Of a stretch of 64,000 nt of DNA, positions 1-64,000 are shown piece after piece. Below the pieces are notes generated by a model. The model was given only the letters and a program-made list of their open reading frames with translations. It had not been told where the DNA came from and did not search any database. The stretch is taken from the IMG/VR virus record IMGVR_UViG_3300049044_000033, positions 286,796-350,795 of that record; one strand, written 5' to 3'. This DNA is from a virus (lineage: Duplodnaviria; Heunggongvirae; Uroviricota; Caudoviricetes). Each line of letters opens with the position of its first letter. Positions within the stretch are counted from its first letter, which is position 1. Made by a program: the position numbers and the translations under genes.

Positions 1-197
1 TTATGTTCTTTCTCGAACGCAGAGGCATCACCATGAAGAACGACACTCATAGCGTTACTTTCGGTCAGCCAGGAGTGAATCTCTCTTGCTTGTTCCTGAT
101 CAATGTCAGCCACATAGGAAAATACAAGAGGGTTGGCCTCGTCTTGCATCACCTCGGCTAAGGTCTTTAGAATATCATCAATTGAATAGCTAACCAT
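1..197 (-). CDS. hypothetical protein, runs off the left edge
   Basis: Manual translation from ATG 197: MVSYSIDDILKTLAEVMQDEANPLVFSYVADID..., open to position 1. Confidence 0.6.
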   Translation of the reverse strand, partial: MVSYSIDDILKTLAEVMQDEANPLVFSYVADIDQEQAREIHSWLTESNAMSVVLHGDASAFEKEH

Positions 198-219
198 GCA
201 ACCAGTTTACGGAAGCAAG

Positions 220-573
220 TTAGCGGGCGTCAATCTTATTCGCTAGATCTCGGTCAATGTCACGAAGCTTATTCATCATACGATTGTTGGCTTTAATGAG
301 ACGGTTCATCTTGTTTTCCATATCCTGAACCTTCTTGCGAACTTCCTTGAGTTGAGTCTCAAGTTGCTCCACATACTCGGCACGAGGAAAGGAATGATAT
401 TGTCCGTCAATCTCAATCGTCTTCGTATGGGCGTTCTGTGCCTTCAGGCCGCCAATTACTCGACTAGCAAGCTTGTCCTTAGAAACAGTCGTTGAACTAG
501 TAGGGGTCTTTACCTCTTTACCGTGATAAAGGTCCCCACCATACATTGAAGAATAGAAGTTGTCATCGCTCAT
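220..573 (-). CDS. hypothetical coiled-coil protein
   Basis: 117-aa ORF with heptad-like C-terminal half; TAAGTA late-type motif just upstream. Confidence 0.7.
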   Translation of the reverse strand: MSDDNFYSSMYGGDLYHGKEVKTPTSSTTVSKDKLASRVIGGLKAQNAHTKTIEIDGQYHSFPRAEYVEQLETQLKEVRKKVQDMENKMNRLIKANNRMMNKLRDIDRDLANKIDAR

Positions 574-577
574 AAGT

Positions 578-1336
578 CTACTTATCAGTCTTCTTTAAGC
601 CGAAAGTCGCTTTTAGCCGTTCCACTAATGATTCTGTCGTCTTAGCTTCCTTTGGTTCATCCGTAGCCCCGGTCCACGAAGAGGAAGAATAAACTGGGAC
701 AGGTGGAGGAGACCCAGCTGATGTAATTTTAGGCGAACCGGCTAGAGAAGCATTTGACGTCGACACAGGAGGATTATAGACAGTATGACGCCTTGATAAA
801 TTAGCTTGCGCACTGGTCCCAGTGTGAAGCGTAGTAGAGCCTACATTTTGCCACCAGATCTGCGCGTTCTTTGCTCGAGCAATATTGTCAATCTCTTCTG
901 AATCAGCTAACTTGACCGTGCTTGCTAGTTTACGAGCAGCACGATGGAGAGCAGTCTGCGCATCTTCGAAATCCTTGAGCACACCTTCATAGAGTGGGTT
1001 AGTCAGAGTATTGCGCGCAAAGTCAACGATGATCTCGAAATTTTCGATAGTATCATGACCGCGGGGGAATATAGTTCTTAGAGCTTCAAGACGCTCCTTG
1101 TGCTCCGCTTCCGCTAATTCCTTTTTACGACGGTATTCGTCCATTCCTTCCATGTGCTCAATCGAGTCAATGGGATAACCAACACCAGTGCCATCGGAAA
1201 TGTAGAGCTTGTTAGAAGAATCATCTAGATACACTGATCCAGCCACATTTAGGGGATTAAATCCAGGCATTCCCGGCGGTCCACCTGGACCGCGTGGACC
1301 AGTTGCTCCCAATGCTCCATAGACTGTTTTGCTCAT
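578..1336 (-). CDS. hypothetical protein with short collagen-like N-terminal repeat
   Basis: GALGATGPRGPGGPPGMPG Gly-X-Y run; S/T/P-rich C-terminus; packed in operon. Confidence 0.65.
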   Translation of the reverse strand: MSKTVYGALGATGPRGPGGPPGMPGFNPLNVAGSVYLDDSSNKLYISDGTGVGYPIDSIEHMEGMDEYRRKKELAEAEHKERLEALRTIFPRGHDTIENFEIIVDFARNTLTNPLYEGVLKDFEDAQTALHRAARKLASTVKLADSEEIDNIARAKNAQIWWQNVGSTTLHTGTSAQANLSRRHTVYNPPVSTSNASLAGSPKITSAGSPPPVPVYSSSSWTGATDEPKEAKTTESLVERLKATFGLKKTDK

Positions 1337-2070
1337 ACTCCTGCCTCTTCTAATATCATTTTGATCTCTTTGACCTCTTCTGCGTTGTCACGGATCTTAC
1401 TGTTCCAAACCATTGGGTTGATCCATTCCTTGACCATACCTAATTGTTCATCCGACATGCGATCAAACAACGGTTGACCTACACCGCAGTAAAGGAGCCA
1501 CGGACTAATACGTCCCTTTCGAATCCAAGTAGTAGCTTGCGCGGTTGGAACCTTACGGAAGAAGTCTACCCAGTTCTCGTCATACTCTCGGCCCCACTGT
1601 TCCATGAGCAAAATGTTTCGCTCAACAGCTTTCATAGGAGACTCTTTCTTCGTTAGCTCTCGAATCCAAGATTCGTACCAGATTTCATTCGTCCAGTCGT
1701 CTAACTTGATATTGCTCTTAATGAGCATCTCAACAAAGCCCGCCACTTCAATAGCACCAATGTGTTCAATGTACCGACCAAACTTTGTAAAGGCTGTAAA
1801 ATACTGACTTTCCATAAAGTCACTGTAAGTCTTTTCCTTCTTGGAACGCAGACTCAAAGTGTAGAACTTCTGAAAGGCCATAAAGCCAATCCTGATATAC
1901 TTCTCATCACGCCAAAGCCAACGGCGTTTCTTTTCACACATGTGATTGATGAGACTTTTCTCGCGAACGAAGTCCTTCTTACAGAATTCACAAGACCACG
2001 AGGGCTCAATTACCTTAGGCGCTTCTTTGGATTTACGAGGCTGTTTCACCTTTGCTGCTGAATTAGCCAT
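1333..2070 (-). CDS. conserved jumbo-phage protein with C2H2-like zinc finger
   Basis: WSCEFCKKDFVREKSLINHMC motif; likely start ATG 2070 next to upstream stop. Confidence 0.75.
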   Translation of the reverse strand: MANSAAKVKQPRKSKEAPKVIEPSWSCEFCKKDFVREKSLINHMCEKKRRWLWRDEKYIRIGFMAFQKFYTLSLRSKKEKTYSDFMESQYFTAFTKFGRYIEHIGAIEVAGFVEMLIKSNIKLDDWTNEIWYESWIRELTKKESPMKAVERNILLMEQWGREYDENWVDFFRKVPTAQATTWIRKGRISPWLLYCGVGQPLFDRMSDEQLGMVKEWINPMVWNSKIRDNAEEVKEIKMILEEAGV

Positions 2071-2593
2071 GTGTCTTCTTGAAATCATCAATTAGTGGCT
2101 TGATATCTACGTCGGAGAGAGCCATACCTCTGAGGTATTCTTTCATGGTTTCGACAGTATATTTGCTCTTCAGGATAGAGAGCTCGTCATCACTCAATTG
2201 CGGATGATACTTTAGAAGAACCTGATCCAGCTTACCGATGACTTTTCTCTTATGAGCCATCGCGACCCAACCGTGTCGTTGGGGCTGACCACAACCTGCT
2301 GCGCACATTAGCTTCCACTGGAGTTCAGGATGCTTTGAGAGTTCCCAGAAGCCCACATTAACTAGATCATTGGCCATCTGAATGTAATAGTCAGAATTTG
2401 GTCCCTCAACTACGCTAAACCACTTCATAGCCACGAGCGGGCTAAAGGTCTTGGCTAAGTCGGGGTCCATGCCTTCAAGCCAGTCGAAGCGTTTCTTGTC
2501 AGCCCAATACATCTCATCCTTAATGTCCAGGCTTGGCTTCTTTTCGGCCGGTGTTTTCTTAGCTGTTGTTTTCTTCGCTGCCATTATGTCCAC
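2063..2593 (-). CDS. conserved hypothetical phage protein
   Basis: 176-aa helical ORF in tightly packed operon. Confidence 0.7.
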   Translation of the reverse strand: MDIMAAKKTTAKKTPAEKKPSLDIKDEMYWADKKRFDWLEGMDPDLAKTFSPLVAMKWFSVVEGPNSDYYIQMANDLVNVGFWELSKHPELQWKLMCAAGCGQPQRHGWVAMAHKRKVIGKLDQVLLKYHPQLSDDELSILKSKYTVETMKEYLRGMALSDVDIKPLIDDFKKTHG

Positions 2594-2837
2594 ACCAAGT
2601 TAATTTAAAGAGCATTGCGTCCCTAGGGCATTCAAACATGCAGAGCAAAGTCGTCCGACTAATATGCTCTGCTTCGATGGCACTGAAGCTAGGTCCAATC
2701 TCCAACATCCTTGCATCATTGCCGACGGCCAGGAAATTATAATAGTGGCTCAGATTATCTCTGCACCATCGATCCACGGGGCCGCTTCGACCTTCGTGGT
2801 CCCACCAAACACAATAGGGTTGAGCAATCTTTTTCAT
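2559..2837 (-). CDS. small hypothetical protein of the F..xxDAMLFKLTW jumbo-phage family
   Basis: C-terminal FECPRDAMLFKLTW motif. Confidence 0.65.
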   Translation of the reverse strand: MKKIAQPYCVWWDHEGRSGPVDRWCRDNLSHYYNFLAVGNDARMLEIGPSFSAIEAEHISRTTLLCMFECPRDAMLFKLTWCGHNGSEENNS

Positions 2838-2874
2838 AGCTCAACCCTACTGCTTTCTGGTGCTTTACGTCAAT

Positions 2875-3162
2875 TTATCGGATGCGTTTGCTTCCAATAT
2901 AATTCAAAACCGTATTGCGCCAATGATGAGTCCAACGTCTAACATCTTGAGGCCGGAAGTCCCTTTCAACCAGCTGGATGTCAACCCTCCAAAAGTAGTC
3001 ACGAACTTGTCTGTGCCATTCGGCCAAGCATCCAGGTTCAAACTTCTGTTCGACGAATACGACTGCGATTTCCTTCATCATCATCTCGCTGATTTCATCA
3101 ACGAGTTCGGCCCTAGAGGGTGGATTGAGATCCACCCCCGGAAGAATAATCAGCTTGCCCAT
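2875..3162 (-). CDS. hypothetical protein
   Basis: 95-aa ORF whose start overlaps the upstream stop (TAATG). Confidence 0.6.
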   Translation of the reverse strand: MGKLIILPGVDLNPPSRAELVDEISEMMMKEIAVVFVEQKFEPGCLAEWHRQVRDYFWRVDIQLVERDFRPQDVRRWTHHWRNTVLNYIGSKRIR

Positions 3163-3662
3163 TAGACTAAGTTGGTAATATCCAAAGCTTCTGGAATCTT
3201 GTTTGTGTCTTTAACGAAGAAACAACACTGAGGAACAGGTGAATCATCGAGTGGCACAGATAGCAGATGTCCATACTTCAACTTAGGGAAATACCACTTA
3301 ACGTCAGGGAATACGTTCATGATCTCAATATCATGGAAGTGTGGCATATAACCGCTAATCGGATTGATTGAGAAAGCTTCGAAGGGTCGGTCATTAATCT
3401 GCTTCAAAGAGATAATTTCCAAATCACCTGTATTCTTGTCACCAATCACAATGCTCCAGTCCATTGGCATTTGGAGCCTATACTTACCTAGTCTTAAATC
3501 AACCGCAGGACTATTAAAGGACTCTAGGAATAACAATGGAATAAAGATATAATCTATGTTCTGTTGATCAGAATAATCTAAAACACAGTAGCGGATATCG
3601 TCTACCTCATCTGGGATATTATTCATCTCAAATGTAGTATTGTCGGTGGTTAAGATTCTCAT
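3162..3662 (-). CDS. conserved beta-rich hypothetical protein coupled to uvsW
   Basis: ATGA overlap with uvsW stop; MRILTTDN...FLESFNSP...WYFPKLK. Confidence 0.75.
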   Translation of the reverse strand: MRILTTDNTTFEMNNIPDEVDDIRYCVLDYSDQQNIDYIFIPLLFLESFNSPAVDLRLGKYRLQMPMDWSIVIGDKNTGDLEIISLKQINDRPFEAFSINPISGYMPHFHDIEIMNVFPDVKWYFPKLKYGHLLSVPLDDSPVPQCCFFVKDTNKIPEALDITNLV

Positions 3663-5152
3663 GATAATTCCTTGAGGTAATCCACTTTCGTCACAGAGTG
3701 AGGATAGTTGGCTTCCTTATAAATTTTCTTACGGGCTGTGACGTGCTTTGCTGAGAACTTACAGGTTGACGCAATATCGTAAATTTGGACATAATCTTTG
3801 TCCTTTGCCTTACGAATACCACGACCAATACTCTGAATTACTCGCACAAAGCTCTTGCCGGGTTCAACTAAGATTAGGTTGAAAATACGTGGGATATTGA
3901 TACCCACGGCCGCGACGCCATAGCTAGCGATAACGATTTGGTTAGTGCCCTGACCAATTTCCTCATAGGCTTCCTTTCGGTCAGAAGCCTTAGATGCACC
4001 AAAGACGAAAGTAGCTGCTGGCATACGCTCAGCAAGCTGCTTACCAGTTTCAATACGGTTGATTAGAACTAGTGTGTTACCAGTTAGAGCCGTTTTTTCC
4101 GTGAATTCACTGATCCAGTCTAGATGGTTAGGATCGGTTACTAGGAAGTTGTTTTCTTCATGGAAGGAATCAAATTCCACAGTATCCATGAGCTGTAGGA
4201 TATCCACGTGACACTTAGCCAAGACATCCATGTCCATTAGTTCCTTAGCAGAGAGACGGTTCACAACGTCACCCAGTGATGCTAAGATGGAAGTGAACTC
4301 GTGTTCTTCCTTGGGAACTGTTCCAGTTAGGCCCCAGCGGATTGGAACATTGGCGAATGGACCACAAAGCAAAGCCTTGAGCTTATCCGCTTTTGCCATA
4401 TGAGTCTCGTCGACCATGATGGCAACCACATCCTTGGTAAAGGTGTCAATGTCTTGCTGGGTTGGCTTGAGGTTCTTCTTCTTGGTATTTTTGTCCAAGA
4501 TATCAAGACTCTGCCAGGTGCAAATCGTATGTGTCTTACCATAGTCTTTACGGTCGCCATAATAGACGCCCACATCTAGACCTAGGTTCTTATAGTCAGC
4601 TTCTGTTTGATCCACGAGGCTCTTGTTGGGAACGATAACAATCGTTCTACCATGTGCCTCACATAGATGACTCAGGCTTGCTGTTAGGAGGGTCTTACCC
4701 GCGCCAGTAGCAATTTCCTGAATACATTGTGGATTCTCTAGGAATGATCGGATGATCTCAACCTGGTAGTCCCTCAGCTTAATTGGCTGACCTTCTACCG
4801 GATGACCCTTTGGCCATACTGGGTTAGGAGCATTGTTGTAGATATACTCTTCATCTACAAACGGAAATTCAAAAGACCTTGCGACACGATGGTCTTCAAG
4901 TTCAATTTCATAACCCGCTTCGATCACGATATCTAGGATCTTATCCAAAAGATTAACGTGAGTGTTTCCATTGATAGCAAAAAAGCTGACACACCCGTCC
5001 CACCTGCCAAGCTTGAATGCTGGCATGTGACGAGCAGCGTGGATGAAGAACTTCAGCTTCGCGTTACAGGCGCGACGAGTAGCTGGATCCAAGCCTTCGA
5101 AAGTGGCATTAACTTCATCACGGATGATGAGTTTACATTTCTTAATTGTCAT
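3659..5152 (-). CDS. uvsW: UvsW-like SF2 DNA/RNA-DNA helicase
   Basis: Q motif LRDYQ, Walker A ATGAGKT, DETH, GLTGT, VGINIP, QSIGRGIR. Confidence 0.93.
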   Translation of the reverse strand: MTIKKCKLIIRDEVNATFEGLDPATRRACNAKLKFFIHAARHMPAFKLGRWDGCVSFFAINGNTHVNLLDKILDIVIEAGYEIELEDHRVARSFEFPFVDEEYIYNNAPNPVWPKGHPVEGQPIKLRDYQVEIIRSFLENPQCIQEIATGAGKTLLTASLSHLCEAHGRTIVIVPNKSLVDQTEADYKNLGLDVGVYYGDRKDYGKTHTICTWQSLDILDKNTKKKNLKPTQQDIDTFTKDVVAIMVDETHMAKADKLKALLCGPFANVPIRWGLTGTVPKEEHEFTSILASLGDVVNRLSAKELMDMDVLAKCHVDILQLMDTVEFDSFHEENNFLVTDPNHLDWISEFTEKTALTGNTLVLINRIETGKQLAERMPAATFVFGASKASDRKEAYEEIGQGTNQIVIASYGVAAVGINIPRIFNLILVEPGKSFVRVIQSIGRGIRKAKDKDYVQIYDIASTCKFSAKHVTARKKIYKEANYPHSVTKVDYLKELS

Positions 5153-5270
5153 GCGACCCCTTTTTGTTCTTTTCTTGCGGGTCGTAGGAAAGCCCTACTG
5201 TATGCTCCAGTATATGGAGTCCAGTAGGGCTCTGTCTATAATCTGGAGGCGTTACCGCCTCATATTTACC
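5153..5270 (-). promoter_or_regulatory. late promoter plus structured 5' leader of uvsW
   Basis: TAAATA at 5263-5268; hairpins GAGGCG-GTAA-CGCCTC, AGCCCTACTG/CAGTAGGGCT and CGACCC/GGGTCG, the last covering the SD. Confidence 0.65.
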
Positions 5271-5276
5271 TAAAAA

Positions 5277-6806
5277 TTACGATTTTTCATTGAGTTGTAG
5301 GAATATTTCTTCCTCAATCGACGAGTCAATGATCGTAAGAATGATCTTCGTTCCGCTAGACTCAGCAGCGTCACAGATGATCCTGTAGTCTTCTGAATCC
5401 AACGGGAGTTCAGGCAAGTAGAGGTAGTTCGTGTATTTGAGTAGATCAGGTTGGCTAATCATATCCTCAAGGCTAACAATCAAATTCTGAATAGGCTTAT
5501 AGGTAGTCTTAGCCCATGGCAAAACATCAGCTGTTGTATTCTTAAAACACATCAAGTCGTAATCTGCATCATTCGGATCAAATACTGTAATAGCCGGTCC
5601 AAACTGAAGCCTTAGAGATCGGATGAGGTCTAGGTTCTCTACTAGGAAGAGATTCCTAGATAACCTGTTACTCATAGTCCCTTGAACACTCTTGAGGTGC
5701 TGACTCTTTAGGGTAGCCCACTGTGCTGTTTTGAGTGCCCCTATAAGCCCCTGCGAAGCCCTGTCACCACTCAAAGCCCTACGGGTTAACTCGGGTAGCT
5801 TCAAACCCTCTGACTGCTCTAGGTCCCTCTCACGGGCTTTAATTCGCAACAAACCTGAAGTGGTATTCTTCGACTCCAATAATGTTGTCAAACTAGTGTC
5901 ATGGAAGACTAAAGGCTTATTAGCCGCATTACCATCAAGGAGATCAGTAGATACGCCAATGAGATTGAATAGCTTGAGTATATCAACACCCGAATAGTGG
6001 TGCTTTGCTAGATAGTCTTCAGCTTCCTTAACACCTAGAAAGTTATAGACTGCATTCACTGGTGTATTGGGCCAAAGCAAACTATTGATTAGTTCAGATA
6101 GAAACTGAACTGCGGTGCTAGTTGGAGAGGTCAAGCTAGCCATAATATCACGACCAGGCTGGGTAGGCAGGTGATTGATATTCTGAATGAATAGTGGGCA
6201 TGGAACTTCGTTGAAGATTGCTCCTACCTGATGAGTCCACTTATAGGGTAGAGCACCAGGTGCTTCCATCTCCTCTACAATGGTCCTATCTACAGTCATG
6301 TGGGAGAAGAAGTCATTCCACAATAGGCCACTATAGTTGGTGATAAAGATATCAGCCGTAAAGTCTACCTGCTCACTAAACTTCACTCCGTCGGGGTAGA
6401 CAGTCGAAGCATTGTGGTACCTAGGATTGCCAAAGACTGAAATCTTAGCATCAGGTCGGATCTCTCGAAGTAAATGAGCCCATTCACCATAGGACTTAGT
6501 TTGAGCCATGATGAGGATCTTGGATGCAGGTTTGATCCAAAGGTCAGCTAAAGCAACCTTCCTGCCTGCATCCGTGCTACTACAGAGAAGCATTGCTCGA
6601 CCATTCCAATCCCTAATGTGCTGTAAGGCAGGGATTGCTTCCTCGGGTAAATCTAGAGGGAAAGACTCTAGATCAGATACTGAGATCAAATCCTGCATCG
6701 CGAGGTCAACTAGATCTTCGCCAAACTGTAGACCCTTGATCTCAGAAAAGCGAACCAGCCGTCGAGCCAAACTAGGAGTGGCTTCTAAAGTCTTAACGTC
6801 GAACAT
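5277..6806 (-). CDS. degenerate SNF2/HARP-like helicase-fold protein, ATPase motifs lost
   Basis: GRAMLLCSSTDAGRK, LIMAQTKSYGEW, DIFITNYSGLL and RTIVEEM follow SNF2 motif order but lack GKT and DExH; start ATG 6806 overlaps the upstream TAA. Confidence 0.5.
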   Translation of the reverse strand: MFDVKTLEATPSLARRLVRFSEIKGLQFGEDLVDLAMQDLISVSDLESFPLDLPEEAIPALQHIRDWNGRAMLLCSSTDAGRKVALADLWIKPASKILIMAQTKSYGEWAHLLREIRPDAKISVFGNPRYHNASTVYPDGVKFSEQVDFTADIFITNYSGLLWNDFFSHMTVDRTIVEEMEAPGALPYKWTHQVGAIFNEVPCPLFIQNINHLPTQPGRDIMASLTSPTSTAVQFLSELINSLLWPNTPVNAVYNFLGVKEAEDYLAKHHYSGVDILKLFNLIGVSTDLLDGNAANKPLVFHDTSLTTLLESKNTTSGLLRIKARERDLEQSEGLKLPELTRRALSGDRASQGLIGALKTAQWATLKSQHLKSVQGTMSNRLSRNLFLVENLDLIRSLRLQFGPAITVFDPNDADYDLMCFKNTTADVLPWAKTTYKPIQNLIVSLEDMISQPDLLKYTNYLYLPELPLDSEDYRIICDAAESSGTKIILTIIDSSIEEEIFLQLNEKS

Positions 6807-7468
6807 TAGCCCTCCATGGCCTTGATGCAATTGAGCCAACTATCCAAGAGACTATCGTCCTTAACTGTGACTAGAATCCTACCATCCTCTACCTTAGCCT
6901 CACTTAGCTGATTCTCAGCGTTCGAGACCTCCATGAAGAACTGGGCAACTTCGTCATCAAAGTCAAACTTATATCGCTTGATCACATCCATAACAGACTT
7001 CCAGTTGCCTGAATTCACATCAACAATCCAAAGCTTGTTGTCATGATCAAACACCGGATTGCGTTCTTCGAACGGATTGTTGCCCTTACACTTCTTCAGG
7101 TCGTTAACGATGTTTTGGTTGTATTTGCATCTAAAGACCAGCTTGTTATCCCCAGCCCATCGAACTTCGCGAGGTAAGGGTGCAGACTGATAGGGGGGCT
7201 TGCGGTACTTAGGTGTCTGGATCACAGAATCTAGATCACCTATTTGAAGGCCGACGGCGTGCAGATGTGGCTTGTAACGGGAAACAAGTCTGAGAACTAT
7301 TTCACCCTGTGAGGTGCTGATCGCGTTTCCCTCGTAGGTGCGCCGCACAACATCGAAGATGAATTGACGGTCCCAGTTATCCTTAATCTCATATGTGACC
7401 TGACCAAGAACTTTTGGCTTGTCACATATCCGCTTCAGCTTTTCTAGACACTCTTCGACCGTTAACAT
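6806..7468 (-). CDS. conserved jumbo-phage hypothetical protein
   Basis: 220-aa ORF translationally coupled to the SNF2-like ORF. Confidence 0.7.
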   Translation of the reverse strand: MLTVEECLEKLKRICDKPKVLGQVTYEIKDNWDRQFIFDVVRRTYEGNAISTSQGEIVLRLVSRYKPHLHAVGLQIGDLDSVIQTPKYRKPPYQSAPLPREVRWAGDNKLVFRCKYNQNIVNDLKKCKGNNPFEERNPVFDHDNKLWIVDVNSGNWKSVMDVIKRYKFDFDDEVAQFFMEVSNAENQLSEAKVEDGRILVTVKDDSLLDSWLNCIKAMEG

Positions 7469-7820
7469 GCTCGACCTTTACTATATCCGCAAACGTCATA
7501 CGGATTAGCATAGCGTCATCGGCAGATGCAAAATTCATATAGAGTCGGTAGCAGAAATCCATCAGCATAGATTTGGAAAAGACTTCATCCTCTCCGAGGT
7601 GCCAAACCCAGTGACCCTTGGCGATATTACCAACCTTGTTTAGGTTTTCCTGCAGTCTAGCGCCGAATGTCCCAACATCAAAGAGCAAGCTAGATCCGAG
7701 ATCGATCTTGTAGGTATAGGGCTCAATAAAATGAGCCAAATAATCTACCCTTTGAACCAGAAAGGGCATACCTATAATGATTTGAGGGGTTAGAACTGCT
7801 GGGCCGGAATATTTGTCCAT
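7422..7820 (-). CDS. hypothetical protein, DAML-motif family
   Basis: LYMNFASADDAMLIRMTF resembles the motif in 2559-2837. Confidence 0.6.
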   Translation of the reverse strand: MDKYSGPAVLTPQIIIGMPFLVQRVDYLAHFIEPYTYKIDLGSSLLFDVGTFGARLQENLNKVGNIAKGHWVWHLGEDEVFSKSMLMDFCYRLYMNFASADDAMLIRMTFADIVKVEHVNGRRVSRKAEADM

Positions 7821-7860
7821 TCCTAAACGGTATAAGGAATGGGAAATTTGTCAAGAGGAA

Positions 7861-7893
7861 ACCGAGAGAGTCACAGAACTCTCTCGGTCTCGA
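7861..7893 (-). terminator. hairpin after uvsY
   Basis: CGAGAGAG/CTCTCTCG inverted repeat. Confidence 0.55.
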
Positions 7894-7895
7894 AG

Positions 7896-8378
7896 TTAAC
7901 GGTTGTTATTACCGACTTCGTAATCCTCAAAGCCAGCTGCCTTAAGGCGGGTCAGGTTACTGATCTGCCAGTTCTTAGCATCTAGGCCTTTCATGATGGC
8001 TAGATACTGGTTGCGCACTAGAGCAATCTGGTTGACTAAGAGAGCAATCTCAATCACCTTATCATCAGCATCAGCATACTTCTCAGCATCACGAGAAGAA
8101 AGGCTACGCTGATAATGCTCTAAATACTTCTTGAACGCAGCGCCCTTGACCTGATTCATACGAATCTCAAGATAACGCAGGATGGCTTCAACTTCTTGAA
8201 GCTGACTGAAGCGTTCAGTTGTGATACCAGGGAGGCGGCTGCTGGCCTTCTCGATGCTACCCTTAAGCTGGGTATCATACTTTGCTGCTTCTAACTCCAT
8301 TTCATAATACTCAATAGCATCTATGAGTGGTGAAAAATCGTTAGGATCAGCAGTTACCTTGCTATACCACTTGCTCAT
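7896..8378 (-). CDS. uvsY: UvsY recombination mediator
   Basis: IEKASSRLPG...FSQLQEVEAIL...YLEHYQRSLSSRDAEKY...KGLDAKNWQISNLTRL; beside uvsX. Confidence 0.85.
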   Translation of the reverse strand: MSKWYSKVTADPNDFSPLIDAIEYYEMELEAAKYDTQLKGSIEKASSRLPGITTERFSQLQEVEAILRYLEIRMNQVKGAAFKKYLEHYQRSLSSRDAEKYADADDKVIEIALLVNQIALVRNQYLAIMKGLDAKNWQISNLTRLKAAGFEDYEVGNNNR

Positions 8379-8391
8379 TTGTTTTCCTTAT

Positions 8392-8429
8392 AATGGCTTC
8401 ACCTAATTTAACAACTAGGTGAAGCCATT
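8392..8429. repeat. 14-bp stem hairpin between the 79-aa ORF and uvsY
   Basis: AATGGCTTCACCTA/TAGGTGAAGCCATT. Confidence 0.7.
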
Positions 8430-8435
8430 TCAATA

Positions 8436-8675
8436 TCAATCCTCGTCGTCGCCGTAGTCGTAACCGTCTTCGTCTTCCGACTCGTCATCGAGCATCATCG
8501 TCAAGGCTTCATCGATATAATCACATTCGCCTTGGATATCCAGCTTCTCAATATCGAAGCCATACTCTTCAAACATTCTCAGGAGATGGAGGGCTGCGTC
8601 CTGACGCTTTGCCGCTCCAATCATATCCCTGAAGTAATCCCACAGCTCAACGACGAGCTTGCTTTCACTATTCAT
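8436..8675 (-). CDS. small acidic conserved protein
   Basis: 79 aa with acidic tail, 3 nt after the uvsX stop. Confidence 0.7.
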   Translation of the reverse strand: MNSESKLVVELWDYFRDMIGAAKRQDAALHLLRMFEEYGFDIEKLDIQGECDYIDEALTMMLDDESEDEDGYDYGDDED

Positions 8676-8677
8676 TC

Positions 8678-9778
8678 TTATTCGCCTTCAGCGTCCTCAG
8701 CGGCTAGACGGGCAAGTTCTTCCGCCTTTGCTGCCGCTTCTGCTGCTTCGCGACGCTCCATGTGAGTTGGAAACTCGAGCATCACCATATCCAGCAGGTC
8801 ATTGTTGATTTGCTTGCGGAAATACTTATGCTCAGTTCCATCGAGCGCAACATACTTGAGTTTGTTACCATCCTTAACGAATAGTTCCTTCTTCTCAAAC
8901 ATATCGAGCAGACCACTGTATGGGTTCATACCAGAATCCCAAGGGATTTTGATTTCGACGGTTTCGAATGGCTTGTTGTAACGGGTCTTCATAACCTTGA
9001 CCTGGCTACGAATACCACGAACTTCGCTAATCTTGTTGCCATCATCGTCTTCCTTCAGCTTGAGCTTACGCATTGCGCAAACAATCGAGGAAGCGTAGAT
9101 GAAGCCCTGACCACCAGTGATCTTGTCGTCCGGGTCAAACATATCCTGAGAAGCGTAGGAGTGGTTGGTACAAACTAGACCAATATCCCATTCGCCAAAC
9201 ATGTTGACGCAGTTACGAACTAGTGCGTTCAGCGCCTTAGGCTTACGACCCATGTCACCCTTCATTTCACCAGCTTCGAACTGGTTAACGTCAGTTGGGG
9301 TGAGCAACATACCAAGCGAGTCAACGATGAAGAGAACCTTCGGACGGTCTTCACGAGCTACACTCGCGTAGGTCGACTTGAAGTTCTTCATGAAATCGCT
9401 GATGATCTTCGCAACGTCGTCAATCATAGCAGCATTGATCTTCAGCAGCTTGTCTTCGCTAACATCAACGTCAAGTGCCGTGAGCCAGTCTGAATCAAGT
9501 GCGTTCTCAGAGTCGATGAGAACTACGAAGTAGCCAGCATCCTGAGCATTCTTGACCAAGTTACCAGATGCAATGTAGGACTTGCCGCTACCCGACTGAC
9601 CGGCGAACATTGTCACCTTACCCAGTGGGATACCTTTTGTAAAGTCTCCACTAACTGCATAATTGAGGGCAAAGTTGCCCGTCGAGACCCAATACTTTGG
9701 ATCGTTAAAGCCAACGGAAATACCGTCTAGGCCCTTTGTGATGTCTTTCCTAAACTTTGCTAGATCGACTGGTTTCAT
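8678..9778 (-). CDS. uvsX: UvsX / RecA-like recombinase
   Basis: STGNFALN, GIPLGK, Walker A GQSGSGKS, IVDSLG, GGQGFIYASS, KTRYNKPF. Confidence 0.95.
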   Translation of the reverse strand: MKPVDLAKFRKDITKGLDGISVGFNDPKYWVSTGNFALNYAVSGDFTKGIPLGKVTMFAGQSGSGKSYIASGNLVKNAQDAGYFVVLIDSENALDSDWLTALDVDVSEDKLLKINAAMIDDVAKIISDFMKNFKSTYASVAREDRPKVLFIVDSLGMLLTPTDVNQFEAGEMKGDMGRKPKALNALVRNCVNMFGEWDIGLVCTNHSYASQDMFDPDDKITGGQGFIYASSIVCAMRKLKLKEDDDGNKISEVRGIRSQVKVMKTRYNKPFETVEIKIPWDSGMNPYSGLLDMFEKKELFVKDGNKLKYVALDGTEHKYFRKQINNDLLDMVMLEFPTHMERREAAEAAAKAEELARLAAEDAEGE

Positions 9779-9908
9779 GGTTATGTTTCTTCCTTGTCTG
9801 GAGCCAAAGTGTCATTGCCTTCTATTTCAAAGGCATCCTCCGAACCACGCGACATGACACGCCCGCATAAATGTGGTCACCAGGACGATCTAAAAATTTT
9901 GGGAAGGG

Positions 9909-9935
9909 TGGGAGAGGGAAGTTATCCCTCTCCCG
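9909..9935 (-). terminator. hairpin after gp32
   Basis: GGGAGAGGGA/TCCCTCTCCC stem. Confidence 0.55.
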
Positions 9936-9941
9936 AAAGTA

Positions 9942-10955
9942 TTACTGACCTAGGCCAGCCTGCTTTGCCTTGATCCTTGCGAGGATGTCAGCAGCGTCAG
10001 GGACGCCTGCAGGACGGGCAGGAGCAGGTGCTTCCTCAGCAGCAGGTGCAGCAGTCTGAGCGCGCTGCAAGGCAGCGAACGGATCAGCAGCTGGAGTTTC
10101 CTGGGCTACTGGAGCACTAGCAGGAACCTGAACCGAAGTCTGAGCCGGAGCATTGTTGTTCCAGTTACCACCGCCAGCTGGCTTGTAGAACTGTGCGAAA
10201 CGTGCCGGATCATAAGCTTCGTCATTAACCGAAGCCTGGAACATTTCCTTGATTGCTTCAAGCTGCTCAGCAGTTGGCTTAGCAGGCAGGAAGTCCTTCA
10301 GGTTGTTCAGACCGTGCGACTCAATAGCACCAGCTTCTTCAGGGCTCAGCGAACGAGTCTTGAACGACCAGTTCGAAGTGCTGTAGTTGGCGAAGCCACC
10401 CTTGCTGGTCTTGACCAGCTTGAAATCGCGACCGCTGACATAGTCAGTTGGCAGGTCTTCCATTTCAGGGTTCATCAGCGAGCTCTTGATGATTTCGAAG
10501 ATGCTGGTGTTGATCATGAAGCGACGGATAGGATTCTCAGGAGTTTCCTTTTCCTCAAAGCCGCTCTGAACCACATAGCCCTGGAACAGGTAGGACTTCT
10601 TCTTCCAATACTTGCGGGCTAGAGCCTGCAGGCTGTCATCCTTCCACCAAGGGCGGGTTTCAGCTAGGATTGGGCAAGTTTCGCCATACATTTCCATGCA
10701 GGGAACCTGAACCATAACTTCACGGTCATGCTCGCCCTTCACGCCTTGGAAAGGAAGCTTGATGACCAGTCGTTCGGCCCAGAAAAATGTGTTGTTGGGA
10801 TCGCCGTCGGGAAGGAAGCGGATCATGGACTGACCGCCTTCAGGTAGGTTCCAGAACGGATACATGGAATTGTCACCGCCGGTGCGGTTGCCGTTGCCTT
10901 CGCTCTTGGTCTGCTGAGCTAGAAGCTTCGCGCGAATCTCATCTAAGGTTGCCAT
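9942..10955 (-). CDS. gp32: gp32-like single-stranded DNA-binding protein
   Basis: IRFLPDGD, CMEMYGETCPI, YWKKKSYLFQG, ENPIRRF, GRDFKLVKT, ANYSTS. Confidence 0.9.
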   Translation of the reverse strand: MATLDEIRAKLLAQQTKSEGNGNRTGGDNSMYPFWNLPEGGQSMIRFLPDGDPNNTFFWAERLVIKLPFQGVKGEHDREVMVQVPCMEMYGETCPILAETRPWWKDDSLQALARKYWKKKSYLFQGYVVQSGFEEKETPENPIRRFMINTSIFEIIKSSLMNPEMEDLPTDYVSGRDFKLVKTSKGGFANYSTSNWSFKTRSLSPEEAGAIESHGLNNLKDFLPAKPTAEQLEAIKEMFQASVNDEAYDPARFAQFYKPAGGGNWNNNAPAQTSVQVPASAPVAQETPAADPFAALQRAQTAAPAAEEAPAPARPAGVPDAADILARIKAKQAGLGQ

Positions 10956-11175
10956 ATTGGGAGGTCCCTTCTTTATCTTTATTGGGCTATTTTTGAGCCA
11001 TTTGTTGTGCTAAAACGCAACAGCCATTCCCGACTGTTCCGTATATGTATTTATACAATCAGGTGCTCCTAGATTGCAAAATATTTCTGGTGTAACCTAA
11101 AAATTTCTAGCATTTCTGCCGGGTTATCCAGTTAACTATGTTATCATACGAAAATAGGTGATAGGTTGTCTATAT
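10956..11175 (-). promoter_or_regulatory. gp32 promoter region and A-rich leader
   Basis: TATAAATA late motif near 11048-11055; TAGACA-N18-TATGAT sigma70-like site further upstream; leader hairpins then AATAAAGATAAAGAAAGG. Confidence 0.55.
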
Positions 11176-11182
11176 AGAAAGA

Positions 11183-11212
11183 TAGCGTGGTTCAGTCTCC
11201 CAAACCACGCTA
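11183..11212 (-). terminator. hairpin after the 1021-aa gene
   Basis: TAGCGTGGTT/AACCACGCTA. Confidence 0.6.
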
Positions 11213-11218
11213 TAAATC

Positions 11219-14200
11219 TTACTTGCGGAAGTTTGCGTTCTTCATAACCCTTTCAAGTTCTTCACGGAACTGCGCGTCGCCCTTATCAACCTTCACATCA
11301 TTGATAAAGTCTTCGCTCTTGTCCCCGCCTAGAACTTCTTCAGATTCTTCGTAACGGTCACGGAAACGCTCATATTCGTAATCACCGCGATCATCGTTAC
11401 GAGCGTTAAGTTCTTCACTGATCTGTTCCTTTAGACGATCAATAGTTCTTTCGTCCAACTGATCAATAATGTCCTCACCGTTATCCTTGCGGGTTACACT
11501 GTAGATCGTGATACCACCATGGAAGTTAACATCTGGTTCCGCAGCTTCATCTTCAAAGCTAACCATGACTTCAATGTCATCTTCTAGCTCAGTGCTGACA
11601 TAAGCCTCGATAGTGTTTGGATCAGTCTTAGCTTCGTCCAGAGATTCATCCCAGCTATTCTTCTGAACTACATCAAGTTCAAGAACTGCATCCTTGAGAT
11701 AACGAGCCAGAATCTCAGCCAAAGCATTCCTGAAGTTGTATTCCTCTTCATCAACGTCGTCCTGGCCGATGCCTGGATCAACGCCGAACGATTCTGGATT
11801 AGCTAGAACCTGTGAGGCAAACTGCTTCAGCTTTTCTAGAACTTCCGAGATCTGAGAGTCTTCAATGTGGGCAGCTTCCATGACACTATTGATTGCTTCT
11901 TCAACCGATTCCTTACGATACGCACCGGCCTTAGTCAAAACACCCTTATGCATCGTTACAGTCTTAGAGTCTGGCAAACGTGCGTGGGCATTGTCAAAGG
12001 TAACCTTTGCATTCTTGTCATCAATGGCTACAACTTGACCTGCACCATAGACCTTGTGGGTTACGCGGTCACCAACTTCTAGTTCGCTCTTGAAGTTTGG
12101 GTTAACCGGAGCAGCCTTATCTAGGACTGGCATACCATATTCCCAACGTGGACCGGATTCCAAGACTGACTCCGGAGCAAAGCTTTCGAACCACTCAGAT
12201 AGATCATTCTCTTCCTGAACTCCGCCAAGCTTACCTACCTTATCCATATCGTCAACGTGCATCTGCTTAACGCCACCGTTTAGGAATTCCACAGTAGCAA
12301 TATCGCCATCAACATCTACAACGCGACCTGAGCCCAAGTCAGTTGAAACGTGATTGCCTACCTCAATACCGTGACCCATTGGCTGCTGGTCTTCTGAGGC
12401 AAACTCATACATGGATTCAGAAATCGTCCAACCGTTCTGTTCGAGAACTGGCTTAACCTTCTTTTCAAAGAGATCCTTCGCTTCGACAACAATGAAGCTT
12501 TCAGTGCCCTGGTAACCCGTGATATCATCATCTTCAAAAGCCTTCACGATGTCGTGACAGATGCCCTTGATGAAATAGTTTGCTTCCATTGGTTCAGCCT
12601 GATCAGCAGCACCTAGGCTACCGTCGATGAACTCCCCGTAACCACCATCATTGAGGAAGGTTTCTGCGTCAAAGTTATCGCTGAACTGCTCTAAGCTGTG
12701 CTCGACCTTTGCGAAGTTTCCTTCTTCGTCATCGTATGGATTGCGGCCATAGTAGGACTCGTCCATCTCGTCACCGTTGTCCATGAAGTTCTCAAGCGCG
12801 TTTACCAGCTTGGTCTTCACAGTCTGCTCAGCACCGTCTAGCTTCTTACCTTCAGCCATCTTATCAATGATTGCCGAAACATAGTTGAGGGTAGGAACGT
12901 TTGCGAGCTTGTGCTGGCTAACAAAGAGATCCAGGTAGAAACGTTCCCTAGTGTCTTCATCAGAGAAACCAGGGAAGTGATCTGGGAGATCAGGAATCTG
13001 GATCTGGTCGCCTAGGATAGCACGAAGACCATCAGCTAGTTCGTTGATGCTTGCCTTCTGATCCTTATCCATGTTACCCGTTTCACCCGATGCCGCAAAA
13101 CGAGCATTGGTCCACTGAGTAGCATAATCCAAGAATGCATCGTTCTCGTTGATCCGGTAAGCAGATTCCAAGATGTCTAGATAGTTCTGAGCATCGAGGA
13201 AGGCCTGATCTTCCATGAAAGCAACGTTCGAACCCAAACGCAGCCAATTAGCAGCATCATGGCCATACTCAGAGGCAAGTGCTTCGACTAGTGCGTCAGC
13301 AGCAGCATCCTCTAGAGTGATAACACCATGAAACATTTCATTAATGTTGGTCATATCTTCACCCATTTGTAGCAGAGCGACTGGCATCAAAGACTCTGCC
13401 AGAGCATGGTTAGAATCAATCTTGAGTAGTTCCTGGAGACGAGCTATTTCTTGTCCCAAGGAATCATCCTCAGATAGAGTAGTGGTCATAATAGGAAGAC
13501 CTGCTTCCTTGACCTTTGAGTAACCGCCGGGTCGTGCCATAGTCACGAATGCCTTGCGGATTTCCATAATCCTAGACTTAATAGTTGGGCGGAGAGCAGA
13601 AGCACTCTCATCCAACGCATTCCTAGAATGTAAGATGTAGCGGTTTAGCTTAGAAAGCTGGAGAGACTCACGAGCAAGCTGAACCATAGCCAAGCTAGTT
13701 TCATCATGAGGGGCACCACCCTGCGCAATATGTTGCGCAAAAGCACGACCAGCACTCAAGTGGTTTTCAGGGAATTTGAAACGCTCGCCTTGTGTCGTCT
13801 CAACAAACAAGCTCAAGATGTTGCGACCACGGCTTCCAATTACACCTTCACGGATTGGAGCAGTGTGGCGTATGATTAGCTTCGTAGGGCCAATCTTCTG
13901 ATAGGATGTCTTTGTCGAACCCCACATTGCTGCCTCGGTAACCGAAGCCTGATAGGCAAAATCCTTTGGACGCAATTCACGACCAAACTTGCGGACGTTC
14001 AACATCACATTGTATCGAGTTGTGATCTTACGGAGAGTGTTGATCAACTTGCTTGACTTCTGGACGTCCGAGGACTGGCTCAGATAGACCTTAACTTCAC
14101 TATCCGAACCTGCCTCAATAACACTGATCATTATGTTGCCCGGAGTAGCAAAAACTCGACGAGCTTGGGAGGGTTCAAAGGTCTGATTACCATCTTCGCT

Positions 14201-14278
14201 ATAGAGCGTCAAAGTCATTCCAAGACCCTTTAGGACTTGGAAGAGTTCTTCACTAAGACTATCAAACAACGCGCTCAT
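11219..14278 (-). CDS. large acidic virion/head-associated protein with two SH3/KOW-like modules
   Basis: Late promoter at 14301; many hydrophobic-x-E-[S/A] sites; IEVGNHVSTDLGSGRVVDV and LEVGDRVTHKVYGAGQVV modules. Confidence 0.6.
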   Translation of the reverse strand: MSALFDSLSEELFQVLKGLGMTLTLYSEDGNQTFEPSQARRVFATPGNIMISVIEAGSDSEVKVYLSQSSDVQKSSKLINTLRKITTRYNVMLNVRKFGRELRPKDFAYQASVTEAAMWGSTKTSYQKIGPTKLIIRHTAPIREGVIGSRGRNILSLFVETTQGERFKFPENHLSAGRAFAQHIAQGGAPHDETSLAMVQLARESLQLSKLNRYILHSRNALDESASALRPTIKSRIMEIRKAFVTMARPGGYSKVKEAGLPIMTTTLSEDDSLGQEIARLQELLKIDSNHALAESLMPVALLQMGEDMTNINEMFHGVITLEDAAADALVEALASEYGHDAANWLRLGSNVAFMEDQAFLDAQNYLDILESAYRINENDAFLDYATQWTNARFAASGETGNMDKDQKASINELADGLRAILGDQIQIPDLPDHFPGFSDEDTRERFYLDLFVSQHKLANVPTLNYVSAIIDKMAEGKKLDGAEQTVKTKLVNALENFMDNGDEMDESYYGRNPYDDEEGNFAKVEHSLEQFSDNFDAETFLNDGGYGEFIDGSLGAADQAEPMEANYFIKGICHDIVKAFEDDDITGYQGTESFIVVEAKDLFEKKVKPVLEQNGWTISESMYEFASEDQQPMGHGIEVGNHVSTDLGSGRVVDVDGDIATVEFLNGGVKQMHVDDMDKVGKLGGVQEENDLSEWFESFAPESVLESGPRWEYGMPVLDKAAPVNPNFKSELEVGDRVTHKVYGAGQVVAIDDKNAKVTFDNAHARLPDSKTVTMHKGVLTKAGAYRKESVEEAINSVMEAAHIEDSQISEVLEKLKQFASQVLANPESFGVDPGIGQDDVDEEEYNFRNALAEILARYLKDAVLELDVVQKNSWDESLDEAKTDPNTIEAYVSTELEDDIEVMVSFEDEAAEPDVNFHGGITIYSVTRKDNGEDIIDQLDERTIDRLKEQISEELNARNDDRGDYEYERFRDRYEESEEVLGGDKSEDFINDVKVDKGDAQFREELERVMKNANFRK

Positions 14279-14321
14279 AGACACCCTCCACTAAGTGTGA
14301 TATTTAGCAGAAGACTTGCCC

Positions 14322-15905
14322 TTAGAAAGCGATAGGCATTGGCGCAGCACCGTCGTCCTCGCCACCACTAACCGACTTGAGATTATATTCAATCTCTTCT
14401 TCCCAATCAGCACATATCTGAAGTAGACGCACAATCTGTAATGTGCTCATAACCAAGTCGTCATTTACGCCTATCTTGCCCTTGTAGGAGCCGCCACCAC
14501 GCACAAAGTTCTTGAGCTCCGTGAGAAGCGCCCTTGACTTCAAGGTCATGCGACGGGTTTCTATGAGCGTCTTAAAGCGACTACATGCGGTTAGCTTTGA
14601 ACGTGTGTTTGTGTTTAAACCCTTACGACCTTTGCCGCCGCCGGTCTTTCTAGGTTCATGGGTGAATACACCTGGGAAGTTCTCTTCGCCGATATTATCA
14701 ATCTGAACCAATGCTGCTTCGCCCAAGCTATTATTTTCTACTGACCAGTAGATCTCAGGTTCACCATCTTGATCCGGATGATTCATTAGAGTGTGATGGA
14801 TGTAGAGCAGAGCCTTACGGAGGATATCTACTTGATCCTGAGTAATCGTTTTATTATGACGCCATTCGGCAATCTGAGTCATTGTGCTCAAGTTGAATAC
14901 TTGGATAGCAGCAAAGTCACTTCCGGTTCCCATACTAGGATCCAAGGTAGCACCATAGATATGATTAGGAGTAGGCTCTTCGAACCAACGCATCTGACCA
15001 ATCTTAAAGATATGTTCCTGAGGACTCAAGTTAGCGAGAGTGATCGGATTTATGAGTGTCTCATCTTCAGAAACGAACTTACATTCGTATTCTCGCTGGA
15101 ACTTTTCCTCACCTAGCTGTTGACGTTGTGTAGTCGCCCAAGCTTCGTCACGAGTTGGATTCTTGTCCCACGTGATTTCTAGCGGCTTATAACCATTGCG
15201 ACCCAGACCATTAGGGATCACTTCGCCGTTATCATCAATGTTGTTCTTTGCACCGAACCAAATTTCTGCAAACTGATCTTCGTCGTTGTTTGGAGTAGAA
15301 GTAATGATACAACTACCACCAGTTGATAGGGTTGGCGCAATAGCTGACCAGAATTCAACTGCTTTGTTTGGCTGCACGAACGCAAATTCGTCCAAGTAGA
15401 GTAGGGAGATCGAAAGACCACGACCTGCGTCCTTAGAGGTTGCTCGACTAATGATCCTCGAACCATTGTCAAAAGCAATCGTGCCCTTGTTGTATTCCAC
15501 AACACCACTACGTAACCAGTTAAACTGTTCAAGGTTTTCATATGCGAAACGGATACGATCCATAATCTCAAGAGCAGAAACAAACTTGTTTGCTGCGATA
15601 AGAATAGTCGTGTCAGGTTCAAACATTGCCTTCCAAAGTAAGAAGCCGGCCGCACAAGTGGTTTTACCCATCTGTCTCGCAGTCAAGGCAATAGTGTATC
15701 GATTCTTATGGAAGGAATCGATCATCTCTTCCTGATAGGGCCATAGTTTGAATGGAACTCGTCCCTGCGTGGGATGCTGGATCTTGACGTAGTTCTTACA
15801 GAAATAGATCGGATCGCTCATACATTTGCGGAGCTCTTCAATCTGATTGATATTGAAGCGGTCCTTAGAGTAACCCTTCTTGATAATTTCGATTTCTTTA
15901 GCCAT
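14322..15905 (-). CDS. terL: terminase large subunit (gp17-like)
   Basis: ARQMGKTT Walker A, LLYLDEFAF Walker B, TSTPN coupling motif, nuclease LDPSMG and NDDLVM. Confidence 0.96.
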   Translation of the reverse strand: MAKEIEIIKKGYSKDRFNINQIEELRKCMSDPIYFCKNYVKIQHPTQGRVPFKLWPYQEEMIDSFHKNRYTIALTARQMGKTTCAAGFLLWKAMFEPDTTILIAANKFVSALEIMDRIRFAYENLEQFNWLRSGVVEYNKGTIAFDNGSRIISRATSKDAGRGLSISLLYLDEFAFVQPNKAVEFWSAIAPTLSTGGSCIITSTPNNDEDQFAEIWFGAKNNIDDNGEVIPNGLGRNGYKPLEITWDKNPTRDEAWATTQRQQLGEEKFQREYECKFVSEDETLINPITLANLSPQEHIFKIGQMRWFEEPTPNHIYGATLDPSMGTGSDFAAIQVFNLSTMTQIAEWRHNKTITQDQVDILRKALLYIHHTLMNHPDQDGEPEIYWSVENNSLGEAALVQIDNIGEENFPGVFTHEPRKTGGGKGRKGLNTNTRSKLTACSRFKTLIETRRMTLKSRALLTELKNFVRGGGSYKGKIGVNDDLVMSTLQIVRLLQICADWEEEIEYNLKSVSGGEDDGAAPMPIAF

Positions 15906-15952
15906 AACGAGAGGGACCCAGACGAGGGTGTCTGGGTCCTAAATCTTTCCTA

Positions 15953-17182
15953 TCAGTCGAAGGTCTTAACAGACAGCTTCTTAGTTGCTGTAATACCGTG
16001 CTGGGCTAAACGAGCCTCAAGACCGGCGCGGTCATTATTGTATTCGTCCATAGTGAACGAGTCCACTACTTTACCCTCACGATACTTCTGACCAGAAGAT
16101 GTAGGAGTCACAACAGTAACCATAGTGCCTGGTTTAGTAGAGTCATGACCGGCCACATAGTTGAGGCCCCACTTACCGCCACGATTGATTGCTAGGATGA
16201 CTACACCGCCATGACCAAAGTAGTCATGAGTACCAAGGTCATTCAAGCTAGCAAAGCCACAATCAGTGTTGAGGAAGAAAGCTGGTCCATATTGGCGCGA
16301 CTTACGCTGGTAGGAATCGAAACGATCCTGACGTCCATATTCCTGCAGTAGGCTCTCGAGAGTGATCTCTTCCTCTACTTCAACGTCTTCTTCAACATTG
16401 CGCTCTTCAGCTTCCCTCACATAGTCGGCAAAGGTCTTTGGCTTAGCGGATTCGTCAATGTCTTCGAAGTCCATATCATTTAGGTAAACGATAGACTTAC
16501 CGCCCTGATGGCTTACTAACCAGACGCCGTTCACATAAGGATCCGGCTGGGCAGTTGCGTTAGTCATGTCATGGCTGCTCATAAACTTCATGAAGTCAAT
16601 AGCACCTTGCTCAGTATCTGGGAACTCGCCCCTCTTGTCGTCGAAAGGACCTTCTTCAAGAGGATTGTCACCGGAACGAGCCGGAACCATCTTAGTATCT
16701 GGCTGAACTGGCTTGCGATCCGCAATACCAGCGTATTCCTCACCGGCTTCTTCAATTTCAATGTCAGCAATTTCGTCATCGCCTGCGATAGACAGATTAC
16801 CTTCATCATCAATGGTTGCATCCACAGGTTCATCCATTGGAGCAACTTCTGGTTCAATAGCTGGTTCTTCAACAGGAACAATCTCTGGTTCAACTTCCTG
16901 ATCTGCTACAGAAGCAAAATCTGGTTCCAAGAGCTGCATGATAGCGCGAAGGCTTGCTGCCTGAACTGAACTCGACATCGTGCCGTTAGGAGTCTCAACA
17001 TCTACATTCAAGCTAGCTGGACCATTGAACTCATTCGAGTTACCAGCCACGCCTGCGTTCTTCAGCATCGCGGCTAGTTCTTGAAGATCGTTTGCGTTGA
17101 ATGTGGTGTTTGAAGATAGCTCACCCTGCTGGGTTGTGACGTTTAGGTTAACTGCCTCGTCGATTTTCTTCTTATCGGTCAT
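15953..17182 (-). CDS. acidic head-internal-type protein
   Basis: Very acidic; repeated IDEA, IEEA, LEEG, IDES, VREA sites; start ATG 17182 after upstream stop. Confidence 0.55.
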   Translation of the reverse strand: MTDKKKIDEAVNLNVTTQQGELSSNTTFNANDLQELAAMLKNAGVAGNSNEFNGPASLNVDVETPNGTMSSSVQAASLRAIMQLLEPDFASVADQEVEPEIVPVEEPAIEPEVAPMDEPVDATIDDEGNLSIAGDDEIADIEIEEAGEEYAGIADRKPVQPDTKMVPARSGDNPLEEGPFDDKRGEFPDTEQGAIDFMKFMSSHDMTNATAQPDPYVNGVWLVSHQGGKSIVYLNDMDFEDIDESAKPKTFADYVREAEERNVEEDVEVEEEITLESLLQEYGRQDRFDSYQRKSRQYGPAFFLNTDCGFASLNDLGTHDYFGHGGVVILAINRGGKWGLNYVAGHDSTKPGTMVTVVTPTSSGQKYREGKVVDSFTMDEYNNDRAGLEARLAQHGITATKKLSVKTFD

Positions 17183-17183
17183 G

Positions 17184-17891
17184 TTAGCCCTTCCTCTTGA
17201 CGTTTTCGTCATAGTTACCATAGACAGCAGTCAAATTGGGCTTTTCGGCCTTAGCGCCTGCTTTCTTGGTATTTACATGAACTGGCTTCACAGAGTCCTG
17301 CTCAGCATTAAAATCGTCTGCTACAGAGCGATCCTTTGGATTTAGCCAAGAAAACTTGTTGGTCTTTTTGACTTCTTCAATCGCTGGAACAGTTGTGTCT
17401 TCAGCGTCTGCTTTGAGTTGAGCTAAGTAGTTCAGGAACTTCTTGTTGTAGGCGTCACCATAGGCGACTTCCTTAGGCTGATCTTCTTGCTCATACATGC
17501 CGTCATTGAGTTTGGCGTTAGCTTCGTCGTCCTTGAGGATCTCTTCGATCTTCTCAGCTTCTAGCTCAACTGGATCATTCTCAGCGCGAACGATAAGTTC
17601 AGCATCTGCGATCTTGAGAACTGAACGCAATTCAGTTGCTAGAACGTAGGAGGAAGCAGGAACAGAAGTCTCAATATCCAGGATCCAAACTTCAGCCATC
17701 GTGAAAGATGGAAAGTCCATTGGCGTCTTCTGGGCCATAAGCTTCTTTGGAGTGCTGACGTTCTTAACGTCATACTTGAACAGGGTCTTCTTCAAAGTCT
17801 CAACGAAAGCATCATCAATAGCCACAATGGACTTGACACGATACTTAAAAGACTTAGTCGACTCTGCCAGGTAGTGATAAAATGATTTCAT
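17184..17891 (-). CDS. conserved late structural-region protein
   Basis: MKSFYHYLAES start; TAAATA at about 17920. Confidence 0.7.
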   Translation of the reverse strand: MKSFYHYLAESTKSFKYRVKSIVAIDDAFVETLKKTLFKYDVKNVSTPKKLMAQKTPMDFPSFTMAEVWILDIETSVPASSYVLATELRSVLKIADAELIVRAENDPVELEAEKIEEILKDDEANAKLNDGMYEQEDQPKEVAYGDAYNKKFLNYLAQLKADAEDTTVPAIEEVKKTNKFSWLNPKDRSVADDFNAEQDSVKPVHVNTKKAGAKAEKPNLTAVYGNYDENVKRKG

Positions 17892-17934
17892 GGCGGGTCC
17901 TCACACTAGGGATTCCGCCTATTTATCGTAATGC

Positions 17935-18432
17935 TTAAATTTCGCCCTTGCGGATCTTTTCCATCAAATCATTGCGATTCGCCACGATGGAATTACCTGT
18001 CTCAACAATCTCACCATCTTCGACGCCTTCGCCCATTTCCTTACGGTGCTTCTCTTGTTCCATGATAGCTTTGATCTTTTCCATCTTGCGATCAGTCTTA
18101 GACTGACTAGCCTTCAGGGCGATCTCCAAGGCTTTTAGGGCCGGAGCAAACGCATTAGCACCTGCGTTCTTTGGTTCCATATTGAAGCCAAGATCAAAGA
18201 GATCCTTATAGGCACCCATGGCGTATTTGATAATCTCGTCTGCTTCAACTTCGTGCTCTTCTACACCAGTAACATCAGAGCGTGAGAGTTTGGATGCATC
18301 AACGTGCTGAAGCGCATTTGCCATCTGCTCAACTTCTAGGTTGACTGGCTCATCAGGTTGCTCATCAGCAATAGCTTTGAGGGCATCCTCTAAACGAGGA
18401 AGATTGAGTTCGTCTTCGATTGCCTTTGTCAT
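17935..18432 (-). CDS. probable terminase small subunit (gp16-like)
   Basis: Helical YKDLFDLG...ALEIALKA core and C-terminal IVANRNDLMEKI; next to gp4. Confidence 0.55.
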   Translation of the reverse strand: MTKAIEDELNLPRLEDALKAIADEQPDEPVNLEVEQMANALQHVDASKLSRSDVTGVEEHEVEADEIIKYAMGAYKDLFDLGFNMEPKNAGANAFAPALKALEIALKASQSKTDRKMEKIKAIMEQEKHRKEMGEGVEDGEIVETGNSIVANRNDLMEKIRKGEI

Positions 18433-18436
18433 ACTC

Positions 18437-18874
18437 TTACTTACCGCCACCAGACTTATATAATTGCTTCTCAGTCATAATGCGGAAGGTAACGTTCTGA
18501 GACTTGCACCAAGCGTAGGCAGCTTTCCACTTAGCTTCGTTGAGTATGATAGCCTCTTGATCCTTGCGGGTTCTAGCCGCTTCTGGGATAGACTGGGATA
18601 GTGGCTTGATCTCAATGAGCTCAGCATGTTGCTGGCCATTCTTATCAATGTAGATGATGAAGAAGTCTGGAATGTAGTTACGCTTCTTTGTTGGATCGAA
18701 GGGATCCATATAGGGGATCTTGATGCTTTCGCTGGCCCACTGTAGAATGTTTGGATGATTGTCACACACATTCATGAAAGTTAATTCCCACGCAGAGCGG
18801 TAGGTAATTGGAAAGGTCCCAATATACTTTTGCGGATTCTTGGGCTGGAAGGCACCTTGATTATATGAAGCCAT
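18437..18874 (-). CDS. gp4: head completion nuclease (gp4/TnsA-like)
   Basis: FQPKNPQKYIG, YRSAWE, WASE, YIPDF, EIKP, NEAKWKAA. Confidence 0.9.
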   Translation of the reverse strand: MASYNQGAFQPKNPQKYIGTFPITYRSAWELTFMNVCDNHPNILQWASESIKIPYMDPFDPTKKRNYIPDFFIIYIDKNGQQHAELIEIKPLSQSIPEAARTRKDQEAIILNEAKWKAAYAWCKSQNVTFRIMTEKQLYKSGGGK

Positions 18875-19917
18875 TAGAATAACCCTCCAGGTTTATTGAA
18901 ACCCTTAATACCTTTGACTAGTGTCTTGATTCCTTGCTTGGCTTCAGTGAGGTTACCATTTACAAGGTTCTTGATACCCTTCACACCAGTCAGGCCTACC
19001 GCAAGACCGCGATTAGCATCATAGGCATTCGCCACTTCGGAGATTACTCCACTAAAGTCACCGTCGGCAATGCTAGAAATATTCCTACGAAGGGAATTGA
19101 ATACCGTATCCCCGAAACTTCCTCGATCCTCATTAGGATTCAACGAAAGCCCAGGGTTAACACCTTCCGGAAGTTCGTTCTCAACGTTCCAGTAAAGTCC
19201 TCGATCGAGTCCGAAATCAGCTGCCATGTCAGGAGTGAGCTGGTCTGGTTCAGAGAAGGTAATACCCTCGTATTCAACAGTGACTTGAATCTCTGCAGAA
19301 GCAGCACCTGCATAATCCAAATCATCGGGATTATACATGGTAATCTTAGGATTAATCAGTGTGAACTTTTCATATAAACCCTGGTATAGCTGGTAGACTT
19401 CAATATGGCTAAAGAAGTAGCCATAGTCTTGATCAGCTAGAGGAGGCAAGAAACCCCAATTACCTTGTTCATACTGTTCTGGCATCACAATGTCATAGAC
19501 AGTGTTTGCGCCGTTGCCGTAGGTCTTGCTATCAGCGTAGTAGAACTGGTAGTATTCGACAAACAATCGTCGAAGAGCAGGATCTACTGTATCATGGAAC
19601 CTAAGCTGTAGAGCTTCAAAATCGTGCCCTGTCTGAATCACTCGCTTGCGATTATACTGATTAAGTGTCTGGGACTTAAACGAGATGCGAGGGCGATCTA
19701 AGGTCTTTACAGCAAAGCTAATATCCTTGGACCAATCTGATCCACCGTTGGAAACTGGTCGGATAAACTTAACAAAGAATAGGAACTTATTCTTAGGAAC
19801 ATTCGTAAACTTTGAACCGGTCATCCCAAATGTATTTTGGGCGTGGTGACTGTCCCCCAACATGAGGGACAGTCCATTCGCATCTTCGGAACGAGATCCG
19901 GTAAAGCTATCGGCCAT
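18874..19917 (-). CDS. tail-tube-fold baseplate/tube initiator protein (gp48/gp54-like)
   Basis: PKNKFLFFVKF, VKTLDRP, NQYNRKR, FHDT; adjacent to the tube gene. Confidence 0.65.
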   Translation of the reverse strand: MADSFTGSRSEDANGLSLMLGDSHHAQNTFGMTGSKFTNVPKNKFLFFVKFIRPVSNGGSDWSKDISFAVKTLDRPRISFKSQTLNQYNRKRVIQTGHDFEALQLRFHDTVDPALRRLFVEYYQFYYADSKTYGNGANTVYDIVMPEQYEQGNWGFLPPLADQDYGYFFSHIEVYQLYQGLYEKFTLINPKITMYNPDDLDYAGAASAEIQVTVEYEGITFSEPDQLTPDMAADFGLDRGLYWNVENELPEGVNPGLSLNPNEDRGSFGDTVFNSLRRNISSIADGDFSGVISEVANAYDANRGLAVGLTGVKGIKNLVNGNLTEAKQGIKTLVKGIKGFNKPGGLF

Positions 19918-19927
19918 TTTCTAAGCC

Positions 19928-20509
19928 TTAGATACGGACGCCTGGGATGAGTTCTGGCAGGCTGGTCATCAGACCATTGGCCAGAGTAGCGTTGTCGTAA
20001 CGGATGCTTAGAGTGATAGTCTGATAACCGCTTTCCGAGTATTCGAGTTCGCCATATTCAACGTTCTCGAGGAAGCAACCTTCTAGGGTCCAAGATTCCA
20101 CAACAGTATCGTTACCACCGTCCATAGTTTCGATGATAGTCACGAACTTGTAATTAACGCCTGCTGCGAAAGCAGTCTGTTCATAGTGGTTGAGCTGCTT
20201 CTGGATCTGGTGACCAACCATCTTAGCGATGTTGTTCGACAGATCATCCTTTAGCGTAACGCTGATGCTTTCCCACTTGTGCTTACCTGCATAGTAGGCA
20301 GTCGAGTTGTAGGAATGAACTTCAACAGGCTCATGTCCAATTTTTGGCTTGCTAACGCTCTGGACCTGCTGGGCGAAGTCTAGACCACCAGCGATTGGAC
20401 CAAAGTTAACAACGCGAACGCGGAAACGATGCTTAATCTTGAGTGCCAGGAGACCACCACGGCCCTGACCACCACCAAGGGGAACACCGAACTTAGAGAG
20501 AGTTTCCAT
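19928..20509 (-). CDS. gp19: tail tube protein
   Basis: LKIKHRFRV, YYAGKHKWESISVTLKDD, ESWTLEGCF, TLSIRYDNA. Confidence 0.85.
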   Translation of the reverse strand: METLSKFGVPLGGGQGRGGLLALKIKHRFRVRVVNFGPIAGGLDFAQQVQSVSKPKIGHEPVEVHSYNSTAYYAGKHKWESISVTLKDDLSNNIAKMVGHQIQKQLNHYEQTAFAAGVNYKFVTIIETMDGGNDTVVESWTLEGCFLENVEYGELEYSESGYQTITLSIRYDNATLANGLMTSLPELIPGVRI

Positions 20510-20600
20510 GGAGACCTCCGATCATAAATGAACTTCTTCAGTTTATTTATGCGGCGGTCAAATATACGTGGTTAACGTATTAGGAGTCTTGTAGTCATGG

Positions 20601-20631
20601 TAATGGCCCGGAATTTCTCCCGGGCCATTCT
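20601..20631 (-). terminator. hairpin after Ro60
   Basis: AATGGCCCGG/CCGGGCCATT. Confidence 0.6.
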
Positions 20632-20635
20632 CTCT

Positions 20636-22318
20636 TTACTTCGAGAAGAAGTCGCTCATGATCTGCGGTGCCGAAGCATCGAAGCCCACGAAATCCATCA
20701 TGCCCGAATCCTTAGGATCGGCAATCGTGAATCCCGTCGAGGTCATACCCAGTACCGCCAGCTTTGCAGGGATACCCATGCTCTGACGGAATGCCTTCAA
20801 AGCCTGTGAGGGCTGCTGACGACCAGCGTAAGTCTCGTTGTCCGTGTAGACAGCGAAGTTCTCCACGGGCAGCTTTGCGCTCAGCGCGTGAACCATCGGC
20901 AGCGAACAGTCAGTACCACCCATGTTCATCCGGTTGATCGTGTTAACCACGTCATCTAGCCTCTGACGGGGGCTGATCTTCAGTTCGCTGATTCCGTTGT
21001 TACCAGAAGTGAACGCCATGAACTCGTAAGAGGTCTCAACGTTCGCCGTGATCAGCGCCATAGCGGCCGAACCAACCCGAGGGGTCAGTCCCTGGATACC
21101 AGCACAGTTCTCCCAGGTCATGGATGCCGAAACGTCCAGTGCCAGAAGAGTGTTCTTACCAGTCGGCGTAACAGTCGCGAACGAACCGTAGAATGCCTGA
21201 TCCAGCGCATCAACAATGCCACGGACCGGAGTCCAAACATTGCTGCCCCTAGTGCCCTTGCCCTGACCATAGGTCAGGAAAGCCGCCAGGATCGCAATCG
21301 GGTGCAGACGTGCCTTACGGATCACATCAGCATCTGACAGCTTGCTCTTGATCAGCTTCTCGGCATTCGACATAGGCGTCAGCAAGCCAACGCTCGACAT
21401 CTTACCGAGGTTGCGGATCATCGCGTTGAGCGGCATGTTGGTCAGCAACGCTTCCCAGACCTTGGGATCATTCAGGAACTGAGTCGGGATAGCCTCACGG
21501 GGGAGGTTTGCATCCTGGATCAGCTTGATGATCTCATTCGCCTGAGTTGCCTGCTTCGCAGCCTCGAATGCCTGGATCTGCGGGTGCAGGATTGCCGAAG
21601 CATCGTTACGCGCAATGGAAACATAGTTGCCATTTGTCAGCGAACCATACACATAGTCCTTACCCTTGACCGCAGTCATACCGCCGGTCATCCAGCGCAG
21701 AACAGCCTCACGCTGCGCATCGTCTGCCTTGGGGTGAGCGAGACGCAGCATGTCGCGGTGCGACCAACCATCACGTGCCTGGTACTTGATTGCCTGATTG
21801 GCCAGACGATCAACCGGCATTTCCAGGTACCAGTTCGCTACAGCACGACGCAGAGCACGGCCCCAGCCGCGCAGACCGTCGATGAACTCGGCGAAGTGGA
21901 ACAAGTGGGTGCCGATACGAGCAACCTTCGGCAGAGCCTCAAGAGCAGCCTTACGAGTTGCCTCATTGTCTGCGGAAGCCGCCAGTGCCAGCACAAACAG
22001 CGCAGGGTCGTTCTTGGGAGCGCGACCTGCGTCGCTGATCTCAACCACGCGGTTTACAACGCGAACGCCGTCCTCGTTGATGAGGCGGATCACGTTCTGA
22101 GCATTCTGCTTGGTCAGCTTTTGCTCACTCACGTAGTAGGTGCCGCTCTCGGTTCCGAGAATCAAGAAACGGTCAAGCTGGTCCCACGCATTAAGCGTGA
22201 AAGAGAAGCCACCGGCGTTGTTCTTGGACATGTCGGCCTCGCGACCAGGAATTACCTGAGTCTGCGGAGTTGCCTTGGTGTTGATGGTACCAGACAGAGT
22301 CTTGGTGTAGTTGGTCAT
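20636..22318 (-). CDS. ro60: Ro60 / TROVE-vWA RNA-binding protein
   Basis: NNAGGFSF, LDRFLILGTESGTYY, RIGTHLFHF, KYQARDGWSHRDMLRLAHP, MIRNLGKM, vWA MIDAS LDVSASM...GGTDC...TDNET; true start ATG 22318 with SD AGGAG. Confidence 0.95.
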   Translation of the reverse strand: MTNYTKTLSGTINTKATPQTQVIPGREADMSKNNAGGFSFTLNAWDQLDRFLILGTESGTYYVSEQKLTKQNAQNVIRLINEDGVRVVNRVVEISDAGRAPKNDPALFVLALAASADNEATRKAALEALPKVARIGTHLFHFAEFIDGLRGWGRALRRAVANWYLEMPVDRLANQAIKYQARDGWSHRDMLRLAHPKADDAQREAVLRWMTGGMTAVKGKDYVYGSLTNGNYVSIARNDASAILHPQIQAFEAAKQATQANEIIKLIQDANLPREAIPTQFLNDPKVWEALLTNMPLNAMIRNLGKMSSVGLLTPMSNAEKLIKSKLSDADVIRKARLHPIAILAAFLTYGQGKGTRGSNVWTPVRGIVDALDQAFYGSFATVTPTGKNTLLALDVSASMTWENCAGIQGLTPRVGSAAMALITANVETSYEFMAFTSGNNGISELKISPRQRLDDVVNTINRMNMGGTDCSLPMVHALSAKLPVENFAVYTDNETYAGRQQPSQALKAFRQSMGIPAKLAVLGMTSTGFTIADPKDSGMMDFVGFDASAPQIMSDFFSK

Positions 22319-22430
22319 AGTCTTTCTCCTTCTTCGGCTCGCGAAACCCACGAGCAAGGTTGGTCCCTGACATTAGGACCGGATATTCGATCTAGATGTT
22401 GCTTATAAGATAGCGGACAGTGTTAGTCAA
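22319..22430 (-). promoter_or_regulatory. sigma70-like promoter and structured leader of ro60
   Basis: TTGACT(22425-30)-N17-TATAAG(22402-07); leader hairpins GGTCC/GGACC and GCTCGT/GCGAGC. Confidence 0.7.
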
Positions 22431-22704
22431 GCGCCTTTTTAAGGGCGCTCAAGACTTCCTCGGTGCTGTTGAAGACCCCGCTGATCATTGCAGGCTTATG
22501 AAGCACGACATGAATACAGTTTGGACCAAAGAATCGAATCAAGCCATAACCTTCGAAGCGACCGTTTCCGGGCTTGCGGTTATTCCACCTGGTTCGATAA
22601 GTTCCACCGACAGTGAATTCATCGTAGCGATAATTGTTTTCCACGCCGAGCAAATCTGCGACGTCTTGGTAGAACTGCTCTACCGACTCATTTTCCTTTT
22701 CCAT
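22423..22704 (-). CDS. hypothetical protein
   Basis: ORF with own TTGACA-N17-TTAAAT promoter (22711-22739). Confidence 0.65.
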   Translation of the reverse strand: MEKENESVEQFYQDVADLLGVENNYRYDEFTVGGTYRTRWNNRKPGNGRFEGYGLIRFFGPNCIHVVLHKPAMISGVFNSTEEVLSALKKALD

Positions 22705-22778
22705 GTTTCTATTTAAACACAAGAAAGGAATCTTGTCAAGTAAGGGGAAGAATCTTTCATCTTCCCCTTACTAGTCAG

Positions 22779-23426
22779 TTACTTTACTAGACGGAGCAAA
22801 GTAACCGAAGCAGTCAGACCGACCTTTTGAGTCAGGTCCAAACTCGAAGCACCGCCCATGTCGGCACTAGCCGCGACAGCATACGAGGCAGATTCCAGCA
22901 TGATACCACGGCTATTAGCCATCTTCATGCGAGGTGCCGAACCGAACTGAATCGTTCCAACGCGCCATTCATACGCAGAACCAGCACCTAAGACTTGGTT
23001 AAGAAGCAAAGCTTCATCCTGAGCCTTAATGTAAAGTTCCTTGCGTAGATTGGCCACAGCCTCATCCACAACATTGCGAGCCGGATTGTAGTCGAGATCA
23101 CCAATCTTCAACTGAAGGCCTTCACGACTTGCGTCCTTTGCCTTAGCGGCGAGGCCGGCCAACTGACCTTCAGCAACTCGAACGGTTGCAGTTGCTTCCA
23201 CTTCTTCCAGACCTGACCGATTGGTCGTGCGGTCTAGCTTTGCGAAAGCCCAGTCGGCATCAAGGAGCGTTTTCAGCGAACCCAGGATCGTACCACGCAC
23301 ATCAGTGGCATCTTCTGCCTTAGTGGCTAGAACTACTTCAACACTGACCTTGACAGTGTCGCTCACAATAGCCTCTTCGGCTGAGAGCTCGATATAAACC
23401 GAGTCTTGAATTTCCTGATTGCTCAT
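22779..23426 (-). CDS. SIMPL/DUF541-like protein
   Basis: LSAEEAIVSDTVKVSV...KAQDEA...ASYAVAASA...LTASVTL follows SIMPL architecture; strong SD AGGAGG. Confidence 0.5.
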   Translation of the reverse strand: MSNQEIQDSVYIELSAEEAIVSDTVKVSVEVVLATKAEDATDVRGTILGSLKTLLDADWAFAKLDRTTNRSGLEEVEATATVRVAEGQLAGLAAKAKDASREGLQLKIGDLDYNPARNVVDEAVANLRKELYIKAQDEALLLNQVLGAGSAYEWRVGTIQFGSAPRMKMANSRGIMLESASYAVAASADMGGASSLDLTQKVGLTASVTLLRLVK

Positions 23427-23458
23427 GTGGTTTCCCTCCTACAAATCCGATCTAAAAA

Positions 23459-23741
23459 TGGAGGGGGTGCCGGGCAGGGCGAACCATACCCGGCGGGGTT
23501 TGAGATTGCTACACAGAGTGTAGCACCCTACTATTTCAACAGCAACAGCGCAGCCTTTGAGCACAAAGCTCGAGAGCAAGTATTGTGGTGGACCGGGTCT
23601 TAGCGGACATCTATAGAGCGCCGTAGCTGTCTATAGAGCCTAACCCTAAGTTAGACCGAAGTCTATTCCACGCTGTTGAAGTCTATGTTCGGGTTCTCTC
23701 TATTTGTCATAGATAACCCACCAACATCGGCTCTTCGATCT
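23459..23741 (-). ncRNA. candidate structured ncRNA B (about 280 nt)
   Basis: TTGACA(23766-71)-N17-TATACA(23743-48); cUUCGg hairpin 23652-65; cUACGg hairpin 23610-37; 9-bp long-range helix 23672-80 with 23535-43; final UUCG hairpin then TTTTT. Confidence 0.6.
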
Positions 23742-23782
23742 CTGTATAGAGGATAGCAACCAATATGTCAATAACCGATCTC

Positions 23783-24120
23783 GGTAGTTGAGGCAGGACC
23801 CAGATCTGGGACTTACGACCAAGGCCAGCCCACCTGCTATTATTCGCTCCTTCCAACTTGGGATTCGCCGGCGGAACTACTAGACCCAATCCATGATCAC
23901 TTAGAATGGGGTTAGGGGTGATATTTCCCTTACTCAACTACCAAAGGCCTAAAAGGCCGTATCACTAGAGACGCGCTCGACGCCTCGTTACACTTTACCG
24001 AGTTAATCCTCAGCCACTTACAACCCCCCGGCGCCACCCGGGCCATCCTTTATGTGTCAGCACACATCCCAGTCACCGGCTGTAAGCTATATGGGTTCAG
24101 GAACAATGTCCCTTAGTGCC
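23783..24120 (-). ncRNA. candidate structured ncRNA A (about 340 nt)
   Basis: TTGCGC(24151-56)-N17-TATAAG(24128-33); begins GGCACT; perfect 10-bp long-range helix 23933-42 with 23783-92; no credible ORF. Confidence 0.55.
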
Positions 24121-24180
24121 AGTAACTCTTATACGGCAGAACGGTGATGGGCGCAATATCTTTCTAAACCTTTTATTCAT

Positions 24181-24214
24181 GGGAATGACCCGGACTTTCA
24201 TCCGGGTCATTCTC
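24181..24214 (-). terminator. hairpin after tail sheath
   Basis: GAATGACCCGGA/TCCGGGTCATTC. Confidence 0.65.
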
Positions 24215-24220
24215 TTTGTC

Positions 24221-26614
24221 TTACTGGAACAATGCGCCGAGGTCATCACCAGTTGCGACGATACGAACTGGAATGTAGATGAACTCGATTGCCTGCACTG
24301 GCTGGATTGCGATATCAACCCACAGTTCGTGACGATCAATGCGCTCTGGAGTATTGTTGGATTCATCACAAACCACAACAAAGTCGTGAAGACCGCGAAG
24401 ACCAACAAGGTCAGCCAAGAAGCGTTCGAATGAAGTCCTAACAGCATCACGAGTCTGGAAATCATTTGGTTCGAAGAGGAATGGCTTCGAGAGATTATCC
24501 AGGTTGTAACGCAGGTAGTTGATCAAACGAGCAACGTTGATACGATCCAAAGCAGTGTCTAGGTTGTGACGGGTCTTCTGACCATACATAACCAGACCAC
24601 GATTTGGGATATAGGCAATTGGGTTAATCTTGTTGCTGTAGAGCAAATCACGCTGACCGTTGTTCAGCAGAGCTGCCTTGAACTCGCCCTGATCATCCAA
24701 GTAACCAACGCTCGAAGCATTAGTGACAAGACCGCGAGTATAACCTGCAGGTGCCATCCACTGGTAGCTAACCGAGTCGTTGTAAGCTAGAGTGCGGAGT
24801 GCGATGGTCGAAGGTGGAACCATGATCTCATTACCATCGACGTTGGTGCTCAGACCCCATGGGTAATACATGCCCACGTATGGGTTGAAAGTGCTTACGC
24901 CCGACTCAGTGTTGCCGTTGGCAGCATTAGTCGCGAAGGTAGTGATCGAAGCACCATCTGGCTTCAAGCGAACAGGAGTATCACCAACGATGAAAGCAAC
25001 TTCCTTCATATCGGTATTTAGAGTGACCATTTCGTCAATCAGCTCAATGTAGCCAGGGGCTGCGAGCAGGTTGAAGTAAACGGTTTCTGCACGAATGTCC
25101 TCGTTGCTCGAGATAGTTTCAGCAAGAGCCTTAACAATCATCTGGCGCTGTGCCTTGCGGCCGAAGAATGGAACACCGTTAGTCTGGTAACCAGAAACGT
25201 TTGTCCAAGTGCCAGTTGCCTCGACATACTGCTTAACATCATTGGTCGAAGCTGAAAGATCATAAAGCTTCATACCTTCAGGGAAGTTCAACGCAGTGGT
25301 CGAAGCAGCTTCACCAAACGCAATACCATCAATTGGATCAATGTTGTCTGCGGTGTTGATTGCCTTCCAGAGACCATTGTTGTAACGGTACATCTTTGGG
25401 AAATTCTCAGTGTCTGAGGTATCTACCCACAGGTCATTCTCGACCAGCGGAGCACCAGTCGACTGAGCAGTAGGCTGACTACCAAGAAGGATAACACCGT
25501 TGATGTCAGTCGATGAGTAGTAGGTCTTATAAGGGACCCACGAACCACCATCGTTGACCTTGATGTTAACCGAGATGCTGCCATTGTTGTACCACAGAGT
25601 ACCATCAGCTGGAGGGCTAGTTGGCTCGGTAGCACCGGCTTCTTCCTTGAGGGCAACCCAGTTTGAACCGTTATAACGACGGAATTCAAACACTGCTTGG
25701 TCTGCTTCATGGCTCAGGTAAACCGAACCAGTGATCTGACCCAAGCCCGACTGCTTTGCTACGCTGTAGATAGGAACCAGGGTCTCATCCCAAACACCAG
25801 TACCGATGTTAAAGGTCTTCAACAACCAAGTTGCCGCAGCCGAAATAGAAGTAACAACGCTTGGAGTTTCGAGAACCAAAACGTCACCTACGCCGCCAGT
25901 TGCTGGACGGTAAGTGTTGTAGAGTAGCTCTGCGCTACCACCCTTGGCAGTCTTCCAAGCAGCCGAACCAACAATCAGCCAAGAATCAGCTACGCGCTGG
26001 TAGAGAACCTTCTTATCGTAGAAGACAACCATAGCAAAGTCGCCATTGACTGCTTCAGTGATCTTTGGAGGCAACTGACCAGGGTAAACTTCAGGTGCTT
26101 CTGAATCCAGCGAAGCTAGATCATCAACAACCCACAGGTCACGCTCTGCCCACTCGCTACCGGTCCATTCGTAAATGCCCCAAGTATTGTTAGTGGTGTC
26201 AAGCCAGTTGGTACCGTGTTCTGCTTCAGAAACCGGAGCAGTAGTCCTTGGCATAAGCTGAGCGAAATCGATCGCTGCGCGAATCACAAATGCGCGGTTA
26301 GCAATACCAAGGTACTGGTATGCCGCATGAAGACCGAACTCGTTGAGTTCGTAGCCGTGAACGGAAGTACCGTTACGGGTGTAGAAAATTGGATTACCAA
26401 ACGTCTGGAGGAGTTCGCGCTGGCTCGTGATTGGGTAGAGCTTGTTCGCGTTCTCTGGCAGCGTGCCCTCAGCTACACCACTACCACTTGGTAGTGACTT
26501 GTATTCGTGAGTGCCGATAATGATCAGCGGAACAGTGCCTTCGCCAGCCGTTGCGTAGTAGGATTCGTCGGTGACGGTAACAGAAGTACCGGGCGACACT
26601 AGAGGATATACCAT
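24221..26614 (-). CDS. gp18: tail sheath protein
   Basis: LVSPGTSVTVTDES, NELNEFGLHAAY-like segment, FNLLAAPGY, WMAPAGYTRG, YGQKT, LDRINVARL, EFIYIPVRI. Confidence 0.95.
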   Translation of the reverse strand: MVYPLVSPGTSVTVTDESYYATAGEGTVPLIIIGTHEYKSLPSGSGVAEGTLPENANKLYPITSQRELLQTFGNPIFYTRNGTSVHGYELNEFGLHAAYQYLGIANRAFVIRAAIDFAQLMPRTTAPVSEAEHGTNWLDTTNNTWGIYEWTGSEWAERDLWVVDDLASLDSEAPEVYPGQLPPKITEAVNGDFAMVVFYDKKVLYQRVADSWLIVGSAAWKTAKGGSAELLYNTYRPATGGVGDVLVLETPSVVTSISAAATWLLKTFNIGTGVWDETLVPIYSVAKQSGLGQITGSVYLSHEADQAVFEFRRYNGSNWVALKEEAGATEPTSPPADGTLWYNNGSISVNIKVNDGGSWVPYKTYYSSTDINGVILLGSQPTAQSTGAPLVENDLWVDTSDTENFPKMYRYNNGLWKAINTADNIDPIDGIAFGEAASTTALNFPEGMKLYDLSASTNDVKQYVEATGTWTNVSGYQTNGVPFFGRKAQRQMIVKALAETISSNEDIRAETVYFNLLAAPGYIELIDEMVTLNTDMKEVAFIVGDTPVRLKPDGASITTFATNAANGNTESGVSTFNPYVGMYYPWGLSTNVDGNEIMVPPSTIALRTLAYNDSVSYQWMAPAGYTRGLVTNASSVGYLDDQGEFKAALLNNGQRDLLYSNKINPIAYIPNRGLVMYGQKTRHNLDTALDRINVARLINYLRYNLDNLSKPFLFEPNDFQTRDAVRTSFERFLADLVGLRGLHDFVVVCDESNNTPERIDRHELWVDIAIQPVQAIEFIYIPVRIVATGDDLGALFQ

Positions 26615-26707
26615 AAACCAGCCCCTTTACAAACGGTGGATTTTCGTTACTGGTATTTATCCACCGGGCCGGTATGTGGGGCGCATTATGCGCTAGGTTA
26701 ACCCTAC

Positions 26708-27340
26708 TTAACTATTACTATGTTGAAAATTTTCTGTTTCTGGTTTAATCCAGCCAAAAAGATTGCGGATTGCCCATTTTCCAGCATCGTTGAGGTCACG
26801 AGTTCCTATCCCTGCCCAAATACCTTGTGGCTTGGGAGGGCAATCAATTGGCTTCCAACCAGCTTTCCACTGAAACCATTGTTTTTGCTCTTGGTCATAG
26901 ACATAAGCCGGGATTGGTTCAAATTGGGCTTGCTTCTCAAATCGGTCTAGGAACATCTGAACTGCCCAACCTGTGCCGCCTGCAACACAACCCTTATGAT
27001 CGAACTTTGAAACCGCATAAAGGGAATCAGACCAAGCAATTTGGTACCAATTGCGTCGAAGCAGACTTTTGACCTTCTTAGAGAAGTAATCCTTAAACGG
27101 ACGCTTGATACCTTTGCTAGCACGCCTCAGAGCTTCATCAGCCCTGATTAGCTGTTCCTCAGTAAGCCTGACTAGTTCTTGTACCGGAGCCTGCGATTCG
27201 TGGTTCTCAAAAGACCAATGAATCACAGACTGTCCATCACGACCAGCATTCATCCCCCACTGGAGGTCTGCGCCGATGGCACCTCCACTGAGACAGATAT
27301 TGCCCTTCAGAGCTTCGAGAAATGATTCGTCAGCAGACAT
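26708..27340 (-). CDS. SLOG-superfamily-like nucleotide-binding protein
   Basis: ICLSGGAIGADLQWG glycine loop, LLRRNWYQI, GGTGWAV, AGIGTRDL. Confidence 0.55.
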   Translation of the reverse strand: MSADESFLEALKGNICLSGGAIGADLQWGMNAGRDGQSVIHWSFENHESQAPVQELVRLTEEQLIRADEALRRASKGIKRPFKDYFSKKVKSLLRRNWYQIAWSDSLYAVSKFDHKGCVAGGTGWAVQMFLDRFEKQAQFEPIPAYVYDQEQKQWFQWKAGWKPIDCPPKPQGIWAGIGTRDLNDAGKWAIRNLFGWIKPETENFQHSNS

Positions 27341-27969
27341 TCAACTTTCCCATAAAGATCAGCAATTGTTCCGTCATTTTCAATCAGAGTAGCAGGCTCA
27401 GACAGCCATGCCCACTCAGATACATGAACTGTTGGATAAGCAAATGCCATGTCAGACCTAACTGGCGAATCATCTAAAGCTGTCTTGACCGCGAGATCAA
27501 ACCATTCAGGTTCAGGACCACGCTTTACGCGAAAGAGCAAACCGTCCTTCTGTGTTACGAGCTTACATTCATTGGGAAAGCGACAGTCAGTGATTACAAC
27601 CTTGTCCTTGCCACGCAAACGAGCTTCTAGGCTTTTGATCCACAGATTCCGGTCAAAGTATTCACGCATCACATCAGTGCCGATAACCTGCATGGCTACT
27701 CGAGGAGTGAAGCGACCAAGATATTTAAATGGTGTTTGATCCCATTCCAGCTTGGCTTCCCACCATTCATCAGGCATCTCTCGCCAGGTTCTGGAATCAA
27801 CCGTGTTTCCCTCAAGGAGAGCACGATCCCAACCGAATACTGCTGCGAGTAGATCCTTCAGTGGATTTGCGAAGCTTTCAACGACATAGCCGTGCTCGCG
27901 AACCAAATATTCGCCAACAGTATCTTTGCCCGAACCCTTGAAGCCAAGGATTCCGATAACTTGAACCAT
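27307..27969 (-). CDS. deoxynucleoside monophosphate kinase (T4 gp1-like)
   Basis: GFKGSGKDT P-loop, SFANPLKD, TPRVAMQVIGTD, VITDCRFPNE, HVSEW. Confidence 0.9.
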   Translation of the reverse strand: MVQVIGILGFKGSGKDTVGEYLVREHGYVVESFANPLKDLLAAVFGWDRALLEGNTVDSRTWREMPDEWWEAKLEWDQTPFKYLGRFTPRVAMQVIGTDVMREYFDRNLWIKSLEARLRGKDKVVITDCRFPNECKLVTQKDGLLFRVKRGPEPEWFDLAVKTALDDSPVRSDMAFAYPTVHVSEWAWLSEPATLIENDGTIADLYGKVECLLTNHFSKL

Positions 27970-28025
27970 ATATCACCTGTTATGTTTTTCTTCAACATAA
28001 CAGGTGAGGGATAGGAAGTCAGTAT

Positions 28026-28376
28026 TTAGGGTAAGAAGTCCTTGAGGCGCGCAATTGCCTCACAATGGATAGGGACGATAAACAGCTTCCCGCAGAGGCC
28101 CAAAGGATCTGCTGGTTTCTTGAGCTCTTCGATCATGAGCTCAATATCCGTCGTGGCTACTGATTCCCCGGCTTCTAGCTGCTGAATCATCTTAGCTGTA
28201 TCAAGCTGAACCTGTGGGCGAGGGTGTTGCTTGCTAAAGTCGCGGGTAAATTCCATCTTCCCGTCGATAGGACCCAACCCATCAGTGATCGGGATAGTAT
28301 AGACCCCACCTAGCCGAGAAACCAGCGTAGCGGGGTCATACCATTCCGGAGCCGCGTAGGGATCTACTTCACTCAT
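28026..28376 (-). CDS. hypothetical protein
   Basis: 116-aa ORF in operon. Confidence 0.6.
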   Translation of the reverse strand: MSEVDPYAAPEWYDPATLVSRLGGVYTIPITDGLGPIDGKMEFTRDFSKQHPRPQVQLDTAKMIQQLEAGESVATTDIELMIEELKKPADPLGLCGKLFIVPIHCEAIARLKDFLP

Positions 28377-28854
28377 TCGGGGCCAGACCGAAGCGAGCCA
28401 GCAGAACCGTCAGCTCTGCCTTGTCACCGAAGACATAAGCAGTCGTGACCTCATTGCGGAAGCACATGAAGCCGCCGTTAACCCGAACTGGATCCAGAGT
28501 GTGGATCGTCTTGTCGATCAGAGGCATCAGCTCTGCATCAACAAAATAGGGGTAGGTAGGATCAACGACCAGATCAGCAACGAAGCCCATCTTCTTAGCG
28601 GCCTTAATCACATCCTGGATCGTCGACAGAGGCAGCTGATTGTCCTTACCCAGCGCAATGGTCGTGCCAAAGCCCTTGGCCATCTTGTGCCACTCGATCA
28701 CGTCTTCGGCAGGAGTCTTGCCCTTCTGGAGAGGCTCAACAACCTCACGCCACGTCATCTGATTGCCGGCGTGCATCGCATGAGCATACGCCTTGCCCGG
28801 CCCCAGTGAGGGCATATCGGTCCGAACCAGCAGGTAAGCATAAAGGTCTTTCAA
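28369..28854 (-). CDS. Pth2-like peptidyl-tRNA hydrolase-fold protein
   Basis: YLLVRTDMPSLGPGKAYAHAMHA matches the Pth2 vvRtDl.m..GK.aaq..HA motif; TTG start at 28854 after SD AGGAGG; own TTGACA promoter at 28902-07. Confidence 0.6.
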   Translation of the reverse strand: MKDLYAYLLVRTDMPSLGPGKAYAHAMHAGNQMTWREVVEPLQKGKTPAEDVIEWHKMAKGFGTTIALGKDNQLPLSTIQDVIKAAKKMGFVADLVVDPTYPYFVDAELMPLIDKTIHTLDPVRVNGGFMCFRNEVTTAYVFGDKAELTVLLARFGLAPNE

Positions 28855-28903
28855 TCTGTCCTCCTGTAAAGTTTCCACACCTATAACACAGGATTCCAGC
28901 TTG

Positions 28904-29347
28904 TCAACCGTTGAACTTCTCCAGATAGCGAGAAGCAAACTTTATCGCGTCTTTTCTGTTAGCAAACAGATCCATCATGAGAAAGGCATGCTTGTTATGA
29001 GGTCCTGTGGAGAGATAAAGGTCGCTAACTTCTCCTACAAAGTCTTCCCAAGCCTTAACATCTTGAATAGTTTCCAGCACACCGTCCTTTGTAGAGGTTA
29101 GGTGAAACTCACGAACAGCCCTAATACCGACACCTATACTGCTCTCAGGAGAGCTACAAGTTACGTGATACACTGGTGTATCAACTACACCTAGGATTTG
29201 CTCAGGGAAGATGATAGCACTTCGATAGTCTCGGAGACGAGACTCACGTTCTTTGTAGAACTGTGATAGATGTGGCGAAACTGATAGAATCTTCCACACC
29301 TTATACTTGCGAGTGTGAATCTTTTTAAAGTCTACTGCCTCAGTCAT
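28904..29347 (-). CDS. hypothetical protein
   Basis: Start ATG 29347 overlaps upstream TGA. Confidence 0.6.
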   Translation of the reverse strand: MTEAVDFKKIHTRKYKVWKILSVSPHLSQFYKERESRLRDYRSAIIFPEQILGVVDTPVYHVTCSSPESSIGVGIRAVREFHLTSTKDGVLETIQDVKAWEDFVGEVSDLYLSTGPHNKHAFLMMDLFANRKDAIKFASRYLEKFNG

Positions 29348-30059
29348 CGGAAGAGAATCCAGTAATCTGAATAGTCTTGTTAGCCCAGTCGACATCAGCG
29401 TAGCTGCCGCATTGGTGACCGAATCCATCAGGACCAGAGGTCAATATCCAACCACAGGGGCGCCAGTTTTCAAAGGACAGTCCTTGAGGAATATTCCATC
29501 CCTTGGCTTCTAGATAGCCACGAACGTCTTCATCTTTGAGGTCGAGGATTTCCTGAAACTCAGGATGCTCTGCTGCCATTTGCTCGATCATCTTAGCCTG
29601 GGCCGCATCGTGAGCAGCTTTCAATCGAGCGTCAGCCCATTCTGCCTTCTGCTTCATCCATTCCTGATATTCCGGAAGAGTTTTGATTACGCCGGGCTTA
29701 GGAAGTTCAACAAATACTCGCTTGCGGGATTTCGTCCCCTTACGAATTGTATAGTTCTTGAAGGAAGGCGAGAACGGATAATCAACTAGACTGTATTGAG
29801 ACCACACTGCCCGGCTACAATCAACCTTGGCAGTGATCTCTTCGCCCTCGCTAGTCGTAAGCTTCAGCTCAATCTGATCAAGCTTGAGAGCGTCAAATTC
29901 CTGGAAGACTCGAGCGCGCTCTGCCTGCATAACTGCCGTGCCCTCATGATAGCCATAATAGGCTCGGTAGAGGTCTTCAACAGTAACGGGCATAACGATC
30001 TCCTGCTTTGTTAGTCCCAGCACTTTAGCACCAGGACTATCAAAGTCAAGAGTTATCAT
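29340..30059 (-). CDS. hypothetical protein
   Basis: 239-aa ORF with ATGA overlap on the gp13 stop. Confidence 0.6.
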   Translation of the reverse strand: MITLDFDSPGAKVLGLTKQEIVMPVTVEDLYRAYYGYHEGTAVMQAERARVFQEFDALKLDQIELKLTTSEGEEITAKVDCSRAVWSQYSLVDYPFSPSFKNYTIRKGTKSRKRVFVELPKPGVIKTLPEYQEWMKQKAEWADARLKAAHDAAQAKMIEQMAAEHPEFQEILDLKDEDVRGYLEAKGWNIPQGLSFENWRPCGWILTSGPDGFGHQCGSYADVDWANKTIQITGFSSDD

Positions 30060-30805
30060 CCAATGAGGAAGCCGTATCCGATACTCTGTTCAACAGAATT
30101 GGCAATCTCCTGAAGGAGCGCATCCATCTCCTGCTGACCCTCAGATTTCAAAGCATCGCCGTTTAGGGTCGTACCGCCTTGTGGACCAACAAAGGTACCA
30201 AATCGGGAACGGGCTTCGCCCAACATAACCTTACATTGCGCAGTTGCAAAACGTAGGATCCAAGGACGCGCATAAGTGTCGCCGAGGATCATCTCTTCAG
30301 GGCGGTGATTGTAAATCCAAAGCATGACTGTTTCGACGGCTCTTGGCTGACGAAGGATATCAAGTCGATGCTCGGTAGGGTGCCAATTAAACATGATGTG
30401 AAGACCAAACATCGTGCCCACTAGTTCCTGGAACCCGGTGAACAACTCGTAGGTCACTAGGCTGGGGAGAGATCCAGAACCTCCACCCAAAAGGGTCTGG
30501 TTAGCTACTGCGGCAGAGAATGGATCAAAACCTGAGCCTGAACCTGTAACCAAGCTACCATTACCGTAACGCATGATCTGACGAACTTCGATGACTTCGT
30601 TAGGGAGGATATACTGGTTCTGATCTGGTTGTAGTTCAAGGAAGGTAAAACGCTCTTCCACTGAATTGCTAGAACGTTGGCGATAGGTAGCTAGGGCAAA
30701 ATCAATAGCATCCTCATAGTGGTCATCGGTCAATTCAATATCAACCATACCACCACCAAGACGACGGTAAACCTCACGCTTCAAAAGTTCTCTTTGGGTC
30801 TTCAT
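30056..30805 (-). CDS. gp13: neck protein / head-tail adaptor
   Basis: RRLGGGMVDIELTDDHY, YRQRSSNS, PWILRFATAQCK, LNGDALKSEG; start ATG 30805. Confidence 0.85.
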   Translation of the reverse strand: MKTQRELLKREVYRRLGGGMVDIELTDDHYEDAIDFALATYRQRSSNSVEERFTFLELQPDQNQYILPNEVIEVRQIMRYGNGSLVTGSGSGFDPFSAAVANQTLLGGGSGSLPSLVTYELFTGFQELVGTMFGLHIMFNWHPTEHRLDILRQPRAVETVMLWIYNHRPEEMILGDTYARPWILRFATAQCKVMLGEARSRFGTFVGPQGGTTLNGDALKSEGQQEMDALLQEIANSVEQSIGYGFLIG

Positions 30806-30875
30806 AGGTCCGATCCTCCCATTGTTACACCTATTTACCATAGACTAAATATGATAAAGCTCTGGAGGATCGGAC
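30806..30875. promoter_or_regulatory. back-to-back late promoters with mirror-image RBS
   Basis: TAAATA on both strands (30832-37 minus, 30846-51 plus); GGAGGATCGGAC on both strands (30808-19, 30864-75). Confidence 0.75.
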
Positions 30876-32000
30876 ATGTCAATGATGCAAATGTGGAACC
30901 GTAAAAAGGGTCATGACCACGACTTCATTGATCGACAGGTTCGTGAACAATTCCGAATCGGCGGTTGTGAAGTTCTTTGCCACAAATACCTAGGCGTTCA
31001 CGACCAAGGTGAGACTGGTGATGCTACTAAGCCTAGTGCTGCTAAGTCTAAACTAAAAGGTGTTCGTCAGATTCAAGACTTGTTCTTTCTAGAGAACAGA
31101 GATCGTCACTATGATGAGAATGTCTATGAGCTGCGAGGTGCTTATAACGTTCAGGATTACGAATTCAATATGTCACAGTTCGCATTGTTCCTAGATACTG
31201 ATACACTCTACATGGAATTCCACATCAGTGATACTGTCCAGAAGTTGGGCAGAACTATTATGAGTGGAGACGTATTAGAGTTTCCACATCTACGTGATGA
31301 CATGTTGCTGGAAGAGGATGCTCCTGCGGTTAACAAGTTCTACGTAGTTCAAGATGTTAGCCGTGCTGCTGGCGGTTGGGCACAGAACTGGCGTCCTTAC
31401 CTCTTCCGAGTAAAGATGAAGCCACTCACTGATAGTCAGGAATATAAGGATATTCTTGAGAAAGCCGCTATCGGCCCTGATGGTGAAGATAGCGGGTTTA
31501 ATATTCGAGATCTAATTGGCGACTTCCGAGATGTTATCGGTATTTCGGATGCTATCGTGGAGCAAGCAGAAGCAGACGTTCCATACCGAAACTTTGAGAC
31601 AGCTCACTTCTATGTTGTGCCCGGTGATGAAATGGGCAAACAGTATCCATGGATTTTTGCCGGTGACGGTAAGCCACCTAACGGCGCAGAGCTAGCAGGC
31701 ACTGGTACTAGTTTCCCAGACCAACCAACTGATGGTGATTGGTTCCTTCACACTGGTATGGAGCCACATGTCTTGTTCCAGTTTGTCGGCAACGTAGAAC
31801 TCGACCCATTCGGTGATCCTCAGCCAGCAAGTGGTGGATCCTGGCAGCGTCGAGAAGTTGATCTTCGTAAGAAGTGGAGTGCTGCTCATAGGATTCTACA
31901 GAGCCACATTAACAACGATAACAAAGCAATTATTGGCGGGGAAGAAGTCAAGGAAAAGCAGATGCTTTCCAAGGCCATTAAGCCGCGCGCAGACTTCTAA
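30876..32000 (+). CDS. gp14: neck / head closure protein
   Basis: IQDLFFLENRDRHYD, FNMSQFALF, IMSGDVLEFPH, VVQDVSR. Confidence 0.8.
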   Translation: MSMMQMWNRKKGHDHDFIDRQVREQFRIGGCEVLCHKYLGVHDQGETGDATKPSAAKSKLKGVRQIQDLFFLENRDRHYDENVYELRGAYNVQDYEFNMSQFALFLDTDTLYMEFHISDTVQKLGRTIMSGDVLEFPHLRDDMLLEEDAPAVNKFYVVQDVSRAAGGWAQNWRPYLFRVKMKPLTDSQEYKDILEKAAIGPDGEDSGFNIRDLIGDFRDVIGISDAIVEQAEADVPYRNFETAHFYVVPGDEMGKQYPWIFAGDGKPPNGAELAGTGTSFPDQPTDGDWFLHTGMEPHVLFQFVGNVELDPFGDPQPASGGSWQRREVDLRKKWSAAHRILQSHINNDNKAIIGGEEVKEKQMLSKAIKPRADF

Positions 32001-32009
32001 GGAGGGGAT

Positions 32010-32438
32010 ATGAAGATCGGAGCAAAGGGTATTGCGCTCATCAAACAATTTGAGGGTTTTAAGAACTCTGCCTACCTTGATACTGGAGGAGTGCCAACCA
32101 TTGGTTATGGTACTACCAAGGGCGTTAAGATGGGACAGATCATCACAGAAAGCAAGGCCGAAGAATACCTCAAAAGAGATGTATCATCGGCCGAAGTAAC
32201 CGTTAACAAGAGCGTTAAAGTGCCTCTAACTCAGAATCAGTTCGATGCACTTGTCTGCTTTGTCTACAATGTAGGTTCGGGCAACTTTAACTCTTCTACT
32301 CTTTTGAAGCTTTTGAATGCTGGCAAGTATGATCAGGTAGATGACCAGCTGCTTCGCTGGAACAAGGATAATGGTAAGGTAATCGCAGGCCTCACCCGTC
32401 GTCGTCAAGCTGAGGGCGTTCTTTTTAATACAAAGTGA
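32010..32438 (+). CDS. GH24 lysozyme / endolysin
   Basis: E-x8-D-x5-T triad FEGFKNSAYLDTGGVPTIGYG; QNQFDALVCFVYNVG; GLTRRRQAE. Confidence 0.93.
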   Translation: MKIGAKGIALIKQFEGFKNSAYLDTGGVPTIGYGTTKGVKMGQIITESKAEEYLKRDVSSAEVTVNKSVKVPLTQNQFDALVCFVYNVGSGNFNSSTLLKLLNAGKYDQVDDQLLRWNKDNGKVIAGLTRRRQAEGVLFNTK

Positions 32439-32446
32439 GATAAGAC

Positions 32447-33883
32447 ATGGCCTTAGACTATTGGTATGATGGACAGATGCGCCGTTACTGGCTACAGTTC
32501 TGTCGAATCTTTGAGGGTTTTCAATACGAAAGCGGTGTTGGCGCTAATGGCATTAAAACTTTGCGCACGTTCCCTGTTGGTCTAGCAGGTAAGAACCGTC
32601 AAGTTGGTCACATTCTGAGAAATGGTAGTGAAAACACTATCATGTCAACACCTCGCATCACTTGCGAAATGGTTGATATGCAGATGGCCCCTGAGCGTCG
32701 ACAGAACCCTAATCATGTGAGTTCAGTTCAGGTGTTTGAACGAGCAATTGATCCTGAGACTAACCAATATACCAACCAACTAGGTAATACCTATACGGTT
32801 GAGAGGTTTATGGGTATTCCGTTTGAAATGACCATGAGGGTTAATATCTGGACTTCTAACGAAGATCAAAAGCATCAGTTCATGGAACAGGTTCTAGTGC
32901 TATTCAATCCAGCTCTCGATATCCAGACTGGCGACAATCCTATCGACTGGACATCATTAACTTATGTGGAACTCGATGGAATCACATGGACGAATCGAGA
33001 ACTTCCAATCGGCACAGATGAAGATATTGAGATTTCAAGCCTAACCTTTAAGATGCCAGTTTGGCTGTCTCCGCCAGCTAAGGTCAAGAAACAGAATATC
33101 ATTAACCACATTATCACTAACATTGGTACAATGAGTGATTTAGATGAACAAATTGGCGGACAAGTAAATTACAACTTCTCTTCTAAGGATCTTCATACCC
33201 GAGTGATTGTATCTCCCGGAAATCATCAGGCTAGAATGGAAGTTAATCGTATTCCTGATCCATCAAACCCTTCAGCTTACATCACGCAATTTGAAGCTAT
33301 TCTTCTAAGCCAAGAAGGGCTGTTAACTAAACCACATTCTAATGAACATTATAGTTGGAGAGAGTTGCTTAACTCATATGGTCAGTATCGAAAGGGTGTA
33401 AGTCAATTCCGTCTCAAGACCACCGATGATATGGATGATCATGATTCAGACATTATCGGAATCTTCGACTTCCATCCAACCGAAGATAATAGGCTGTTGT
33501 GGACTCCTGATATGGACACCATTCCACGTAACACTCTTCAGCCTATTAGTGGTGTGATCGACTTGGATAATCCAGTAGGTGATCAACAAGTTGCCCGTTA
33601 TCCAGGTGATGGAATTCTACCAGAAGCCGTAGAAGGTCAAAGGTATCTTCTCGCAAGCCGCTTACCCGAAACACCTCTTTGGTCAAATCTTGTTGCTGAC
33701 GTCAATGACATCATCGAATTCAAAGATGGTGCTTGGACAATTAGCTTTGATGCTAGCACCAAAACTGATGGTGAGATACTCCTCAATACCAGGTCGGGCA
33801 AACAGTTGCGCTGGACTGGGGAGATTTGGGTAGACGCTATATCGGGCGACTATATGCCAGGTTATTGGAGAGTCTTCATGTAA
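32447..33883 (+). CDS. gp15: tail terminator / sheath stabiliser
   Basis: YWYDGQMRRY..QF..IF, PFEMTMRVNIWT, EQVLVLFNP, FKMPVWLSPP. Confidence 0.8.
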   Translation: MALDYWYDGQMRRYWLQFCRIFEGFQYESGVGANGIKTLRTFPVGLAGKNRQVGHILRNGSENTIMSTPRITCEMVDMQMAPERRQNPNHVSSVQVFERAIDPETNQYTNQLGNTYTVERFMGIPFEMTMRVNIWTSNEDQKHQFMEQVLVLFNPALDIQTGDNPIDWTSLTYVELDGITWTNRELPIGTDEDIEISSLTFKMPVWLSPPAKVKKQNIINHIITNIGTMSDLDEQIGGQVNYNFSSKDLHTRVIVSPGNHQARMEVNRIPDPSNPSAYITQFEAILLSQEGLLTKPHSNEHYSWRELLNSYGQYRKGVSQFRLKTTDDMDDHDSDIIGIFDFHPTEDNRLLWTPDMDTIPRNTLQPISGVIDLDNPVGDQQVARYPGDGILPEAVEGQRYLLASRLPETPLWSNLVADVNDIIEFKDGAWTISFDASTKTDGEILLNTRSGKQLRWTGEIWVDAISGDYMPGYWRVFM

Positions 33884-33890
33884 GATCCTC

Positions 33891-33986
33891 CAGGATAGAG
33901 GCACACTTGTAACTAAGACGCTAATCCAGAGGTACCCGGCAGTCCGGTCAAGTATCTGGTGTAACGTTTTTGTGTGCCTCTATCTG
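33891..33986. repeat. long rod-like inverted repeat
   Basis: GATAGAGGCACAC(33894-906)/GTGTGCCTCTATC(33972-84) enclosing CCAGA/TCTGG and CCGG/CCGG stems. Confidence 0.7.
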
Positions 33987-34163
33987 CTCAATATGCCACT
34001 TCGTCGAATGCTCCGCTGAGCAAAAATCAAGCCGCACTTCTGTGAACTTATTGATCTTTGGATCTGCCCAATAGAGGCCATTCCCGCTCTCACTCTTGAG
34101 ATAGTTGGAATTTTCCAAAGCCATCCCACAAACAACACACCTAATTCCCGTGAGGTTAAACAC
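33948..34163 (-). CDS. small putative zinc-binding protein (TRASH/MYM-like)
   Basis: CVVC...FCSAEH; weak RBS. Confidence 0.4.
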   Translation of the reverse strand: MFNLTGIRCVVCGMALENSNYLKSESGNGLYWADPKINKFTEVRLDFCSAEHSTKWHIEQIEAHKNVTPDT

Positions 34164-34230
34164 CTAAATACCTTTATTGACTAAATCTCTTCTACCCCTT
34201 TACAGGTTAGCAGGAGAAAGGTCAAGGGTT

Positions 34231-34620
34231 ATGCAGGACAGCGTAGAAACTAAGGTTGTTTGTCGATTCATCGACGAGGATAAAGATGTATGCTGTATCA
34301 GCTATGTCTATCGCACCGCATGCGGTGATCTAGAATTTTCAACTTCCTACGGCATTGAAGAAGCTATGGATCTGAGCGAATTCTCTGAAGAGGAGCAGTA
34401 TGATCTCTTCATGCGGTTCCAAGAGCAGAATAGCGATTATGATTGTGAATTCATCAAGCTCACGGTCACGACTAAAGTAGAGAACATGATGGAAGGCAAT
34501 GATACCCTCAAGGAACTGCGCCAAAAACATGCCCTTTCCAAACTAACAGAGCGAGAGGTCAAAGTTCTAGGACTTAGCAGCATCGCGACCTACATCAAAA
34601 CCAAATACCATAACGCTTGA
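34231..34620 (+). CDS. hypothetical protein
   Basis: Likely start ATG 34231; C-terminal ELRQKHALSKLTEREVKVLGL. Confidence 0.6.
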   Translation: MQDSVETKVVCRFIDEDKDVCCISYVYRTACGDLEFSTSYGIEEAMDLSEFSEEEQYDLFMRFQEQNSDYDCEFIKLTVTTKVENMMEGNDTLKELRQKHALSKLTEREVKVLGLSSIATYIKTKYHNA

Positions 34621-34621
34621 G

Positions 34622-35248
34622 TTGGATCCTATGGACAAGACTATTGTTTACAAAGTGAAGAACCTTAAGACTGGTAGGTTTCTAACGAAGAGTTGCTGCT
34701 GGCATAAAAGTGGTGCCACTTGGGATTCAATCGGTAAGATTAAGGCAACCCTCGGTAATATGGGTTATTGGTCTGGCTGGAATTCAGAAACTAATTTCGA
34801 TGAGGATGTAAAGATCATCGAAATTGAGGTAGTCCACCACGAAGGCAACACTTCGAATCTGTCCGAGCTCGTCGAGCGAGAGCGACGTTACCGAGCTCTT
34901 GGTAAAGAGTATGGAAGCAACTTCCAGACTCTCGTTGAACGTATTGAAGCGCAAGGTCAGAACGAGCAGTTCCAGTGGGTCTTGGTTGCTAAGAGCACCT
35001 ATGATTACGATAATGATTGCCATGTTGGTCCTTTCGCAGAAATGCTTGAAGCTATCAAGGAATTGAAGCTCAAGCAAAATAAGGATTTCAAGAAGGCTAG
35101 CTCTTACTACAGTGGTGGGTGTGTGGCATTCTCGAGTAAATCAACCGCAATGGCAGTTCGTCTGAGGATGAGCGGTCAATGTACCAGCATTGACATCAAG
35201 AAATATGTAGAAACAAATCTTGACGAGGACGACGATCCTAACGTATAA
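34622..35248 (+). CDS. hypothetical protein, paralogue of 44824-45411
   Basis: YKVKNLKTGRF...GATW and FSSKSTAMAVRL. Confidence 0.65.
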   Translation: MDPMDKTIVYKVKNLKTGRFLTKSCCWHKSGATWDSIGKIKATLGNMGYWSGWNSETNFDEDVKIIEIEVVHHEGNTSNLSELVERERRYRALGKEYGSNFQTLVERIEAQGQNEQFQWVLVAKSTYDYDNDCHVGPFAEMLEAIKELKLKQNKDFKKASSYYSGGCVAFSSKSTAMAVRLRMSGQCTSIDIKKYVETNLDEDDDPNV

Positions 35249-35323
35249 GTAACAACATAGCAGACGTGGATCGCAAGGTCGCACCGAAGCCTAACCATAA
35301 AATCCTATCGAAAGGTAAGGTGC

Positions 35324-37144
35324 GTGATGAGTCAGTATAAGTTCGCTGTCGTTCAATTCAATCCCATCGTAGGTGACCTTGAAGGCAATTTCCAAGGTCA
35401 TATTCAACACATCGAAGAAGCAGTAGCAGCCGGGGCAGACATGGTTGTCTTCCCTGAGATGTCTTTGACCGGCTACCCCTTGGAAGATCTTGTTCTCCGG
35501 CATTCGTTTATCGAAGCTGTTGAGGAACAGACTCAGAGGCTCATTGATGAAATTAAAACCCGGTGGCCAAACATCGGCGTAGTCTTCGGGGCACCTCGTT
35601 TCCGTGCTGGGCGTCAAACCATCTACAATAGTGCTTTCTTAGTTCACGGTGCTGCCGAAGGCGAATGGACTCGACTCCAAGTCGTCGACAAGCATGAACT
35701 TCCCAACTACGGGGTGTTTGACGAGAAGCGTGTATTTGCCCAAGGCGGCGAACCCTATCCCGTTACATTCAAGGGTCATCAAATCGGCCTTCTGATCTGC
35801 GAAGATACGTGGTTCCCCACTGTATCGCGCACCCTTCACGAAAACGGAGCAGTAATGCTGCTCAGCATCAACGGCTCGCCCTATGAAATGGGCAAGAACG
35901 TAGTGCGTCGGAAGGTCGTCGCAAATCGTATCAAGGAAACTGGCCTGCCGCTGATGTATGTCAATATGGTCGGCGGACAGGATGAACTCGTGTTTGATGG
36001 TGGTTCGTTCTACTGGGATGGGCAGACTTTGCAAGAAGCACCTGCATTCAAGGCCGGCATCTTTTACATGGATGTCACGCTCGATAAGGCAACCAGCTAC
36101 GTCAACAGGGACGGGCGTGTCGTTGGTCGAGTTCGGGACGATGGAACTTTTTCGGGATGGAACGGCGACACTGACGCTATTACTCTCGAGGGCTATCCGG
36201 AAGTAGAACCTTCGGGAATCAAGGAAGTCTACCAGGCTATTCATATGGGCCTCAAAGACTACATGACGAAGCAGAAGAACGCCCGTAGTGTTCCTGTATT
36301 CGGCCGGGCAGTCCTGGGTTATTCGGGCGGTGTGGATTCGGGTATCGTGGCCGCAGTAGCATGTGATGCGCTTGGCCCGGAAAATGTCCACCTCGTTCGT
36401 TTGCCTTCGAAGTATTCGTCGGAAGGTTCGCTTACTGACGCAGAAGATGGTGCCATGAGGCTTGGAGCGCCAATGCGGACTATTCACATTGAACCGATAG
36501 TCGATGCGCTTCGTCAGGCTTATTGGGGAGCCCAGGGTGGATGTAATTTCTACACCTATCGCAATAGCGAGCTAACTGGTGTCGCGGATGAAAACATTCA
36601 GGCACGTGCTCGTGGCAATATCCTGATGGCGATCTCGAACCAGGAAGGCCATATGTTGCTGACCACTGGCAACAAGTCGGAAGTCAGCGTTGGGTATTCG
36701 ACCCTCTATGGCGACATGAGCGGCGGCTACAATCCCATCAAGGACGCATATAAGACCACTGTGTGGGATCTGTGTCGTTGGAGGAATGCTCTCACGCAGG
36801 AAGAACTCAATGAACTGGGCTTCCTTGGTCGTGCTACCGAAGTTGTGCCCGAAGCAATCATCAGCAAGCCACCGAGCGCAGAGCTTCGTCCGGATCAAAA
36901 GGACGAGGATAGCCTCCCTCCCTACCCAGTTCTCGATGCTTTGCTCAAGGGTATGATTGAGCTGGAGAAGAGTGTTGAAGACCTTGTCAACGAAGGCTTC
37001 GATCGTGAGCAGGTCACCAGAGTTAGGAATCTGGTTGACAATGCAGAATATAAGCGTAGACAGGCAGCACCGGGTGTCAAGCTTACGAGCAAGATTCACG
37101 GGCGTGATCGGCGCTACCCGATTGTGAATGCTTGGAGGGCTTAA
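35324..37144 (+). CDS. nadE: glutamine-dependent NAD+ synthetase
   Basis: Nitrilase triad FPEM / DKHELPNY / ICEDTW; synthetase SGGVDS, NIQARARG, TGNKSE, YSTLYGD, PSAELRPDQKD. Confidence 0.96.
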   Translation: MMSQYKFAVVQFNPIVGDLEGNFQGHIQHIEEAVAAGADMVVFPEMSLTGYPLEDLVLRHSFIEAVEEQTQRLIDEIKTRWPNIGVVFGAPRFRAGRQTIYNSAFLVHGAAEGEWTRLQVVDKHELPNYGVFDEKRVFAQGGEPYPVTFKGHQIGLLICEDTWFPTVSRTLHENGAVMLLSINGSPYEMGKNVVRRKVVANRIKETGLPLMYVNMVGGQDELVFDGGSFYWDGQTLQEAPAFKAGIFYMDVTLDKATSYVNRDGRVVGRVRDDGTFSGWNGDTDAITLEGYPEVEPSGIKEVYQAIHMGLKDYMTKQKNARSVPVFGRAVLGYSGGVDSGIVAAVACDALGPENVHLVRLPSKYSSEGSLTDAEDGAMRLGAPMRTIHIEPIVDALRQAYWGAQGGCNFYTYRNSELTGVADENIQARARGNILMAISNQEGHMLLTTGNKSEVSVGYSTLYGDMSGGYNPIKDAYKTTVWDLCRWRNALTQEELNELGFLGRATEVVPEAIISKPPSAELRPDQKDEDSLPPYPVLDALLKGMIELEKSVEDLVNEGFDREQVTRVRNLVDNAEYKRRQAAPGVKLTSKIHGRDRRYPIVNAWRA

Positions 37145-37147
37145 ACG

Positions 37148-38467
37148 ATGGTAGATCTTGCACTTAGGGCGCACAACAAGAATTGGCACCTTGATCCCAT
37201 CGTTCGGTCGCTTCTTGATACTGACTTCTACAAGTTGATGATGGGACAGTTCATCTTTGAACGCTATCCCCTACATACCGTGACGTTCGGCTTGAAGAAT
37301 CGTACCAAGAGCATCAAGCTTTACAAAGATGGAGTTATCGAACTACAGGAACTTTTCCGCCAGCTAGATCACGTGAAAAACCTCAAGTTCACAAATCAGG
37401 AACTCATCTGGCTTCAGGGTAATACCTTCTACGGCCAGGAACGAATCTTCAAGCCTGCTTACATTGATTTTCTTCGCCGACTCAAGTTGCCTGATTACGA
37501 AGTCGATAGCGACGTTGAGGGTAATCTGATTCTCACTTTTACTGGATCGTGGGCGCATGTTACCTTTTGGGAGATTTACGCTCTCTCGATCATTAGCGAG
37601 ATGAAGACGCGTTGGGCTCTTAGCTCGCTCAACAAGTTTGAACTTGATGTGACCTATGCTTGCGCAAAATCCAAACTGTGGGGCAACCTAAAGAAGATCA
37701 AGAATGCCGGCGTTCGAGGTCTTTCGGATATGGGCACCCGTCGACGTCATAGTTTCCTCTGGCAGGAATGGGCCGTTAATGCAACGGCTGATGTGTTGGG
37801 CGAAGGCTTCATCGGCACGAGTAACGCCTACTTGGCTATGAAGTATGGCTATGAGGCAATCGGCACAAACGCACATGAACTGCCTATGACTCTAGCAGCT
37901 ATCAAGGCCGGTCAAGGTGCCTCTGATACTGCTATCAAGGAAACCCAATACGACGTTCTGAAGGCTTGGCAGAATCAATACTCGGGCAATGTGCTCGTGG
38001 CTCTGCCCGATACCTTCGGTACTACTCAGTTCCTCAATGGCGCACCGCAGTGGATATCTAACTGGAGGGGTTTCCGTCCCGATAGTAAGGCACCTGACGC
38101 CGCAACTGAAGAGCTGATCGCGTGGTGGAAGCGTATGGGAGTTGATCCTGCGAAGAAGCTGGTTCTCTACAGTGATGGCTTAGATGCTGACGAAATCGTG
38201 CGCATCTGGAATAAGTGGAACGGCATTGTGCAGGTCGGTTTCGGTTGGGGAACTAACTTGACCAACGACTTCAAGGGCTGTCACCCGCGCGATGAGCACA
38301 CCTTGGACCCGCTGTCGCTGGTATGTAAGGTCACGACCGCTGACGGTCACGCGGCTGTTAAGCTCTCCGACAACTATACCAAGGCAACTGGTCCAGAGGA
38401 TGAAGTTGCTCGCTATCGAGATATCTTCGGAAGCGAAGGTATGAAGGACGCACCGGTATTTGTATGA
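37148..38467 (+). CDS. pncB: nicotinate phosphoribosyltransferase
   Basis: LLDTDFYKL, DMGTRRRHS, GTNAHE phospho-His motif, DTFG, RPDS, FGWGTNLT, KLSDN. Confidence 0.93.
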   Translation: MVDLALRAHNKNWHLDPIVRSLLDTDFYKLMMGQFIFERYPLHTVTFGLKNRTKSIKLYKDGVIELQELFRQLDHVKNLKFTNQELIWLQGNTFYGQERIFKPAYIDFLRRLKLPDYEVDSDVEGNLILTFTGSWAHVTFWEIYALSIISEMKTRWALSSLNKFELDVTYACAKSKLWGNLKKIKNAGVRGLSDMGTRRRHSFLWQEWAVNATADVLGEGFIGTSNAYLAMKYGYEAIGTNAHELPMTLAAIKAGQGASDTAIKETQYDVLKAWQNQYSGNVLVALPDTFGTTQFLNGAPQWISNWRGFRPDSKAPDAATEELIAWWKRMGVDPAKKLVLYSDGLDADEIVRIWNKWNGIVQVGFGWGTNLTNDFKGCHPRDEHTLDPLSLVCKVTTADGHAAVKLSDNYTKATGPEDEVARYRDIFGSEGMKDAPVFV

Positions 38468-38685
38468 AGGGTAAGCATCTTGTCTACAAGCCAGGGCCTG
38501 ACGGTCAGCCAGAGTCCTGGTATTGTGGTCTCTCTTGCTACATTCGTGGTAATATAGGTCCATTCACTAATGTGAAGGAAGATGCTACTTGGTTAACGCA
38601 GAAGCAAGCCAAGGTTCTCATCGATAGTATGCGGCATCGAAAATATGATGTCTATGCGGAACCCTCATTTACGGTTGTCTACTAA
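38464..38685 (+). CDS. hypothetical protein
   Basis: ATGA overlap with pncB stop. Confidence 0.55.
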   Translation: MKGKHLVYKPGPDGQPESWYCGLSCYIRGNIGPFTNVKEDATWLTQKQAKVLIDSMRHRKYDVYAEPSFTVVY

Positions 38686-39017
38686 TGCCTAAGCCATTAT
38701 TCAAATGCACCACCCCCAACTGTAATGCGAGGAACTCTCGCAACCTACTAAAGGGCAGCAATGGGATTTGTCCACATTGTAAAACACCTATGGCCAATAA
38801 TTCTTGGCTAGGAGGAACTCCTACATTTGGACAGATCCTTTCTATACCCAAAAGTGAAGAGGTCGAAATCAAGAGGCTGGCCGAAGCTCTAGGTATGTAT
38901 CCTGAAAACATGATCAGCCTCATAATATCATCCAAGCTTCAAGAATGGCAGAAAGCCGAAAATATTGATAACAAAGCTAGCACGGATTTAATGCTTGCTA
39001 AACTTTCAAGGAGTTAA
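38685..39017 (+). CDS. hypothetical zinc-ribbon protein
   Basis: CTTPNC...CPHC; TAATG overlap. Confidence 0.6.
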   Translation: MPKPLFKCTTPNCNARNSRNLLKGSNGICPHCKTPMANNSWLGGTPTFGQILSIPKSEEVEIKRLAEALGMYPENMISLIISSKLQEWQKAENIDNKASTDLMLAKLSRS

Positions 39018-39019
39018 GC

Positions 39020-39196
39020 ATGTATAAGGTCGAGGGCGGAATTTTCACCAATACGAGCTTCTCGGTGCTTGAAAAGGGCACCCAGGAGTGTTATGGACCG
39101 TTTACCACATACGAGGAAGCATTCTCGAAGTGGCACGGCGCAACATGGGCTAAGGTAGATATTTGCTGCCATAGACTCGAAATTAAGGAGGTCTAA
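39020..39196 (+). CDS. DUF4170-like small protein (58 aa, below ORF-track cutoff)
   Basis: Manual translation MYKVEGGIFTNTSFSVLEKGTQECYGPFTTYEEAFSKWHGATWAKVDICCHRLEIKEV; SD AGGAG. Confidence 0.6.
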   Translation: MYKVEGGIFTNTSFSVLEKGTQECYGPFTTYEEAFSKWHGATWAKVDICCHRLEIKEV

Positions 39197-39880
39197 ATGG
39201 CTTACATCTATCCTTTCCGTATGGCAAGCGGCACTGCTACCATGCTTCCCATCGACGCTAAGAAGAACCGGGTTCTTCTCGGTGTTCGTTCAAAGACTGC
39301 TTGGGTCTATCCCAGCAAGCTCAGCCTGGCCGGTGGCTTCATGGAAGCACGTTTCGTAGAAGACAAGGAAAACAACCTGCTTCGCGAAGTGGTCAATTAC
39401 GTCCGCGGTATGCTAAAGATGAAGCTGATCGCTGACGAATTCCACGAAGGCGAGAACCTAGAGGAATGCGCAGCTCGCGAGCTCAACGAAGAGATGAGCC
39501 TCGATGTTGCTCTCGAGCAACTCAAAATGTTTTCAGTTCGTTCCAACAGCCGGACTGATACTCGGGCTCACGTGATCAACGCTTGCTACTATTTCGAGAT
39601 GACCGACGAGCAGATTGAAGCCGCTACTGCGGGTGACGATCTCGAGTGTCTCGAATGGCATGATATTGCGGATTTTGATCAGGGTCTTTCTTTTGAGGAA
39701 ATGAATGCCAAGTATGATATGGCGTTCAATCACTTCGAAATCATGATCCAGGGCTTGGAAGCTTGGAAGAAGGAACGTCGCTTCCAAGAACTCGAAGAAG
39801 AGGTCAAGAATCTTCGACGTAGAGTTCGTGATCTCTCTATCGATAACGAAGACCTGCAAGGTTTTGGAAGGGTTTGCTGA
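39197..39880 (+). CDS. Nudix hydrolase (ADP-ribose pyrophosphatase-like)
   Basis: SLAGGFME...GENLEECAARELNEE, RTDTRAHVI, AGDD, MAFNH. Confidence 0.85.
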   Translation: MAYIYPFRMASGTATMLPIDAKKNRVLLGVRSKTAWVYPSKLSLAGGFMEARFVEDKENNLLREVVNYVRGMLKMKLIADEFHEGENLEECAARELNEEMSLDVALEQLKMFSVRSNSRTDTRAHVINACYYFEMTDEQIEAATAGDDLECLEWHDIADFDQGLSFEEMNAKYDMAFNHFEIMIQGLEAWKKERRFQELEEEVKNLRRRVRDLSIDNEDLQGFGRVC

Positions 39881-40485
39881 TGGGTAAACGAACCGCTCTA
39901 GCAATTATGCGTACCCAGCCCATTCATCTTGGGCATACAGGTATCGCAAATATCATGATCAACAACTACGATGAAGTTATCATCGGTAGTGGATCTGCCG
40001 ACAAGCCGATTAGCATCGCAAATCCTTTCCCTATTGAGGTTCGACTTCAGATGTGGAAAAGGATTCATGGCGACCGCATCAAGCTTGTTCCACTCTCTGA
40101 CTTGGGTGCTACTCAGGATACCAATGAGTGGTGTGATTATGTGTTGAAGAAGATCAAAGGTCTAGGTCTTCCCGACCCAACTGATTACTTCACTGGATCG
40201 CCTGCTGATGCAGTATGGTATCGCGGTCGCTTCTTCAACAAGGAATGTAACTCGCCTGCCGATGATGATACGGAAGAGTTCATCGAACGCTATATGCCTA
40301 ATGGTGTATTCCGTCAGCTTCATCTTGTTGATCGTGATAAGAACTATATTCCCAGTGCCACGGAATTGCGCCAGTTTATGGTTACGCGAGATGATGGTTG
40401 GAAACGATGGGTTCCTGCTATTATACATGATCTAGTCGAGGAACATTTCCCCGAAGAGTTTAAGGTCAAGCACGGAGATCACTAA
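39880..40485 (+). CDS. NMN/NaMN adenylyltransferase (NadM/NadR-type)
   Basis: MRTQPIHLGH (HxGH), IGSGSA, NPFPIEVR, PSATELR. Confidence 0.85.
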   Translation: MGKRTALAIMRTQPIHLGHTGIANIMINNYDEVIIGSGSADKPISIANPFPIEVRLQMWKRIHGDRIKLVPLSDLGATQDTNEWCDYVLKKIKGLGLPDPTDYFTGSPADAVWYRGRFFNKECNSPADDDTEEFIERYMPNGVFRQLHLVDRDKNYIPSATELRQFMVTRDDGWKRWVPAIIHDLVEEHFPEEFKVKHGDH

Positions 40486-40748
40486 TGGGCGATATGGGCG
40501 AGCTGTTTAACGATCTCAAGCAGATTCGTAAGGAACAGCGATCCGCTCGATCTACCCAAGCGGGTTCTATGGTTCATGATGTGGAGAAGATGGTCGACAA
40601 ACTGACCGTTGACCCATCGGGGACCTGGAACCTTGTGAAGGGCCAAAACAAAATACAGTTCTATCCCACTAAGGGAACATGGCAGCATCGAGGAAGGATG
40701 TTGCGTGGAGGGATTCATTCCTTTATGAACTGGCTAGAGAAACTGTAA
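40485..40748 (+). CDS. hypothetical protein
   Basis: MGDMGELFNDLK...IQFYPTKGTW. Confidence 0.65.
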   Translation: MGDMGELFNDLKQIRKEQRSARSTQAGSMVHDVEKMVDKLTVDPSGTWNLVKGQNKIQFYPTKGTWQHRGRMLRGGIHSFMNWLEKL

Positions 40749-40757
40749 GGGAAGACA

Positions 40758-41201
40758 ATGACCGCTATTATCCAGACTGTTGAATCAGTTGAAGCTTACG
40801 GCGAGAACCTCTCCATTGTGACCACGAGCGAAGGTCATAAGGTCATCGCAAACAAAAAGGAAGACGGTAGCTTCCGTTGGGAAGCGGGTGAACTCGTTGC
40901 CTACGTGAGCGAGGGTTCGATCATTCCTGATGACGTTCTCAAGGAACGTGGTTACTGGGACGAGGAAAAGGATCGTGGTCTGCTTGATGGCGGGAAGCGC
41001 AATCGCGTCAAAATGAAGAAGCTTGCAGGTTTCGAGTCTCGCGGTCTGCTGTTTAAGGTCGAAGATAAGACCTTTATGGGTCGGACATTCAAGGCGGTCC
41101 TACGGTCTAATCCTCCTGGTGAGGATCTAAGCGTCTGGAGAGGTGTAGAAATCGGCCATGATGTTTCCGAGTTCTTTGGAATTACAGAGTTCCAGGGGTG
41201 A
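40758..41201 (+). CDS. stand-alone OB-fold like the N-terminus of DRB0094-type RNA ligases
   Basis: GELVAYVSEGSIIP...RVKMKKLAGFESRGLL...DVSEFFGI. Confidence 0.6.
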   Translation: MTAIIQTVESVEAYGENLSIVTTSEGHKVIANKKEDGSFRWEAGELVAYVSEGSIIPDDVLKERGYWDEEKDRGLLDGGKRNRVKMKKLAGFESRGLLFKVEDKTFMGRTFKAVLRSNPPGEDLSVWRGVEIGHDVSEFFGITEFQG

Positions 41202-41410
41202 CAGAATACCGCCCTTCTGACGAAGCTATTCTCGCAGCTTCTAAGGTCATCGAAAACTCATTGCGATTCCACGGACACTTCAAAGGTCTCCCAACCTACG
41301 AAGAGATGCTAGTAAGCGATCCTATCGGGGCTAGCGAATGGGGCGGTGTCATTGAGCGGGCACTGATGGCTGCTCACGAGGCCGAACTTGACAAGACGTC
41401 CAGTTCGTAG
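41198..41410 (+). CDS. hypothetical protein
   Basis: GTGA overlap. Confidence 0.55.
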   Translation: MTEYRPSDEAILAASKVIENSLRFHGHFKGLPTYEEMLVSDPIGASEWGGVIERALMAAHEAELDKTSSS

Positions 41411-41495
41411 TATAATGGTTAGGTAAATAGAGATGGCCTGCTAATCAATTGGTTGAGCAACCATCCCAGAACCTCAATGAAAGTTGGAGGATAAA
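41388..41495 (+). promoter_or_regulatory. consensus sigma70 promoter, late motif and structured leader of pncA
   Basis: TTGACA-N17-TATAAT (41388-41416); TAAATA at about 41424; GAAA-loop hairpin pairing with SD GGAGG. Confidence 0.75.
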
Positions 41496-42098
41496 ATGAA
41501 GAAGTTCCTTGTCGTAATCGACACACAATATGATTTCGTGATGCCCGATGGCGCCCTCTACGTAGGGACTGCTGAAGAGATCATTGTTCCCGGCATCAAG
41601 TTCCTCGCAAATCTGAACCCTGATGAATACACGGGTGCTCTATTCACCTACGATACTCATACCCCGAAGGTTTATGAAGGTTCGTCGGAAAGCGAGATGT
41701 TTCCCATCCATTGCGTGAAGAAGACTCCCGGATGGGCTAACGTATTCAACGACTGTTTGGTCCACAAGAATATCCCAGTATTCCGCCTTGAAAAAGGTGT
41801 ATTCAATATGTGGGAAGAAGACGGCCTCAAGCTAGAACGCTTCGATCGTTCGACTTCGATTGTGCGCCCAGTTATTGATCTTTTCATCCGCGATGAATTC
41901 TTCGACCACATGAATCCCAATGAAGTTACCATCGAGGTATTCGGTGTTGCTTCCGACTTCTGCGTCAAGTGGGCTGTTGATGGTTTTGTAAAGCGTGGTT
42001 TCAAGGTCAACGTTGTGGCCGAATTGTGCCGTGGCATTACATTGTCGGCACCTCATGTTTTTAACGAGACTGGTTACGAGAACGTCACATTGATCTAA
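41496..42098 (+). CDS. pncA: nicotinamidase (isochorismatase family)
   Basis: VIDTQYDF (Asp), DTH and HC metal ligands, LEKG (Lys), GVASDFCV (Cys). Confidence 0.9.
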   Translation: MKKFLVVIDTQYDFVMPDGALYVGTAEEIIVPGIKFLANLNPDEYTGALFTYDTHTPKVYEGSSESEMFPIHCVKKTPGWANVFNDCLVHKNIPVFRLEKGVFNMWEEDGLKLERFDRSTSIVRPVIDLFIRDEFFDHMNPNEVTIEVFGVASDFCVKWAVDGFVKRGFKVNVVAELCRGITLSAPHVFNETGYENVTLI

Positions 42099-42136
42099 TC
42101 AGGTTGACACTTACTCTATTCATGTTACAACAAAGC

Positions 42137-42793
42137 ATGAATACGCCACCCAAATATCCATCGAGTCCTCATTGGGTTGATTCTCCCGAAGTTCATCGGG
42201 ACGATTCAACCCATCAAAATCCCGAGTTCTTCTTGGGTCGTGAGGTAGTGATAACTGAGAAGCTTGACGGCGGTAACACCTGCCTTAACGCAGGTGAAGT
42301 ATATGCCAGATCAACAGGTCAACCTGCTACTCAGAGTTGGTTCGCGATGGTTAAAAAGCATCATGCTTGGCGGACCATTGACATTGATCCTCGCATCTCA
42401 GTTTATGGAGAAGACCTTTACGGCATTCATTCCATTACCTATGATGCCTTGAAAGAAGATGAGACTTATCGGGTCTTCAATATCCGAGAAGATGACGAGT
42501 GGCTTTCCTTGGATGAAAAGATTGCGTTCTGTGAAGAGCATCAGTTCATCATGGTTCCCATTCTCTTCCGAGGGGTCTTCAACAGCATCAAGGAAATCAC
42601 AAAGTGGTTTGATAGCCACGTTAAAGAGCCGAGCGCCCTTGGTCCAGAGCGTGAGGGTTTTGTGATGCAGATTACCGATCGTTTTCATAATGACAACTTT
42701 GCGACCTCGGTAGCAAAGTATGTCCGAAAGGGCCATGTTCAAACTGATGAGCATTGGACTCGCAACTGGAAGCCTGCCGCTCTATTGAAGTAG
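42137..42793 (+). CDS. RNA ligase, Rnl2-type nucleotidyltransferase domain only
   Basis: Motif I TEKLDG, III YGE, IIIa VFNI, IV EGFV, V AKYV. Confidence 0.8.
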   Translation: MNTPPKYPSSPHWVDSPEVHRDDSTHQNPEFFLGREVVITEKLDGGNTCLNAGEVYARSTGQPATQSWFAMVKKHHAWRTIDIDPRISVYGEDLYGIHSITYDALKEDETYRVFNIREDDEWLSLDEKIAFCEEHQFIMVPILFRGVFNSIKEITKWFDSHVKEPSALGPEREGFVMQITDRFHNDNFATSVAKYVRKGHVQTDEHWTRNWKPAALLK

Positions 42794-42813
42794 GCTTCCC
42801 AAAAGGGAAGCTT

Positions 42814-43317
42814 ATGTTCAAGCAGGGTAAATTCTACGCAATTTCGGGAACTGATAGAAGCGGCAAAACAGTCTTCCTAGAAGCGACTGCTCATTATGAC
42901 GATCATAAGCATCGTCTAAAATCGATTGCTCGAAAAGCTGCTCGCTACTCAAGCAATCTCGATGATTTTGATTATCATGATGATTATAGCTCTCCAGTGC
43001 AAAAGTCCGATAATCCCTTCGAAGTGAAGACATGGCCAGCGGATGCTAACATCAAGATTATTATCAGTCACATGAGGATGATTCGTCAGAACGCAAGTAG
43101 CGCCGACGTTGATCCAAACAGCCTCAAAATTACCATCGTAGAAACCAGCGTAACTTCCTATACACCAGAGAGTCCAAGTGAGGAGGAAACTGAACTACGT
43201 CGATACGTGCTGGAAAAGCTCAGTCAGGAAGAGAAAGAACTCCTCAAGGTAACCCACTGGGAGGTCTATAACAAGCTTGCCGATCGCTCCATGCTGGATG
43301 ACGAAACTGAGGAATAG
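42814..43317 (+). CDS. hypothetical protein
   Basis: C-terminal ELRRYVLEKLSQEEKELL similar to 34231-34620. Confidence 0.6.
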   Translation: MFKQGKFYAISGTDRSGKTVFLEATAHYDDHKHRLKSIARKAARYSSNLDDFDYHDDYSSPVQKSDNPFEVKTWPADANIKIIISHMRMIRQNASSADVDPNSLKITIVETSVTSYTPESPSEEETELRRYVLEKLSQEEKELLKVTHWEVYNKLADRSMLDDETEE

Positions 43318-43326
43318 GTTGACACT

Positions 43327-44346
43327 ATGGATGATTGGCATATTAAGAAGCAGATATCCTTAGGATCTCCGAAAGGGAAAATGTTGAAGAATCGCAAGAA
43401 GAGTTTAGTTACCAGCACACCATCACCGGCGTCTGGTCAGACTAACGCGACTTCTCCTAAGAGGATGGAAGCAATCCAGACTGCTTTCGGCGACATGATG
43501 GAAGCAAAGAACCGAGAGGTTCCGCGTCAGCCTACTGTTCCCGTGAAGCGAATCGTCCCTATCCCGTCATTCTACAAGACCATGGGCGAGAAGCTCAACA
43601 TGTGCCCCTATGAGCTCCGTGATATCTTAAGTCACGAGTTCGATGATGACGATGTTTTGGTTATGACGCTTTTTAAGAAGTTCGTGACCGCAGCCAAGAT
43701 CAGCGGACTCGTGGATTTCACCGAAACCAAGAAAACTCTACGCGAAGTTGAGATTCGTCACCAAGACGAAATGAAGTGGTACCAGGAAAGCTTGGATGCC
43801 CGGCAAGCTGAAATCGCTAGAAAGGCCGCAGACTTTTCTAGCAATCAAACCTTGCTGACTAAGAACTGGAATGATCTGCTGATCGACTTGGTTCAAAAGA
43901 TCCAGCGCAATCCTGATATCAAGAGTCTCGGCACCCTTGATTATTGGATGGTCAAAGCAATCAAGGTCCAACATCCTAAATGTGTCAAGATAGACAAGCA
44001 AGATGTAGCGACTATCGACTTTGTGGCTTGTCAGAAAATAAAGCCCGAAGACGTTCAACGGCTCTTCTCAACCATGAAGCAGCTACAGGAGCAAGATGCT
44101 GAGAATAAGTTCTTAGCGAAGCTTCGTGGGGATTCTTTGGATGCTCTACAGCAGAAGCTGGAGGAGTATAGTCTTAACGATGATCCACGACTACCATATG
44201 TTGAGGATGAAATTTCCCGTAGACTAGGCAGGAATATCTCAAAGGGTTATTACGATGACCCTTGGGACGAATATACCTCCTACTACCGACATGAAGAGAA
44301 ACTATCAGTGGTTGCTCAGATCCTCGCATCTATGCGGAATGGTTAA
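43327..44346 (+). CDS. hypothetical helical protein
   Basis: 339-aa ORF. Confidence 0.65.
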   Translation: MDDWHIKKQISLGSPKGKMLKNRKKSLVTSTPSPASGQTNATSPKRMEAIQTAFGDMMEAKNREVPRQPTVPVKRIVPIPSFYKTMGEKLNMCPYELRDILSHEFDDDDVLVMTLFKKFVTAAKISGLVDFTETKKTLREVEIRHQDEMKWYQESLDARQAEIARKAADFSSNQTLLTKNWNDLLIDLVQKIQRNPDIKSLGTLDYWMVKAIKVQHPKCVKIDKQDVATIDFVACQKIKPEDVQRLFSTMKQLQEQDAENKFLAKLRGDSLDALQQKLEEYSLNDDPRLPYVEDEISRRLGRNISKGYYDDPWDEYTSYYRHEEKLSVVAQILASMRNG

Positions 44347-44416
44347 GAATATAGACTAATCGGTGCTCACCACTTTACAGCTCACAAGAAGGTTTTAAAC
44401 CTCTTGGAGTTGTAGA

Positions 44417-44824
44417 GTGTCCGAAGAAGATCAGAATAAGGATGACAAGCAAGCTGCCAAGGACGAGCTAGAATTAGCATCGATCAATGGCATAGCTTAT
44501 ATCCTCACCCACTTGGCCGATCATTATGGTCAATTAATCAACGACGAAGCTGAACTCAATAACGTGTTCCTTCGGGTTTTGTCGACCCTTACTGGCGAAA
44601 TGTTGGCCCATTACCCTGAGGCCGAGCGTGACGATGTGCTGAGTGCTATGGTCACTGATATCCAGCAAATCATGGATACCGTGGCTGTTGAGCTGGAAGA
44701 ACTCAGCTTATTGGACGAGAAAGAAGATGAAGCTACTGGCGACGATATCCAGAGTCTTACTGATCAAATCCTAAAAGGCCTACCAGGTGATTTGACGAGC
44801 ATGAAGCCAAAGGGTAACTGCTAA
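44417..44824 (+). CDS. acidic hypothetical protein
   Basis: GTG start; hairpin 44376-44414 overlaps its SD. Confidence 0.6.
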   Translation: MSEEDQNKDDKQAAKDELELASINGIAYILTHLADHYGQLINDEAELNNVFLRVLSTLTGEMLAHYPEAERDDVLSAMVTDIQQIMDTVAVELEELSLLDEKEDEATGDDIQSLTDQILKGLPGDLTSMKPKGNC

Positions 44825-45411
44825 TGGCTCAGTTCTGCTACAAAGTTAGGGATACAGCCACAGGCAAGTATTGGAATGGAAGCACCTATCGAAGCGTCTT
44901 CAATGATCAGGGTTTTACCTGGAAGACTCGAAAGCAATGTGAATCCAAGATTGCCTATTTTGTTTCATACCGAATCAAATGGTCCACTGCTACCAATCCT
45001 GTTTCAATTCCATCAACTTGGGAAATTGTTGAGATTGAGTTAAAGCCGGTTGAGAAGACAACTTACGACACAAGCAACTTCCTCAAGGGTCTTCAGCTTA
45101 AGGGTGAAGTCACAAAGTTTCACCCTAGCTTGGGCTATTTCGTGGAAAAGATGAATAGCCGCAACATGTTGGATAAAATTGAGTTCTTGTTCAAGCTCAA
45201 GCCTGCTGAAGGGAAAACCTACGTAGATATGGACCGTATCAAGGAAGCCAGAGCACAATTGAGGCAGCTAGGAGTGAAGACTCGCACCTTCAAGGAGTCT
45301 AATGGTGTATTCGGTATGATGGACCGATCTCAGGCTCTGAAGGCTCGTCTCGTTTTAGATATCGAGCACTCAGTTGATCTATCAGCTCTCCGCAAACAAG
45401 TAGGTCTCTAA
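44824..45411 (+). CDS. hypothetical protein, paralogue of 34622-35248
   Basis: YKVRDTATGKY...GFTW and MDRSQALKARL. Confidence 0.65.
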   Translation: MAQFCYKVRDTATGKYWNGSTYRSVFNDQGFTWKTRKQCESKIAYFVSYRIKWSTATNPVSIPSTWEIVEIELKPVEKTTYDTSNFLKGLQLKGEVTKFHPSLGYFVEKMNSRNMLDKIEFLFKLKPAEGKTYVDMDRIKEARAQLRQLGVKTRTFKESNGVFGMMDRSQALKARLVLDIEHSVDLSALRKQVGL

Positions 45412-45489
45412 AATACCTTTGCCTTTCTGGTTGACAAGAAACCTGTTTCCTATATGTTCAGGTTATCAGTTAGGCAAAGGAGATCGAAT

Positions 45490-45852
45490 ATGGGAACTAC
45501 CACGCTCAAAGACTACGGTCGTCACTCCACTAAGCACGGTGACATTCCTTTCTATTACGGCTTTCCCTTCCGCTTTTGGTTCGCCGAACATCAGCTGGCT
45601 CCCGAAGATGTCGAAACGTGGTGCCGGGAAAATTGCAAGGGTTACTACAAGACTGTTTCCTACACGCACAAGGATTCGGTACGCCTTCGAAACGGTCAGT
45701 TCGACAGCAAGGTCATCTACATCGACAAGATCTACCTCCAGGATGAGACCGACGCCCAGCGCGTTGCTCTGCAGTTCAATGTCAAGGACACGGTAGTAAA
45801 GCGCGTTGAACGAATGAAGCCGCGTCGGAAGAAGCGGGCCAAGAAGGCCTAA
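45490..45852 (+). CDS. hypothetical basic-tailed protein
   Basis: SD AGGAG; TTGACA promoter at 45431; terminator 45874-45903. Confidence 0.65.
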   Translation: MGTTTLKDYGRHSTKHGDIPFYYGFPFRFWFAEHQLAPEDVETWCRENCKGYYKTVSYTHKDSVRLRNGQFDSKVIYIDKIYLQDETDAQRVALQFNVKDTVVKRVERMKPRRKKRAKKA

Positions 45853-45985
45853 GTATCCAATAATACAAGACAAAAAGGTCGGGATGAAAATTCCGACCTT
45901 TTCTTGTGAAAAGATATTGAATAAACAATCTATCCTCCATATATAACGTTCTATCCAATATGGACATTTATTGAAAGGAAAGTTC

Positions 45986-46492
45986 ATGAAGGCATTTCTT
46001 ATCGCTGCTGCGGCAGCTCTGGTCGCAGTTGCGGCTCCTGCTTCGGCTCAGGATTTCACCGGTGCTCGTATCGGTGTGACCGGCGGTTACGATAACATCC
46101 AGGACCGTGAAGGCGTTACCTACGGCGTCGTAGTTGGCGTTGATGCGCCTGTTGCCAAGGGCGTGACCCTGGGCGTGGAAGCTACCCTGGAAGATTCGAC
46201 TGCTGACCAGTCGGTTCTGGAAGCTTCGCGCGAAATCGGCGTTGCTGCTCGTCTCGGCGTGAAGGTTCTGCCCAAGGCACAGATCTTCGGCAAGGTTGGT
46301 TATACCAACGCTCGCGTTGAACTGCAGGGCACCAATGCTGGCGTTTCGCTGGAAGGTCTGCGTTATGGCGGCGGCGTTGAATACGCTGTAACCGAGAAGG
46401 TTTACACCACTGTTGAATACCGTCGTTCGGAATACGAAGACGGCGTTGGCGGTCGTGATGGCGTCCTAGTTGGCGTCGGCTTCCGCTTCTAA
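45986..46492 (+). CDS. outer-membrane beta-barrel protein (Omp25/RopB/Ail-like) with signal peptide
   Basis: MKAFLIAAAAALVAVAAPASA-Q signal; alternating beta-strands; C-terminal GVGFRF BAM signal; terminator 46509-46541. Confidence 0.85.
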   Translation: MKAFLIAAAAALVAVAAPASAQDFTGARIGVTGGYDNIQDREGVTYGVVVGVDAPVAKGVTLGVEATLEDSTADQSVLEASREIGVAARLGVKVLPKAQIFGKVGYTNARVELQGTNAGVSLEGLRYGGGVEYAVTEKVYTTVEYRRSEYEDGVGGRDGVLVGVGFRF

Positions 46493-46636
46493 TTCGTTAG
46501 AAGTAAGCAAAAAAGGTAGAGGAGAAATCCTCTACCTTTTTTGTTGACTTTTGTGTCTTGACAAACGATCGACTTTGTTGTTTATAAGAGCTTCCCACTC
46601 GTGGGACTGAACTCTACAACCGAGGAGAAATACAAG

Positions 46637-46915
46637 ATGCATCCGCATGACGCTTTGAGCCCCAAGTGGCGTATTGAACCAGGCTCGATCAAAGTCATTT
46701 ATTCCAACAACGACTGGGCACTTGCCGACATCACATATGATGGCGTTCCTAGGACCGGTATTCGTTGGAACGGCGATATCAATGATCGCAATGACCTCGG
46801 CTATCCTAGTGCCCGTGGTAGCAACGGTGCGTGGTTTATGCTTCCCGATGAGCTCACAGTGATCGTGAAGGCCATGCTGTCGCTGGGATTGACGCTTCCC
46901 AAAAACATTATTTGA
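46637..46915 (+). CDS. conserved hypothetical protein
   Basis: SPKWR...GIRWNG...LGYPSARG...WFMLP; SD GAGGAG. Confidence 0.7.
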   Translation: MHPHDALSPKWRIEPGSIKVIYSNNDWALADITYDGVPRTGIRWNGDINDRNDLGYPSARGSNGAWFMLPDELTVIVKAMLSLGLTLPKNII

Positions 46916-46948
46916 TGAAGTAAAGGGGCAGAAGTTCTGCCCCTTTCT

Positions 46949-47806
46949 TTAGACTCGGCTAGTGAACTTACATTCATACTGCTGAGTGAATGCCTGAGCC
47001 GTCATCTGAGATCGAGTTCCTGTTTCCCAAGCCGTATCGCGTTCATTATGTAGGTACCATGGTACCTCTATACGTTCTGATGGAATGAGGGTTTTCGACC
47101 ACATTTTGTAGAAAAGGCCTTGATCATAGTTCGGTGTAGATTGTAGGATTGTTTTCGAAGATGGAGCCAAAGCTGGTTGAACGCTATTCCAGAACTCTTG
47201 CTCTTTTGAGTAGGAAATGAAAGCAGCATCAAAGACAACCATAAGATCAATAGTTGTCCCTCTAGCACAATCGTCCGATACTGCTCGAGCAATTATCTTA
47301 GAGCCATTGTTGAATCGGATCGAACCCCTAGAATATTCATCTAAAGCTGGCAATTCAACCTTAGATGTATCTATAAGATTTCTAACTTTGCCAATAGCAT
47401 CTAAAGCGCCTGCGTACTTAGGTGCTAGTAAGAGCACAGTGGAGTTCGGCTTAGTTACTGCTTCATAGAGGGCGTAGCAGGCTAAGAGGGTAGATAATCC
47501 CATCTGTCTAGCGTTATTGACAAGAACTAGACTTTCCGGTGTATCAGCTAGAGTCTTTAAAATGTCTTTCTGGAAGTCATAAGGATTGAAAGGTATATGA
47601 CCTTTCACCGGATGGAAGATATACTGACGAGATGCAAAGTCGACTAGAGAACGAATATTCATCCAGTTAACTTTTTCTTCAACCTGAATAGCACCAGGTG
47701 CTTCCATATGATATTGGGAGATTTGACGGGCTGCTTCGATGAGAGCCGAGACGTTTGTGCTGCCCGTGAGTTCACGAGCAAGTTTCAAGTATTCTAAATT
47801 ATCCAT
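46949..47806 (-). CDS. terminase-ATPase paralogue, catalytically degenerate, no nuclease domain
   Basis: IFHPVKGHIPFNPYDFQ, ARQMGLST (no Walker A Lys), LMVVFDAAF (no catalytic Glu), QSTPN, QQYECKF. Confidence 0.8.
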   Translation of the reverse strand: MDNLEYLKLARELTGSTNVSALIEAARQISQYHMEAPGAIQVEEKVNWMNIRSLVDFASRQYIFHPVKGHIPFNPYDFQKDILKTLADTPESLVLVNNARQMGLSTLLACYALYEAVTKPNSTVLLLAPKYAGALDAIGKVRNLIDTSKVELPALDEYSRGSIRFNNGSKIIARAVSDDCARGTTIDLMVVFDAAFISYSKEQEFWNSVQPALAPSSKTILQSTPNYDQGLFYKMWSKTLIPSERIEVPWYLHNERDTAWETGTRSQMTAQAFTQQYECKFTSRV

Positions 47807-48032
47807 TTTATCCTCTTGTCATTTCTGCAAGTTGGTGTAAGGTCGTTTCCGCCTTACATTTCTACTTATCACCCCTACGGCTACCACTCGCTAGGTAGAT
47901 TGGGTTAACTGTTCCAGCTTACAGAGAAGAGGAGGTCATGCTGATAGAGCTTTACAGGGGCTCATAGGTAACTGGTTTGATTGCTTGACTTTGGATAACT
48001 GATCAGTATAGTTGCGTCCAAAGGAGTAATGT

Positions 48033-48356
48033 ATGTCTGACCGTATTGAAAAGGCGTTTAAGGAACTCGTCGACGCTGTTACCATCGAAGCAACCGAGCA
48101 GGTTGAACGCATTCGCGCCCTGGCCGAACCGTTCATCAACCAGGTAGTGGCTCAGGCCACTGAAGTTATGACCGCTGCTAAGTCGCAGGTCGAGGAAATC
48201 CTGAAAGAAGCCGAGAAGGAAACCGAAAAGGAAGTTTCGGCTCCTACCCCTGAGCAGTATGTGGCAATTGTCGCGTTGCGAGGGCTGGGAAAGAGCGATG
48301 CTGAAATTGCTGAAACTGTCGGCGTTTCGATCCTCACTGTGAAGAAGGCTGTTTAA
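48033..48356 (+). CDS. small protein with C-terminal HTH
   Basis: GKSDAEIAETVGVSILTVKK; TTGACT-N16-TATAGT promoter. Confidence 0.7.
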   Translation: MSDRIEKAFKELVDAVTIEATEQVERIRALAEPFINQVVAQATEVMTAAKSQVEEILKEAEKETEKEVSAPTPEQYVAIVALRGLGKSDAEIAETVGVSILTVKKAV

Positions 48357-48407
48357 TCAAAAGTAGCCGGGTTAAATCCCCGGCTATTTTCTTTTAGGAG
48401 ATCGTAT

Positions 48408-48929
48408 ATGACAGAAACTATGGCAATTACAAAAAGCACTTTCCTTGATATAATTGCTAGTATGGGCGAAGGGAAAGCACCTTCGATGCCAGAAGAGGCA
48501 TGGTATCCCCCTTACGATGATCTACAAGCTTATGTTCGTTTCTTGTTTGATGGAAAACAAGGTAAGGAAATTGCTGAAGGTCATCCGGCAATCTCTGAGG
48601 AGGATGCTAGTGATTCTGATCTAGTGCTCTCTCCCGAACAAGCCATGTATGCTATTTCGGTCCACATGGCTTACCAGCTGAAGGACGAGTTCAAGTTGAT
48701 CAATCCAGGTCGTAACTGGAAGGGTATTCGAACGAAAGAACAAGACAACTATCTACGGCACTTGGACAATTGTATAGGTTGGTTCATGAAGAATGCACCA
48801 GATCCTTTTATTGTCTTTTGGGCTCGCACCACTCTTGGTATTTTCCGATTGACCTTTGATCATACTGTAATGAAGAACTGGGACGAATTCTCAGACAAAT
48901 ACCAGGATATCATACTCGCGAGCAACTAG
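48408..48929 (+). CDS. hypothetical protein
   Basis: 173-aa ORF with SD AGGAG. Confidence 0.65.
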   Translation: MTETMAITKSTFLDIIASMGEGKAPSMPEEAWYPPYDDLQAYVRFLFDGKQGKEIAEGHPAISEEDASDSDLVLSPEQAMYAISVHMAYQLKDEFKLINPGRNWKGIRTKEQDNYLRHLDNCIGWFMKNAPDPFIVFWARTTLGIFRLTFDHTVMKNWDEFSDKYQDIILASN

Positions 48930-49013
48930 TCATAAGAAAACCGAGAGCGTTTCCACTCTCGGTTCCCAATTCCTTGTTCCTTATGGAACCGGGCCGTAGC
49001 CCGGAACCAAATC

Positions 49014-50237
49014 TTAGAGGAACTTCAGGTTTGCAGTGTTGATACCGACCAGACCCAGGTAGTCTGCAGCGTTACCCAGCGACGATGCGCTGTTGGTGAG
49101 CTCCAGGTAGCCGTAACGGGTCATGAACGAAACCACTGGTTCGAAGGTCTGTGGGTCGATAACGACGCCCGACGAGGTCAGAGGAACGTATGGGCAGTAG
49201 TAAGCAGCAGCGTCGATTTCGCCCTGGCCCTTGTAACCAACTAGCACTGGAGTGTCGTCCTGTGCATACTGGTCAACGTAGACGCGAAGCGAGTTGTTCA
49301 GGGTACCAACATACTTGGTGTTGGTTGGAGCCTCGAACACACCTTCAGTGGTGCGAGCGAATGCCGAGGTGGTTGCCGACTGCAGGATGGTCAGAGCGGT
49401 TGGGCTCACGACGATCCAGTTAGCAGCGCCACGACGGGTGCGCTGTGCGATCAGGTTAGCCTGACGGTTGATCAGAACCGACAGTGCAGCATGTTCGTCA
49501 CCAACGAAGGTCGCGGTGCCGGAAACGCCAGCCTGGTCATAAACTGCGGTAGCAGCGCCTGGAAGCATACGCAGCGAGTTCAGGATTTCCTGGTCGATTT
49601 CTGCGGTGATTTCCTGTGCCAGAGCAGCCATGATTTCTGCTTCAATGTCGATGCCCTGCTGAGCCTGTGCGTCCTGCTGAGCTTCGAAGGTCCAGCGAGC
49701 CGACAGCCTGCGGGTCTTAGCTTCAACAGTTTCCTTCAGGATCTGGATCGACAGGCGGTTACCTGGACGACCTTCCAGAGCTGCGGTCGAAGCAGCACGT
49801 GGACCGTTTGCGTTGGTCACGCCGTTACCCGAGTATGCCTTAGCAATCTCGAATGGGCTCAGTGCTTCTGCACCAGCAGTAACGCCAGCAGCGTTGTCTG
49901 CGTAGCGAACGCGCAGGGTGTGGATCTGAGCAACTGGGCCAGTCATTGGCTGAACGCCGATGATTTCGTTAGCAATAACAGTTGGCATAACGCGACGCAG
50001 AACTGGAAGGATAACCTTGTTCAGAGTAGCAACGTTACCAGCTGCGGTTGCACCAGCGGAAGCAGTTTCCATCAGTGGGTTACGACGCATCAGGTCCTGA
50101 CGGGTGTTCTCAAGAACAACGTCCATTACCTTCTGCTTGTTTGGGTTGGCACTGCCATCCATGTTGACGAGAAGGTCACGACCCTCGCAGAGAGCTTCCT
50201 TAGTGGCCTTCCAATTGCTTTCAAAGAGCTTAGACAT
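49014..50237 (-). CDS. gp23: major capsid protein
   Basis: VLENT, ILPVLRRVMP, GVQPMTGP, VEAKTRRLSARWT, EITAEIDQEI, RRGAANW, YCPYVPL, FMTRYG. Confidence 0.97.
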   Translation of the reverse strand: MSKLFESNWKATKEALCEGRDLLVNMDGSANPNKQKVMDVVLENTRQDLMRRNPLMETASAGATAAGNVATLNKVILPVLRRVMPTVIANEIIGVQPMTGPVAQIHTLRVRYADNAAGVTAGAEALSPFEIAKAYSGNGVTNANGPRAASTAALEGRPGNRLSIQILKETVEAKTRRLSARWTFEAQQDAQAQQGIDIEAEIMAALAQEITAEIDQEILNSLRMLPGAATAVYDQAGVSGTATFVGDEHAALSVLINRQANLIAQRTRRGAANWIVVSPTALTILQSATTSAFARTTEGVFEAPTNTKYVGTLNNSLRVYVDQYAQDDTPVLVGYKGQGEIDAAAYYCPYVPLTSSGVVIDPQTFEPVVSFMTRYGYLELTNSASSLGNAADYLGLVGINTANLKFL

Positions 50238-50252
50238 CTTTAGTTTCTCCTA

Positions 50253-51656
50253 TTATTCAATACCAGCCAGTCGGCGTAGCTCTGCACGGTCATTTTCGGA
50301 CAGGGCAGCAACTTCCTCCGCGCGGGCAGATTCAGCAAGTGGGTTGACGCGGTTGCCAGTAACAGCTACCGTCTTCTTAGGTTCGGCGGCTTCAGCGAGC
50401 ACGCGACGACCCTGGTTTGCATTCCTCATGCCCTCGTTGAGGACAGTTGGAAGGTACTTCTGGAATGCTTCCTTCAGCTTGTCAGTCTTGACAGTCTCAA
50501 GAAGCTCTTCCATAACGTTCCTCTTCTCCTTACTTAGCGGAGAAAGAAGTTCGTTCTTGATCTGGACGCGAGCAGCACGTTCCTCAGCCAGCTTTGCGCG
50601 ACGTGCGCTTGCCTGAACTTCGGTGTCCTTCTCTGCCAGAATAGTGTTGACCTTAGCCAATGCTTCAGTCGATTCATTTAGCTGCGCCTGCAGCTTACGA
50701 ATCTCAGAACCTTCGCTGAGGTAGCTAGTCATGAACTCGGCCTGGAAAGCTTCAAACAGTCGACGACCGAACATATTGTTACGGGCTTCCTGAATGTCTT
50801 CCTTCAGCTGGGTCAGTTCGCCGCGGATTTGAGCTTCAACAGTCGATTCAACTAGCTTGCTTGCGCGAGCGATGAATGCCTTCTTGGTCTCTTCCAACTT
50901 TGCCTTGGACTCAGCAACCAGTCGAACGCGAGCCTCAACAAGAGCATTCTTGTCAACTTCTAGTTCGCCGATTTCCTTGTTCAGCTGCTCAAGGACAAAG
51001 CCCTCAAGCTTGTTGATGCGAGCAGCGGTTTGTTCATTCATTGCAATGCGGTGTTCGCGTAGCTTCTTTGCATCTACGACGCGCTGTTCCGACAGTGCCT
51101 TTTCCTGAGCCTTAACTGCCGAGATCTCTTCCGAGAGCTTCGACATAACAAACTGCTCAATCTTACCAACATGTTCAACTAGCTGGGCATCGTAAGAAGC
51201 CTTAGCTTCCGAGATTTCCTGTGCCAGCTTAACACGCTGTTCCTGCATCGCGCGGTGATCTTCGGAAAGTTCCTTGATCTCCTCAGCCAGCTGCTTGACT
51301 ACGAACTGTTCCAGAACACCGATGTGTTCTGCAGTCTTAGCCTTGTATTCAGCACGGGCTTCCTTGATAGCAGTGGTTAGCTTAGTGCGCTCTTCGTTTA
51401 GAGCCTTGGTCGCAGCAACCGACTCAACTGCATACTGCTTAACAGCGTCAGTGAGCATGTTGTCCATAGCTTCAACAAGGTTACCCTTGTCTGCTTCGAA
51501 ACGAGCCGAGAACTCTTCACGGATCTGCTCTTCAACTTCCTCACGGAGAGAAGCGCGGACCTCATCAAGCTTTACATTCCAAGCTTCTTCTAGTGCGGTC
51601 TTAGTTTCCTCATTGAGGAGACCGGACTCGAGAAGCGAATTTAGTCCATTTTCCAT
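50253..51656 (-). CDS. gp22: prohead core scaffold protein
   Basis: Long coiled coil between protease and capsid; FGRRLFEAFQAEF. Confidence 0.85.
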   Translation of the reverse strand: MENGLNSLLESGLLNEETKTALEEAWNVKLDEVRASLREEVEEQIREEFSARFEADKGNLVEAMDNMLTDAVKQYAVESVAATKALNEERTKLTTAIKEARAEYKAKTAEHIGVLEQFVVKQLAEEIKELSEDHRAMQEQRVKLAQEISEAKASYDAQLVEHVGKIEQFVMSKLSEEISAVKAQEKALSEQRVVDAKKLREHRIAMNEQTAARINKLEGFVLEQLNKEIGELEVDKNALVEARVRLVAESKAKLEETKKAFIARASKLVESTVEAQIRGELTQLKEDIQEARNNMFGRRLFEAFQAEFMTSYLSEGSEIRKLQAQLNESTEALAKVNTILAEKDTEVQASARRAKLAEERAARVQIKNELLSPLSKEKRNVMEELLETVKTDKLKEAFQKYLPTVLNEGMRNANQGRRVLAEAAEPKKTVAVTGNRVNPLAESARAEEVAALSENDRAELRRLAGIE

Positions 51657-51667
51657 TAGACCACTCC

Positions 51668-52306
51668 TTAGGCTTTGAGATTATGGATCCAGTTCAGGAG
51701 TTCTTTTGCAAGATGCCCCTGTGCCTTCGGATCATGCTTCACGGCATGTGCCAGGTCTTCAATGACTGCACCGCGACGACGCATATTTAATGCTTCGTAA
51801 ACGGCCTTTGGGTAAGCTTCTGGAGCCGATGGACGAGCCACGATATCAACGGTAACAATTTCGAAATCCGAAACATTACCACGATCGTCGACGTTACCGG
51901 AACCGCGGCTGCTAACACCTAGTTTCACACCATTTTCTAGAAGGGTGCGAACGATGTTGCCCATTGGAGTAGGAAGGATCTTGAGCTTGCCCATACCATT
52001 TGGACCGTCCATATACATCTCGGTGATCATGTGAGAAACACGGTCGATGTTAATATTCAGTTCTTCTGGATGGTCTGCTTCGCCCAGGACGCTTTCGCCC
52101 CTACGCAGAGTATCATTGATGCTATCCACTGCCATACGAATTTCGTTGACGGGATAGACACGCTGGTTATGGTTCTTGGTTCCACCCTGGACGAAAATAC
52201 CACGCATGAACAAGTCCTTAGGCTTGCCCTCGATGGGATTTGCGGCCTCTTCGATTGAGCACTTAGCTTCGTCGAAGTTCATTCTTTCGGTGAGTACCAA
52301 TGCCAT
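51668..52306 (-). CDS. gp21: prohead protease
   Basis: GIFVQG, NQRVYP, LGEADHP, LGVSSRGSG, DIVARPSAP. Confidence 0.95.
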   Translation of the reverse strand: MALVLTERMNFDEAKCSIEEAANPIEGKPKDLFMRGIFVQGGTKNHNQRVYPVNEIRMAVDSINDTLRRGESVLGEADHPEELNINIDRVSHMITEMYMDGPNGMGKLKILPTPMGNIVRTLLENGVKLGVSSRGSGNVDDRGNVSDFEIVTVDIVARPSAPEAYPKAVYEALNMRRRGAVIEDLAHAVKHDPKAQGHLAKELLNWIHNLKA

Positions 52307-52311
52307 GTTGC

Positions 52312-53295
52312 TTACTTCCTCTTGAAGTCCGAACCGCGCAGATCAGTTGCCTGACCGATTGGGCTCTTTGGCGAATCGCTACCGAAACCTTCCTTCGAGT
52401 TCAGCATTGCAGACTTGTCGCCTTCCTTGCTGACCTTAGTACGGCCGTCGGTTGCCTTCTTTACCTGGTTCTTCAGGAGTGGCTTGCTCTTGACTTCTGG
52501 AGCAGCTTCGCGGTCGTAACCAACGTGCTCTTCAGCCTTGATCTCAACTGCTTCACCACCAACGCGAGCGTCAGCGTCGTGCTCAGGAAGTGGGCTCTTT
52601 GCGTTCAGTGCAACCTTTGCACCGTCTGCTCCGATTTCCTTACCACCCTGCAGGTTTGGATCCTTAACTGGCTCTAGGGTCCAGCTCTCTTCGAGGTCAG
52701 CAAAGTCGTCAACGGATTCCGCAACTTCTTCCTCTTCCTCTTCTTCCTTCGATTCGAAGGTCAGAGATTCGTCAGCAACGACTTCTTCTTCGCCGCCGAA
52801 ATCAACAGGCTCACCAGCGTCAGCATCGACGTCCATTTCTGGACCTTCAACTTCAACTTCGCCGTTAACTTCTTCACCACCAACGATCGCAGTGAACTCT
52901 GCCTTCAGGCGAGCCATAACTGCTTCGAGGTCTTCGATAGTGTCGCCGAGTTCTTCCTCAGCGGAAACTTCTTCTGGGCTTTCAATTTCAGCACCGGCTT
53001 CTAGTTCGTCGCCAGCAACTTCTTCTTCACCACCCTCAACGTCGCCGTCCAGCTCTTCGCCAGCGTCTACATCAGCAACTTCGTCGTCGCCTTCTGCTTC
53101 GCTGTAGAACTCTTCAGCCTTGATTGCTTCCTGGTCATCCTCGATGTCCTGGGAAAGCGTATCGTCTTCCGACATTAGCTCTTCGTGAATCTTCTTCGAA
53201 GTTTCAACGAACCATTCATGCAGAAGGCCGGAAGCCTCAGAATGCTCTTCATTGACGAGCATTTCGAGAACCTTGCTCAGGTCTACTGTCTTCAT
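52312..53295 (-). CDS. acidic prohead core protein
   Basis: Highly acidic; late promoter TAAATA at about 53345; paralogue of 53461-54567. Confidence 0.7.
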   Translation of the reverse strand: MKTVDLSKVLEMLVNEEHSEASGLLHEWFVETSKKIHEELMSEDDTLSQDIEDDQEAIKAEEFYSEAEGDDEVADVDAGEELDGDVEGGEEEVAGDELEAGAEIESPEEVSAEEELGDTIEDLEAVMARLKAEFTAIVGGEEVNGEVEVEGPEMDVDADAGEPVDFGGEEEVVADESLTFESKEEEEEEEVAESVDDFADLEESWTLEPVKDPNLQGGKEIGADGAKVALNAKSPLPEHDADARVGGEAVEIKAEEHVGYDREAAPEVKSKPLLKNQVKKATDGRTKVSKEGDKSAMLNSKEGFGSDSPKSPIGQATDLRGSDFKRK

Positions 53296-53460
53296 AGGTT
53301 GCTCTCCTTGTTACATTGAACATCGCGTGGCTCTGTTCACCCTATATTTAACCTTTTTTCATTTTTACGTTTAGAAAAGGGTTAAAAAGTGCGTTTTTGG
53401 GCTCGCGAGGCTCAAAATGGAAAAGGAGGGGAAGATTACTCCCCCTCCGGTTATAGTCTC

Positions 53461-54567
53461 TTACTTTTTGAGACCTTTCGCACCCTTGCCACTGATTGGG
53501 CTTTGGGTATTCACAGAACCATCCATTTTGTTTAGGAGCGCGCCCTTTTCAGCGCCGACCTTCTTTGGATCGTCCTTGGAATTCTGAACGTGACCCTTAA
53601 CAGGTGCGTCCTTAACTACTGGAGCCTTTTCTAAGGCATGTCCCTTGTGCTCATCAGCCTTGATCTCTACAGGCTCACCACCGACGCGCTTGTCGCTCTT
53701 CTTGCTTGGGAGGGTAGACTTCTTGTTGACCGGAACCTTGCCTTCTTCGCCGACCTGTGCGCCTTCAACATTCTGAAGCTTATCCGAAACGGTCTCAAGA
53801 CCCTGGAATGCTTCATGAAGTTCTGCGATTAGGTCGTCAACTGACTCTTCAACCTGTTCTTCAGTCTTCTCTTCCTCTTCGGATTCGATAACCGATTCAA
53901 CAGCAGCAACTGGCTCAACCTTGAGGATTTCGATACGCTCTGGACCATCCATAGAGCCACTCGAACCTTCTTCCCACTCGTGTTCCCAAACTAGCTCACC
54001 AAGAGCAAACTTTGGATCACCGTCATATTGAGCAATCTCAGCCTGGGCCATTGCCTGTGCTTCTTCGGCCGAGGCAGCATGGAAGACCTTCGATGCCGAT
54101 TCGTAAGGGAAATCGCCGTGCATATCTTCCCAAACAAAATCTGCGGTAACGCGGAATGCCGAACCTTCTGCTTCATACTGAAGCGAAGCCTTTTCACGAC
54201 GAGCCTTGTTGGCAACCATATCCAGACCAGCAACACGACGACCGACCTTCTCATCATCAGCCGAAGAGCTATCACGGTCCTTACGGGCCTTCTTTGCGTA
54301 GGTCATCATAGTGTCACGGGACAGTTCGTCCACTCGGTCTTCATCGAGATCTTCCGAGTCGTCTTCAGCAACAGCTTCAGAAGATTCTTCAACCTTCTCA
54401 TCTTCAGCTTCATCTTCTTCGTCTGATTCAACGACAGTTTCACCAGTCAACTGAGCATGAACTTGCTTGGCTGAATCAACAAACCACTCGTGAAGAGCAG
54501 CAGAGACATCATCGATGTTTTCGCTATCCAGCGACTCCATGATGTCCATAAGGGTAATTTTCTTCAT
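53461..54567 (-). CDS. acidic prohead core protein paralogue with inserted modules
   Basis: Shares LHEWFV and RVGGE.VEIKA.EH.G with 52312-53295. Confidence 0.7.
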   Translation of the reverse strand: MKKITLMDIMESLDSENIDDVSAALHEWFVDSAKQVHAQLTGETVVESDEEDEAEDEKVEESSEAVAEDDSEDLDEDRVDELSRDTMMTYAKKARKDRDSSSADDEKVGRRVAGLDMVANKARREKASLQYEAEGSAFRVTADFVWEDMHGDFPYESASKVFHAASAEEAQAMAQAEIAQYDGDPKFALGELVWEHEWEEGSSGSMDGPERIEILKVEPVAAVESVIESEEEEKTEEQVEESVDDLIAELHEAFQGLETVSDKLQNVEGAQVGEEGKVPVNKKSTLPSKKSDKRVGGEPVEIKADEHKGHALEKAPVVKDAPVKGHVQNSKDDPKKVGAEKGALLNKMDGSVNTQSPISGKGAKGLKK

Positions 54568-54703
54568 TATTAACTCCTTCGCGAAAGGGGTCGGGAGGGA
54601 TATATCCCTCCAATTTCATTATCTCTTATTTAATTATTCTGATTGAGAGGGTTTGCTTGACAAGCCGATTCTAAGCCGTAACATACAGGCAAAGGAGAAT
54701 GAC

Positions 54704-55120
54704 GTGTCTATCAATCAAAGCCTCGTGAATGATGTGAAAGAATTCCTCGATAGTGGAGATCGAGAGTTCCTCACTACCCTTCAAATGGGTCCTCGCGACG
54801 ACATTGAGGGACAAGCTGTCGTGCGCTACTTGATGCAGCTCAAGCATTGGCCTCTTACTCCCGATAGTGACTTTGCGAAAACCCTCGACCATCTCTTCGG
54901 TGAATACCCCGAACGGAAGAAAATCGAGCCAGAGACCTATCAGGTTACCACAGAGAAGCTGATCCTTGATGCTTTCAACTATCAGTGTGTTGAGGTAAAA
55001 CCCGAACCAAAGCCGGTAGTAGAAGAGAAGCCAAAGAAGACCAAGAAGTCACCTAAGGAAAAGGCTGCCGAAGAGGGTGAAAGTGGTTCGAAGACATTTA
55101 AGCCTCTAAAAGATGCTTGA
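54704..55120 (+). CDS. hypothetical protein
   Basis: GTG start after SD AAGGAG; TTGACA promoter at 54657. Confidence 0.6.
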   Translation: MSINQSLVNDVKEFLDSGDREFLTTLQMGPRDDIEGQAVVRYLMQLKHWPLTPDSDFAKTLDHLFGEYPERKKIEPETYQVTTEKLILDAFNYQCVEVKPEPKPVVEEKPKKTKKSPKEKAAEEGESGSKTFKPLKDA

Positions 55121-55164
55121 CTAGGTGCACCTTAGTTGCTAGATAGGAACTAAGGAGTCGCATT

Positions 55165-55455
55165 ATGTCTATGGATACAAACAAGATTAAGGTTATCGTT
55201 GCTCAGGCAAAAGCTCTGACAAGTGGCGAAGAACAACCTCAAAACCTCATGGACATAATGGTCAGGGATATGGCAAAATCGCCTACATTCGCCGTGGCTA
55301 TCATTCAACATCTCAAAGACAAAGGTGTTGATCTGATGAAGGAAGGTGGGGAAGCCGCTGAAGCTTTTCGGGCAAAGTTTCGGCCGCAGATAGAAAAACT
55401 GGGCGAACGTGAATTCGCCCAGATTCGTAAAATTTCCTCGAAACTGTTTGGTTAG
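55165..55455 (+). CDS. hypothetical protein
   Basis: TTGACT-N17-TAGATA promoter; SD AAGGAG. Confidence 0.6.
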   Translation: MSMDTNKIKVIVAQAKALTSGEEQPQNLMDIMVRDMAKSPTFAVAIIQHLKDKGVDLMKEGGEAAEAFRAKFRPQIEKLGEREFAQIRKISSKLFG

Positions 55456-55706
55456 ATTTCGCCGCCTTCTTCGTCTCCACCTACACCATACATAATACCA
55501 AGAAGCTCTTGCTTCTTGATCATCTCTAGGTTCTTGGTAGAACGGATCTTCTTCAGGCGGTTGATCATCCTTAGAGTCAAACTAGGCTTACGAGTATCAC
55601 CTAGTTTGTGGCCATTAATAGCGTCTTCTTCTGGATTATAGAAGCCTACTTCTTCCTGATCGTCAGGGACTTGTGGGCTTTCTTTTAGAATCTCAAGATA
55701 CCTCAT
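55452..55706 (-). CDS. small conserved protein downstream of portal
   Basis: DTRKPSLTLRMINRLKKIR...MYG; ATGA overlap with portal. Confidence 0.75.
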   Translation of the reverse strand: MRYLEILKESPQVPDDQEEVGFYNPEEDAINGHKLGDTRKPSLTLRMINRLKKIRSTKNLEMIKKQELLGIMYGVGGDEEGGEI

Positions 55707-57454
55707 AGACCTGCATCCTCTCCACTATCGGTTGAACCTTCATCACCGGAGATTGGGCTAGCATCACCGGAAGGTTCATCCATACCTTCCATGTCTTCAC
55801 TACCCATGTCATCGCCCATGTCCATTTCGTCCTGTGGGCGAATACCAATACCTTCCATACCAACTGGTGTGCTTCCTGCGAAGCTATCGTCGGCACCGGT
55901 TCCCTTAGTAATGTCACGGTTTTCTTCACGCCACATGCGTTCGTTCTCGTTGATCTGCTCTTCGGTAAGACCCAAGTATTCCATCATGAGCCAACGCTTT
56001 GAGAAGTGCTTAATCTCGGCCAAAGGCTGGTAGACATTAATAGCCGCAGCATCTCGTTCAATCTTCGCAAAGGTGCCAAAGTTCTCTGGCATATTGAAGT
56101 TGAGATCAAACATCGAGACATCAATGTTGTCAAAGCCACGACGCTTAACAAAGAGTTTGAACTCATCGTCAAATGTTGGAGCCAAGAGGTTCTGAAGTCT
56201 CTGACAATACTGAGCGAAACGGAATTCCTGAATGTAAGCCGTGCCCACACGACCATCATTAAAAGACTGAGTGCCATCTTCTGGACCAGTCGGGAGATAG
56301 CTTGAAGGAACACGCAAGCCACGTAGCAGCTTGTTAGTCCAATACTTCAAGTCATCAATCTGACCTAGGTTCTCACCAGCTGGAAGAGTTTCAACCCTTG
56401 AACCACGACCTTCAGCCGACTGAGCAAAGAAGAAGTCTTCCATCATCGACATTGGATTGTAGGTTGCATCGCCCATATTAGCGCCGCCACCTGTGCGGCT
56501 TGGGAAACGACGCTGATGAATCTCGTTCTTGACCTTCTCAAGATATCCACCAACCTTGTGAAGTGGCATACCACCAACGTCAATGTAGAATACACGACGT
56601 TCTGGAGCGCGCTGAATTCGGTAGATGATGATTGCTTCCTCGAGCAATCCCTTTTCTTTCCAAACCTTGAAAACACTCTCAAGAATCGAAGTTCCGAATG
56701 GCCAATTAGCGTCGAGACCTTCACTGAGCGATAGATGCACCACGTGAGTAGCTTCCACAGCCGTCAGGGACGTCTCACCATCAAAGCGACCCGTTGAAGG
56801 GTTACCATTACCCCAACGCTTAGAATCCTTTGTAGGGCGTTGGAAGGTCATCTGACTAGCACCGCCGACTAAGTTGGTGCCATACTTTTCAGGAGCCGTA
56901 GCTGTGAAGCTAGACAAATTGAGGTCTAGGTCACGAAACACATAAGCTTCTGGTTGTTTGCCTTCTGCTTCGTTGACGAGGATCTTTTCTACTTTCGAAG
57001 GATCGACATAAAACCAACGTAGGGTTTCTGGATCGCGAACGAAGAACTGGTCACCATATTTGAGGGTGCTACGAAACATCCTCCAAATGCGCCTCTTGAA
57101 ATCGTTAATCTTAGACCACTGCATCAAGCAGGTCTTGAGAATTTCAACTTCAGTTTCGCTTGCTTCCTTGCGGTAGTTAATTGTGAAGACTTCGTCAGTT
57201 TTCACATCCTTCTGAGTGCAGAAGTCCGCAATAGTATCGAGAGCAGCATTAACTTCCGAATCATTATCCATTGCGTCGTATTGACCATAGCGATCAATAC
57301 GAAGTGGAGAGCCTTCATAAACTTCTGGGAGAGGGCTGGAGTAATTGGCTGAACTGCCATTGCTAGACAAATCCCCAAAGTCTCGCGACTTTGCAAGTTG
57401 CCGTTGGAGCAACTGCTGAACAGGGACAATCTGCATATGCTTTTTATAAGACAT
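55703..57454 (-). CDS. gp20: portal protein
   Basis: MDNDSEVNAALD, LEEAIIIYRIQRAPERRVFYIDVG, MMEDFFF, TLPAGENLG, LRVPSSYL. Confidence 0.96.
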   Translation of the reverse strand: MSYKKHMQIVPVQQLLQRQLAKSRDFGDLSSNGSSANYSSPLPEVYEGSPLRIDRYGQYDAMDNDSEVNAALDTIADFCTQKDVKTDEVFTINYRKEASETEVEILKTCLMQWSKINDFKRRIWRMFRSTLKYGDQFFVRDPETLRWFYVDPSKVEKILVNEAEGKQPEAYVFRDLDLNLSSFTATAPEKYGTNLVGGASQMTFQRPTKDSKRWGNGNPSTGRFDGETSLTAVEATHVVHLSLSEGLDANWPFGTSILESVFKVWKEKGLLEEAIIIYRIQRAPERRVFYIDVGGMPLHKVGGYLEKVKNEIHQRRFPSRTGGGANMGDATYNPMSMMEDFFFAQSAEGRGSRVETLPAGENLGQIDDLKYWTNKLLRGLRVPSSYLPTGPEDGTQSFNDGRVGTAYIQEFRFAQYCQRLQNLLAPTFDDEFKLFVKRRGFDNIDVSMFDLNFNMPENFGTFAKIERDAAAINVYQPLAEIKHFSKRWLMMEYLGLTEEQINENERMWREENRDITKGTGADDSFAGSTPVGMEGIGIRPQDEMDMGDDMGSEDMEGMDEPSGDASPISGDEGSTDSGEDAGL

Positions 57455-57489
57455 CTGGTTCCTTAGGTCGTAGATACCAGATATTTAGC

Positions 57490-59925
57490 TTAGGCAGTAT
57501 GGTCCGCTATGGCCTTCGTATTTTTGTTATTGTCTTCGAGTAGACGTCCCAAACGATCGCTCATAGTCCTGATTGCTGCAATCTCTTCACGCATTAAGTC
57601 AGTCTGCTTATCAGTTTGGTCCTTAATACTCTTGAGATAGCCAGCAGATTGCTGAGCACTATCCATGATTCGATTTGTCATCTGATCCATCGTGAGTGTA
57701 TTTTTGCCTCTCTGTGAAGGAGAAGCATTAGCAGGAGCAGAACGCTGAGTAGTCGGACCTTGTGGAGTTGGAATTTTTGGATTTCTAGCACTTGCCGGCT
57801 TTGTGATATCATCCGCACCAAAGATAGCATTACCCAACATATCGCCGGCCTTGTAACCTGCCATGCCGCCGGCAACGCCAGTAACTGCGCTAGCCACACC
57901 GCCGCCTGCTAAGCCACCAGCTAGACCGCCTAGAGTGCCACCAGCAACCCTTAGACCTGATTTAGCCAGGTTCTTAAAACTTAGATCTTTATTACCAGCC
58001 AGATAATCATAGCCTTCAAACAAGCTACCAAGAAGAGCATTGCCTCGAATGCCACCGAGACCTTTAGCCATAGACCCTGCTTTGCCGAGGACATTCTTAC
58101 CACCCGACATCAAACCTTTAAGAATAGTTCCGCCACTTCCTTCAGCAGCACCAGCAGCAGCACCTAACCCACCACGTTGAGACCTAATAATGTCCATAGG
58201 ACCCCTAGGAGCGTTTCTACCCAGAGCTGCAGGGCCGCCTCCACCCAATATACCTGCAATACCTTTGACTGCTCCTAGGGTCTTAAAAGCAGCCGTAGCA
58301 GTAGCAAGAGTTGCCAACACACCCGCTACACCAACACCGATAGCACCAACAGTAGACATTAAGCCAGTCTGACCACTTAGAGATATTGCTGTTTCGTTTA
58401 AGCCTCGAGCAAAATCGGTAAGCGCAGGATTAACAACATCTCGCAATGTAGGACCAAACTTATCAACCATTGGATTAATGACCGCAGTCATCATAGCATC
58501 CTTAGCAGCAGCAAATTCCTGTGCTACTTGGTTTAGCTGAAGAACACCGACACCTGCTCGCTGCTCGTCATTCTGATTCTGATCTGAAGGGCGAGTAAAT
58601 GTGCCATCACTTTTGAGGTCTTGAGATAGAGCAGAACCACCGAGACTATCAGTGAATACGCTGCCCATACCGCTAGCATTCAAGCGAGCCAGCTGGGCAA
58701 ACTGTTCAGTCCTACCCTTGTCATTGAACTGCTCTCTGCCGGCCTTCTTTAATTCAGCAGCTGATTGACTTAGGAGTTCTGAACCTTTAGCCCCGCTATT
58801 AACCAAGTCACCAATACGACCTAGAGCTCCCGAAGCCGTAGGGTCAATAGCAGCAAACTGAGCAGAAGCCGGACCAACTTGACCAAAAGTCAGCTGATCC
58901 AAGAGACGGTCTTTACCAGACTGTCCATAAGTTGCCTCGGCCATAGTAACAAGAGAACGGGCAGTATTCTGATCAATACCTTTGGCGCGCATAACTGCGT
59001 TGAGCTGTTGATCCTTAGCAAGTTCTGCCTGAGCCTTTAGGGCATCTTCACGAGTAATACCGAGAATATGAGCAGTAGTCTCGCTACTCTTCACAATACT
59101 CATGATACCATCTGCCATCTGAGAAGTATTCAGACTGTGACTCTGACCTTGTAGGCGTAGGATTTCAGCGTAGGTGCTAGTTACTTCAGTAATCTGATCC
59201 GGCAACATTCCCATGTAGCCAGAAGCTTTACTCATCTCAACCACAGACTTACGGACATCAGCGAACTTGATAGCACCAAGGGCGCGAGCGCCTTGGGTAC
59301 CATTCGACATAGCTTTAGTGAACTGATCAACAGTTAAGCCCGCTTGCGCAGCCCTGCGACCCAAGTCCTGCATGGAAGAAACAGTACCTTCGCCAGACGC
59401 TAGAATTTCCCTATAGGAATCAGCCCTCGACATTGCGACATCGGTCATTTTACCCAATACCGCACCCAACATAGTACCAGCAGTTCCGCCGATTCCGCCG
59501 CTCTTTAGTTCCTTGAAAACACCTTTGAGGTCACGTTGCCCTTGGGCCAACGCATCATTCATACCCTTGAGGTTTCCAATGAACGAACCACCTAGGCGGT
59601 TCTGCTCTCTGGAATAATCATTTAGACCAGTCTTAGCATCCTTGAGTTGCTTGATGATCGTTTGACCAGACTTATCCTCATTGGTCTTAACGTTCTTGAA
59701 CGGATCTTCTGATTTCCAGCGGCGCCAGAAATCATCAATATATTTCTTTGAATCAGGTTCTTTGCCAGACTTTGCATCATTGGACATCTGCTTGTTGATA
59801 GCAGACATGATGTTGCGGATTTTGGACAACTCAGTATTTGTGAGTTGGTCACCCTTAGTTCGCTCTAGTCGATCTCCGAGGTTCTCGAACAACGTTTTAA
59901 GTTGTTCAATATCAAAATCAGCCAT
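57490..59925 (-). CDS. probable tape-measure protein
   Basis: 811 aa, Ala/Gly-rich helical with a hydrophobic segment; late promoter at about 59948; divergent from hub genes. Confidence 0.6.
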   Translation of the reverse strand: MADFDIEQLKTLFENLGDRLERTKGDQLTNTELSKIRNIMSAINKQMSNDAKSGKEPDSKKYIDDFWRRWKSEDPFKNVKTNEDKSGQTIIKQLKDAKTGLNDYSREQNRLGGSFIGNLKGMNDALAQGQRDLKGVFKELKSGGIGGTAGTMLGAVLGKMTDVAMSRADSYREILASGEGTVSSMQDLGRRAAQAGLTVDQFTKAMSNGTQGARALGAIKFADVRKSVVEMSKASGYMGMLPDQITEVTSTYAEILRLQGQSHSLNTSQMADGIMSIVKSSETTAHILGITREDALKAQAELAKDQQLNAVMRAKGIDQNTARSLVTMAEATYGQSGKDRLLDQLTFGQVGPASAQFAAIDPTASGALGRIGDLVNSGAKGSELLSQSAAELKKAGREQFNDKGRTEQFAQLARLNASGMGSVFTDSLGGSALSQDLKSDGTFTRPSDQNQNDEQRAGVGVLQLNQVAQEFAAAKDAMMTAVINPMVDKFGPTLRDVVNPALTDFARGLNETAISLSGQTGLMSTVGAIGVGVAGVLATLATATAAFKTLGAVKGIAGILGGGGPAALGRNAPRGPMDIIRSQRGGLGAAAGAAEGSGGTILKGLMSGGKNVLGKAGSMAKGLGGIRGNALLGSLFEGYDYLAGNKDLSFKNLAKSGLRVAGGTLGGLAGGLAGGGVASAVTGVAGGMAGYKAGDMLGNAIFGADDITKPASARNPKIPTPQGPTTQRSAPANASPSQRGKNTLTMDQMTNRIMDSAQQSAGYLKSIKDQTDKQTDLMREEIAAIRTMSDRLGRLLEDNNKNTKAIADHTA

Positions 59926-60015
59926 GACTCTCCCCTATTCTCTATGGTATTTAGTGACCTATAAAATACGCGCTTAATAGGCAGATAAGTAGCTATATAG
60001 AAATAGGAGAGTTCC

Positions 60016-60858
60016 ATGGAGAATACTAACCCACTAGCTCAATACTTTAGAACCCCAGGGGTTCACCAAAGCCTGCCTACTGGTGGTCAATTTTTGGATC
60101 CCTCTGAGATTGAACTAGCAATCAATGGAGAAGTCGCAGTATTACCAATGACTGCCAGCGATGAGATTGTTCTCAAGAACCCTGACGCGTTGTTGAACGG
60201 AGACGCACTTGAGAAGCTATTCAGGTCATGTGTTCCTGCTATCAAGACACCGCGTAACATCAGTATTCCTGATTTAGATGTTCTTCTCCTTGCTATCAAG
60301 CTAGCCAGTTATGGCGATAGTCTGGAACTTGCGGTAACTTGTCCAGAGTGCAAAAAAGAATTCGAAGTTGAAACTAGTATTCGTGGTTTGCTCTCAGGTG
60401 TAAAGACTATTCAGCCTCATGAGAGTGTTGTTAGGATCAGCGATGAGATCGTAGTGTATGTCAAGCCCTACAGTTTTGAAAGCAAGACAAAGCTGGATCT
60501 AGCAACTTTCGAAGAAGCAAAGCTGTATCAGTATCTCTTAGATGCTGCTATGAGCGACGAAGACAAAACTAAAAAGTTTAATCAGTCCTTCGAACGAATT
60601 GCTGACTTGAACCTAGATATGATTTCCGACTGTATTACGAAGATTTCCACTCCAGTAACTGATGTTTTTGATCCCATCTTCATTCGAGAGTATGTGAGGA
60701 ATTCCAGCAAGGATGTAGTCAAGATGATTCGAGACCGTCTGACCGCACTTTCTGATAATGGCATTAACAAAGAACTAGAAGTGGTCTGCCCGAATGAGGA
60801 ATGCAAGCACGAATGGAAGACCCCACTAACATTCGATCCTAGCCATTTTTTCGAATAA
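60016..60858 (+). CDS. baseplate hub assembly protein (gp26/gp51-like)
   Basis: NPLAQYFRTP, PMTASDEI..KNPDALLNG, DLDVLLLAIKLASYG, CPEC and C-terminal CPNEECKH. Confidence 0.8.
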   Translation: MENTNPLAQYFRTPGVHQSLPTGGQFLDPSEIELAINGEVAVLPMTASDEIVLKNPDALLNGDALEKLFRSCVPAIKTPRNISIPDLDVLLLAIKLASYGDSLELAVTCPECKKEFEVETSIRGLLSGVKTIQPHESVVRISDEIVVYVKPYSFESKTKLDLATFEEAKLYQYLLDAAMSDEDKTKKFNQSFERIADLNLDMISDCITKISTPVTDVFDPIFIREYVRNSSKDVVKMIRDRLTALSDNGINKELEVVCPNEECKHEWKTPLTFDPSHFFE

Positions 60859-60863
60859 GGCTC

Positions 60864-61082
60864 TTGAGCACTCCAATGGAGGAGATTTCTGATCTCCTCC
60901 AAACGTATGCGGACGAGGCAAGAGCCATTGAGAAAAGCCTGATTAGGATTTCCTGGTATATGAGGGGTTCTGTTGATTTGGATCAAGCATATCGAATGAC
61001 GTATCGTCAGCGCAAATACGCATTTGCTTTGATAGAAGAGAACTTAGATAATACCCAGAAAACTGGGATAATGATGCACTAA
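60864..61082 (+). CDS. small hub/tail-assembly ORF, possibly expressed by -1 frameshift
   Basis: ISWYMRGS...AYRMTYRQR; lies in the -1 frame and is open through T TTT TTC at 60846-52. Confidence 0.65.
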   Translation: MSTPMEEISDLLQTYADEARAIEKSLIRISWYMRGSVDLDQAYRMTYRQRKYAFALIEENLDNTQKTGIMMH

Positions 61083-61459
61083 AGAGCACCGCTCTCTAAG
61101 TAGATGCCGGCAAGATTGGAATCACGAAGAACATGACGAAATTCAAGTTCAATACCCTGAGACAGTTGCTTGAATTCTTCGAAAAGGCCGGCAAGCATCT
61201 TGTTATTGATCTTCCAAGCACCTTGAGCCTGCATGATCGCGAGCTTACTGTCTCCGATCACAACACACTTCTCGAGGCCATTATCCTTAGCCCAGACAAC
61301 CGCCCAGATCAAAGCTGACCATTCCGCAATATTATTAGTTCCCTGGCCGAGGTTCTTCATTGTGAGAGCTTCGGCTTTCTTTTCAAGGTGACAAATCACA
61401 ATACAAGCAGACATCTTGCCTGGATTAGGAGAGCAGCCGCCGTCAAAGTAGATTTCCAT
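61079..61459 (-). CDS. rnhA: ribonuclease HI (single domain)
   Basis: YFDGG, TNNIAEWSAL, GDSKL, HVLRDSN; TTGACT-N18-TATATT promoter at 61466-95. Confidence 0.9.
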   Translation of the reverse strand: MEIYFDGGCSPNPGKMSACIVICHLEKKAEALTMKNLGQGTNNIAEWSALIWAVVWAKDNGLEKCVVIGDSKLAIMQAQGAWKINNKMLAGLFEEFKQLSQGIELEFRHVLRDSNLAGIYLESGAL

Positions 61460-61499
61460 GCTGTCAATATAGCATCCTGAACTACTGAGAGTCAACCAG

Positions 61500-62400
61500 T
61501 CAGCAGTGTCTCCGACCTCTTTGATTTCTATTCTTTTCGGAATCTGAGTTCTTTATGTCTATCTCGAAGCCTTTGGGGCTTCGAGAGCTTACGGTGTTTC
61601 TACAAGCTAGTAAACTAGCTTGTCTGCACACCTTCGCATCTACCTTCGGTTGAACTCTGGAACTTAAAAACGAATTATTGTGAATCTCCACGATTGCTAT
61701 GTGGTATTCGATCTTATAACCTAAGTAGTTAGCTCAGAACGAACTAATTAGAAAGGAAGTAAGTGCTCAGGTCCCCTGAAGCACTTCGGACTTACGCAGT
61801 GATTGAGCTTGCGATTGAGCAAGTAAGGCCGTGATCCCTTTAAGTAATATTCTCCAAATCATCCAGTCACACTGACTTCCCCCGTTCCCGGGAGAAGGTC
61901 AAAAAATATATGGAAATGTTAGATTTCACACAATATGACTGGCGTGGACAATTCGAAGGATCCTAGGTCTGCCATTATATCCTGCACCTTTTCAGTGCTC
62001 ATTGCCGCTTCTTTGATACTAACTCACCAGCTGGTGTAGCTTTCTCTACAGGACGGTCGGTAGAATTGTTAGTTCTACCACTCAACGCTTCCTTTGCTCA
62101 CGCCAGCGGCTCGGGAAGCTTGCTTTCTACTTTTCATAGAAAGTCTAGTCTTTGACTAGGGCGCTCCTTCGTTTGGTCGAGTCGAAGCCTGCCTAGCTTT
62201 CCGCGGTTGAACGAGATACCACTTGCCAATCTAGATCTACTAGATCGTCAAGCCCGCCTGGTGTTTTGACCGCTTGCCAAGCTAAGTCCACTTTACCAGC
62301 CCTTGCCGCACCCGAAATCCGCGGGAAGGGGGTTTGAGGGCATGATCTGCCGCTCCAGTGCCTTTTTCTACAACTCCGTAACCAAAACGGGATAAATAGT
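61500..62400 (-). ncRNA. candidate large structured ncRNA or origin-like region
   Basis: About 900 nt without a credible ORF; more than 10 hairpins; long-range GGACTTA/TAAGTCC and CCAGTCA/TGACTGG complements. Confidence 0.5.
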
Positions 62401-62529
62401 TGTGCCAAAAAGCAGTATAAAATTCGGGTGTGCGTATAGGTGTGTTAGCTGTTGCCTGTATATTAGAATAAAATATTTGCTTTGTAATGCCCGGGTTGGA
62501 GGTCTTTCCTCTTCCCGGGCTTATTTTTT
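62400..62529 (+). ncRNA. candidate late small RNA (about 120 nt)
   Basis: TAAATA at 62393-98, imperfect rod hairpin, intrinsic terminator GCCCGGG/CCCGGGC plus TTATTTTTT (62489-62529). Confidence 0.5.
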
Positions 62530-62664
62530 GGGTTTGTTATAAGGTCTAAAAAGTAGAAAACTGCTAAGTTTCCATTAAGGGTATTTATTAGCAGATAACC
62601 TAAAGAGGTTACGAATCAGCTACATCTGAGTTCGATCTATGGGATACCGAAGCATCCCATATAG

Positions 62665-63492
62665 TTAATACGACTTTTTCTTCGCAATTGCAAATATCTG
62701 TCCAGTTCTTGGACGATCTACATCAGCATAACGAATCAAGTAGGGTACAGGAGTATGCTTGACTTCAACGACCCAAGGCGTGCTGGGAACAGCTTCAACG
62801 CCTGATTGCTGGTGAACCATCAGGAAGTTCCAGTGATTATTAGATTCAAGGTTATGGCCCTGAATAATCAGCGGGTTCTCACAATAGGGATGATAGATGT
62901 GCGTCTCTTCGCGTTTGTCTAGATAACGAACGTCATTGAGAGCAGCACGAGGAATCTGAAGATGTCGCTTCGTAACTAGGTCATGGCTGACTAGAAGATC
63001 GATGGGCTTTGCGTAAACATCCTGATCACCAAACGCTTCTTCATTGCGCTTGATCAACTTTCCTGATTGTTCTTTGTAGAACTCAAGGATCTGGGTTGCC
63101 ATTCCCCTACGCACTAGTGGGTGGAGAACAGCAGGAGCAGTGGCTACACTCATAATGCTAAACATGCGCTCATTAAGAAAACGCTCACCCTTGGTATTCT
63201 TGCCCAACAACATCTTGCGATGTGGTTCATAGGCTTCAGGAAGATTTGCGTCTTCCTTCAAACGATCGTAACCCTTAATGCTCTTACCTTCAGAGGCTAG
63301 AACTGCCCAAAGATTTTCCCAATCTTTGTGTAGGGCCAGTAGAGTATCAGGGAACGTCCGTGCGCGTGGTCCCAAGCCTTCAACTAGAGCATTATAGTAG
63401 GCCAGTTCCTGTTTCATAAACTCTTTGAGGCGAAGCTTGTCCTTTGATTGGACGTCTACCATCACCGTCAATTCGCGAAAACGTTCGTTCAT
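62665..63492 (-). CDS. hypothetical protein resembling a TnpB/Cas12f WED-REC lobe without RuvC
   Basis: N-terminal strand-helix RELTVMVDV...KQELAYYNALVE, helical core, KRHLQIP, beta-rich end ...PWVVEVK; no DLG/E/D RuvC triad. Confidence 0.4.
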   Translation of the reverse strand: MNERFRELTVMVDVQSKDKLRLKEFMKQELAYYNALVEGLGPRARTFPDTLLALHKDWENLWAVLASEGKSIKGYDRLKEDANLPEAYEPHRKMLLGKNTKGERFLNERMFSIMSVATAPAVLHPLVRRGMATQILEFYKEQSGKLIKRNEEAFGDQDVYAKPIDLLVSHDLVTKRHLQIPRAALNDVRYLDKREETHIYHPYCENPLIIQGHNLESNNHWNFLMVHQQSGVEAVPSTPWVVEVKHTPVPYLIRYADVDRPRTGQIFAIAKKKSY

Positions 63493-63577
63493 ATATGCTC
63501 CTTTGTCTACTGACTAACATGTGGCAAAGGGGCATCCGATGTCTATAAATATGCGTATATTCAAACAGGAGATATCG

Positions 63578-64000
63578 GTGACTAGTAAGGCTAAGGCAAA
63601 GGGTAACGCATGGGAGAGGGAGATTTGTAATTTCCTCGGTGAAACCCTAGGAGGTAACTTCCAGCGCGTTCCCAACTCAGGTGCTTACATGGGTGGTAAG
63701 AACGTCTTTCGTAAGGAATTCCTCAGTGATGGTCAGCAGCGCGCTGCCAAGGGCGACATTATTCCACCCGATGATTTGCCAAAGCTAAACTTGGAAGCCA
63801 AGAACTATGCTGATATCGCATTCCATCAAATCATTGATGGATCGTGCAAGCAACTAGACGCTTGGATTGATCAGACTGAGGAACCAGCTGATGAAGATGA
63901 TTTGAGCTTCACGATCTTCAAGATCACACGCAAAGGAAGTTGGGTTGTGTTCAAGGCAAAGTACCTAGCAGACTTTGATCTCGCTGGTCTTTCCTATGTG
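63578..64000 (+). CDS. Holliday-junction resolvase (Hjc-like PD-(D/E)xK), runs off the right edge
   Basis: Manual translation from GTG 63578: SKAKAKGNAWERE...FQRVPNSGA...GDII...LEAKNY; late TATAAATA at 63544 and SD AGGAG. Confidence 0.85.
   Translation, partial: MTSKAKAKGNAWEREICNFLGETLGGNFQRVPNSGAYMGGKNVFRKEFLSDGQQRAAKGDIIPPDDLPKLNLEAKNYADIAFHQIIDGSCKQLDAWIDQTEEPADEDDLSFTIFKITRKGSWVVFKAKYLADFDLAGLSYV

What the first reader, a model, noticed from the sequence alone, without database searches (positions are those of the whole stretch)
20601..24214. Ro60 island with its own structured RNAs, inserted between tail tube and tail sheath
gp18 and gp19 are adjacent in T4. Here 3.6 kb separates them, holding ro60 (intact MIDAS), a small ORF, a SIMPL-like ORF and two promoter-driven structured RNAs. 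All lie on one strand under four sigma70-like promoters, with hairpins at each end. Established: bacterial Ro60 binds Y/Yrl RNAs encoded nearby and acts in RNA decay and repair (PNPase, RtcB contexts). Inference: a phage Ro60 RNP whose RNA partners are much larger than typical Y RNAs, possibly countering RNA-damaging defences or redirecting host RNA turnover.
Basis: partly seen in the sequence, partly recalled or inferred. Interest (0 to 1): 0.8.

Follow-up and report, generated by a model that had tools for sequence, protein, structure and literature searches.

The report
Ro60 cassette beside conserved phage RNA
A 462-kb jumbo phage carries a Ro60 RNA-chaperone gene cassette between its tail sheath and tail tube genes, next to a roughly 350-base pseudoknotted RNA gene; that RNA belongs to an unclassified family that many related phages keep at the same spot without Ro60, so it is not simply Ro60's private partner.

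Summary
On the minus strand, between the tail sheath (24221-26614) and tail tube (19928-20509) genes, lie an intact Ro60 (TROVE+vWA, MIDAS present), a 93-aa clade-specific ORF, a SIMPL-fold ORF and 794 nt of structured non-coding DNA.

RNA1 (24127-23775) is a real RNA gene: 90.7% of cells pair, 27 of 35 pairs show compensatory changes, and one pseudoknot pair covaries without exception. It belongs to a family absent from Rfam. The family occurs once per genome in about 50 jumbo-phage contigs.

- In at least 14 contigs RNA1 lies directly before the tube gene with no Ro60.
- One 97%-complete genome has RNA1 and no Ro60-like gene.
- Atu_ph07 has Ro60 at this position but no RNA1.

RNA2 (about 23737-23430) is lineage-specific and ends in a helix that sequesters the orf215 ribosome-binding site. 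It is absent from most Ro60-bearing relatives. No YrlA-like RNA was detected.

Best reading: Ro60, orf93 and orf215 are variable cargo in a sheath-tube hot spot beside an ancestral RNA gene. A Y-like role for RNA1's 3' domain remains a weak lead.

An earlier follow-up agent of this scan reported the same RNA family on other DNA.

The parts
24221..26614 (-). Tail sheath gene (797 aa)
   Evidence: phrog_10581 E=5.5e-252; Pfam Phage_sheath_1C 5.3e-16
24177..24214 (-). Gene-end hairpin A (13-bp stem) followed by CCCAUGA
   Evidence: Folds at -24.5 kcal/mol. The same kind of element follows the sheath gene in all 9 relatives checked, with different stems.
24128..24156 (-). RNA1 promoter-like site TTGCGC-N17-TATAAG
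   Evidence: Read from the sequence. TTG and TA.A are invariant in 6 aligned relatives. Not listed by the simple scan.
23987..24127 (-). RNA1 core: P1, pseudoknot CCCA(24095-24092)/UGGG(24071-24068), P2-P5
   Evidence: Model R1 scores it at 110.8 bits, E=1.4e-20. Across 34 sequences, 90.7% of cells pair, 27 of 35 pairs show compensatory changes, and the pseudoknot pair reads CG:22 UA:12 with none broken.
23775..23986 (-). RNA1 3' domain: multi-helix junction closed by GGUAGUUGAG/CUCAACUACC, junction strands AGUAG and CGAAUA, 3' tail GAUCG
   Evidence: fold_alignment of 11 sequences gives 81 pairs, 51 with compensatory changes. The distance from the core start to GAUCG is 343-368 nt in 15 loci.
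23743..23771 (-). RNA2 promoter-like site TTGACA-N17-TATACA
   Evidence: Read from the sequence. Retained as TTGACG-N17-TAAATA in Phosso.
23430..23737 (-). RNA2: structured RNA or leader ending in a UUCG-capped hairpin (23495-23468) and an anti-SD/SD helix (CCCUCC with GGAGGG 23439-23434)
   Evidence: Window versus L006: 70 predicted pairs, 6 compensatory, including the SD-sequestering helix. nhmmer finds homologues only in L006/L078 and L090.
22779..23426 (-). orf215, cytoplasmic SIMPL-fold protein
   Evidence: The AF2 model's top PDB hits are 7C50 and 4HVZ. Atlas TM is 0.78 to a cluster partly annotated SIMPL. No Pfam hit. 11 homologues.
22423..22704 (-). orf93, a small basic protein found only in this jumbo-phage clade, with core RTRWNNRKPGNGRFEG; TTGACA-N17-TTAAAT lies immediately upstream
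   Evidence: 44 homologues, all in phage-sized contigs. Alignment. No significant fold match.
20636..22318 (-). Ro60 (TROVE ring plus vWA with MIDAS), 560 aa
   Evidence: Pfam matches. PDB 2NVO at E=3e-124 with MIDAS residues aligned. It is the only phrog_850/TROVE gene in the genome.
20595..20629 (-). Gene-end hairpin B followed by ACCAUGA
   Evidence: Folds at -26.9 kcal/mol. It is a near copy of hairpin A, and these are the only two close copies in 462 kb. An equivalent element follows Ro60 in most relatives checked.
20544..20550 (-). T4-type late-promoter-like box ATAAATA before the tube gene
   Evidence: CAUAAAUA(C/A) recurs about 35-45 nt before the tube start codon in relatives. Its identity as a late promoter is inferred from knowledge of the T4 late promoter.
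19928..20509 (-). Tail tube gene (193 aa)
   Evidence: phrog_4542 E=2.4e-59

Best explanation
The locus is a composite of two things.

(1) RNA1 is an ancestral, promoter-driven, stable non-coding RNA gene. Its conserved core is about 140 nt, pseudoknotted, and belongs to a family not in Rfam. The family is inherited between the sheath and tube genes of a large clade of T4-related jumbo phages, and its function does not depend on an adjacent Ro60.

(2) orf215 (SIMPL fold), orf93 and Ro60 are variable accessory cargo. They were acquired in one subclade in the gap between RNA1 and the tube's late promoter, which also takes up homing endonucleases and an intron in relatives.

In the cargo-bearing subclade RNA1 has an extra 3' multi-helix domain of about 210 nt and, in the window's own group, no terminator. 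It is therefore probably transcribed together with the cargo. RNA2 is a lineage-specific structured leader that masks the orf215 ribosome-binding site.

By homology with Rsr and phage phiLo Ro60, Ro60 is inferred to be a ring-shaped binder of structured or misfolded RNA 3' ends. It would act on phage or host RNAs (the genome has 62 tRNAs and Rnl1- and Rnl2-type ligases), possibly by tethering or damping host PNPase. Its RNA partner in this clade is not identified.

Shown here: the gene identities, the RNA structures, the distribution and the decoupling of RNA1 from Ro60. Inferred: transcription, the function of Ro60 and the leader role of RNA2.
For: RNA1 is real and structured.
- Model R1 gives 34, 25 and 14 hits in three sets of loci, one per locus.
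- Covariation: 90.7% of cells pair against 63% in shuffles and about 42% when partners are slid; the covariation score is 0.726 against 0.209, exceeded by 0 of 500 shuffles.
- Full-length fold: 51 of 81 pairs show compensatory changes.

RNA1 and Ro60 are decoupled.
- RNA1 is followed by the tube gene within 217-410 nt, with no cargo, in 14 loci.
- RNA1 occurs once in each of six genomes.
- In G004 it lies 160 kb from the TROVE-like gene.
- G007 is 97% complete and has RNA1 but no phrog_850 member.
- Atu_ph07 has orf-Ro60 between sheath and tube but no RNA1 at E<=1.
- None of about 45 actinophage Ro60 loci has RNA1.

RNA1 behaves as an independent gene.
- In minimal loci it ends in an intrinsic terminator, followed by an ATAAATA box and the tube gene.
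- In L066 and L212 it lies among tRNA genes.

The cargo is variable.
- Seen combinations are orf93 alone, orf215+orf93, orf93+Ro60, all three, and Ro60 alone.
- Homing endonucleases and a group I intron occur nearby in L223, L222 and PA5oct.

RNA2.
- It is found only in the window, L006 and L090, with a diverged form in Phosso, L081 and L207.
- The SD-sequestering helix is kept through compensatory changes.

Ro60 identity and context.
- Identity.
- RNA-repair context: Rnl2 and Rnl1 present, no RtcB, 62 tRNAs.
- Literature: Ro60 with Y-like RNAs and PNPase (PMC4201824, PMC12135203); TROVE in some jumbo phages (PMC7824862).
Against: - In every cargo-bearing locus RNA1 lies directly upstream of, and on the same strand as, the Ro60 cassette, including the divergent lineages L014, L181 and L073.
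- The extra 3' domain is seen only where cargo is present.
- A junction CGAA is kept in 12 of 13 Ro60-bearing loci and altered in all 3 independent lineages that have the extended RNA but no Ro60.
- Four of five near-complete RNA1-bearing genomes encode some Ro60-superfamily protein.
- No transcript data could be obtained, so the promoters, the RNA ends and co-transcription are all inferred.
Confidence: 0.6

Rival explanations
1. Modified version of the first reader's model. RNA1 (through its added 3' domain) and/or RNA2 are oversized Y-like RNAs. They dock on the phage Ro60 and tether it to an effector that is recognised by the ancestral pseudoknotted core.
For: - RNA1, RNA2 and Ro60 are on the same strand within 2.3 kb of one another. 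This is the same rule used to find YrlA RNAs (PMC4201824).
- The RNA1 3' domain occurs only in cargo-bearing loci.
- The junction CGAA is kept in 12 of 13 Ro60+ loci and in 0 of 3 Ro60- loci with the extended RNA, an uncorrected Fisher p of about 0.007.
- RNA2 begins with GAUCGAAG (GACGAAG in Phosso), close to the GNCGAA motif, and its 5' GAGAU can pair with the 3' AUCUC.
- RNA1 has a conserved single-stranded 3' tail after a helix, the kind of end that the Ro60 cavity accepts (background knowledge, not tested).
Against: - The RNA1 core persists without Ro60, and Ro60 occurs without RNA1.
- L222 is Ro60+ but reads UGAA at the junction.
- RNA2 is absent from most Ro60+ loci: L002, L004, L005, L217, L219, L222, L223 and L075.
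- There is no YrlA hit at E<=10, although the positive control works.
- The CGAA lies in a multi-helix junction, not in a stem-bulge-stem.
- The sample is small and the sequences are phylogenetically related.
Confidence: 0.25
2. The whole 794-nt stretch is a cis-acting leader (riboswitch- or attenuator-like) of the downstream operon, not a set of RNA genes.
For: - There is no terminator between RNA1 and the cargo in the window's group.
- The SD of orf215 is sequestered by a conserved helix.
- RNA1 always points towards the next gene.
Against: - In minimal loci RNA1 has its own terminator and is followed by a separate late-promoter-like box.
- RNA1 precedes unrelated genes, or tRNAs, in different phages.
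- A second promoter-like site lies between RNA1 and RNA2.
Confidence: 0.12
3. The stretch encodes small proteins (for example the 76-aa ORF at 23707-23937; Phosso CDS 394 and 395 are annotated in the equivalent region) rather than RNAs.
For: - ORF listing shows a 76-aa TTG ORF.
- Phosso annotators called two small CDS there.
Against: - The substitutions are compensatory in helices rather than frame-preserving.
- The ORF has no family hit.
- The ORF is not among the ORFs of 70 aa or more listed for most relatives.
Confidence: 0.03

Closest known systems
Bacterial Rsr (Ro60) with Y RNAs (Yrn1, YrlA/YrlB); mycobacteriophage Ro60 with YrlA-like RNAs (PMC4201824)
   Same: The protein is a full-length Ro60 orthologue: TROVE ring, vWA domain with MIDAS, and 2NVO at E=3e-124. 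Non-coding RNAs are encoded within a few kb on the same strand.
   Different: - No RNA here matches the YrlA model.
- No tRNA-like T or D arm was detected.
- The adjacent RNAs are 300-350 nt, against about 100-200 nt for YrlA.
- The best-conserved RNA is distributed independently of Ro60.
Thermus phage phiLo Ro60 with Yrl1 and Yrl2, which bind host PNPase (PMC12135203)
   Same: A phage-encoded Ro60 with candidate RNAs directly upstream that carry CGAA motifs. This gives a plausible mechanism: capture or damping of host PNPase.
   Different: - The phiLo Yrls are small stem-bulge-stem RNAs, whereas here the CGAA lies in a multi-helix junction of an ornate RNA.
- Binding has not been tested here.
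- The extra partners orf93 and the SIMPL-like protein have no counterpart in phiLo.
Large ornate phage-associated RNAs of unknown function (GOLLD RF01998, ROOL RF03087)
   Same: RNA1 is a long, multi-domain, strongly covarying RNA. It is encoded by phages, sometimes beside tRNA genes, and its function is unknown.
   Different: - No Rfam match at E<=10.
- RNA1 is smaller, about 350 nt.
- It has a fixed position between the tail sheath and tube genes.
- It was seen only in jumbo-phage contigs: 0 of 80 pattern matches in prokaryote genomes were real.
Hyperplastic regions and mobile regulatory cassettes of T4-type phages (promoter-stem-loop elements flanking accessory ORFs; recalled from the literature, not tested here)
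   Same: Accessory genes with their own promoter-like sites and matching stem-loops are inserted between conserved structural genes. Gene content varies among relatives.
   Different: The stem-loops here follow the genes (hairpin plus YCCAUGA) and are also conserved after the core sheath gene. No evidence was obtained that they mediate recombination.

Membership tests
Ro60/Rsr (TROVE family) | TROVE HEAT-repeat ring domain | tested here: met
   Pfam PF05731 E=2.3e-44, above cut-off; residues 17-570 align to Rsr 2NVO.
Ro60/Rsr (TROVE family) | C-terminal vWA domain with MIDAS (DxSxS, T, D) | tested here: met
   PF25045 E=1.3e-56; DVSAS, GGTDC and YTDNET align with the Rsr residues.
Ro60/Rsr (TROVE family) | Binds Y RNA or misfolded RNA 3' ends | not testable with these tools
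   Needs EMSA or RIP.
YrlA / bacterial Y RNA (Rfam RF02553) | Match to the YrlA covariance model (tRNA-like T and D arms plus Ro-binding stem) | tested here: not met
   No hit at E<=10 in 20400-24400, nor at E<=1 in 8 related loci. The positive control, phage Sparky, scores 36.6 bits, E=1.7e-4.
YrlA / bacterial Y RNA (Rfam RF02553) | Encoded within about 4 kb of Ro60 on the same strand | tested here: met
   RNA1 and RNA2 lie 1.1-1.8 kb upstream of Ro60 on the minus strand.
YrlA / bacterial Y RNA (Rfam RF02553) | GNCGAAN0-1G / CGAA motif in the Ro-binding stem-bulge-stem formed by the 5' and 3' ends | tested here: inconclusive
   - RNA2's 5' end reads GAUCGAAG (Phosso GACGAAG), with a possible 5-bp end pairing.
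- The RNA1 CGAA lies in a junction, not a terminal stem.
- There are too few sequences to test this by covariation.
YrlA / bacterial Y RNA (Rfam RF02553) | Co-occurs with Ro60 across genomes | tested here: not met
   - RNA1 occurs without Ro60 in at least 14 loci and in G007.
- Ro60 occurs without RNA1 in Atu_ph07.
- RNA2 is absent from most Ro60+ loci.
SIMPL (PF04402/DUF541, BP26-like) | SIMPL fold | tested here: met
   The top two Foldseek PDB hits are 7C50 (E=8.7e-6) and 4HVZ (E=3.9e-5, TM 0.52). Atlas structure TM is 0.78.
SIMPL (PF04402/DUF541, BP26-like) | Sequence match to the Pfam model | tested here: not met
   PF04402 does not hit, even at E<=10.
Any described RNA family (Rfam 15) | Covariance-model match for RNA1 or RNA2 | tested here: not met
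   There are no gathering-score hits in the window. Nothing relevant appears at E<=10 or E<=1 in relatives.
Intrinsic terminator (for hairpins A and B) | GC-rich stem followed directly by a U tract on the transcribed strand | tested here: not met
   The stems are strong, but on the minus strand they are followed by CCCAUGAAUAAAAGG and ACCAUGACUACAAG, not by a U run. The scan lists them only on the plus strand.

The most novel reading that the evidence does not exclude
RNA1 is a modular 'giant Y RNA'. An ancient pseudoknotted core binds a still unknown phage or host effector. In one subclade a 3' junction domain (AGUAG ... CGAAUA plus a GAUCG tail) was grafted on as the docking site for a newly acquired Ro60. 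Ro60 would thereby be tethered to that effector during infection, possibly with orf93 as a small RNA-binding cofactor.
Probability: 0.15. Interest if true: 0.85.

Novelty: new variant of a known kind. Interest (0 to 1): 0.6.

Why it matters
Phage Ro60 genes with small Y-like RNAs are already known. What is unusual here is their neighbour. RNA1 is a roughly 350-nt, strongly covarying, pseudoknotted RNA family. It has a fixed, single-copy position between the two main tail genes of many huge phages, is absent from Rfam and was not found in the papers searched.

The result gives RNA biologists a new ornate RNA class with a clear evolutionary anchor. It also offers natural variants: a core-only form and a form with an added 3' domain, found with and without Ro60.

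A cultured model, Sinorhizobium phage Phosso, has the same layout. The question of whether Ro60 uses this RNA can therefore be tested directly.

The work also corrects annotation. Small CDS called in this gap in Phosso probably overlie RNA.

Tried and rejected
- **Ro60-orf93 complex.** Complex prediction of Ro60 with orf93 gave no verdict, so nothing follows from it.
- **blastn of the spacer.** The 794-nt spacer finds nothing in phage GenBank records at E<=0.01. Relatives had to be found through protein synteny and a degenerate motif.
- **AGAUCGR motif.** It occurs three times in the spacer and looked like a module-junction or processing motif. Genome-wide, its threefold strand excess comes from coding (K/E-I-E/D codons) and GGAG-AUCG Shine-Dalgarno contexts. 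I dropped it, except for the conserved GAUCG at the RNA1 3' end.
- **Hairpins as insertion scars.** Rejected, because equivalent hairpin+YCCAUGA elements with different stems follow both the sheath gene and Ro60 in relatives.
- **orf93 fold.** The best PDB Z is 5.6 (Mediator Med17; aaRS anticodon-binding domains and ribosome hibernation factors at Z 4-5), which is within noise. AFDB returns only one unnamed homologue.
- **'Complete genome without Ro60'.** I first based this claim on Pfam TROVE alone and had to soften it. phrog_850 finds a DUF2828+DUF7788 protein, a distant vWA-containing relative, in G003 and G002. G007 remains negative.
- **CGAA-Ro60 correlation.** Kept only as a lead, because L222 breaks it.
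- **RNA1 in prokaryote genomes.** 0 of the first 80 of 107 pattern matches are real.
- **Recalled similarities.** Resemblances to RNase P, the ZTP riboswitch and group I intron core motifs, recalled from memory, did not hold on inspection and are not claimed.

Full report
**What is there.**

The window belongs to a complete 462,455-bp virus record with terminal repeats. All features below are on the minus strand.

| Feature | Coordinates | Evidence |
|---|---|---|
| Tail sheath gene | 24221-26614 | |
| Non-coding stretch (794 nt) | 24220-23427 | |
| orf215 | 23426-22779 | |
| Small ORF (orf93) | 22704-22423 | |
| Ro60 | 22318-20636 | |
| Tail tube gene | 20509-19928 | |
| Second tube paralogue | 19917-18874 | |

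- Ro60 is intact. TROVE and vWA_Ro60 score far above their Pfam cut-offs. It aligns end to end with D. radiodurans Rsr (2NVO, E=3e-124) and has the MIDAS residues DVSAS, GGTDC and YTDNET.
- orf215 has no Pfam hit, but its AlphaFold model's two best PDB matches are the SIMPL proteins 7C50 and BP26 4HVZ. The ESM Atlas agrees.
- orf93 has 44 homologues, all on phage-sized contigs. Its invariant basic core reads RTRWNNRKPGNGRFEG, and it has no recognisable fold relative.
- The spacer folds better than shuffles, z=-3.9. It contains no tRNA and no Rfam family.

**RNA1 is a real RNA.**

A degenerate motif taken from six aligned relatives (CCTGAACCNATA, 8-18 nt, GACTRGG) hit 43 IMG/VR contigs. On inspection about 40 of these shared the surrounding hairpins.

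I built a covariance model (R1: 142 positions, 31 pairs) from 33 sequences.
- It finds exactly one hit per locus, at 63-119 bits. The window's hit is at 23987-24127, 110.8 bits.
- It finds more hits among metagenome loci.
- It finds none in about 45 actinophage Ro60 loci.
- It finds none among 80 chance pattern matches in prokaryote genomes.

On the model-aligned set, with a pseudoknot added by hand:
- 90.7% of cells pair, against 63% in shuffles and about 42% when partners are slid.
- 27 of 35 pairs show compensatory changes.
- The covariation score is 0.726 against 0.209, exceeded by 0 of 500 shuffles.
- The pseudoknot pair is C-G in 22 sequences and U-A in 12, with no exception.

The core contains these elements, in order:
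1. P1 hairpin.
2. GAA.
3. CCYA, the 5' strand of the pseudoknot.
4. P2, 5' strand.
5. GGUGAC.
6. URGG, the 3' strand of the pseudoknot.
7. P3.
8. UAAAGGUA.
9. P4.
10. P2, 3' strand.
11. P5, with loop ARUUNA.

In the window's subclade a helix made by the 5' end closes the core. A 3' domain of about 210 nt follows. It is a multi-helix junction closed by GGUAGUUGAG/CUCAACUACC, and the RNA ends in an invariant GAUCG 343-368 nt from the start in 15 loci. In the full-length fold 51 of 81 predicted pairs have compensatory changes.

A TTG-N17-TA.A promoter-like site is conserved 9-10 nt before the first helix.

**RNA1 does not belong to Ro60.**

Mapping the window's proteins onto all RNA1-bearing loci gives three groups.
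- In 14 loci RNA1 is followed within 217-410 nt by the tube gene, with nothing between. In several of them RNA1 ends in a textbook terminator, followed by a CAUAAAUAC box and the tube gene.
- Cargo-bearing loci carry orf93 alone, orf215+orf93, orf93+Ro60, all three, or Ro60 alone.
- In L066 and L212 RNA1 lies among tRNA genes.

RNA1 occurs once in each of six large genomes.
- In G004 it is 160 kb from the only TROVE-like gene.
- G007 (561 kb, 97% complete) has RNA1 but no member of phrog_850, the PHROG that covers Ro60 and its distant DUF2828/DUF7788 relatives.
- G003 (complete) lacks a canonical TROVE gene and has only such a distant relative, 146 kb away.

Conversely, the cultured relative Atu_ph07 has small ORFs and Ro60 between sheath and tube but no RNA1. 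Its spacer is ordinary coding DNA behind a terminator and a promoter. PA5oct has a homing endonuclease in this gap, and GAP32 has 108 nt.

**RNA2.**

RNA2 starts after TTGACA-N17-TATACA. It has clear homologues only in L006/L078 and L090. A diverged version sits in Phosso, L081 and L207. All of these loci whose downstream sequence is available carry both orf215 and Ro60; L090 ends at the contig edge.

RNA2 is absent from Ro60-bearing loci that lack orf215: L002, L004, L005, L217, L219, L222, L223 and L075. It is also absent from the orf215 loci L058 and L059.

Between the window and L006, six predicted pairs change on both sides and stay paired. These include a helix in which CCCUCC masks the orf215 Shine-Dalgarno GGAGGG; the equivalents in L006 are UUCCCU and AGGGAA.

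I read RNA2 as a structured leader of orf215. A role as an independent small RNA is not excluded. Its 5' GAUCGAAG (GACGAAG in Phosso) resembles the Y RNA CGAA motif, but there are too few sequences to test the terminal stem.

**Is there a Y RNA?**

Rfam's YrlA model detects the Y RNA beside the Ro60 of Mycobacterium phage Sparky (36.6 bits, E=1.7e-4). It detects nothing in the window at E<=10, and nothing in eight related loci, including Atu_ph07, at E<=1.

The only RNA shared by all Ro60-bearing loci of the RNA1 clade is RNA1 itself.
- Its 3' domain is confined to cargo-bearing loci.
- A junction CGAA is kept in 12 of 13 Ro60-bearing loci.
- That CGAA is changed by one base in each of the three independent lineages that have the extended RNA but no Ro60: L069, L058 and L059/L202.
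- L222 is an exception. It has Ro60 but reads UGAA.

This gives an uncorrected p of about 0.007 on related sequences. It is a lead, not a finding.

**The hairpins.**

The two matched hairpins are the only close copies in the genome. In nine relatives a 12-16-bp hairpin with a GAAA-type loop followed by YYCCAUGA follows both the sheath gene and, in most of them, Ro60. The stems differ between genomes. On the transcribed strand no U tract follows.

They are a conserved gene-end element of unknown mechanism. They are not insertion scars or canonical terminators.

**Mechanism.**

By homology, Ro60 should bind structured RNAs and thread single-stranded 3' ends through its ring. In D. radiodurans and in phage phiLo it acts together with Y-type RNAs and PNPase (PMC4201824, PMC12135203).

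This phage also encodes 62 tRNAs and Rnl1- and Rnl2-type RNA ligases, but no RtcB. That fits the RNA-repair setting proposed for jumbo phages (PMC7824862).

Which RNA Ro60 binds here, and what RNA1's core does, could not be determined. No transcript data were available, and the Ro60-orf93 complex prediction gave no verdict.

**Verdict.**

- The cassette is a new member of the known phage-Ro60 kind.
- The neighbouring RNA1 is a well-supported RNA family that is not in Rfam.
- An earlier follow-up agent of this scan reached the same conclusion on another genome (e1-5372765). I reproduced it independently here.

Noticed in passing
window 24177-24214 and 20595-20629; L002, L004-L006, L217, L219, L222, L223 after sheath and Ro60: A 12-16-bp hairpin with a GAAA-type loop followed by YYCCAUGA(C)U recurs after the sheath gene and, in most relatives, after Ro60. 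The stems differ between genomes while the tail is conserved. No U tract follows, so it may be a processing or stabilising signal rather than a terminator.
   Followed up: partly
L006:4404-4600, L002:5396-5600, also L217, L219, L222, L223, L090: A third structured element ('RNA-X', about 200 nt: GGGGGCC..CCCC hairpin, GUGGAAG.UGAA.GGCAUAG, GGCAGACC) follows RNA1 in several Ro60-bearing relatives. It is absent from the window.
   Followed up: no
window 22704-22739: orf93 has TTGACA-N17-TTAAAT, with its ATG only about 5 nt after the -10 box and no Shine-Dalgarno. The same layout is seen in L004, L005 and L069. The mRNA may be leaderless.
   Followed up: no
L223:8537-8753; L223:5088-5834 and 7628-8428; L222:6646-7065; L225:1230-2846: Mobile elements occupy the sheath-tube interval in relatives: a group I intron (Rfam 83 bits), GIY-YIG/NUMOD3 homing endonuclease genes, and a Hef-like endonuclease in PA5oct. 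The interval is a hot spot for mobile elements.
   Followed up: no
L066:3400-3440 and L212 (downstream of 617-764, minus strand): In two divergent phages RNA1 lies directly next to tRNA genes instead of between sheath and tube. This suggests a stable RNA matured together with tRNAs.
   Followed up: no
genome C1:153582-190483; C1:329034-329519 (window 42239-42724); C1:400394-400948: The phage carries 62 tRNA genes, including two with anticodon CUA. It also has an Rnl2-type and a T4 Rnl1-type RNA ligase, but no RtcB.
   Followed up: partly
L227:2175-3563 (G003) and G002:C1:287880-289268: A 463-474-aa DUF2828+DUF7788 (vWA-like) protein scores about 500 bits with phrog_850, the same PHROG as Ro60, yet has no TROVE hit. 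It may be a distant Ro60-like family in RNA1-bearing phages that lack Ro60.
   Followed up: partly
L001 (Phosso) CDS 394 and 395; L224 (Atu_ph07) gp128: Phosso CDS 395 overlies the RNA2-like region and may be a miscalled ORF.
   Followed up: no

Follow-up and report, generated by a model that had tools for sequence, protein, structure and literature searches.

The region at positions 35,324 to 42,098 of the window analysed here (a stretch of phage DNA 64,000 nucleotides in length) probably encodes a deamidating NAD+ salvage module that would keep the NAD+ pool of the infected cell up, whatever the drain on it. Five enzyme genes on the + strand, for NadE, PncB, a Nudix hydrolase, a NadM-like adenylyltransferase and a PncA-like nicotinamidase (Table 1), had been listed in an initial annotation of this DNA, and family scores, motifs and a recurring gene order all confirmed them. 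Missing from that first reading were a promoter-like site of pncA's own and seven small ORFs interleaved among the five genes, two of which encode a DUF4170 protein and the N-terminal portion of an RNA ligase that is split. The window is contained in a complete jumbo-phage genome of 462,455 bp, whose relatives include Sinorhizobium phage Phosso and Agrobacterium phage Atu_ph07, and the same best explanation makes this uncultured phage, with the same probability, a jumbo myovirus infecting a Rhizobiaceae-like alphaproteobacterium. Counting against that explanation, Rhizobiaceae, the likely hosts, would already own the pathway, so the phage copy would add flux rather than a new capability.

Table 1. 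Features of the NAD+ salvage region and its downstream neighbour, with window coordinates.
Feature	Position	Strand	Basis or remark
NadE, two-domain glutamine-dependent NAD+ synthetase, 606 aa	35324..37144	+	NF010588, PF00795 + PF02540, PDB 3N05
PncB, nicotinate phosphoribosyltransferase, 439 aa	37148..38467	+	NF003704, PF17767 + PF04095, 1YBE
Small ORF, 73 aa	38464..38685	+	overlaps PncB stop by 4 nt
Small ORF, 110 aa	38685..39017	+	CxxC...CxxC zinc-ribbon-like N-terminus, possible ribbon-helix-helix C-terminus
DUF4170 protein, 58 aa	39020..39196	+	PF13773, 51.2 bits (cut-off 25)
Nudix hydrolase, 227 aa	39197..39880	+	PF00293, phrog_1198
NadM/archaeal-type nicotinamide/nicotinate mononucleotide adenylyltransferase, 201 aa from ATG	39880..40485	+	PF01467, PDB matches, motifs
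Small ORF, 87 aa	40485..40748	+	conserved in clade
147-aa protein like N-terminal domain of DraRnl-type RNA ligases	40758..41201	+	phrog_968, TIGR02306
Small ORF, 70 aa	41198..41410	+	ORF call
Perfect sigma-70 consensus promoter-like site (TTGACA-17-TATAAT)	41388..41416	+	80 nt upstream of pncA ATG
PncA-like nicotinamidase, 200 aa from ATG	41496..42098	+	PDB sequence matches, catalytic and metal residues
RNA ligase nucleotidyltransferase part, 229 aa	42104..42793	+	PF09414, phrog_24030; neighbour, outside the NAD route

NadE scored 646.6 bits against NF010588 (cut-off 479) and 432.6 bits against PDB 3N05, with the nitrilase triad E45/K123/C159 and the P-loop SGGVDS334 intact. PncB, the sole PF04095 gene in the whole genome and of the nicotinate phosphoribosyltransferase (NaPRTase) class, reached 421.4 bits against NF003704 (cut-off 379) and aligned with the A. 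tumefaciens NaPRTase 1YBE over residues 2-438 at 481.6 bits. The PncA-like ORF opens at a TTG at 41484, its probable ATG being at 41496. Its product fell below the 27-bit cut-off of the Pfam Isochorismatase model (22.7 bits), but all 9 of its 9 PDB matches were chains of the nicotinamidase/isochorismatase family, most of them named nicotinamidase or pyrazinamidase (among the nine 2H0R, E 3.3e-10), and two nicotinamidase lineages share, without change, both the Asp/Lys/Cys triad and the DxH...H metal ligands.

The NadE-PncB-Nudix-NadM-PncA order recurs in 19 viral loci, so that chance is not an issue. Across these loci the NadM-like protein is 36-85% identical, with NadE nearby in 17, PncB and Nudix in 16 each and PncA in 15. 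Two of the gene positions are fixed while their occupants change: at the NadE position the enzyme has two domains or, in most relatives, one domain, and at the PncA position it belongs to one or the other of the two nicotinamidase lineages. Such version swaps suggest selection for the pathway. The identities of the cluster proteins to those of relatives equal those of neighbouring structural genes.

The four-step route from nicotinamide through nicotinate, NaMN and NaAD to NAD+, as first proposed for this DNA, has good support from family scores, motifs and conserved synteny. PncA would hydrolyse nicotinamide to nicotinate, from which PncB would form NaMN with host PRPP in an ATP-coupled reaction; the NadM-like enzyme would then adenylylate NaMN to NaAD, to be amidated to NAD+ by NadE with glutamine. 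Genes that could open a different path (Nampt, Prs/Adps, PnuC or PncC) were not found in the genome. The NadM-like enzyme would also convert NMN, a by-product of the phage NAD-dependent ligase, directly to NAD+. Its ORF opens at a TTG at 39874, with the probable ATG at 39880. It passed PF01467 (26.2 bits, cut-off 21) but stayed under the cut-off of every curated NMNAT model (53 bits with NF002243 and 50 bits with TIGR01527), while its PDB matches were to archaeal NMNAT and NadM only, and HLGH16 and SATELR159 (HxGH, SxTxxR) are invariant in its family. The HxGH adenylyltransferase of the initial annotation is present and of NadM type, and the NaMN activity given to it there would follow from precedent: archaeal NadM takes both NMN and NaMN, and in Acinetobacter a bacterial NadM operates with a two-domain NadE (PMC3376133).

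From NadE through the 70-aa ORF, successive genes are spaced by -7 to +9 nt. Given that pncA lies behind its own promoter-like site and between two RNA-ligase halves, the five enzyme genes are probably not one transcript. That site is the one exact match to the sigma-70 consensus in the 64 kb (0.01 expected), and among six close relatives five have a site with at most two mismatches ahead of the gene at the nicotinamidase position. The 147-aa protein matched positions 25-134 of 398 in phrog_968 (E 4e-7) and positions 27-94 of TIGR02306, and the 229-aa part beyond pncA matched PF09414 (74.9 bits) and positions 135-332 of 342 in phrog_24030. As for the other small ORFs, the 73-aa product had no family match in profile searches and a homologue only in relative locus L007, and family searches with the 70-aa product likewise gave no match. 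The 110-aa product, kept after PncB in close relatives, gave a weak RHH/CopG lead from Atlas, and in several relatives the DUF4170 gene precedes the Nudix gene.

What drain the module answers can be read in two ways, plain NAD supply (phage NAD-dependent DNA ligase) being an equal rival to an anti-defence role. A dedicated counter-defence, a further NAD+ reconstitution pathway selected chiefly for rebuilding NAD+ from the nicotinamide (and, via the Nudix enzyme, the ADP-ribose) released by TIR, SIR2 or SEFIR NADase effectors and so rescuing the phage from Thoeris, DSR or SIR2-HerA-type immunity, is a possibility that we regard as tentative. The substrates of the cluster are NADase products, and NARP2 and NARP3, likewise ordinary salvage reactions, have been shown to beat NADase defences. 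The position of the consensus site before pncA would fit early expression by host RNAP, the interleaved RNA-repair-type ligase represents another counter-conflict function, and the pathway has long been retained with gene replacements at fixed positions. However, literature searches found no experimental work on a Preiss-Handler cluster from any phage, and the NAD consumer encoded by the phage itself accounts for the genes with no need to invoke defence. With its demand for PRPP, glutamine and three steps that consume ATP, the route would be slower and more costly than NARP1 or NARP2, and taking nicotinamide away might release the NADases from inhibition by their product.

That the genes serve housekeeping only, meeting the NAD+ economy of a long jumbo cycle through ligase and redox supply and recycling of ligase NMN with no role in immunity, is somewhat unlikely. 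The genome does encode a complete NAD-dependent DNA ligase LigA (adenylation, OB, HhH and BRCT domains) and further cofactor genes, CoaE and CoaD. PncC was not found in the genome, so an NMN-accepting adenylyltransferase would be needed, and NMN is used well by NadM-type enzymes (PMC3376133). Li et al. (2024) interpret such clusters as metabolic reprogramming (PMC11662467). By contrast, the salvage genes of KVP40 were first interpreted in the same way and later proved anti-defence, and housekeeping leaves the conserved nicotinamidase unexplained because ligase turnover alone makes no nicotinamide.

Within the salvage module as preferred here, the likeliest role of the Nudix hydrolase is that of an ADP-ribose or NAD(H) pyrophosphatase. 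Translationally coupled to NadM, it would most likely split ADP-ribose (or NAD(H)) into AMP and ribose-5-phosphate. The ADP-ribose role suggested in the initial annotation has weak subfamily matches behind it. The protein scored 36.7 bits against PF00293 (cut-off 21.1), and its catalytic REx2EE is intact and invariant in its family. The best NCBIfam matches are spread over four model types (NudI, dihydroneopterin-triphosphate diphosphatase, NAD+ diphosphatase and NadM-Nudix), all far under cut-off. An insertion of about 28 residues interrupts the Nudix box between GGFME46 and GE85 and, like the coiled-coil-like tail, is atypical. These features, and the three further Nudix genes encoded in the genome, would also suit an NAD(H) pyrophosphatase, NAD-cap decapping, a nucleotide-sanitising function or destruction of ADP-ribose-derived immune signals, any of which we regard as rather unlikely to replace ADP-ribose recycling. 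Against them, the Nudix stop overlaps the NadM start (TAATG), the two genes are neighbours at 16 of the 19 loci, and the pair resembles the NMNAT-Nudix fusions of phrog_395, to the two halves of which the two proteins show weak matches; 5 of 7 members of the Nudix family weakly match the Nudix domains of NadM-Nudix fusions.

The genome also encodes a fusion of an NMNAT with a type-I-PRTase-like domain (G000:C1, about 98765-100462), with an adenylyltransferase domain of the NadD/NMNAT class. Improbable is a different order or set of partners, in which NadE acts as an NMN synthetase on NaMN before NadM makes NAD+, or an NMN-specific NadM-like enzyme leaves NaMN adenylylation to host NadD or this fusion: Francisella has NadM in place of NadD alongside an NMN-synthetase NadE (PMC3376133), one-domain NadE holds the position in most relatives and a second adenylyltransferase domain is at hand, but the window NadE is of the two-domain type and passes the NAD+ synthase equivalog model, and Phosso and Atu_ph07 keep the cluster without the fusion protein.

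Compared with known systems, the deamidating module shares with NARP1 (Adps + Namat) and NARP3 (PnuC + NadR) the presumed outcome of a restored NAD+ pool through different chemistry; Prs/Adps, Namat, PnuC and a NadR-type protein were not found in the genome. NARP2 of Vibrio phage KVP40, consisting of Nampt and a bifunctional Nmnat-Nudix (Osterman et al. 2024), is closer in starting from nicotinamide and PRPP, in its classical salvage chemistry and in placing NMNAT beside Nudix. However, no Nampt was found in the phage genome, the NaPRTase-class enzyme entails an extra deamidation (PncA) and re-amidation (NadE), and NMNAT and Nudix are encoded separately and in the opposite order. The sole PF04095 protein being NaPRTase-class and no Prs/Adps-like gene having been found, the earlier view that the route is neither NARP1 nor NARP2 stands, while its label of a candidate third type has since been superseded, the name NARP3 having been taken in 2026 (PMC13464706). 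The same four reactions make up the bacterial pyridine nucleotide cycle/Preiss-Handler salvage (PncA, PncB, NadD, NadE), and PncB is nearly host-like (1YBE), whereas the window genes are viral and compacted into one array with Nudix and phage-specific small ORFs.

The cultured phages Phosso (PV764938) and Atu_ph07 (MF403008) carry homologous genes in the order of the window, with identities of 54-56% for PncB, 37-45% for the NadM-like protein and 46-53% for the PncA-like protein. They differ in that Phosso has a one-domain, ammonia-type NadE, and in Atu_ph07 NadE sits at a distance of 85 kb and PncB on the opposite strand; NadR and PnuC are also reported in the published description of Atu_ph07. 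The Phosso GenBank annotation already names an NAD+ synthetase, NaPRTase, MutT-like hydrolase and NMNAT, and the nicotinamidase in both phages is labelled just 'hydrolase' or 'hypothetical'. The cluster is not new in kind, nor is the idea of an anti-defence function, in which the initial annotation saw its novelty: Li et al. (Microbiome 2024) described "NAD-jumbo phages" with Preiss-Handler clusters, in which every gene for making NAD+ from nicotinate is grouped, such as pncB-nadD-nadE in Kuafu_71, and proposed metabolic take-over or counter-defence from bioinformatics only (PMC11662467). The window phage groups its nicotinate-to-NAD+ genes as these jumbo phages do, but with NadM-type in place of NadD, a separate Nudix gene, a nicotinamidase in the conserved set, and alphaproteobacterial rather than gut Bacteroidota hosts.

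All five enzymes that the initial annotation had placed in this interval were recovered there by family models, PDB sequence matches and motifs (see the table). The source record, 462,455 bp in length, carries direct terminal repeats and is rated complete by IMG/VR, with the window lying at G000:C1:286796-350795, and the cluster sits within a plus-strand gene block with a large terminase, portal, tail sheath, helicase and lysozyme among its neighbouring ORFs. The NAD+ synthetase that deamidating salvage requires is supplied by NadE, which scored 646.6 bits to the NAD+ synthase equivalog model NF010588 (cut-off 479) and joins a nitrilase-type glutaminase domain to a synthetase domain, with E45, K123, C159 and SGGVDS334 all present. 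PncB scored 421 bits to NF003704 (cut-off 379) and 481.6 bits, over its full length, to 1YBE, the Agrobacterium tumefaciens NaPRTase of known crystal structure; against phrog_448, a family of phage Nampt proteins, it reached no more than 80 bits. The scores to NF003704 and 1YBE indicate that it acts on nicotinate and has a host-like origin in alphaproteobacteria, rather than being a Nampt, in agreement with the original proposal that the phosphoribosyltransferase is not NARP2-like, and the predicted substrate, nicotinate and not nicotinamide, is the one that a deamidating route needs.

Features of the cluster and of related loci (window positions unless a contig prefix is given; G000:C1 is the complete record of the same phage, L013 and L014 are pieces of it)
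Feature	Coordinates	Strand	Remarks
293-nt gap	33884-34176		from head-to-tail adaptor gene to next ORF; long-range inverted repeat (GGATAGAGGCACAC ... GTGTGCCTCTATC)
NadE	35324-37144	+	
PncB	37148-38467	+	
73-aa ORF			interleaved in cluster
110-aa protein	38685-39017	+	N-terminal CxxC...CxxC, zinc-ribbon-like; weak C-terminal ribbon-helix-helix (CopG-like) signal
DUF4170 protein, 58 aa	39020-39196	+	PF13773, 51 bits
Nudix	39197-39880	+	
NadM-like	from 39880	+	likeliest start ATG 39880, overlapping Nudix stop (TAATG)
87-aa ORF			interleaved in cluster
147-aa protein	40758-41201	+	matches N-terminal part only of DraRnl-type RNA ligases
70-aa ORF			interleaved in cluster, before the pncA-side gap
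Promoter-like site	41388-41416	+	exact TTGACA-17-TATAAT, 80 nt before pncA
PncA-like	from 41496	+	likeliest start ATG 41496, preceded by GGAGG
RNA ligase nucleotidyltransferase part, 229 aa	42104-42793	+	begins 5 nt after pncA
Outer-membrane beta-barrel protein (phage)	45971-46492	+	PF13505, 64 bits
Hairpin	46506-46545		after beta-barrel gene; 18-bp stem, terminator-like on both strands
565-aa fusion (P0042)	G000:C1 ~98765-100462 = L014:406-2103	-	outside window
Dephospho-CoA kinase and pantetheine-phosphate adenylyltransferase, adjacent	G000:C1 ~406500-407608 (L013:899-2007)	+	TIGR00152, 78 bits (cut-off 65.6); TIGR01510, 128.7 bits (cut-off 103.3)

The PncA-like protein scored 22.7 bits to the Pfam isochorismatase model, under its cut-off of 27, and all nine of its PDB sequence matches were chains of the nicotinamidase/isochorismatase family, the majority labelled nicotinamidase or pyrazinamidase. 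Among isochorismatase-like hydrolases, nicotinamidases are distinguished by their DxH...H metal ligands. Both these ligands and the catalytic Asp, Lys and Cys were invariant in an alignment of two nicotinamidase lineages (A3), pointing to a nicotinamidase with an Asp-Lys-Cys triad and an Asp/His/His metal site. The family carries no name in PHROGs or in the records of the cultured phages.

The solved-structure relatives of the NadM-like protein are archaeal NMNATs and Francisella NadM only, and HLGH (HxGH) and SATELR (SxTxxR) are invariant in its family, which places the adenylyltransferase of the window in the NadM/archaeal type by sequence; its scores lie under the cut-offs of the curated NMNAT models. 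Use of NaMN by this enzyme is predicted by analogy, given that archaeal NadM takes NMN and NaMN alike and that in Acinetobacter a bifunctional NadM is paired with a two-domain NadE (PMC3376133). In the proposed route, PncA would convert nicotinamide to nicotinate, PncB would produce NaMN from nicotinate with host PRPP and ATP, the NadM-like enzyme would turn NaMN into NaAD, and NadE would form NAD+ from NaAD with glutamine. Another order is known from Francisella, where the NadE partnered with NadM acts earlier and amidates NaMN (PMC3376133); the NaAD-first and the NaMN-amidation-first orders both end in NAD+. The deamidating PncA-PncB-NadM-NadE route advanced in the initial annotation is thus upheld for the most part, being well supported by scores, motifs and synteny, while its NaMN step rests on precedent, making NadM the weak link of the route.

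The Nudix protein passed its Pfam model and keeps RE-x2-EE, but 28 inserted residues, also conserved among relatives, interrupt its Nudix box. Matches of all family members to NCBIfam subfamilies were weak and mixed and did not sharpen the substrate assignment, nor did PDB profile searches with the NadM-like and Nudix alignments. We read the protein as a probable ADP-ribose or NAD(H) pyrophosphatase, because its gene is translationally coupled to that of NadM and the two proteins together resemble NMNAT-Nudix fusions.

Intergenic spacing from NadE through the 70-aa ORF ranges from -7 to +9 nt. An 85-nt gap follows that ORF, with pncA next, and contains an exact TTGACA-17-TATAAT site that occurs nowhere else in the 64 kb (chance expectation 0.01). 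Sites with no more than two mismatches occur at the same place in five of six close relatives, including one that has a different nicotinamidase gene. This gap and the perfect promoter-like site before pncA suggest that the five enzymes are probably expressed from at least two transcripts. The T4-type late promoter motif (TATAAATA) was not found on the plus strand between 30 and 47 kb. Two genes appear to encode a split RNA ligase of the DraRnl/phrog_24030 type, one specifying a 147-aa N-terminal domain and the other a 229-aa nucleotidyltransferase part, with the 70-aa ORF, the promoter-like site and pncA between them, and both halves flank the position of the nicotinamidase gene in close relatives as well. 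As for the smaller ORFs, the position of the 110-aa protein directly after pncB is conserved, and it may be a small regulator; an Atlas search with the 87-aa ORF returned unnamed clusters only. The DUF4170 family is otherwise known in alphaproteobacteria, and its gene directly precedes that of the Nudix in the window and in several relatives.

Two cultured jumbo phages, Phosso (PV764938; Sinorhizobium meliloti) and Atu_ph07 (MF403008; Agrobacterium tumefaciens), have homologues of the cluster. The gene order in Phosso is identical, and its GenBank labels read NAD+ synthetase, NaPRTase, MutT-like hydrolase and NMNAT, with the nicotinamidase entered as 'hydrolase'. In Atu_ph07 the Nudix, NadM and PncA genes stay together, with PncB 3 kb off on the opposite strand and NadE 85 kb off. 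When IMG/VR was scanned with a profile of the NadM-like family, 19 loci were recovered at 36-85% identity. In these the same-strand order NadE-PncB-Nudix-NadM-PncA is kept, with NadE nearby in 17, PncB and Nudix in 16 each and PncA in 15, and contig ends account for several of the missing genes. Megablast of the cluster region against 50,697 phage records gave no match, since the relatives are too diverged at the DNA level. In identity to their counterparts in close relatives, PncB (69-82%) and NadM (76-85%) are equal to or above the adjacent head-to-tail adaptor (63-78%).

The occupants of two positions vary. At the NadE position, the window and the viral loci L007/L023, L032 and L036 have a two-domain enzyme, and 14 of the 19 loci as well as Phosso have a one-domain enzyme (PF02540 only); at the PncA position, L008/L024 and L029 have another nicotinamidase, a canonical member of the isochorismatase family. 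Replacement of NadE and PncA by other versions at fixed positions argues for selection on the whole pathway rather than on individual genes, and this apparent retention of function through gene exchange is good comparative evidence, the strongest we have for pathway-level selection. In 12 of the 19 loci the nicotinamidase gene is followed by a nucleoside 2-deoxyribosyltransferase-like gene (PF15891, 60-63 bits; examples are L009:12052-12525, L007:12877-13335, L008:12428-12901 and Phosso gene 366), which could form part of an NAD/ribose-phosphate module in these relatives; a family search of the whole genome of the window phage found no PF15891 gene. One relative has a ribosome recycling factor gene inserted after the nicotinamidase (L012:12301-12804; PF01765, 169 bits).

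Family searches across the complete genome bear on membership in the named pathways. The phage has a single PF04095 gene, that of the NaPRTase-class PncB, and hence no Nampt, which removes NARP2 (Nampt and Nmnat). NARP1 (Adps and Namat) is likewise rejected, as PF13793 (Prs/Adps) had no match in the genome while matching in 14 of 14 control genomes, and the sole PF04095 protein is of the PncB class; the initial annotation had correctly separated the route from both pathways. For NARP3 (PnuC and NadR), PnuC (PF04973) was not found genome-wide and none of the four PF01467 proteins of the genome matched NadR models above noise, so that membership there is rejected too; a link to NMN deamidation is dismissed with the genome-wide lack of CinA/PncC (PF02464). 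SIR2 (PF02146) and Macro (PF01661) families were not found genome-wide either. A NadD hidden among the other PF01467 genes was also considered, but these three encode CoaD (beside CoaE), an unclassified protein and a 565-aa fusion. With its adjacent dephospho-CoA kinase and pantetheine-phosphate adenylyltransferase genes, the phage encodes the two final steps of coenzyme A biosynthesis.

The 565-aa fusion starts with a J-domain-like DLYEILGV motif. Its middle domain has an NMNAT/NadD-class fold (model pLDDT 91.5), and NMN/NaMN adenylyltransferases account for all of its top 50 Foldseek matches. The C-terminal part, 283 residues long and with a VLVEDDTVTGDT PRPP loop, has a fold like that of type I phosphoribosyltransferases but divergent (model pLDDT 95); Foldseek gave nothing significant for this domain, and type I enzymes were indicated only by the exhaustive aligner (VIA-align, Z of 5-7.2 against OPRT, HGPRT and APRT) and by a sequence profile (APRT, E 0.002). 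The protein is possibly an enzyme that builds pyridine nucleotide in one polypeptide. On jumbo-phage-sized contigs its family forms over 80 sequence clusters, and it also includes Atlas clusters, with 147 and 755 members, in which phages dominate; the fusion occurs in two close uncultured relatives and had no match in the 50,697 phage records. Its absence from Phosso and Atu_ph07 indicates that the conserved cluster is independent of it.

Taken together, the enzymatic reading of the cluster is well supported at the sequence level. Its use against host defence is plausible, with support no better than that for NAD supply to the phage's own needs; the phage encodes a complete NAD-dependent DNA ligase, and NMN released by this ligase could be recycled by NadM too. 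We hold it to be unlikely, as a whole, that the Nudix-NadM-PncA core with PncB and NadE constitutes a fourth, deamidating NAD+ reconstitution pathway by which Rhizobiaceae jumbo phages would escape NADase immunity, with the Nudix returning ADP-ribose carbon to the PRPP pool and, in this subclade, with possible backing from the NMNAT/type I PRTase-like fusion, a so far undescribed enzyme, as a one-polypeptide builder of pyridine dinucleotide. Should the cluster prove protective against defences that deplete NAD, the deamidating route would join three proven phage NAD+ reconstitution pathways, and even a costly four-step route would be worth carrying.

The initial annotation saw here a candidate third type whose novelty would be its anti-defence function, and this has been overtaken: NARP3 is now the name for PnuC with NadR, and both such clusters and the counter-defence idea are already published. 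Jumbo-phage NAD+ synthesis was counted among counter-conflict systems by Iyer et al. 2021, and Osterman et al. noted additional phage NAD salvage genes outside NARP1 and NARP2. In Li et al. 2024, 174 'NAD-jumbo phages' were described that have all genes of a salvage or Preiss-Handler route, pncB-nadD-nadE clusters among them, and counter-defence was put forward as a role (PMC11662467). The discovery is incremental because clusters of this kind had been published, and so had the idea; our literature search found no paper testing a deamidating or Preiss-Handler phage cluster against a defence system. Given that Phosso and Atu_ph07 carry the same genes and are in culture, the former on Sinorhizobium meliloti and the latter on Agrobacterium tumefaciens C58, the question raised by the 2024 metagenomic survey is directly testable. 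The Nmnat of NARP2 is typically fused to a Nudix domain; the Nudix and NadM-like proteins here are encoded by separate overlapping genes with weak matches to the respective halves of phrog_395 (E 1e-3 and 2e-4), and unlike the clusters of Li et al. 2024 this clade has a NadM-type adenylyltransferase in place of NadD. What the clade adds to the known systems is this NadM-type enzyme with a separate Nudix, an unnamed nicotinamidase family, the NadE and PncA replacements, and two cultured relatives.

Follow-up and report, generated by a model that had tools for sequence, protein, structure and literature searches.

A RuvC-less protein with a TnpB/Cas12-like WED+REC fold next to an exchangeable structured-RNA cassette in T4-like jumbo phages

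The window, the whole 64,000-nt stretch of DNA that was analysed, comes from the 462-kb genome of a jumbo phage. On its minus strand an ORF at 62665..63492 encodes a protein of 275 aa, in which the motif strings AYYNALVE, KRHLQIP, PWVVEVK and YADVD picked out by the first-pass annotation were all found. Downstream lies an RNase H gene (61079..61459, minus strand; PF13456/PF00075) coding for 126 aa from an ATG that is conserved in relatives. It is preceded by a sigma-70-like promoter, TTGACT-18-TATATT (61466..61495, minus strand; 10/12 matches, with TG extension). On the other side, a divergent gene for a PDDEXK_15 endonuclease (Pfam PF24608, PHROG 244) starts from a GTG at 63579 on the plus strand and runs beyond the window's end at 64000; the complete ORF of 179 aa is present in locus L270. 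The first-pass annotation had called the two flanks RNase H and a Holliday-junction resolvase. The former call held, whereas the latter gene is the PDDEXK_15 endonuclease, whose PHROG is labelled RusA-like. This endonuclease adjoins the gene of the 275-aa protein in all examined loci except L027. The conserved block reads Rad50-like ... PDDEXK_15, 275-aa protein, RNase H, baseplate hub, and its synteny was kept across proteins down to 27% identity.

The 275-aa protein has 41 close homologues (40-75% identity) and belongs to a family of 194 cluster representatives (clustering at 50% identity), nearly all 230-345 aa long. Known members are restricted to uncultivated T4-like jumbo phages, a lineage in which the gene is a single-copy core gene and would have been inherited vertically. 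Neither a DNA nor a protein match was found in GenBank phages for the window protein or two distant members, and at E up to 10 nothing beyond chance matches came up. A search for related loci seeded with a single distant member (P0104) found none. Residues K175, R176, H177, Q179, Y251 and D257 are invariant across the family. The sole cysteine of the protein is C204, thus no Cys cluster exists.

An AF2 model of the protein (pLDDT 84.5, pTM 0.84) was compared with 48,161 PDB representatives. The top 27 matches were all TnpB, Fanzor or Cas12 chains, aligned only at the N-terminal WED+REC part. Residues 1-174 of the TnpB in 8h1j matched best (Z 9.1, 168 residues aligned, rmsd 3.9), and the matches with Z 7-9.1, to TnpB, Fanzor2, Cas12f, Cas12m, Cas12k and others, span model residues 1-247. 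The model shows the N-terminal WED split by a helical REC that marks TnpB and Cas12 proteins. The element order of a TnpB/Cas12f recognition lobe, as proposed in the first-pass annotation, was therefore borne out by the AF2 model and the PDB search. The comparison by AlphaFold and Foldseek with TnpB, Cas12f and Fanzor, which had been suggested there, likewise detected WED/REC similarity. Foldseek searches of PDB, AFDB and ESM Atlas returned the TnpB/Fanzor/Cas12 family too, and the ESM Atlas clusters matched by fold bear PF12323/PF01385. When ESM Atlas was compared by features, eukaryotic DUF8422 clusters came up at 0.91, sharing few features, which we took as chance.

In the model the protein terminates at residue 275, 28 residues past the last WED strand. 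This agrees with the earlier claim that it halts where RuvC-I should begin, as does the confinement of the matches to WED+REC. RuvC (D-E-D) and zinc-finger/TNB domains (PF01385, PF07282) were not found in a six-frame search of the entire 462-kb genome, the gap downstream of the gene included; a decayed RuvC pseudogene in that gap was thus ruled out. Neither TnpA nor transposon ends were detected near the gene.

At the sequence level no TnpB signal was obtained with Pfam (PF12323, PF01385) for the window protein and 32 family members, and the family profile detected no TnpB or Cas12 chain among the PDB sequences. The fold similarity is itself moderate (Z about 9, TM 0.33-0.48), and the gene is surrounded by recombination genes (Rad50-like, PDDEXK, RNase H). 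All this would suit a protein that does not descend from TnpB. It would then be a nucleic-acid-binding module, either unrelated or very ancient, whose beta-barrel-like wedge and helical bundle happen to superpose on WED+REC, and it would function outside RNA-guided systems, e.g. as a replication/recombination accessory factor. We consider this quite improbable. The best 27 of the 48,161 chains all belong to TnpB, Fanzor or Cas12, and their alignments run through the complete WED+REC lobe with the order of its elements unchanged. The first unrelated chain after them drops to Z 5.0 with an rmsd of 10.9, and the independent libraries agree (AFDB clusters; ESM Atlas clusters with PF12323/PF01385). 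We infer from the model that the 275-aa protein probably derives from, or is related to, the TnpB/Cas12 scaffold and has been exapted without a nuclease. Descent from TnpB is stated in this guarded form because the similarity is moderate and comes without detectable sequence homology.

TnpB and Cas12 bind RNA and the heteroduplex through WED and REC. The 275-aa protein would retain this nucleic-acid-binding lobe and a short tail (Y-x-D-V-D/E) alone. It would bind nucleic acid via the conserved K-R-H-x-Q strand and, working without RuvC, act as a binder and not as a cutter. As in the TnpB of IS200/IS605 elements (e.g. ISDra2; 8h1j) and in Cas12f, a first WED strand is followed by the helical REC insertion and the remaining WED strands. 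It differs from both in lacking RuvC, the zinc-finger TNB, detectable sequence homology, transposon ends and TnpA; in addition, the synonymous sites at the 3' end of its gene are barely constrained and a guide was not found in the genome. Unlike TnpB it is encoded by a single-copy phage core gene and not by a mobile element. The WED+REC part of Fanzor2 from giant viruses (9b0l), which is also virus-encoded, superposes at Z 9.1, but Fanzor is associated with transposons and has kept an active RuvC as well as an omegaRNA.

In TldR and nuclease-dead TnpBs the RuvC fold is still present, its residues mutated, and a short guide RNA is encoded beside the gene; that of TldR is directed at a promoter. 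The 275-aa protein resembles them as a domesticated TnpB-type scaffold that has lost cleavage. In contrast, it misses the whole RuvC half, so an inactivated RuvC fold is not found, and the RNA beside it is 0.6-0.9 kb long, structured, of two unrelated kinds and without a guide. To our knowledge, the known exaptations of TnpB/Cas12 (Cas12k, Cas12m, TldR, sigma-associated TnpB) are nuclease-dead proteins with the RuvC fold kept. Among derivatives of the scaffold, a WED+REC-only family fixed in the core genome of roughly 460-kb phages would so far be the most reduced, and it would offer a natural test of what the lobe is capable of alone.

Provided that the conserved ATG at 61459 is the RNase H start, the gap between the two genes comprises 1,205 nt (61460-62664). 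It contains no conserved ORF, and a coding gap was ruled out since the open frames vary in frame and strand between relatives. An intron was likewise dismissed, as there was no intron match in Rfam and the conserved stop of the upstream ORF is also found in homologues without the gap. In a search of Rfam at E up to 1 (group I/II intron, GOLLD, ROOL, HEARO and others) only EGFOA rose above chance level in the gap.

Covariation revealed a large structured non-coding RNA on the minus strand of the gap, here called type A (61735..62575; the extent is approximate and the 3' end uncertain). When an alignment of 14 sequences (A5) was folded with RNAalifold, 83 of the 166 pairs showed a compensatory change, against 33-43 when the partners were slid, and 88.7% of the cells were paired, against 38-47% with slid partners. 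Read on the opposite strand, the helices were paired in 81% of the cells, and the G-U cells (245 vs 77) assigned the RNA to the minus strand. The fold of the single sequence gave a z of -4.7. The most conserved core extends over 61855..62205 (minus strand), with compensatory changes in 34 of 75 pairs. It was recovered by nhmmer even where the proteins are just 35-40% identical (L005, E 8e-26; L026, E 3e-46; L031 and L033, about 390 bits). According to the conservation profile, the 3' part of the gap (61497..61734, minus strand) is poorly conserved, with local hairpins. We concluded that the structured non-coding region of about 1.15 kb reported earlier behind the gene is real, as a 1,205-nt gap with covariation on the gene's strand. 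In the relatives L004, L020 and L025 ORFs are inserted ahead of the RNase H gene, one of them with a weak match to an endonuclease VII PHROG.

A second RNA, type B, has a different body of roughly 550-650 nt and is common with type A only over the first 200 nt or so, a hairpin with an AUGUAG loop (the box hairpin) included. An antisense open frame in type B was rejected as coding, the tested substitutions being without 3-nt periodicity (0.41, 0.43, 0.40). Loci L003/L004 and L011 encode identical proteins and their flanks are 98% identical, yet their RNA bodies are unrelated. Between L003 and L011 the 98% identity continues through the box hairpin, the swap starts just beyond it, and the identity resumes exactly at the RNase H ATG at 61459, the right boundary of the exchanged segment. 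As judged from these alignments, the gap is an exchangeable cassette for a putative large non-coding RNA on the same strand as the protein gene, with two unrelated bodies. Close phages would exchange the bodies through recombination in the stretch bounded by the box hairpin and the start of RNase H. Both large RNAs of the locus are new and strongly supported by covariation, and the swap beneath an identical protein is a natural experiment on RNA-protein interdependence.

Within the type A core, positions 61945..62074 (minus strand) resemble the EGFOA family (Rfam RF02955) with 36.1 bits (E 3.7e-4; 1.1e-5 genome-wide), short of the 37.7-bit gathering score; for canonical members the score is 68.9 bits. 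The orthologous domains of L005, L021, L022 and L023 scored 33.9-37.1 bits, and type B gave no EGFOA match. The type A domain fits the model of EGFOA (RF02955; PMC5737381) end to end (ACCGUCCU ... AGACCU-GG, same helices), and compensatory changes occur in 4, 3 and 3 pairs of the helices at gap positions 659-664/713-718, 667-671/677-681 and 682-686/704-708. Type A shares with EGFOA a location in environmental phage DNA where genes are missing over an unusually long stretch (here 1,205 nt, ORF-free). It differs by its score below the gathering threshold, by a 35-nt insertion, by forming part of a roughly 800-nt RNA, and by showing no sequence similarity to the canonical EGFOA locus outside the motif. 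The canonical EGFOA (68.9 bits) is found in small phage contigs, upstream of terL, within a gene-free region about 1.5 kb long, and these contigs show no WED/REC gene. A relaxed EGFOA-like DNA pattern returned chance matches from viral and genome collections apart from two canonical EGFOA loci; nhmmer and tblastn on 232 loci from an EGFOA-like pattern detected neither type A RNA nor a homologue of the 275-aa protein.

The EGFOA family has been located in unusually large gene-free regions, and its RNAs form trimers and dimers by self-assembly in vitro (bioRxiv 10.64898/2026.07.01.735769). In spite of this recent demonstration the class has so far been without biological context, and for its EGFOA-like relative the locus now provides a place in a genome, a strand, probable promoters and numerous orthologues. 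GOLLD and ROOL (PMC12286853) are comparable in that they too are non-coding RNAs from phages and prophages, exceed 500 nt and are highly structured; a self-assembling architecture is also a plausible mode of action. Types A and B gave no Rfam match to either and differ from them in sequence, secondary structure and genomic setting.

The region between the protein gene and the RNA body starts with hairpin 1 (62638..62661, minus strand), a 10-bp stem with a cUUCGg loop directly past the stop codon (-14.7 kcal/mol, z -4.9). The absence of a U-tract, noted in the first-pass annotation, was confirmed; AGAUCG comes next. Equivalents with differing sequences were found at this position in 9 relatives, so the structure is kept and the sequence is not. 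It is followed by the box hairpin, CGAA-C-UCAG [AUGUAG] CUGA-UUCG (62612..62634, minus strand), which has an invariant loop and occurs once in the genome. Its sequence, CAGATGTAGCTG, is the same in every RNA-bearing locus, over protein divergence down to 35% identity, with the sole exception of L015, where CGGATGTAGACG represents a compensatory A-U to G-C change. Three of its 7 pairs show compensatory changes, and the G-U pairs are on the minus strand. Such invariance indicates that some conserved factor reads the box hairpin, an obvious candidate being the 275-aa protein.

A late-promoter-like TAAATA at 62582..62587 (minus strand) points into the RNA cassette. Of 17 aligned loci, with both RNA types among them, 16 have it unchanged, and it was not seen in L026. 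Of its 140 occurrences in the genome, 94 fall within the 21% of sequence outside called long ORFs, and 58 of 531 ORFs have one at most 80 nt upstream, with flanking preferences. Most RNA cassettes possess their own invariant promoter-like TAAATA, a motif with a genome-wide promoter signature, and the RNA would be transcribed at least partly from this late-type promoter. Since L026 is without the motif, transcription of the protein gene that continues through hairpin 1, which has no U-tract, may also give rise to the RNA.

The first-pass annotation had further suggested an RNA-guided or RNA-scaffolded RNP, possibly for origin R-loop formation or transcription control. In its strict form, as in TnpB or TldR, a segment of the downstream RNA would guide the nuclease-less protein to host or phage DNA in one of these two roles. 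The WED+REC fold match is in line with this, and TldR repressors encoded by phages (Wiegand et al., bioRxiv 10.1101/2023.11.30.569447) are a precedent, as are other inactivated TnpBs (Altae-Tran et al., PMC10691335). However, these inactivated TnpBs retain the RuvC fold (PMC10691335) and the 275-aa protein does not. No repeats were detected at the locus, and a CRISPR-like or omegaRNA array was thus ruled out. The search for guide-like matches to RNA segments covered the 462-kb phage genome and gave none longer than chance. The variable RNA segments seen are covarying hairpins and not obvious single strands, and one protein pairs with two unrelated RNA bodies. Nothing points to an origin, and the locus (348 kb) shows no GC-skew inflection, which is weak evidence. 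Synonymous-site identity at the 3' end of the gene rose only slightly (0.65 and 0.51 in the last two windows vs a mean of 0.47), hence the data do not point to an omegaRNA overlapping the gene. It does not appear that the RNA is a guide of the 275-aa protein, and we regard RNA-guided DNA binding as very improbable indeed.

In the 20 or so distinct loci whose protein is at least 35% identical to that of the window, the gene is immediately followed by a type A or a type B RNA of the same strand. Homologues without the downstream region, which the first-pass annotation had itself named as evidence against its proposal, do occur. At 27-32% identity (L027, L028 and L034-36), ORFs come directly next to the gene, without gap, RNA or box hairpin. 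Moreover, the RNA body is swapped beneath an identical protein (L003/L004 vs L011), and the small phages with canonical EGFOA RNAs show no gene of this kind. The RNP proposal was not supported. On balance we favour two adjacent, separable elements, a nuclease-less WED+REC protein and an exchangeable structured-RNA cassette. The RNA would act by its own architecture, self-assembling or scaffolding like EGFOA, GOLLD and ROOL, and not as a guide. The constant same-strand adjacency at 35% protein identity and above speaks against this, as do exact-pattern scans of IMG/VR, in which both RNA types were seen at the locus of the 275-aa protein only (5/5 and 4/4 matches).

The same two observations would be expected of an RNP after all, in which the WED+REC protein binds the common 5' platform of the transcript (box hairpin and closing helix), and a large RNA of either type serves as interchangeable scaffold or cargo, e.g. 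tethered to DNA or to the replication/recombination machinery nearby. It would also fit the invariant box loop with its compensated stem, the read-through that hairpin 1 without a U-tract permits, and the RNA- and heteroduplex-binding role of WED and REC in TnpB/Cas12. We regard such an RNP as possible but doubtful. RNA and box are absent from the distant homologues, the RNA body was exchanged with the protein unchanged, synonymous-site conservation at the 3' end of the gene is barely raised, the cassette has its own promoter motif, and the adjacency may be mere inherited synteny within one clade. Under the favoured two-element explanation, any physical link to the protein would involve the first 200 nt or so that form the common 5' platform, and in particular the AUGUAG box hairpin, the one remaining candidate handle for the 275-aa protein. 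That a nuclease-stripped TnpB-type core protein recognises this hairpin and loads, positions or processes interchangeable giant RNAs is in our view rather unlikely. If true, the RNP would be based on an RNA handle rather than an RNA guide, and the orphan EGFOA class would have its first protein partner.

Two further elements lie near the start of the RNA. A two-tier long hairpin at 62486..62523, preceded by an A-run on the minus strand, is conserved in 17/17 loci, type A and type B alike; its stem counts 14 bp, and compensatory changes were seen in 9 pairs. No type B equivalent was recognised by eye for ATAAATA on the plus strand at 62392..62398 (TATTTAT on the RNA strand), which is invariant in 14/14 type A loci. 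Read on the plus strand, the two-tier hairpin resembles an intrinsic terminator followed by a T-run, and it is a candidate on either strand. Judging by these motifs, the plus-strand ATAAATA could drive an antisense RNA of roughly 130 nt that stops at the terminator-like hairpin.

The 275-aa ORF of the WED+REC protein was called at 62665-63492 on the minus strand. Directly 3' of it, on the gene's strand, lies a 1,205-nt gap (61460-62664) in which no ORF is conserved; the next gene encodes RNase H (PF13456/PF00075) and has a conserved ATG at 61459 (-). Past RNase H there follow a 72-aa ORF, the gene of a T4-type baseplate hub and an ORF of 811 aa. Upstream, the WED+REC gene adjoins a divergent gene for a PDDEXK_15 endonuclease (PHROG 244, 'RusA-like' by its label). 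Within 63543-63578 (+) a perfect T4-type TATAAATA precedes a GTG codon (63579, +) by ~28 nt. This GTG has a GGAG ribosome site and gives the endonuclease 179 aa, as in all PDDEXK_15 homologues; position 63521, where a longer ORF begins, is probably not the real start.

The AlphaFold2 model of the WED+REC protein, built on an alignment of 21 sequences, was confident (pLDDT 84.5, pTM 0.84) and comprised one strand, a helical bundle (residues 16-147), six strands (177-245) and a short C-terminal tail. In an exhaustive comparison with 48,161 PDB representatives the best 27 matches were all TnpB, Fanzor or Cas12, each aligned only through its N-terminal WED+REC part. TnpB 8h1j (residues 1-174) gave a Z of 9.1 over 168 aligned residues, and Fanzor2, Cas12f, Cas12m, Cas12k, CasLambda and others gave Z 5-9; the first unrelated chain appeared at Z 5.0 with an rmsd of 10.9. 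Foldseek against the PDB returned the same answer, and the matched AFDB clusters, mostly named 'transposase IS891/IS1136/IS1341', and ESM Atlas clusters with PF12323 and PF01385 agreed with it. BFVD contributed two further family members, both unnamed viral proteins (best TM 0.77, 27% identity). The first-pass annotation had read the element order of a TnpB/Cas12f recognition lobe that ends before RuvC, and both points were borne out: the chain stops 28 residues past the last WED strand, and RuvC and zinc finger are absent. Neither OrfB_IS605 nor Cas12f1-like_TNB (Pfam) was found in six frames of the whole genome; thus the gap holds no decayed remnant, and no split partner is encoded elsewhere.

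The closest proteins in fold are TnpB, Cas12f and Fanzor, but the features that define their family (RuvC, TNB and sequence homology) are missing. Since no homology to TnpB was detected at the sequence level, family profile included, it is the modelled fold that points to descent from TnpB; set against the uniform structural matches, a fold of non-TnpB origin appears unlikely. The inactivated TnpBs described in PMC10691335 keep the inactivated RuvC. In the literature searched we found no description of a RuvC-less family or of the RNA described below. To our knowledge, all published TnpB/Cas12 exaptations retain an inactivated RuvC.

The protein had no match in Pfam or PHROG. Sequence searches gave 41 close homologues (40-75% identity, all ~275-295 aa); the contigs that carry them reach 480 kb. 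When 1.8 billion representatives were searched with a profile, 194 clusters at 50% identity were matched, nearly all of 230-345 aa and none of full-TnpB length, so the family is stable and short. A truncated pseudogene was rejected because of this uniformly short length. Among 32 diverse members E29, N34, Q142, K175-R176-H177-x-Q179, W240, Y251 and D257 were near-invariant, and the protein probably binds nucleic acid via the conserved KRHxQ strand. It is most likely a core gene of this jumbo-phage lineage.

An ORF-free gap of 1.0-1.5 kb was present 3' of the gene in every fetched locus whose protein was at least 35% identical, and comparison between relatives revealed no conserved reading frame in it. 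In 14 loci including the window (type A) the gap sequences align over their length. Their core of ~350 nt (61855-62205 in the window) is more conserved than the protein, and nhmmer matched it at E 8e-26 to 3e-46 beside proteins only 35-40% identical. RNAalifold gave 75 pairs in this core, 34 with compensatory changes, and 166 pairs when the whole region starting at the promoter-like motif was folded. Standard pairs filled 88.7% of cells, compared with 38-47% when partners were slid by 1-3 columns, and 83 pairs showed compensatory change (33-43 when slid). On the other strand standard pairing fell to 81.3%, and G-U cells numbered 77 there as against 245 on the gene's strand. We concluded that a structured RNA is indeed encoded downstream, as had been proposed, and that it lies on the same strand as the protein gene. 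For the window's sequence by itself the fold z was -4.7.

Rfam found one domain of type A, EGFOA (RF02955, 61945-62074), at 36.1 bits, just below the gathering score of 37.7; the RNA resembles EGFOA in this one domain and, by Rfam's threshold, is no member of the family. Four diverged loci have the match in the corresponding position (33.9-37.1 bits). EGFOA RNAs form trimers and strand-swapped dimers by cryo-EM (bioRxiv 10.64898/2026.07.01.735769), and by analogy self-assembly of the type A domain is a reasonable expectation. A canonical EGFOA locus (L138:11850-13356, -), a ~1.5-kb gene-free stretch upstream of a terminase-like gene, carries three tandem copies of a ~31-nt repeat near 12950-13040.

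Six further loci (type B) resemble type A for no more than ~200 nt after the stop codon. The remainder is of different, unrelated sequence, ~500 nt of it highly conserved (80-94% per 30-nt window), with no 3-nt periodicity of substitutions and no match to any Rfam family; it too is strongly structured. Over 643 alignment columns type B had 167 pairs, 94% paired (38-45% when slid; 86% on the other strand), with 42 compensatory pairs compared with 2-14 when slid.

The shared 5' platform begins with hairpin 1 (62638-62661, -), whose cUUCGg loop and missing U-tract the first-pass annotation had described; among relatives its structure is kept, its sequence is not, and a U-tract never occurs. Then comes the box hairpin (62612-62634, -). 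Its AUGUAG loop is invariant, and its stem has compensatory changes as well as G-U pairs on this strand; the hairpin occurs once in the genome and is present in every RNA-bearing locus. A variable hairpin separates it from TAAATA (62582-62587, -), which is unchanged in 16 of the 17 aligned loci. Next is CUACUUUAUAGCCCC, which in type A pairs with a conserved GGGCUGGGAAAGUGG ~250 nt downstream, closing a 5' domain. Last come an A-run and a two-tier hairpin (62486-62523; 9 compensatory pairs).

The distribution of TAAATA is what one would expect of the late promoter in this phage. Both strands of the 462 kb together hold only 140 sites, a strong overall depletion; 94 of them fall in the 21% of the genome outside called long ORFs, and 58 of 531 ORFs have one at most 80 nt upstream. 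The sites show flanking preferences, with A favoured seven bases downstream. This provides a usable late-promoter model for annotating the phage. On the plus strand an ATAAATA (62392-62398), found unchanged in every one of the 14 type A loci, points towards a conserved hairpin and T-run ~100 nt downstream (62392-62532 in all). The arrangement suggests that a ~130-nt antisense small RNA, variable in its body, is made within the 5' domain of the large RNA. In the type B alignment the hairpin was kept and no promoter motif matching this ATAAATA was seen.

The proteins of two loci with type B RNA (L003 and L004) and of one with type A (L011) are identical. At the DNA level 98% identity extends 49 nt beyond the stop codon, to just after the box stem-loop, and resumes at the RNase H ATG; the cassette between is the only difference. 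On the protein tree the RNA type switches at least four times. The expected synteny of protein and RNA held where the protein was at least 35% identical, every such locus having type A or B RNA 3' of the gene, but not in homologues at 27-32% identity (L027, L028, L034-36). These keep the baseplate hub synteny, and most a PDDEXK or RNase H neighbour, with ORFs directly after the gene and no gap, box or RNA. Homologues that lack the downstream region had been named in the first-pass annotation as counting against its own reading.

Synonymous-site conservation rose at most slightly at the gene's 3' end (last two windows 0.65 and 0.51, mean 0.47), which gives no indication of an overlapping omegaRNA. 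The gap contains no direct repeats, and its segments had no above-chance match elsewhere in the phage genome. Canonical EGFOA (68.9 bits) occurs in small phage contigs, where it sits in ~1.5 kb of gene-free DNA 5' of a terminase-like gene and adjoins no large ORF; tblastn found no homologue of the window's protein at these loci. Together with the exchange under an identical protein and the RNA-less homologues, these results speak against a TnpB-like protein-guide pair. The proposed RNA-guided or scaffolded pairing was thus not upheld, a true guide mechanism is very unlikely, and the suggested R-loop origin found no support at the locus.

A handle-type RNP of the protein and the downstream RNA is possible but rather doubtful. 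Some protein-RNA link is suggested by the constant presence of one of the two RNAs at the higher protein identities, by their confinement to this locus in exact-pattern scans of IMG/VR (type A 5/5, type B 4/4 matches), and by the invariance of the box hairpin over deep protein divergence. A link is likewise favoured by L026, which is without TAAATA, so that read-through from the gene may matter. Any contact between the protein and this RNA should be sought at the box hairpin.

We lean towards two separable elements that are independent neighbours. The first would be the nuclease-less WED+REC protein, a jumbo-phage core gene product binding nucleic acid via the KRHxQ strand; the second an exchangeable, late-transcribed cassette whose large structured RNA would work through its own architecture. 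Cassettes may be swapped by homologous recombination between co-infecting relatives. The pattern fits such a process, as the swap boundaries fall at the box and at the RNase H start, the flanks with the highest conservation.

Several minor observations were made. The first 50 nt of the complete virus record that contains the window (462,455 bp) are repeated at 462,328; the 'direct terminal repeat' is therefore only ~127 bp and perhaps an overlap left when a circularly permuted genome was assembled. In the RNA-less L027 an 85-aa ORF between the WED/REC homologue and RNase H (4795-5052) matched the SutA RNA-polymerase-binding domain at 29.5 bits (cut-off 29.3). Some relatives carry HNH_3 genes between the PDDEXK and WED/REC genes (L002:3444-3917, L025:2437-2898), and some have extra ORFs at the cassette 3' end (L004:5671-6108, L025:4626-5078, L020:5053-5367; PHROG 5104, that of L004 weakly matching endonuclease VII). 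The locus looks like an insertion hot spot, possibly with homing-endonuclease activity. In L022 (3832-5379) and L026 (4817-6084) tblastn gave no RNase H match after the RNA; their final ~140 nt before the baseplate gene align to each other, and a common element may have taken the place of RNase H.
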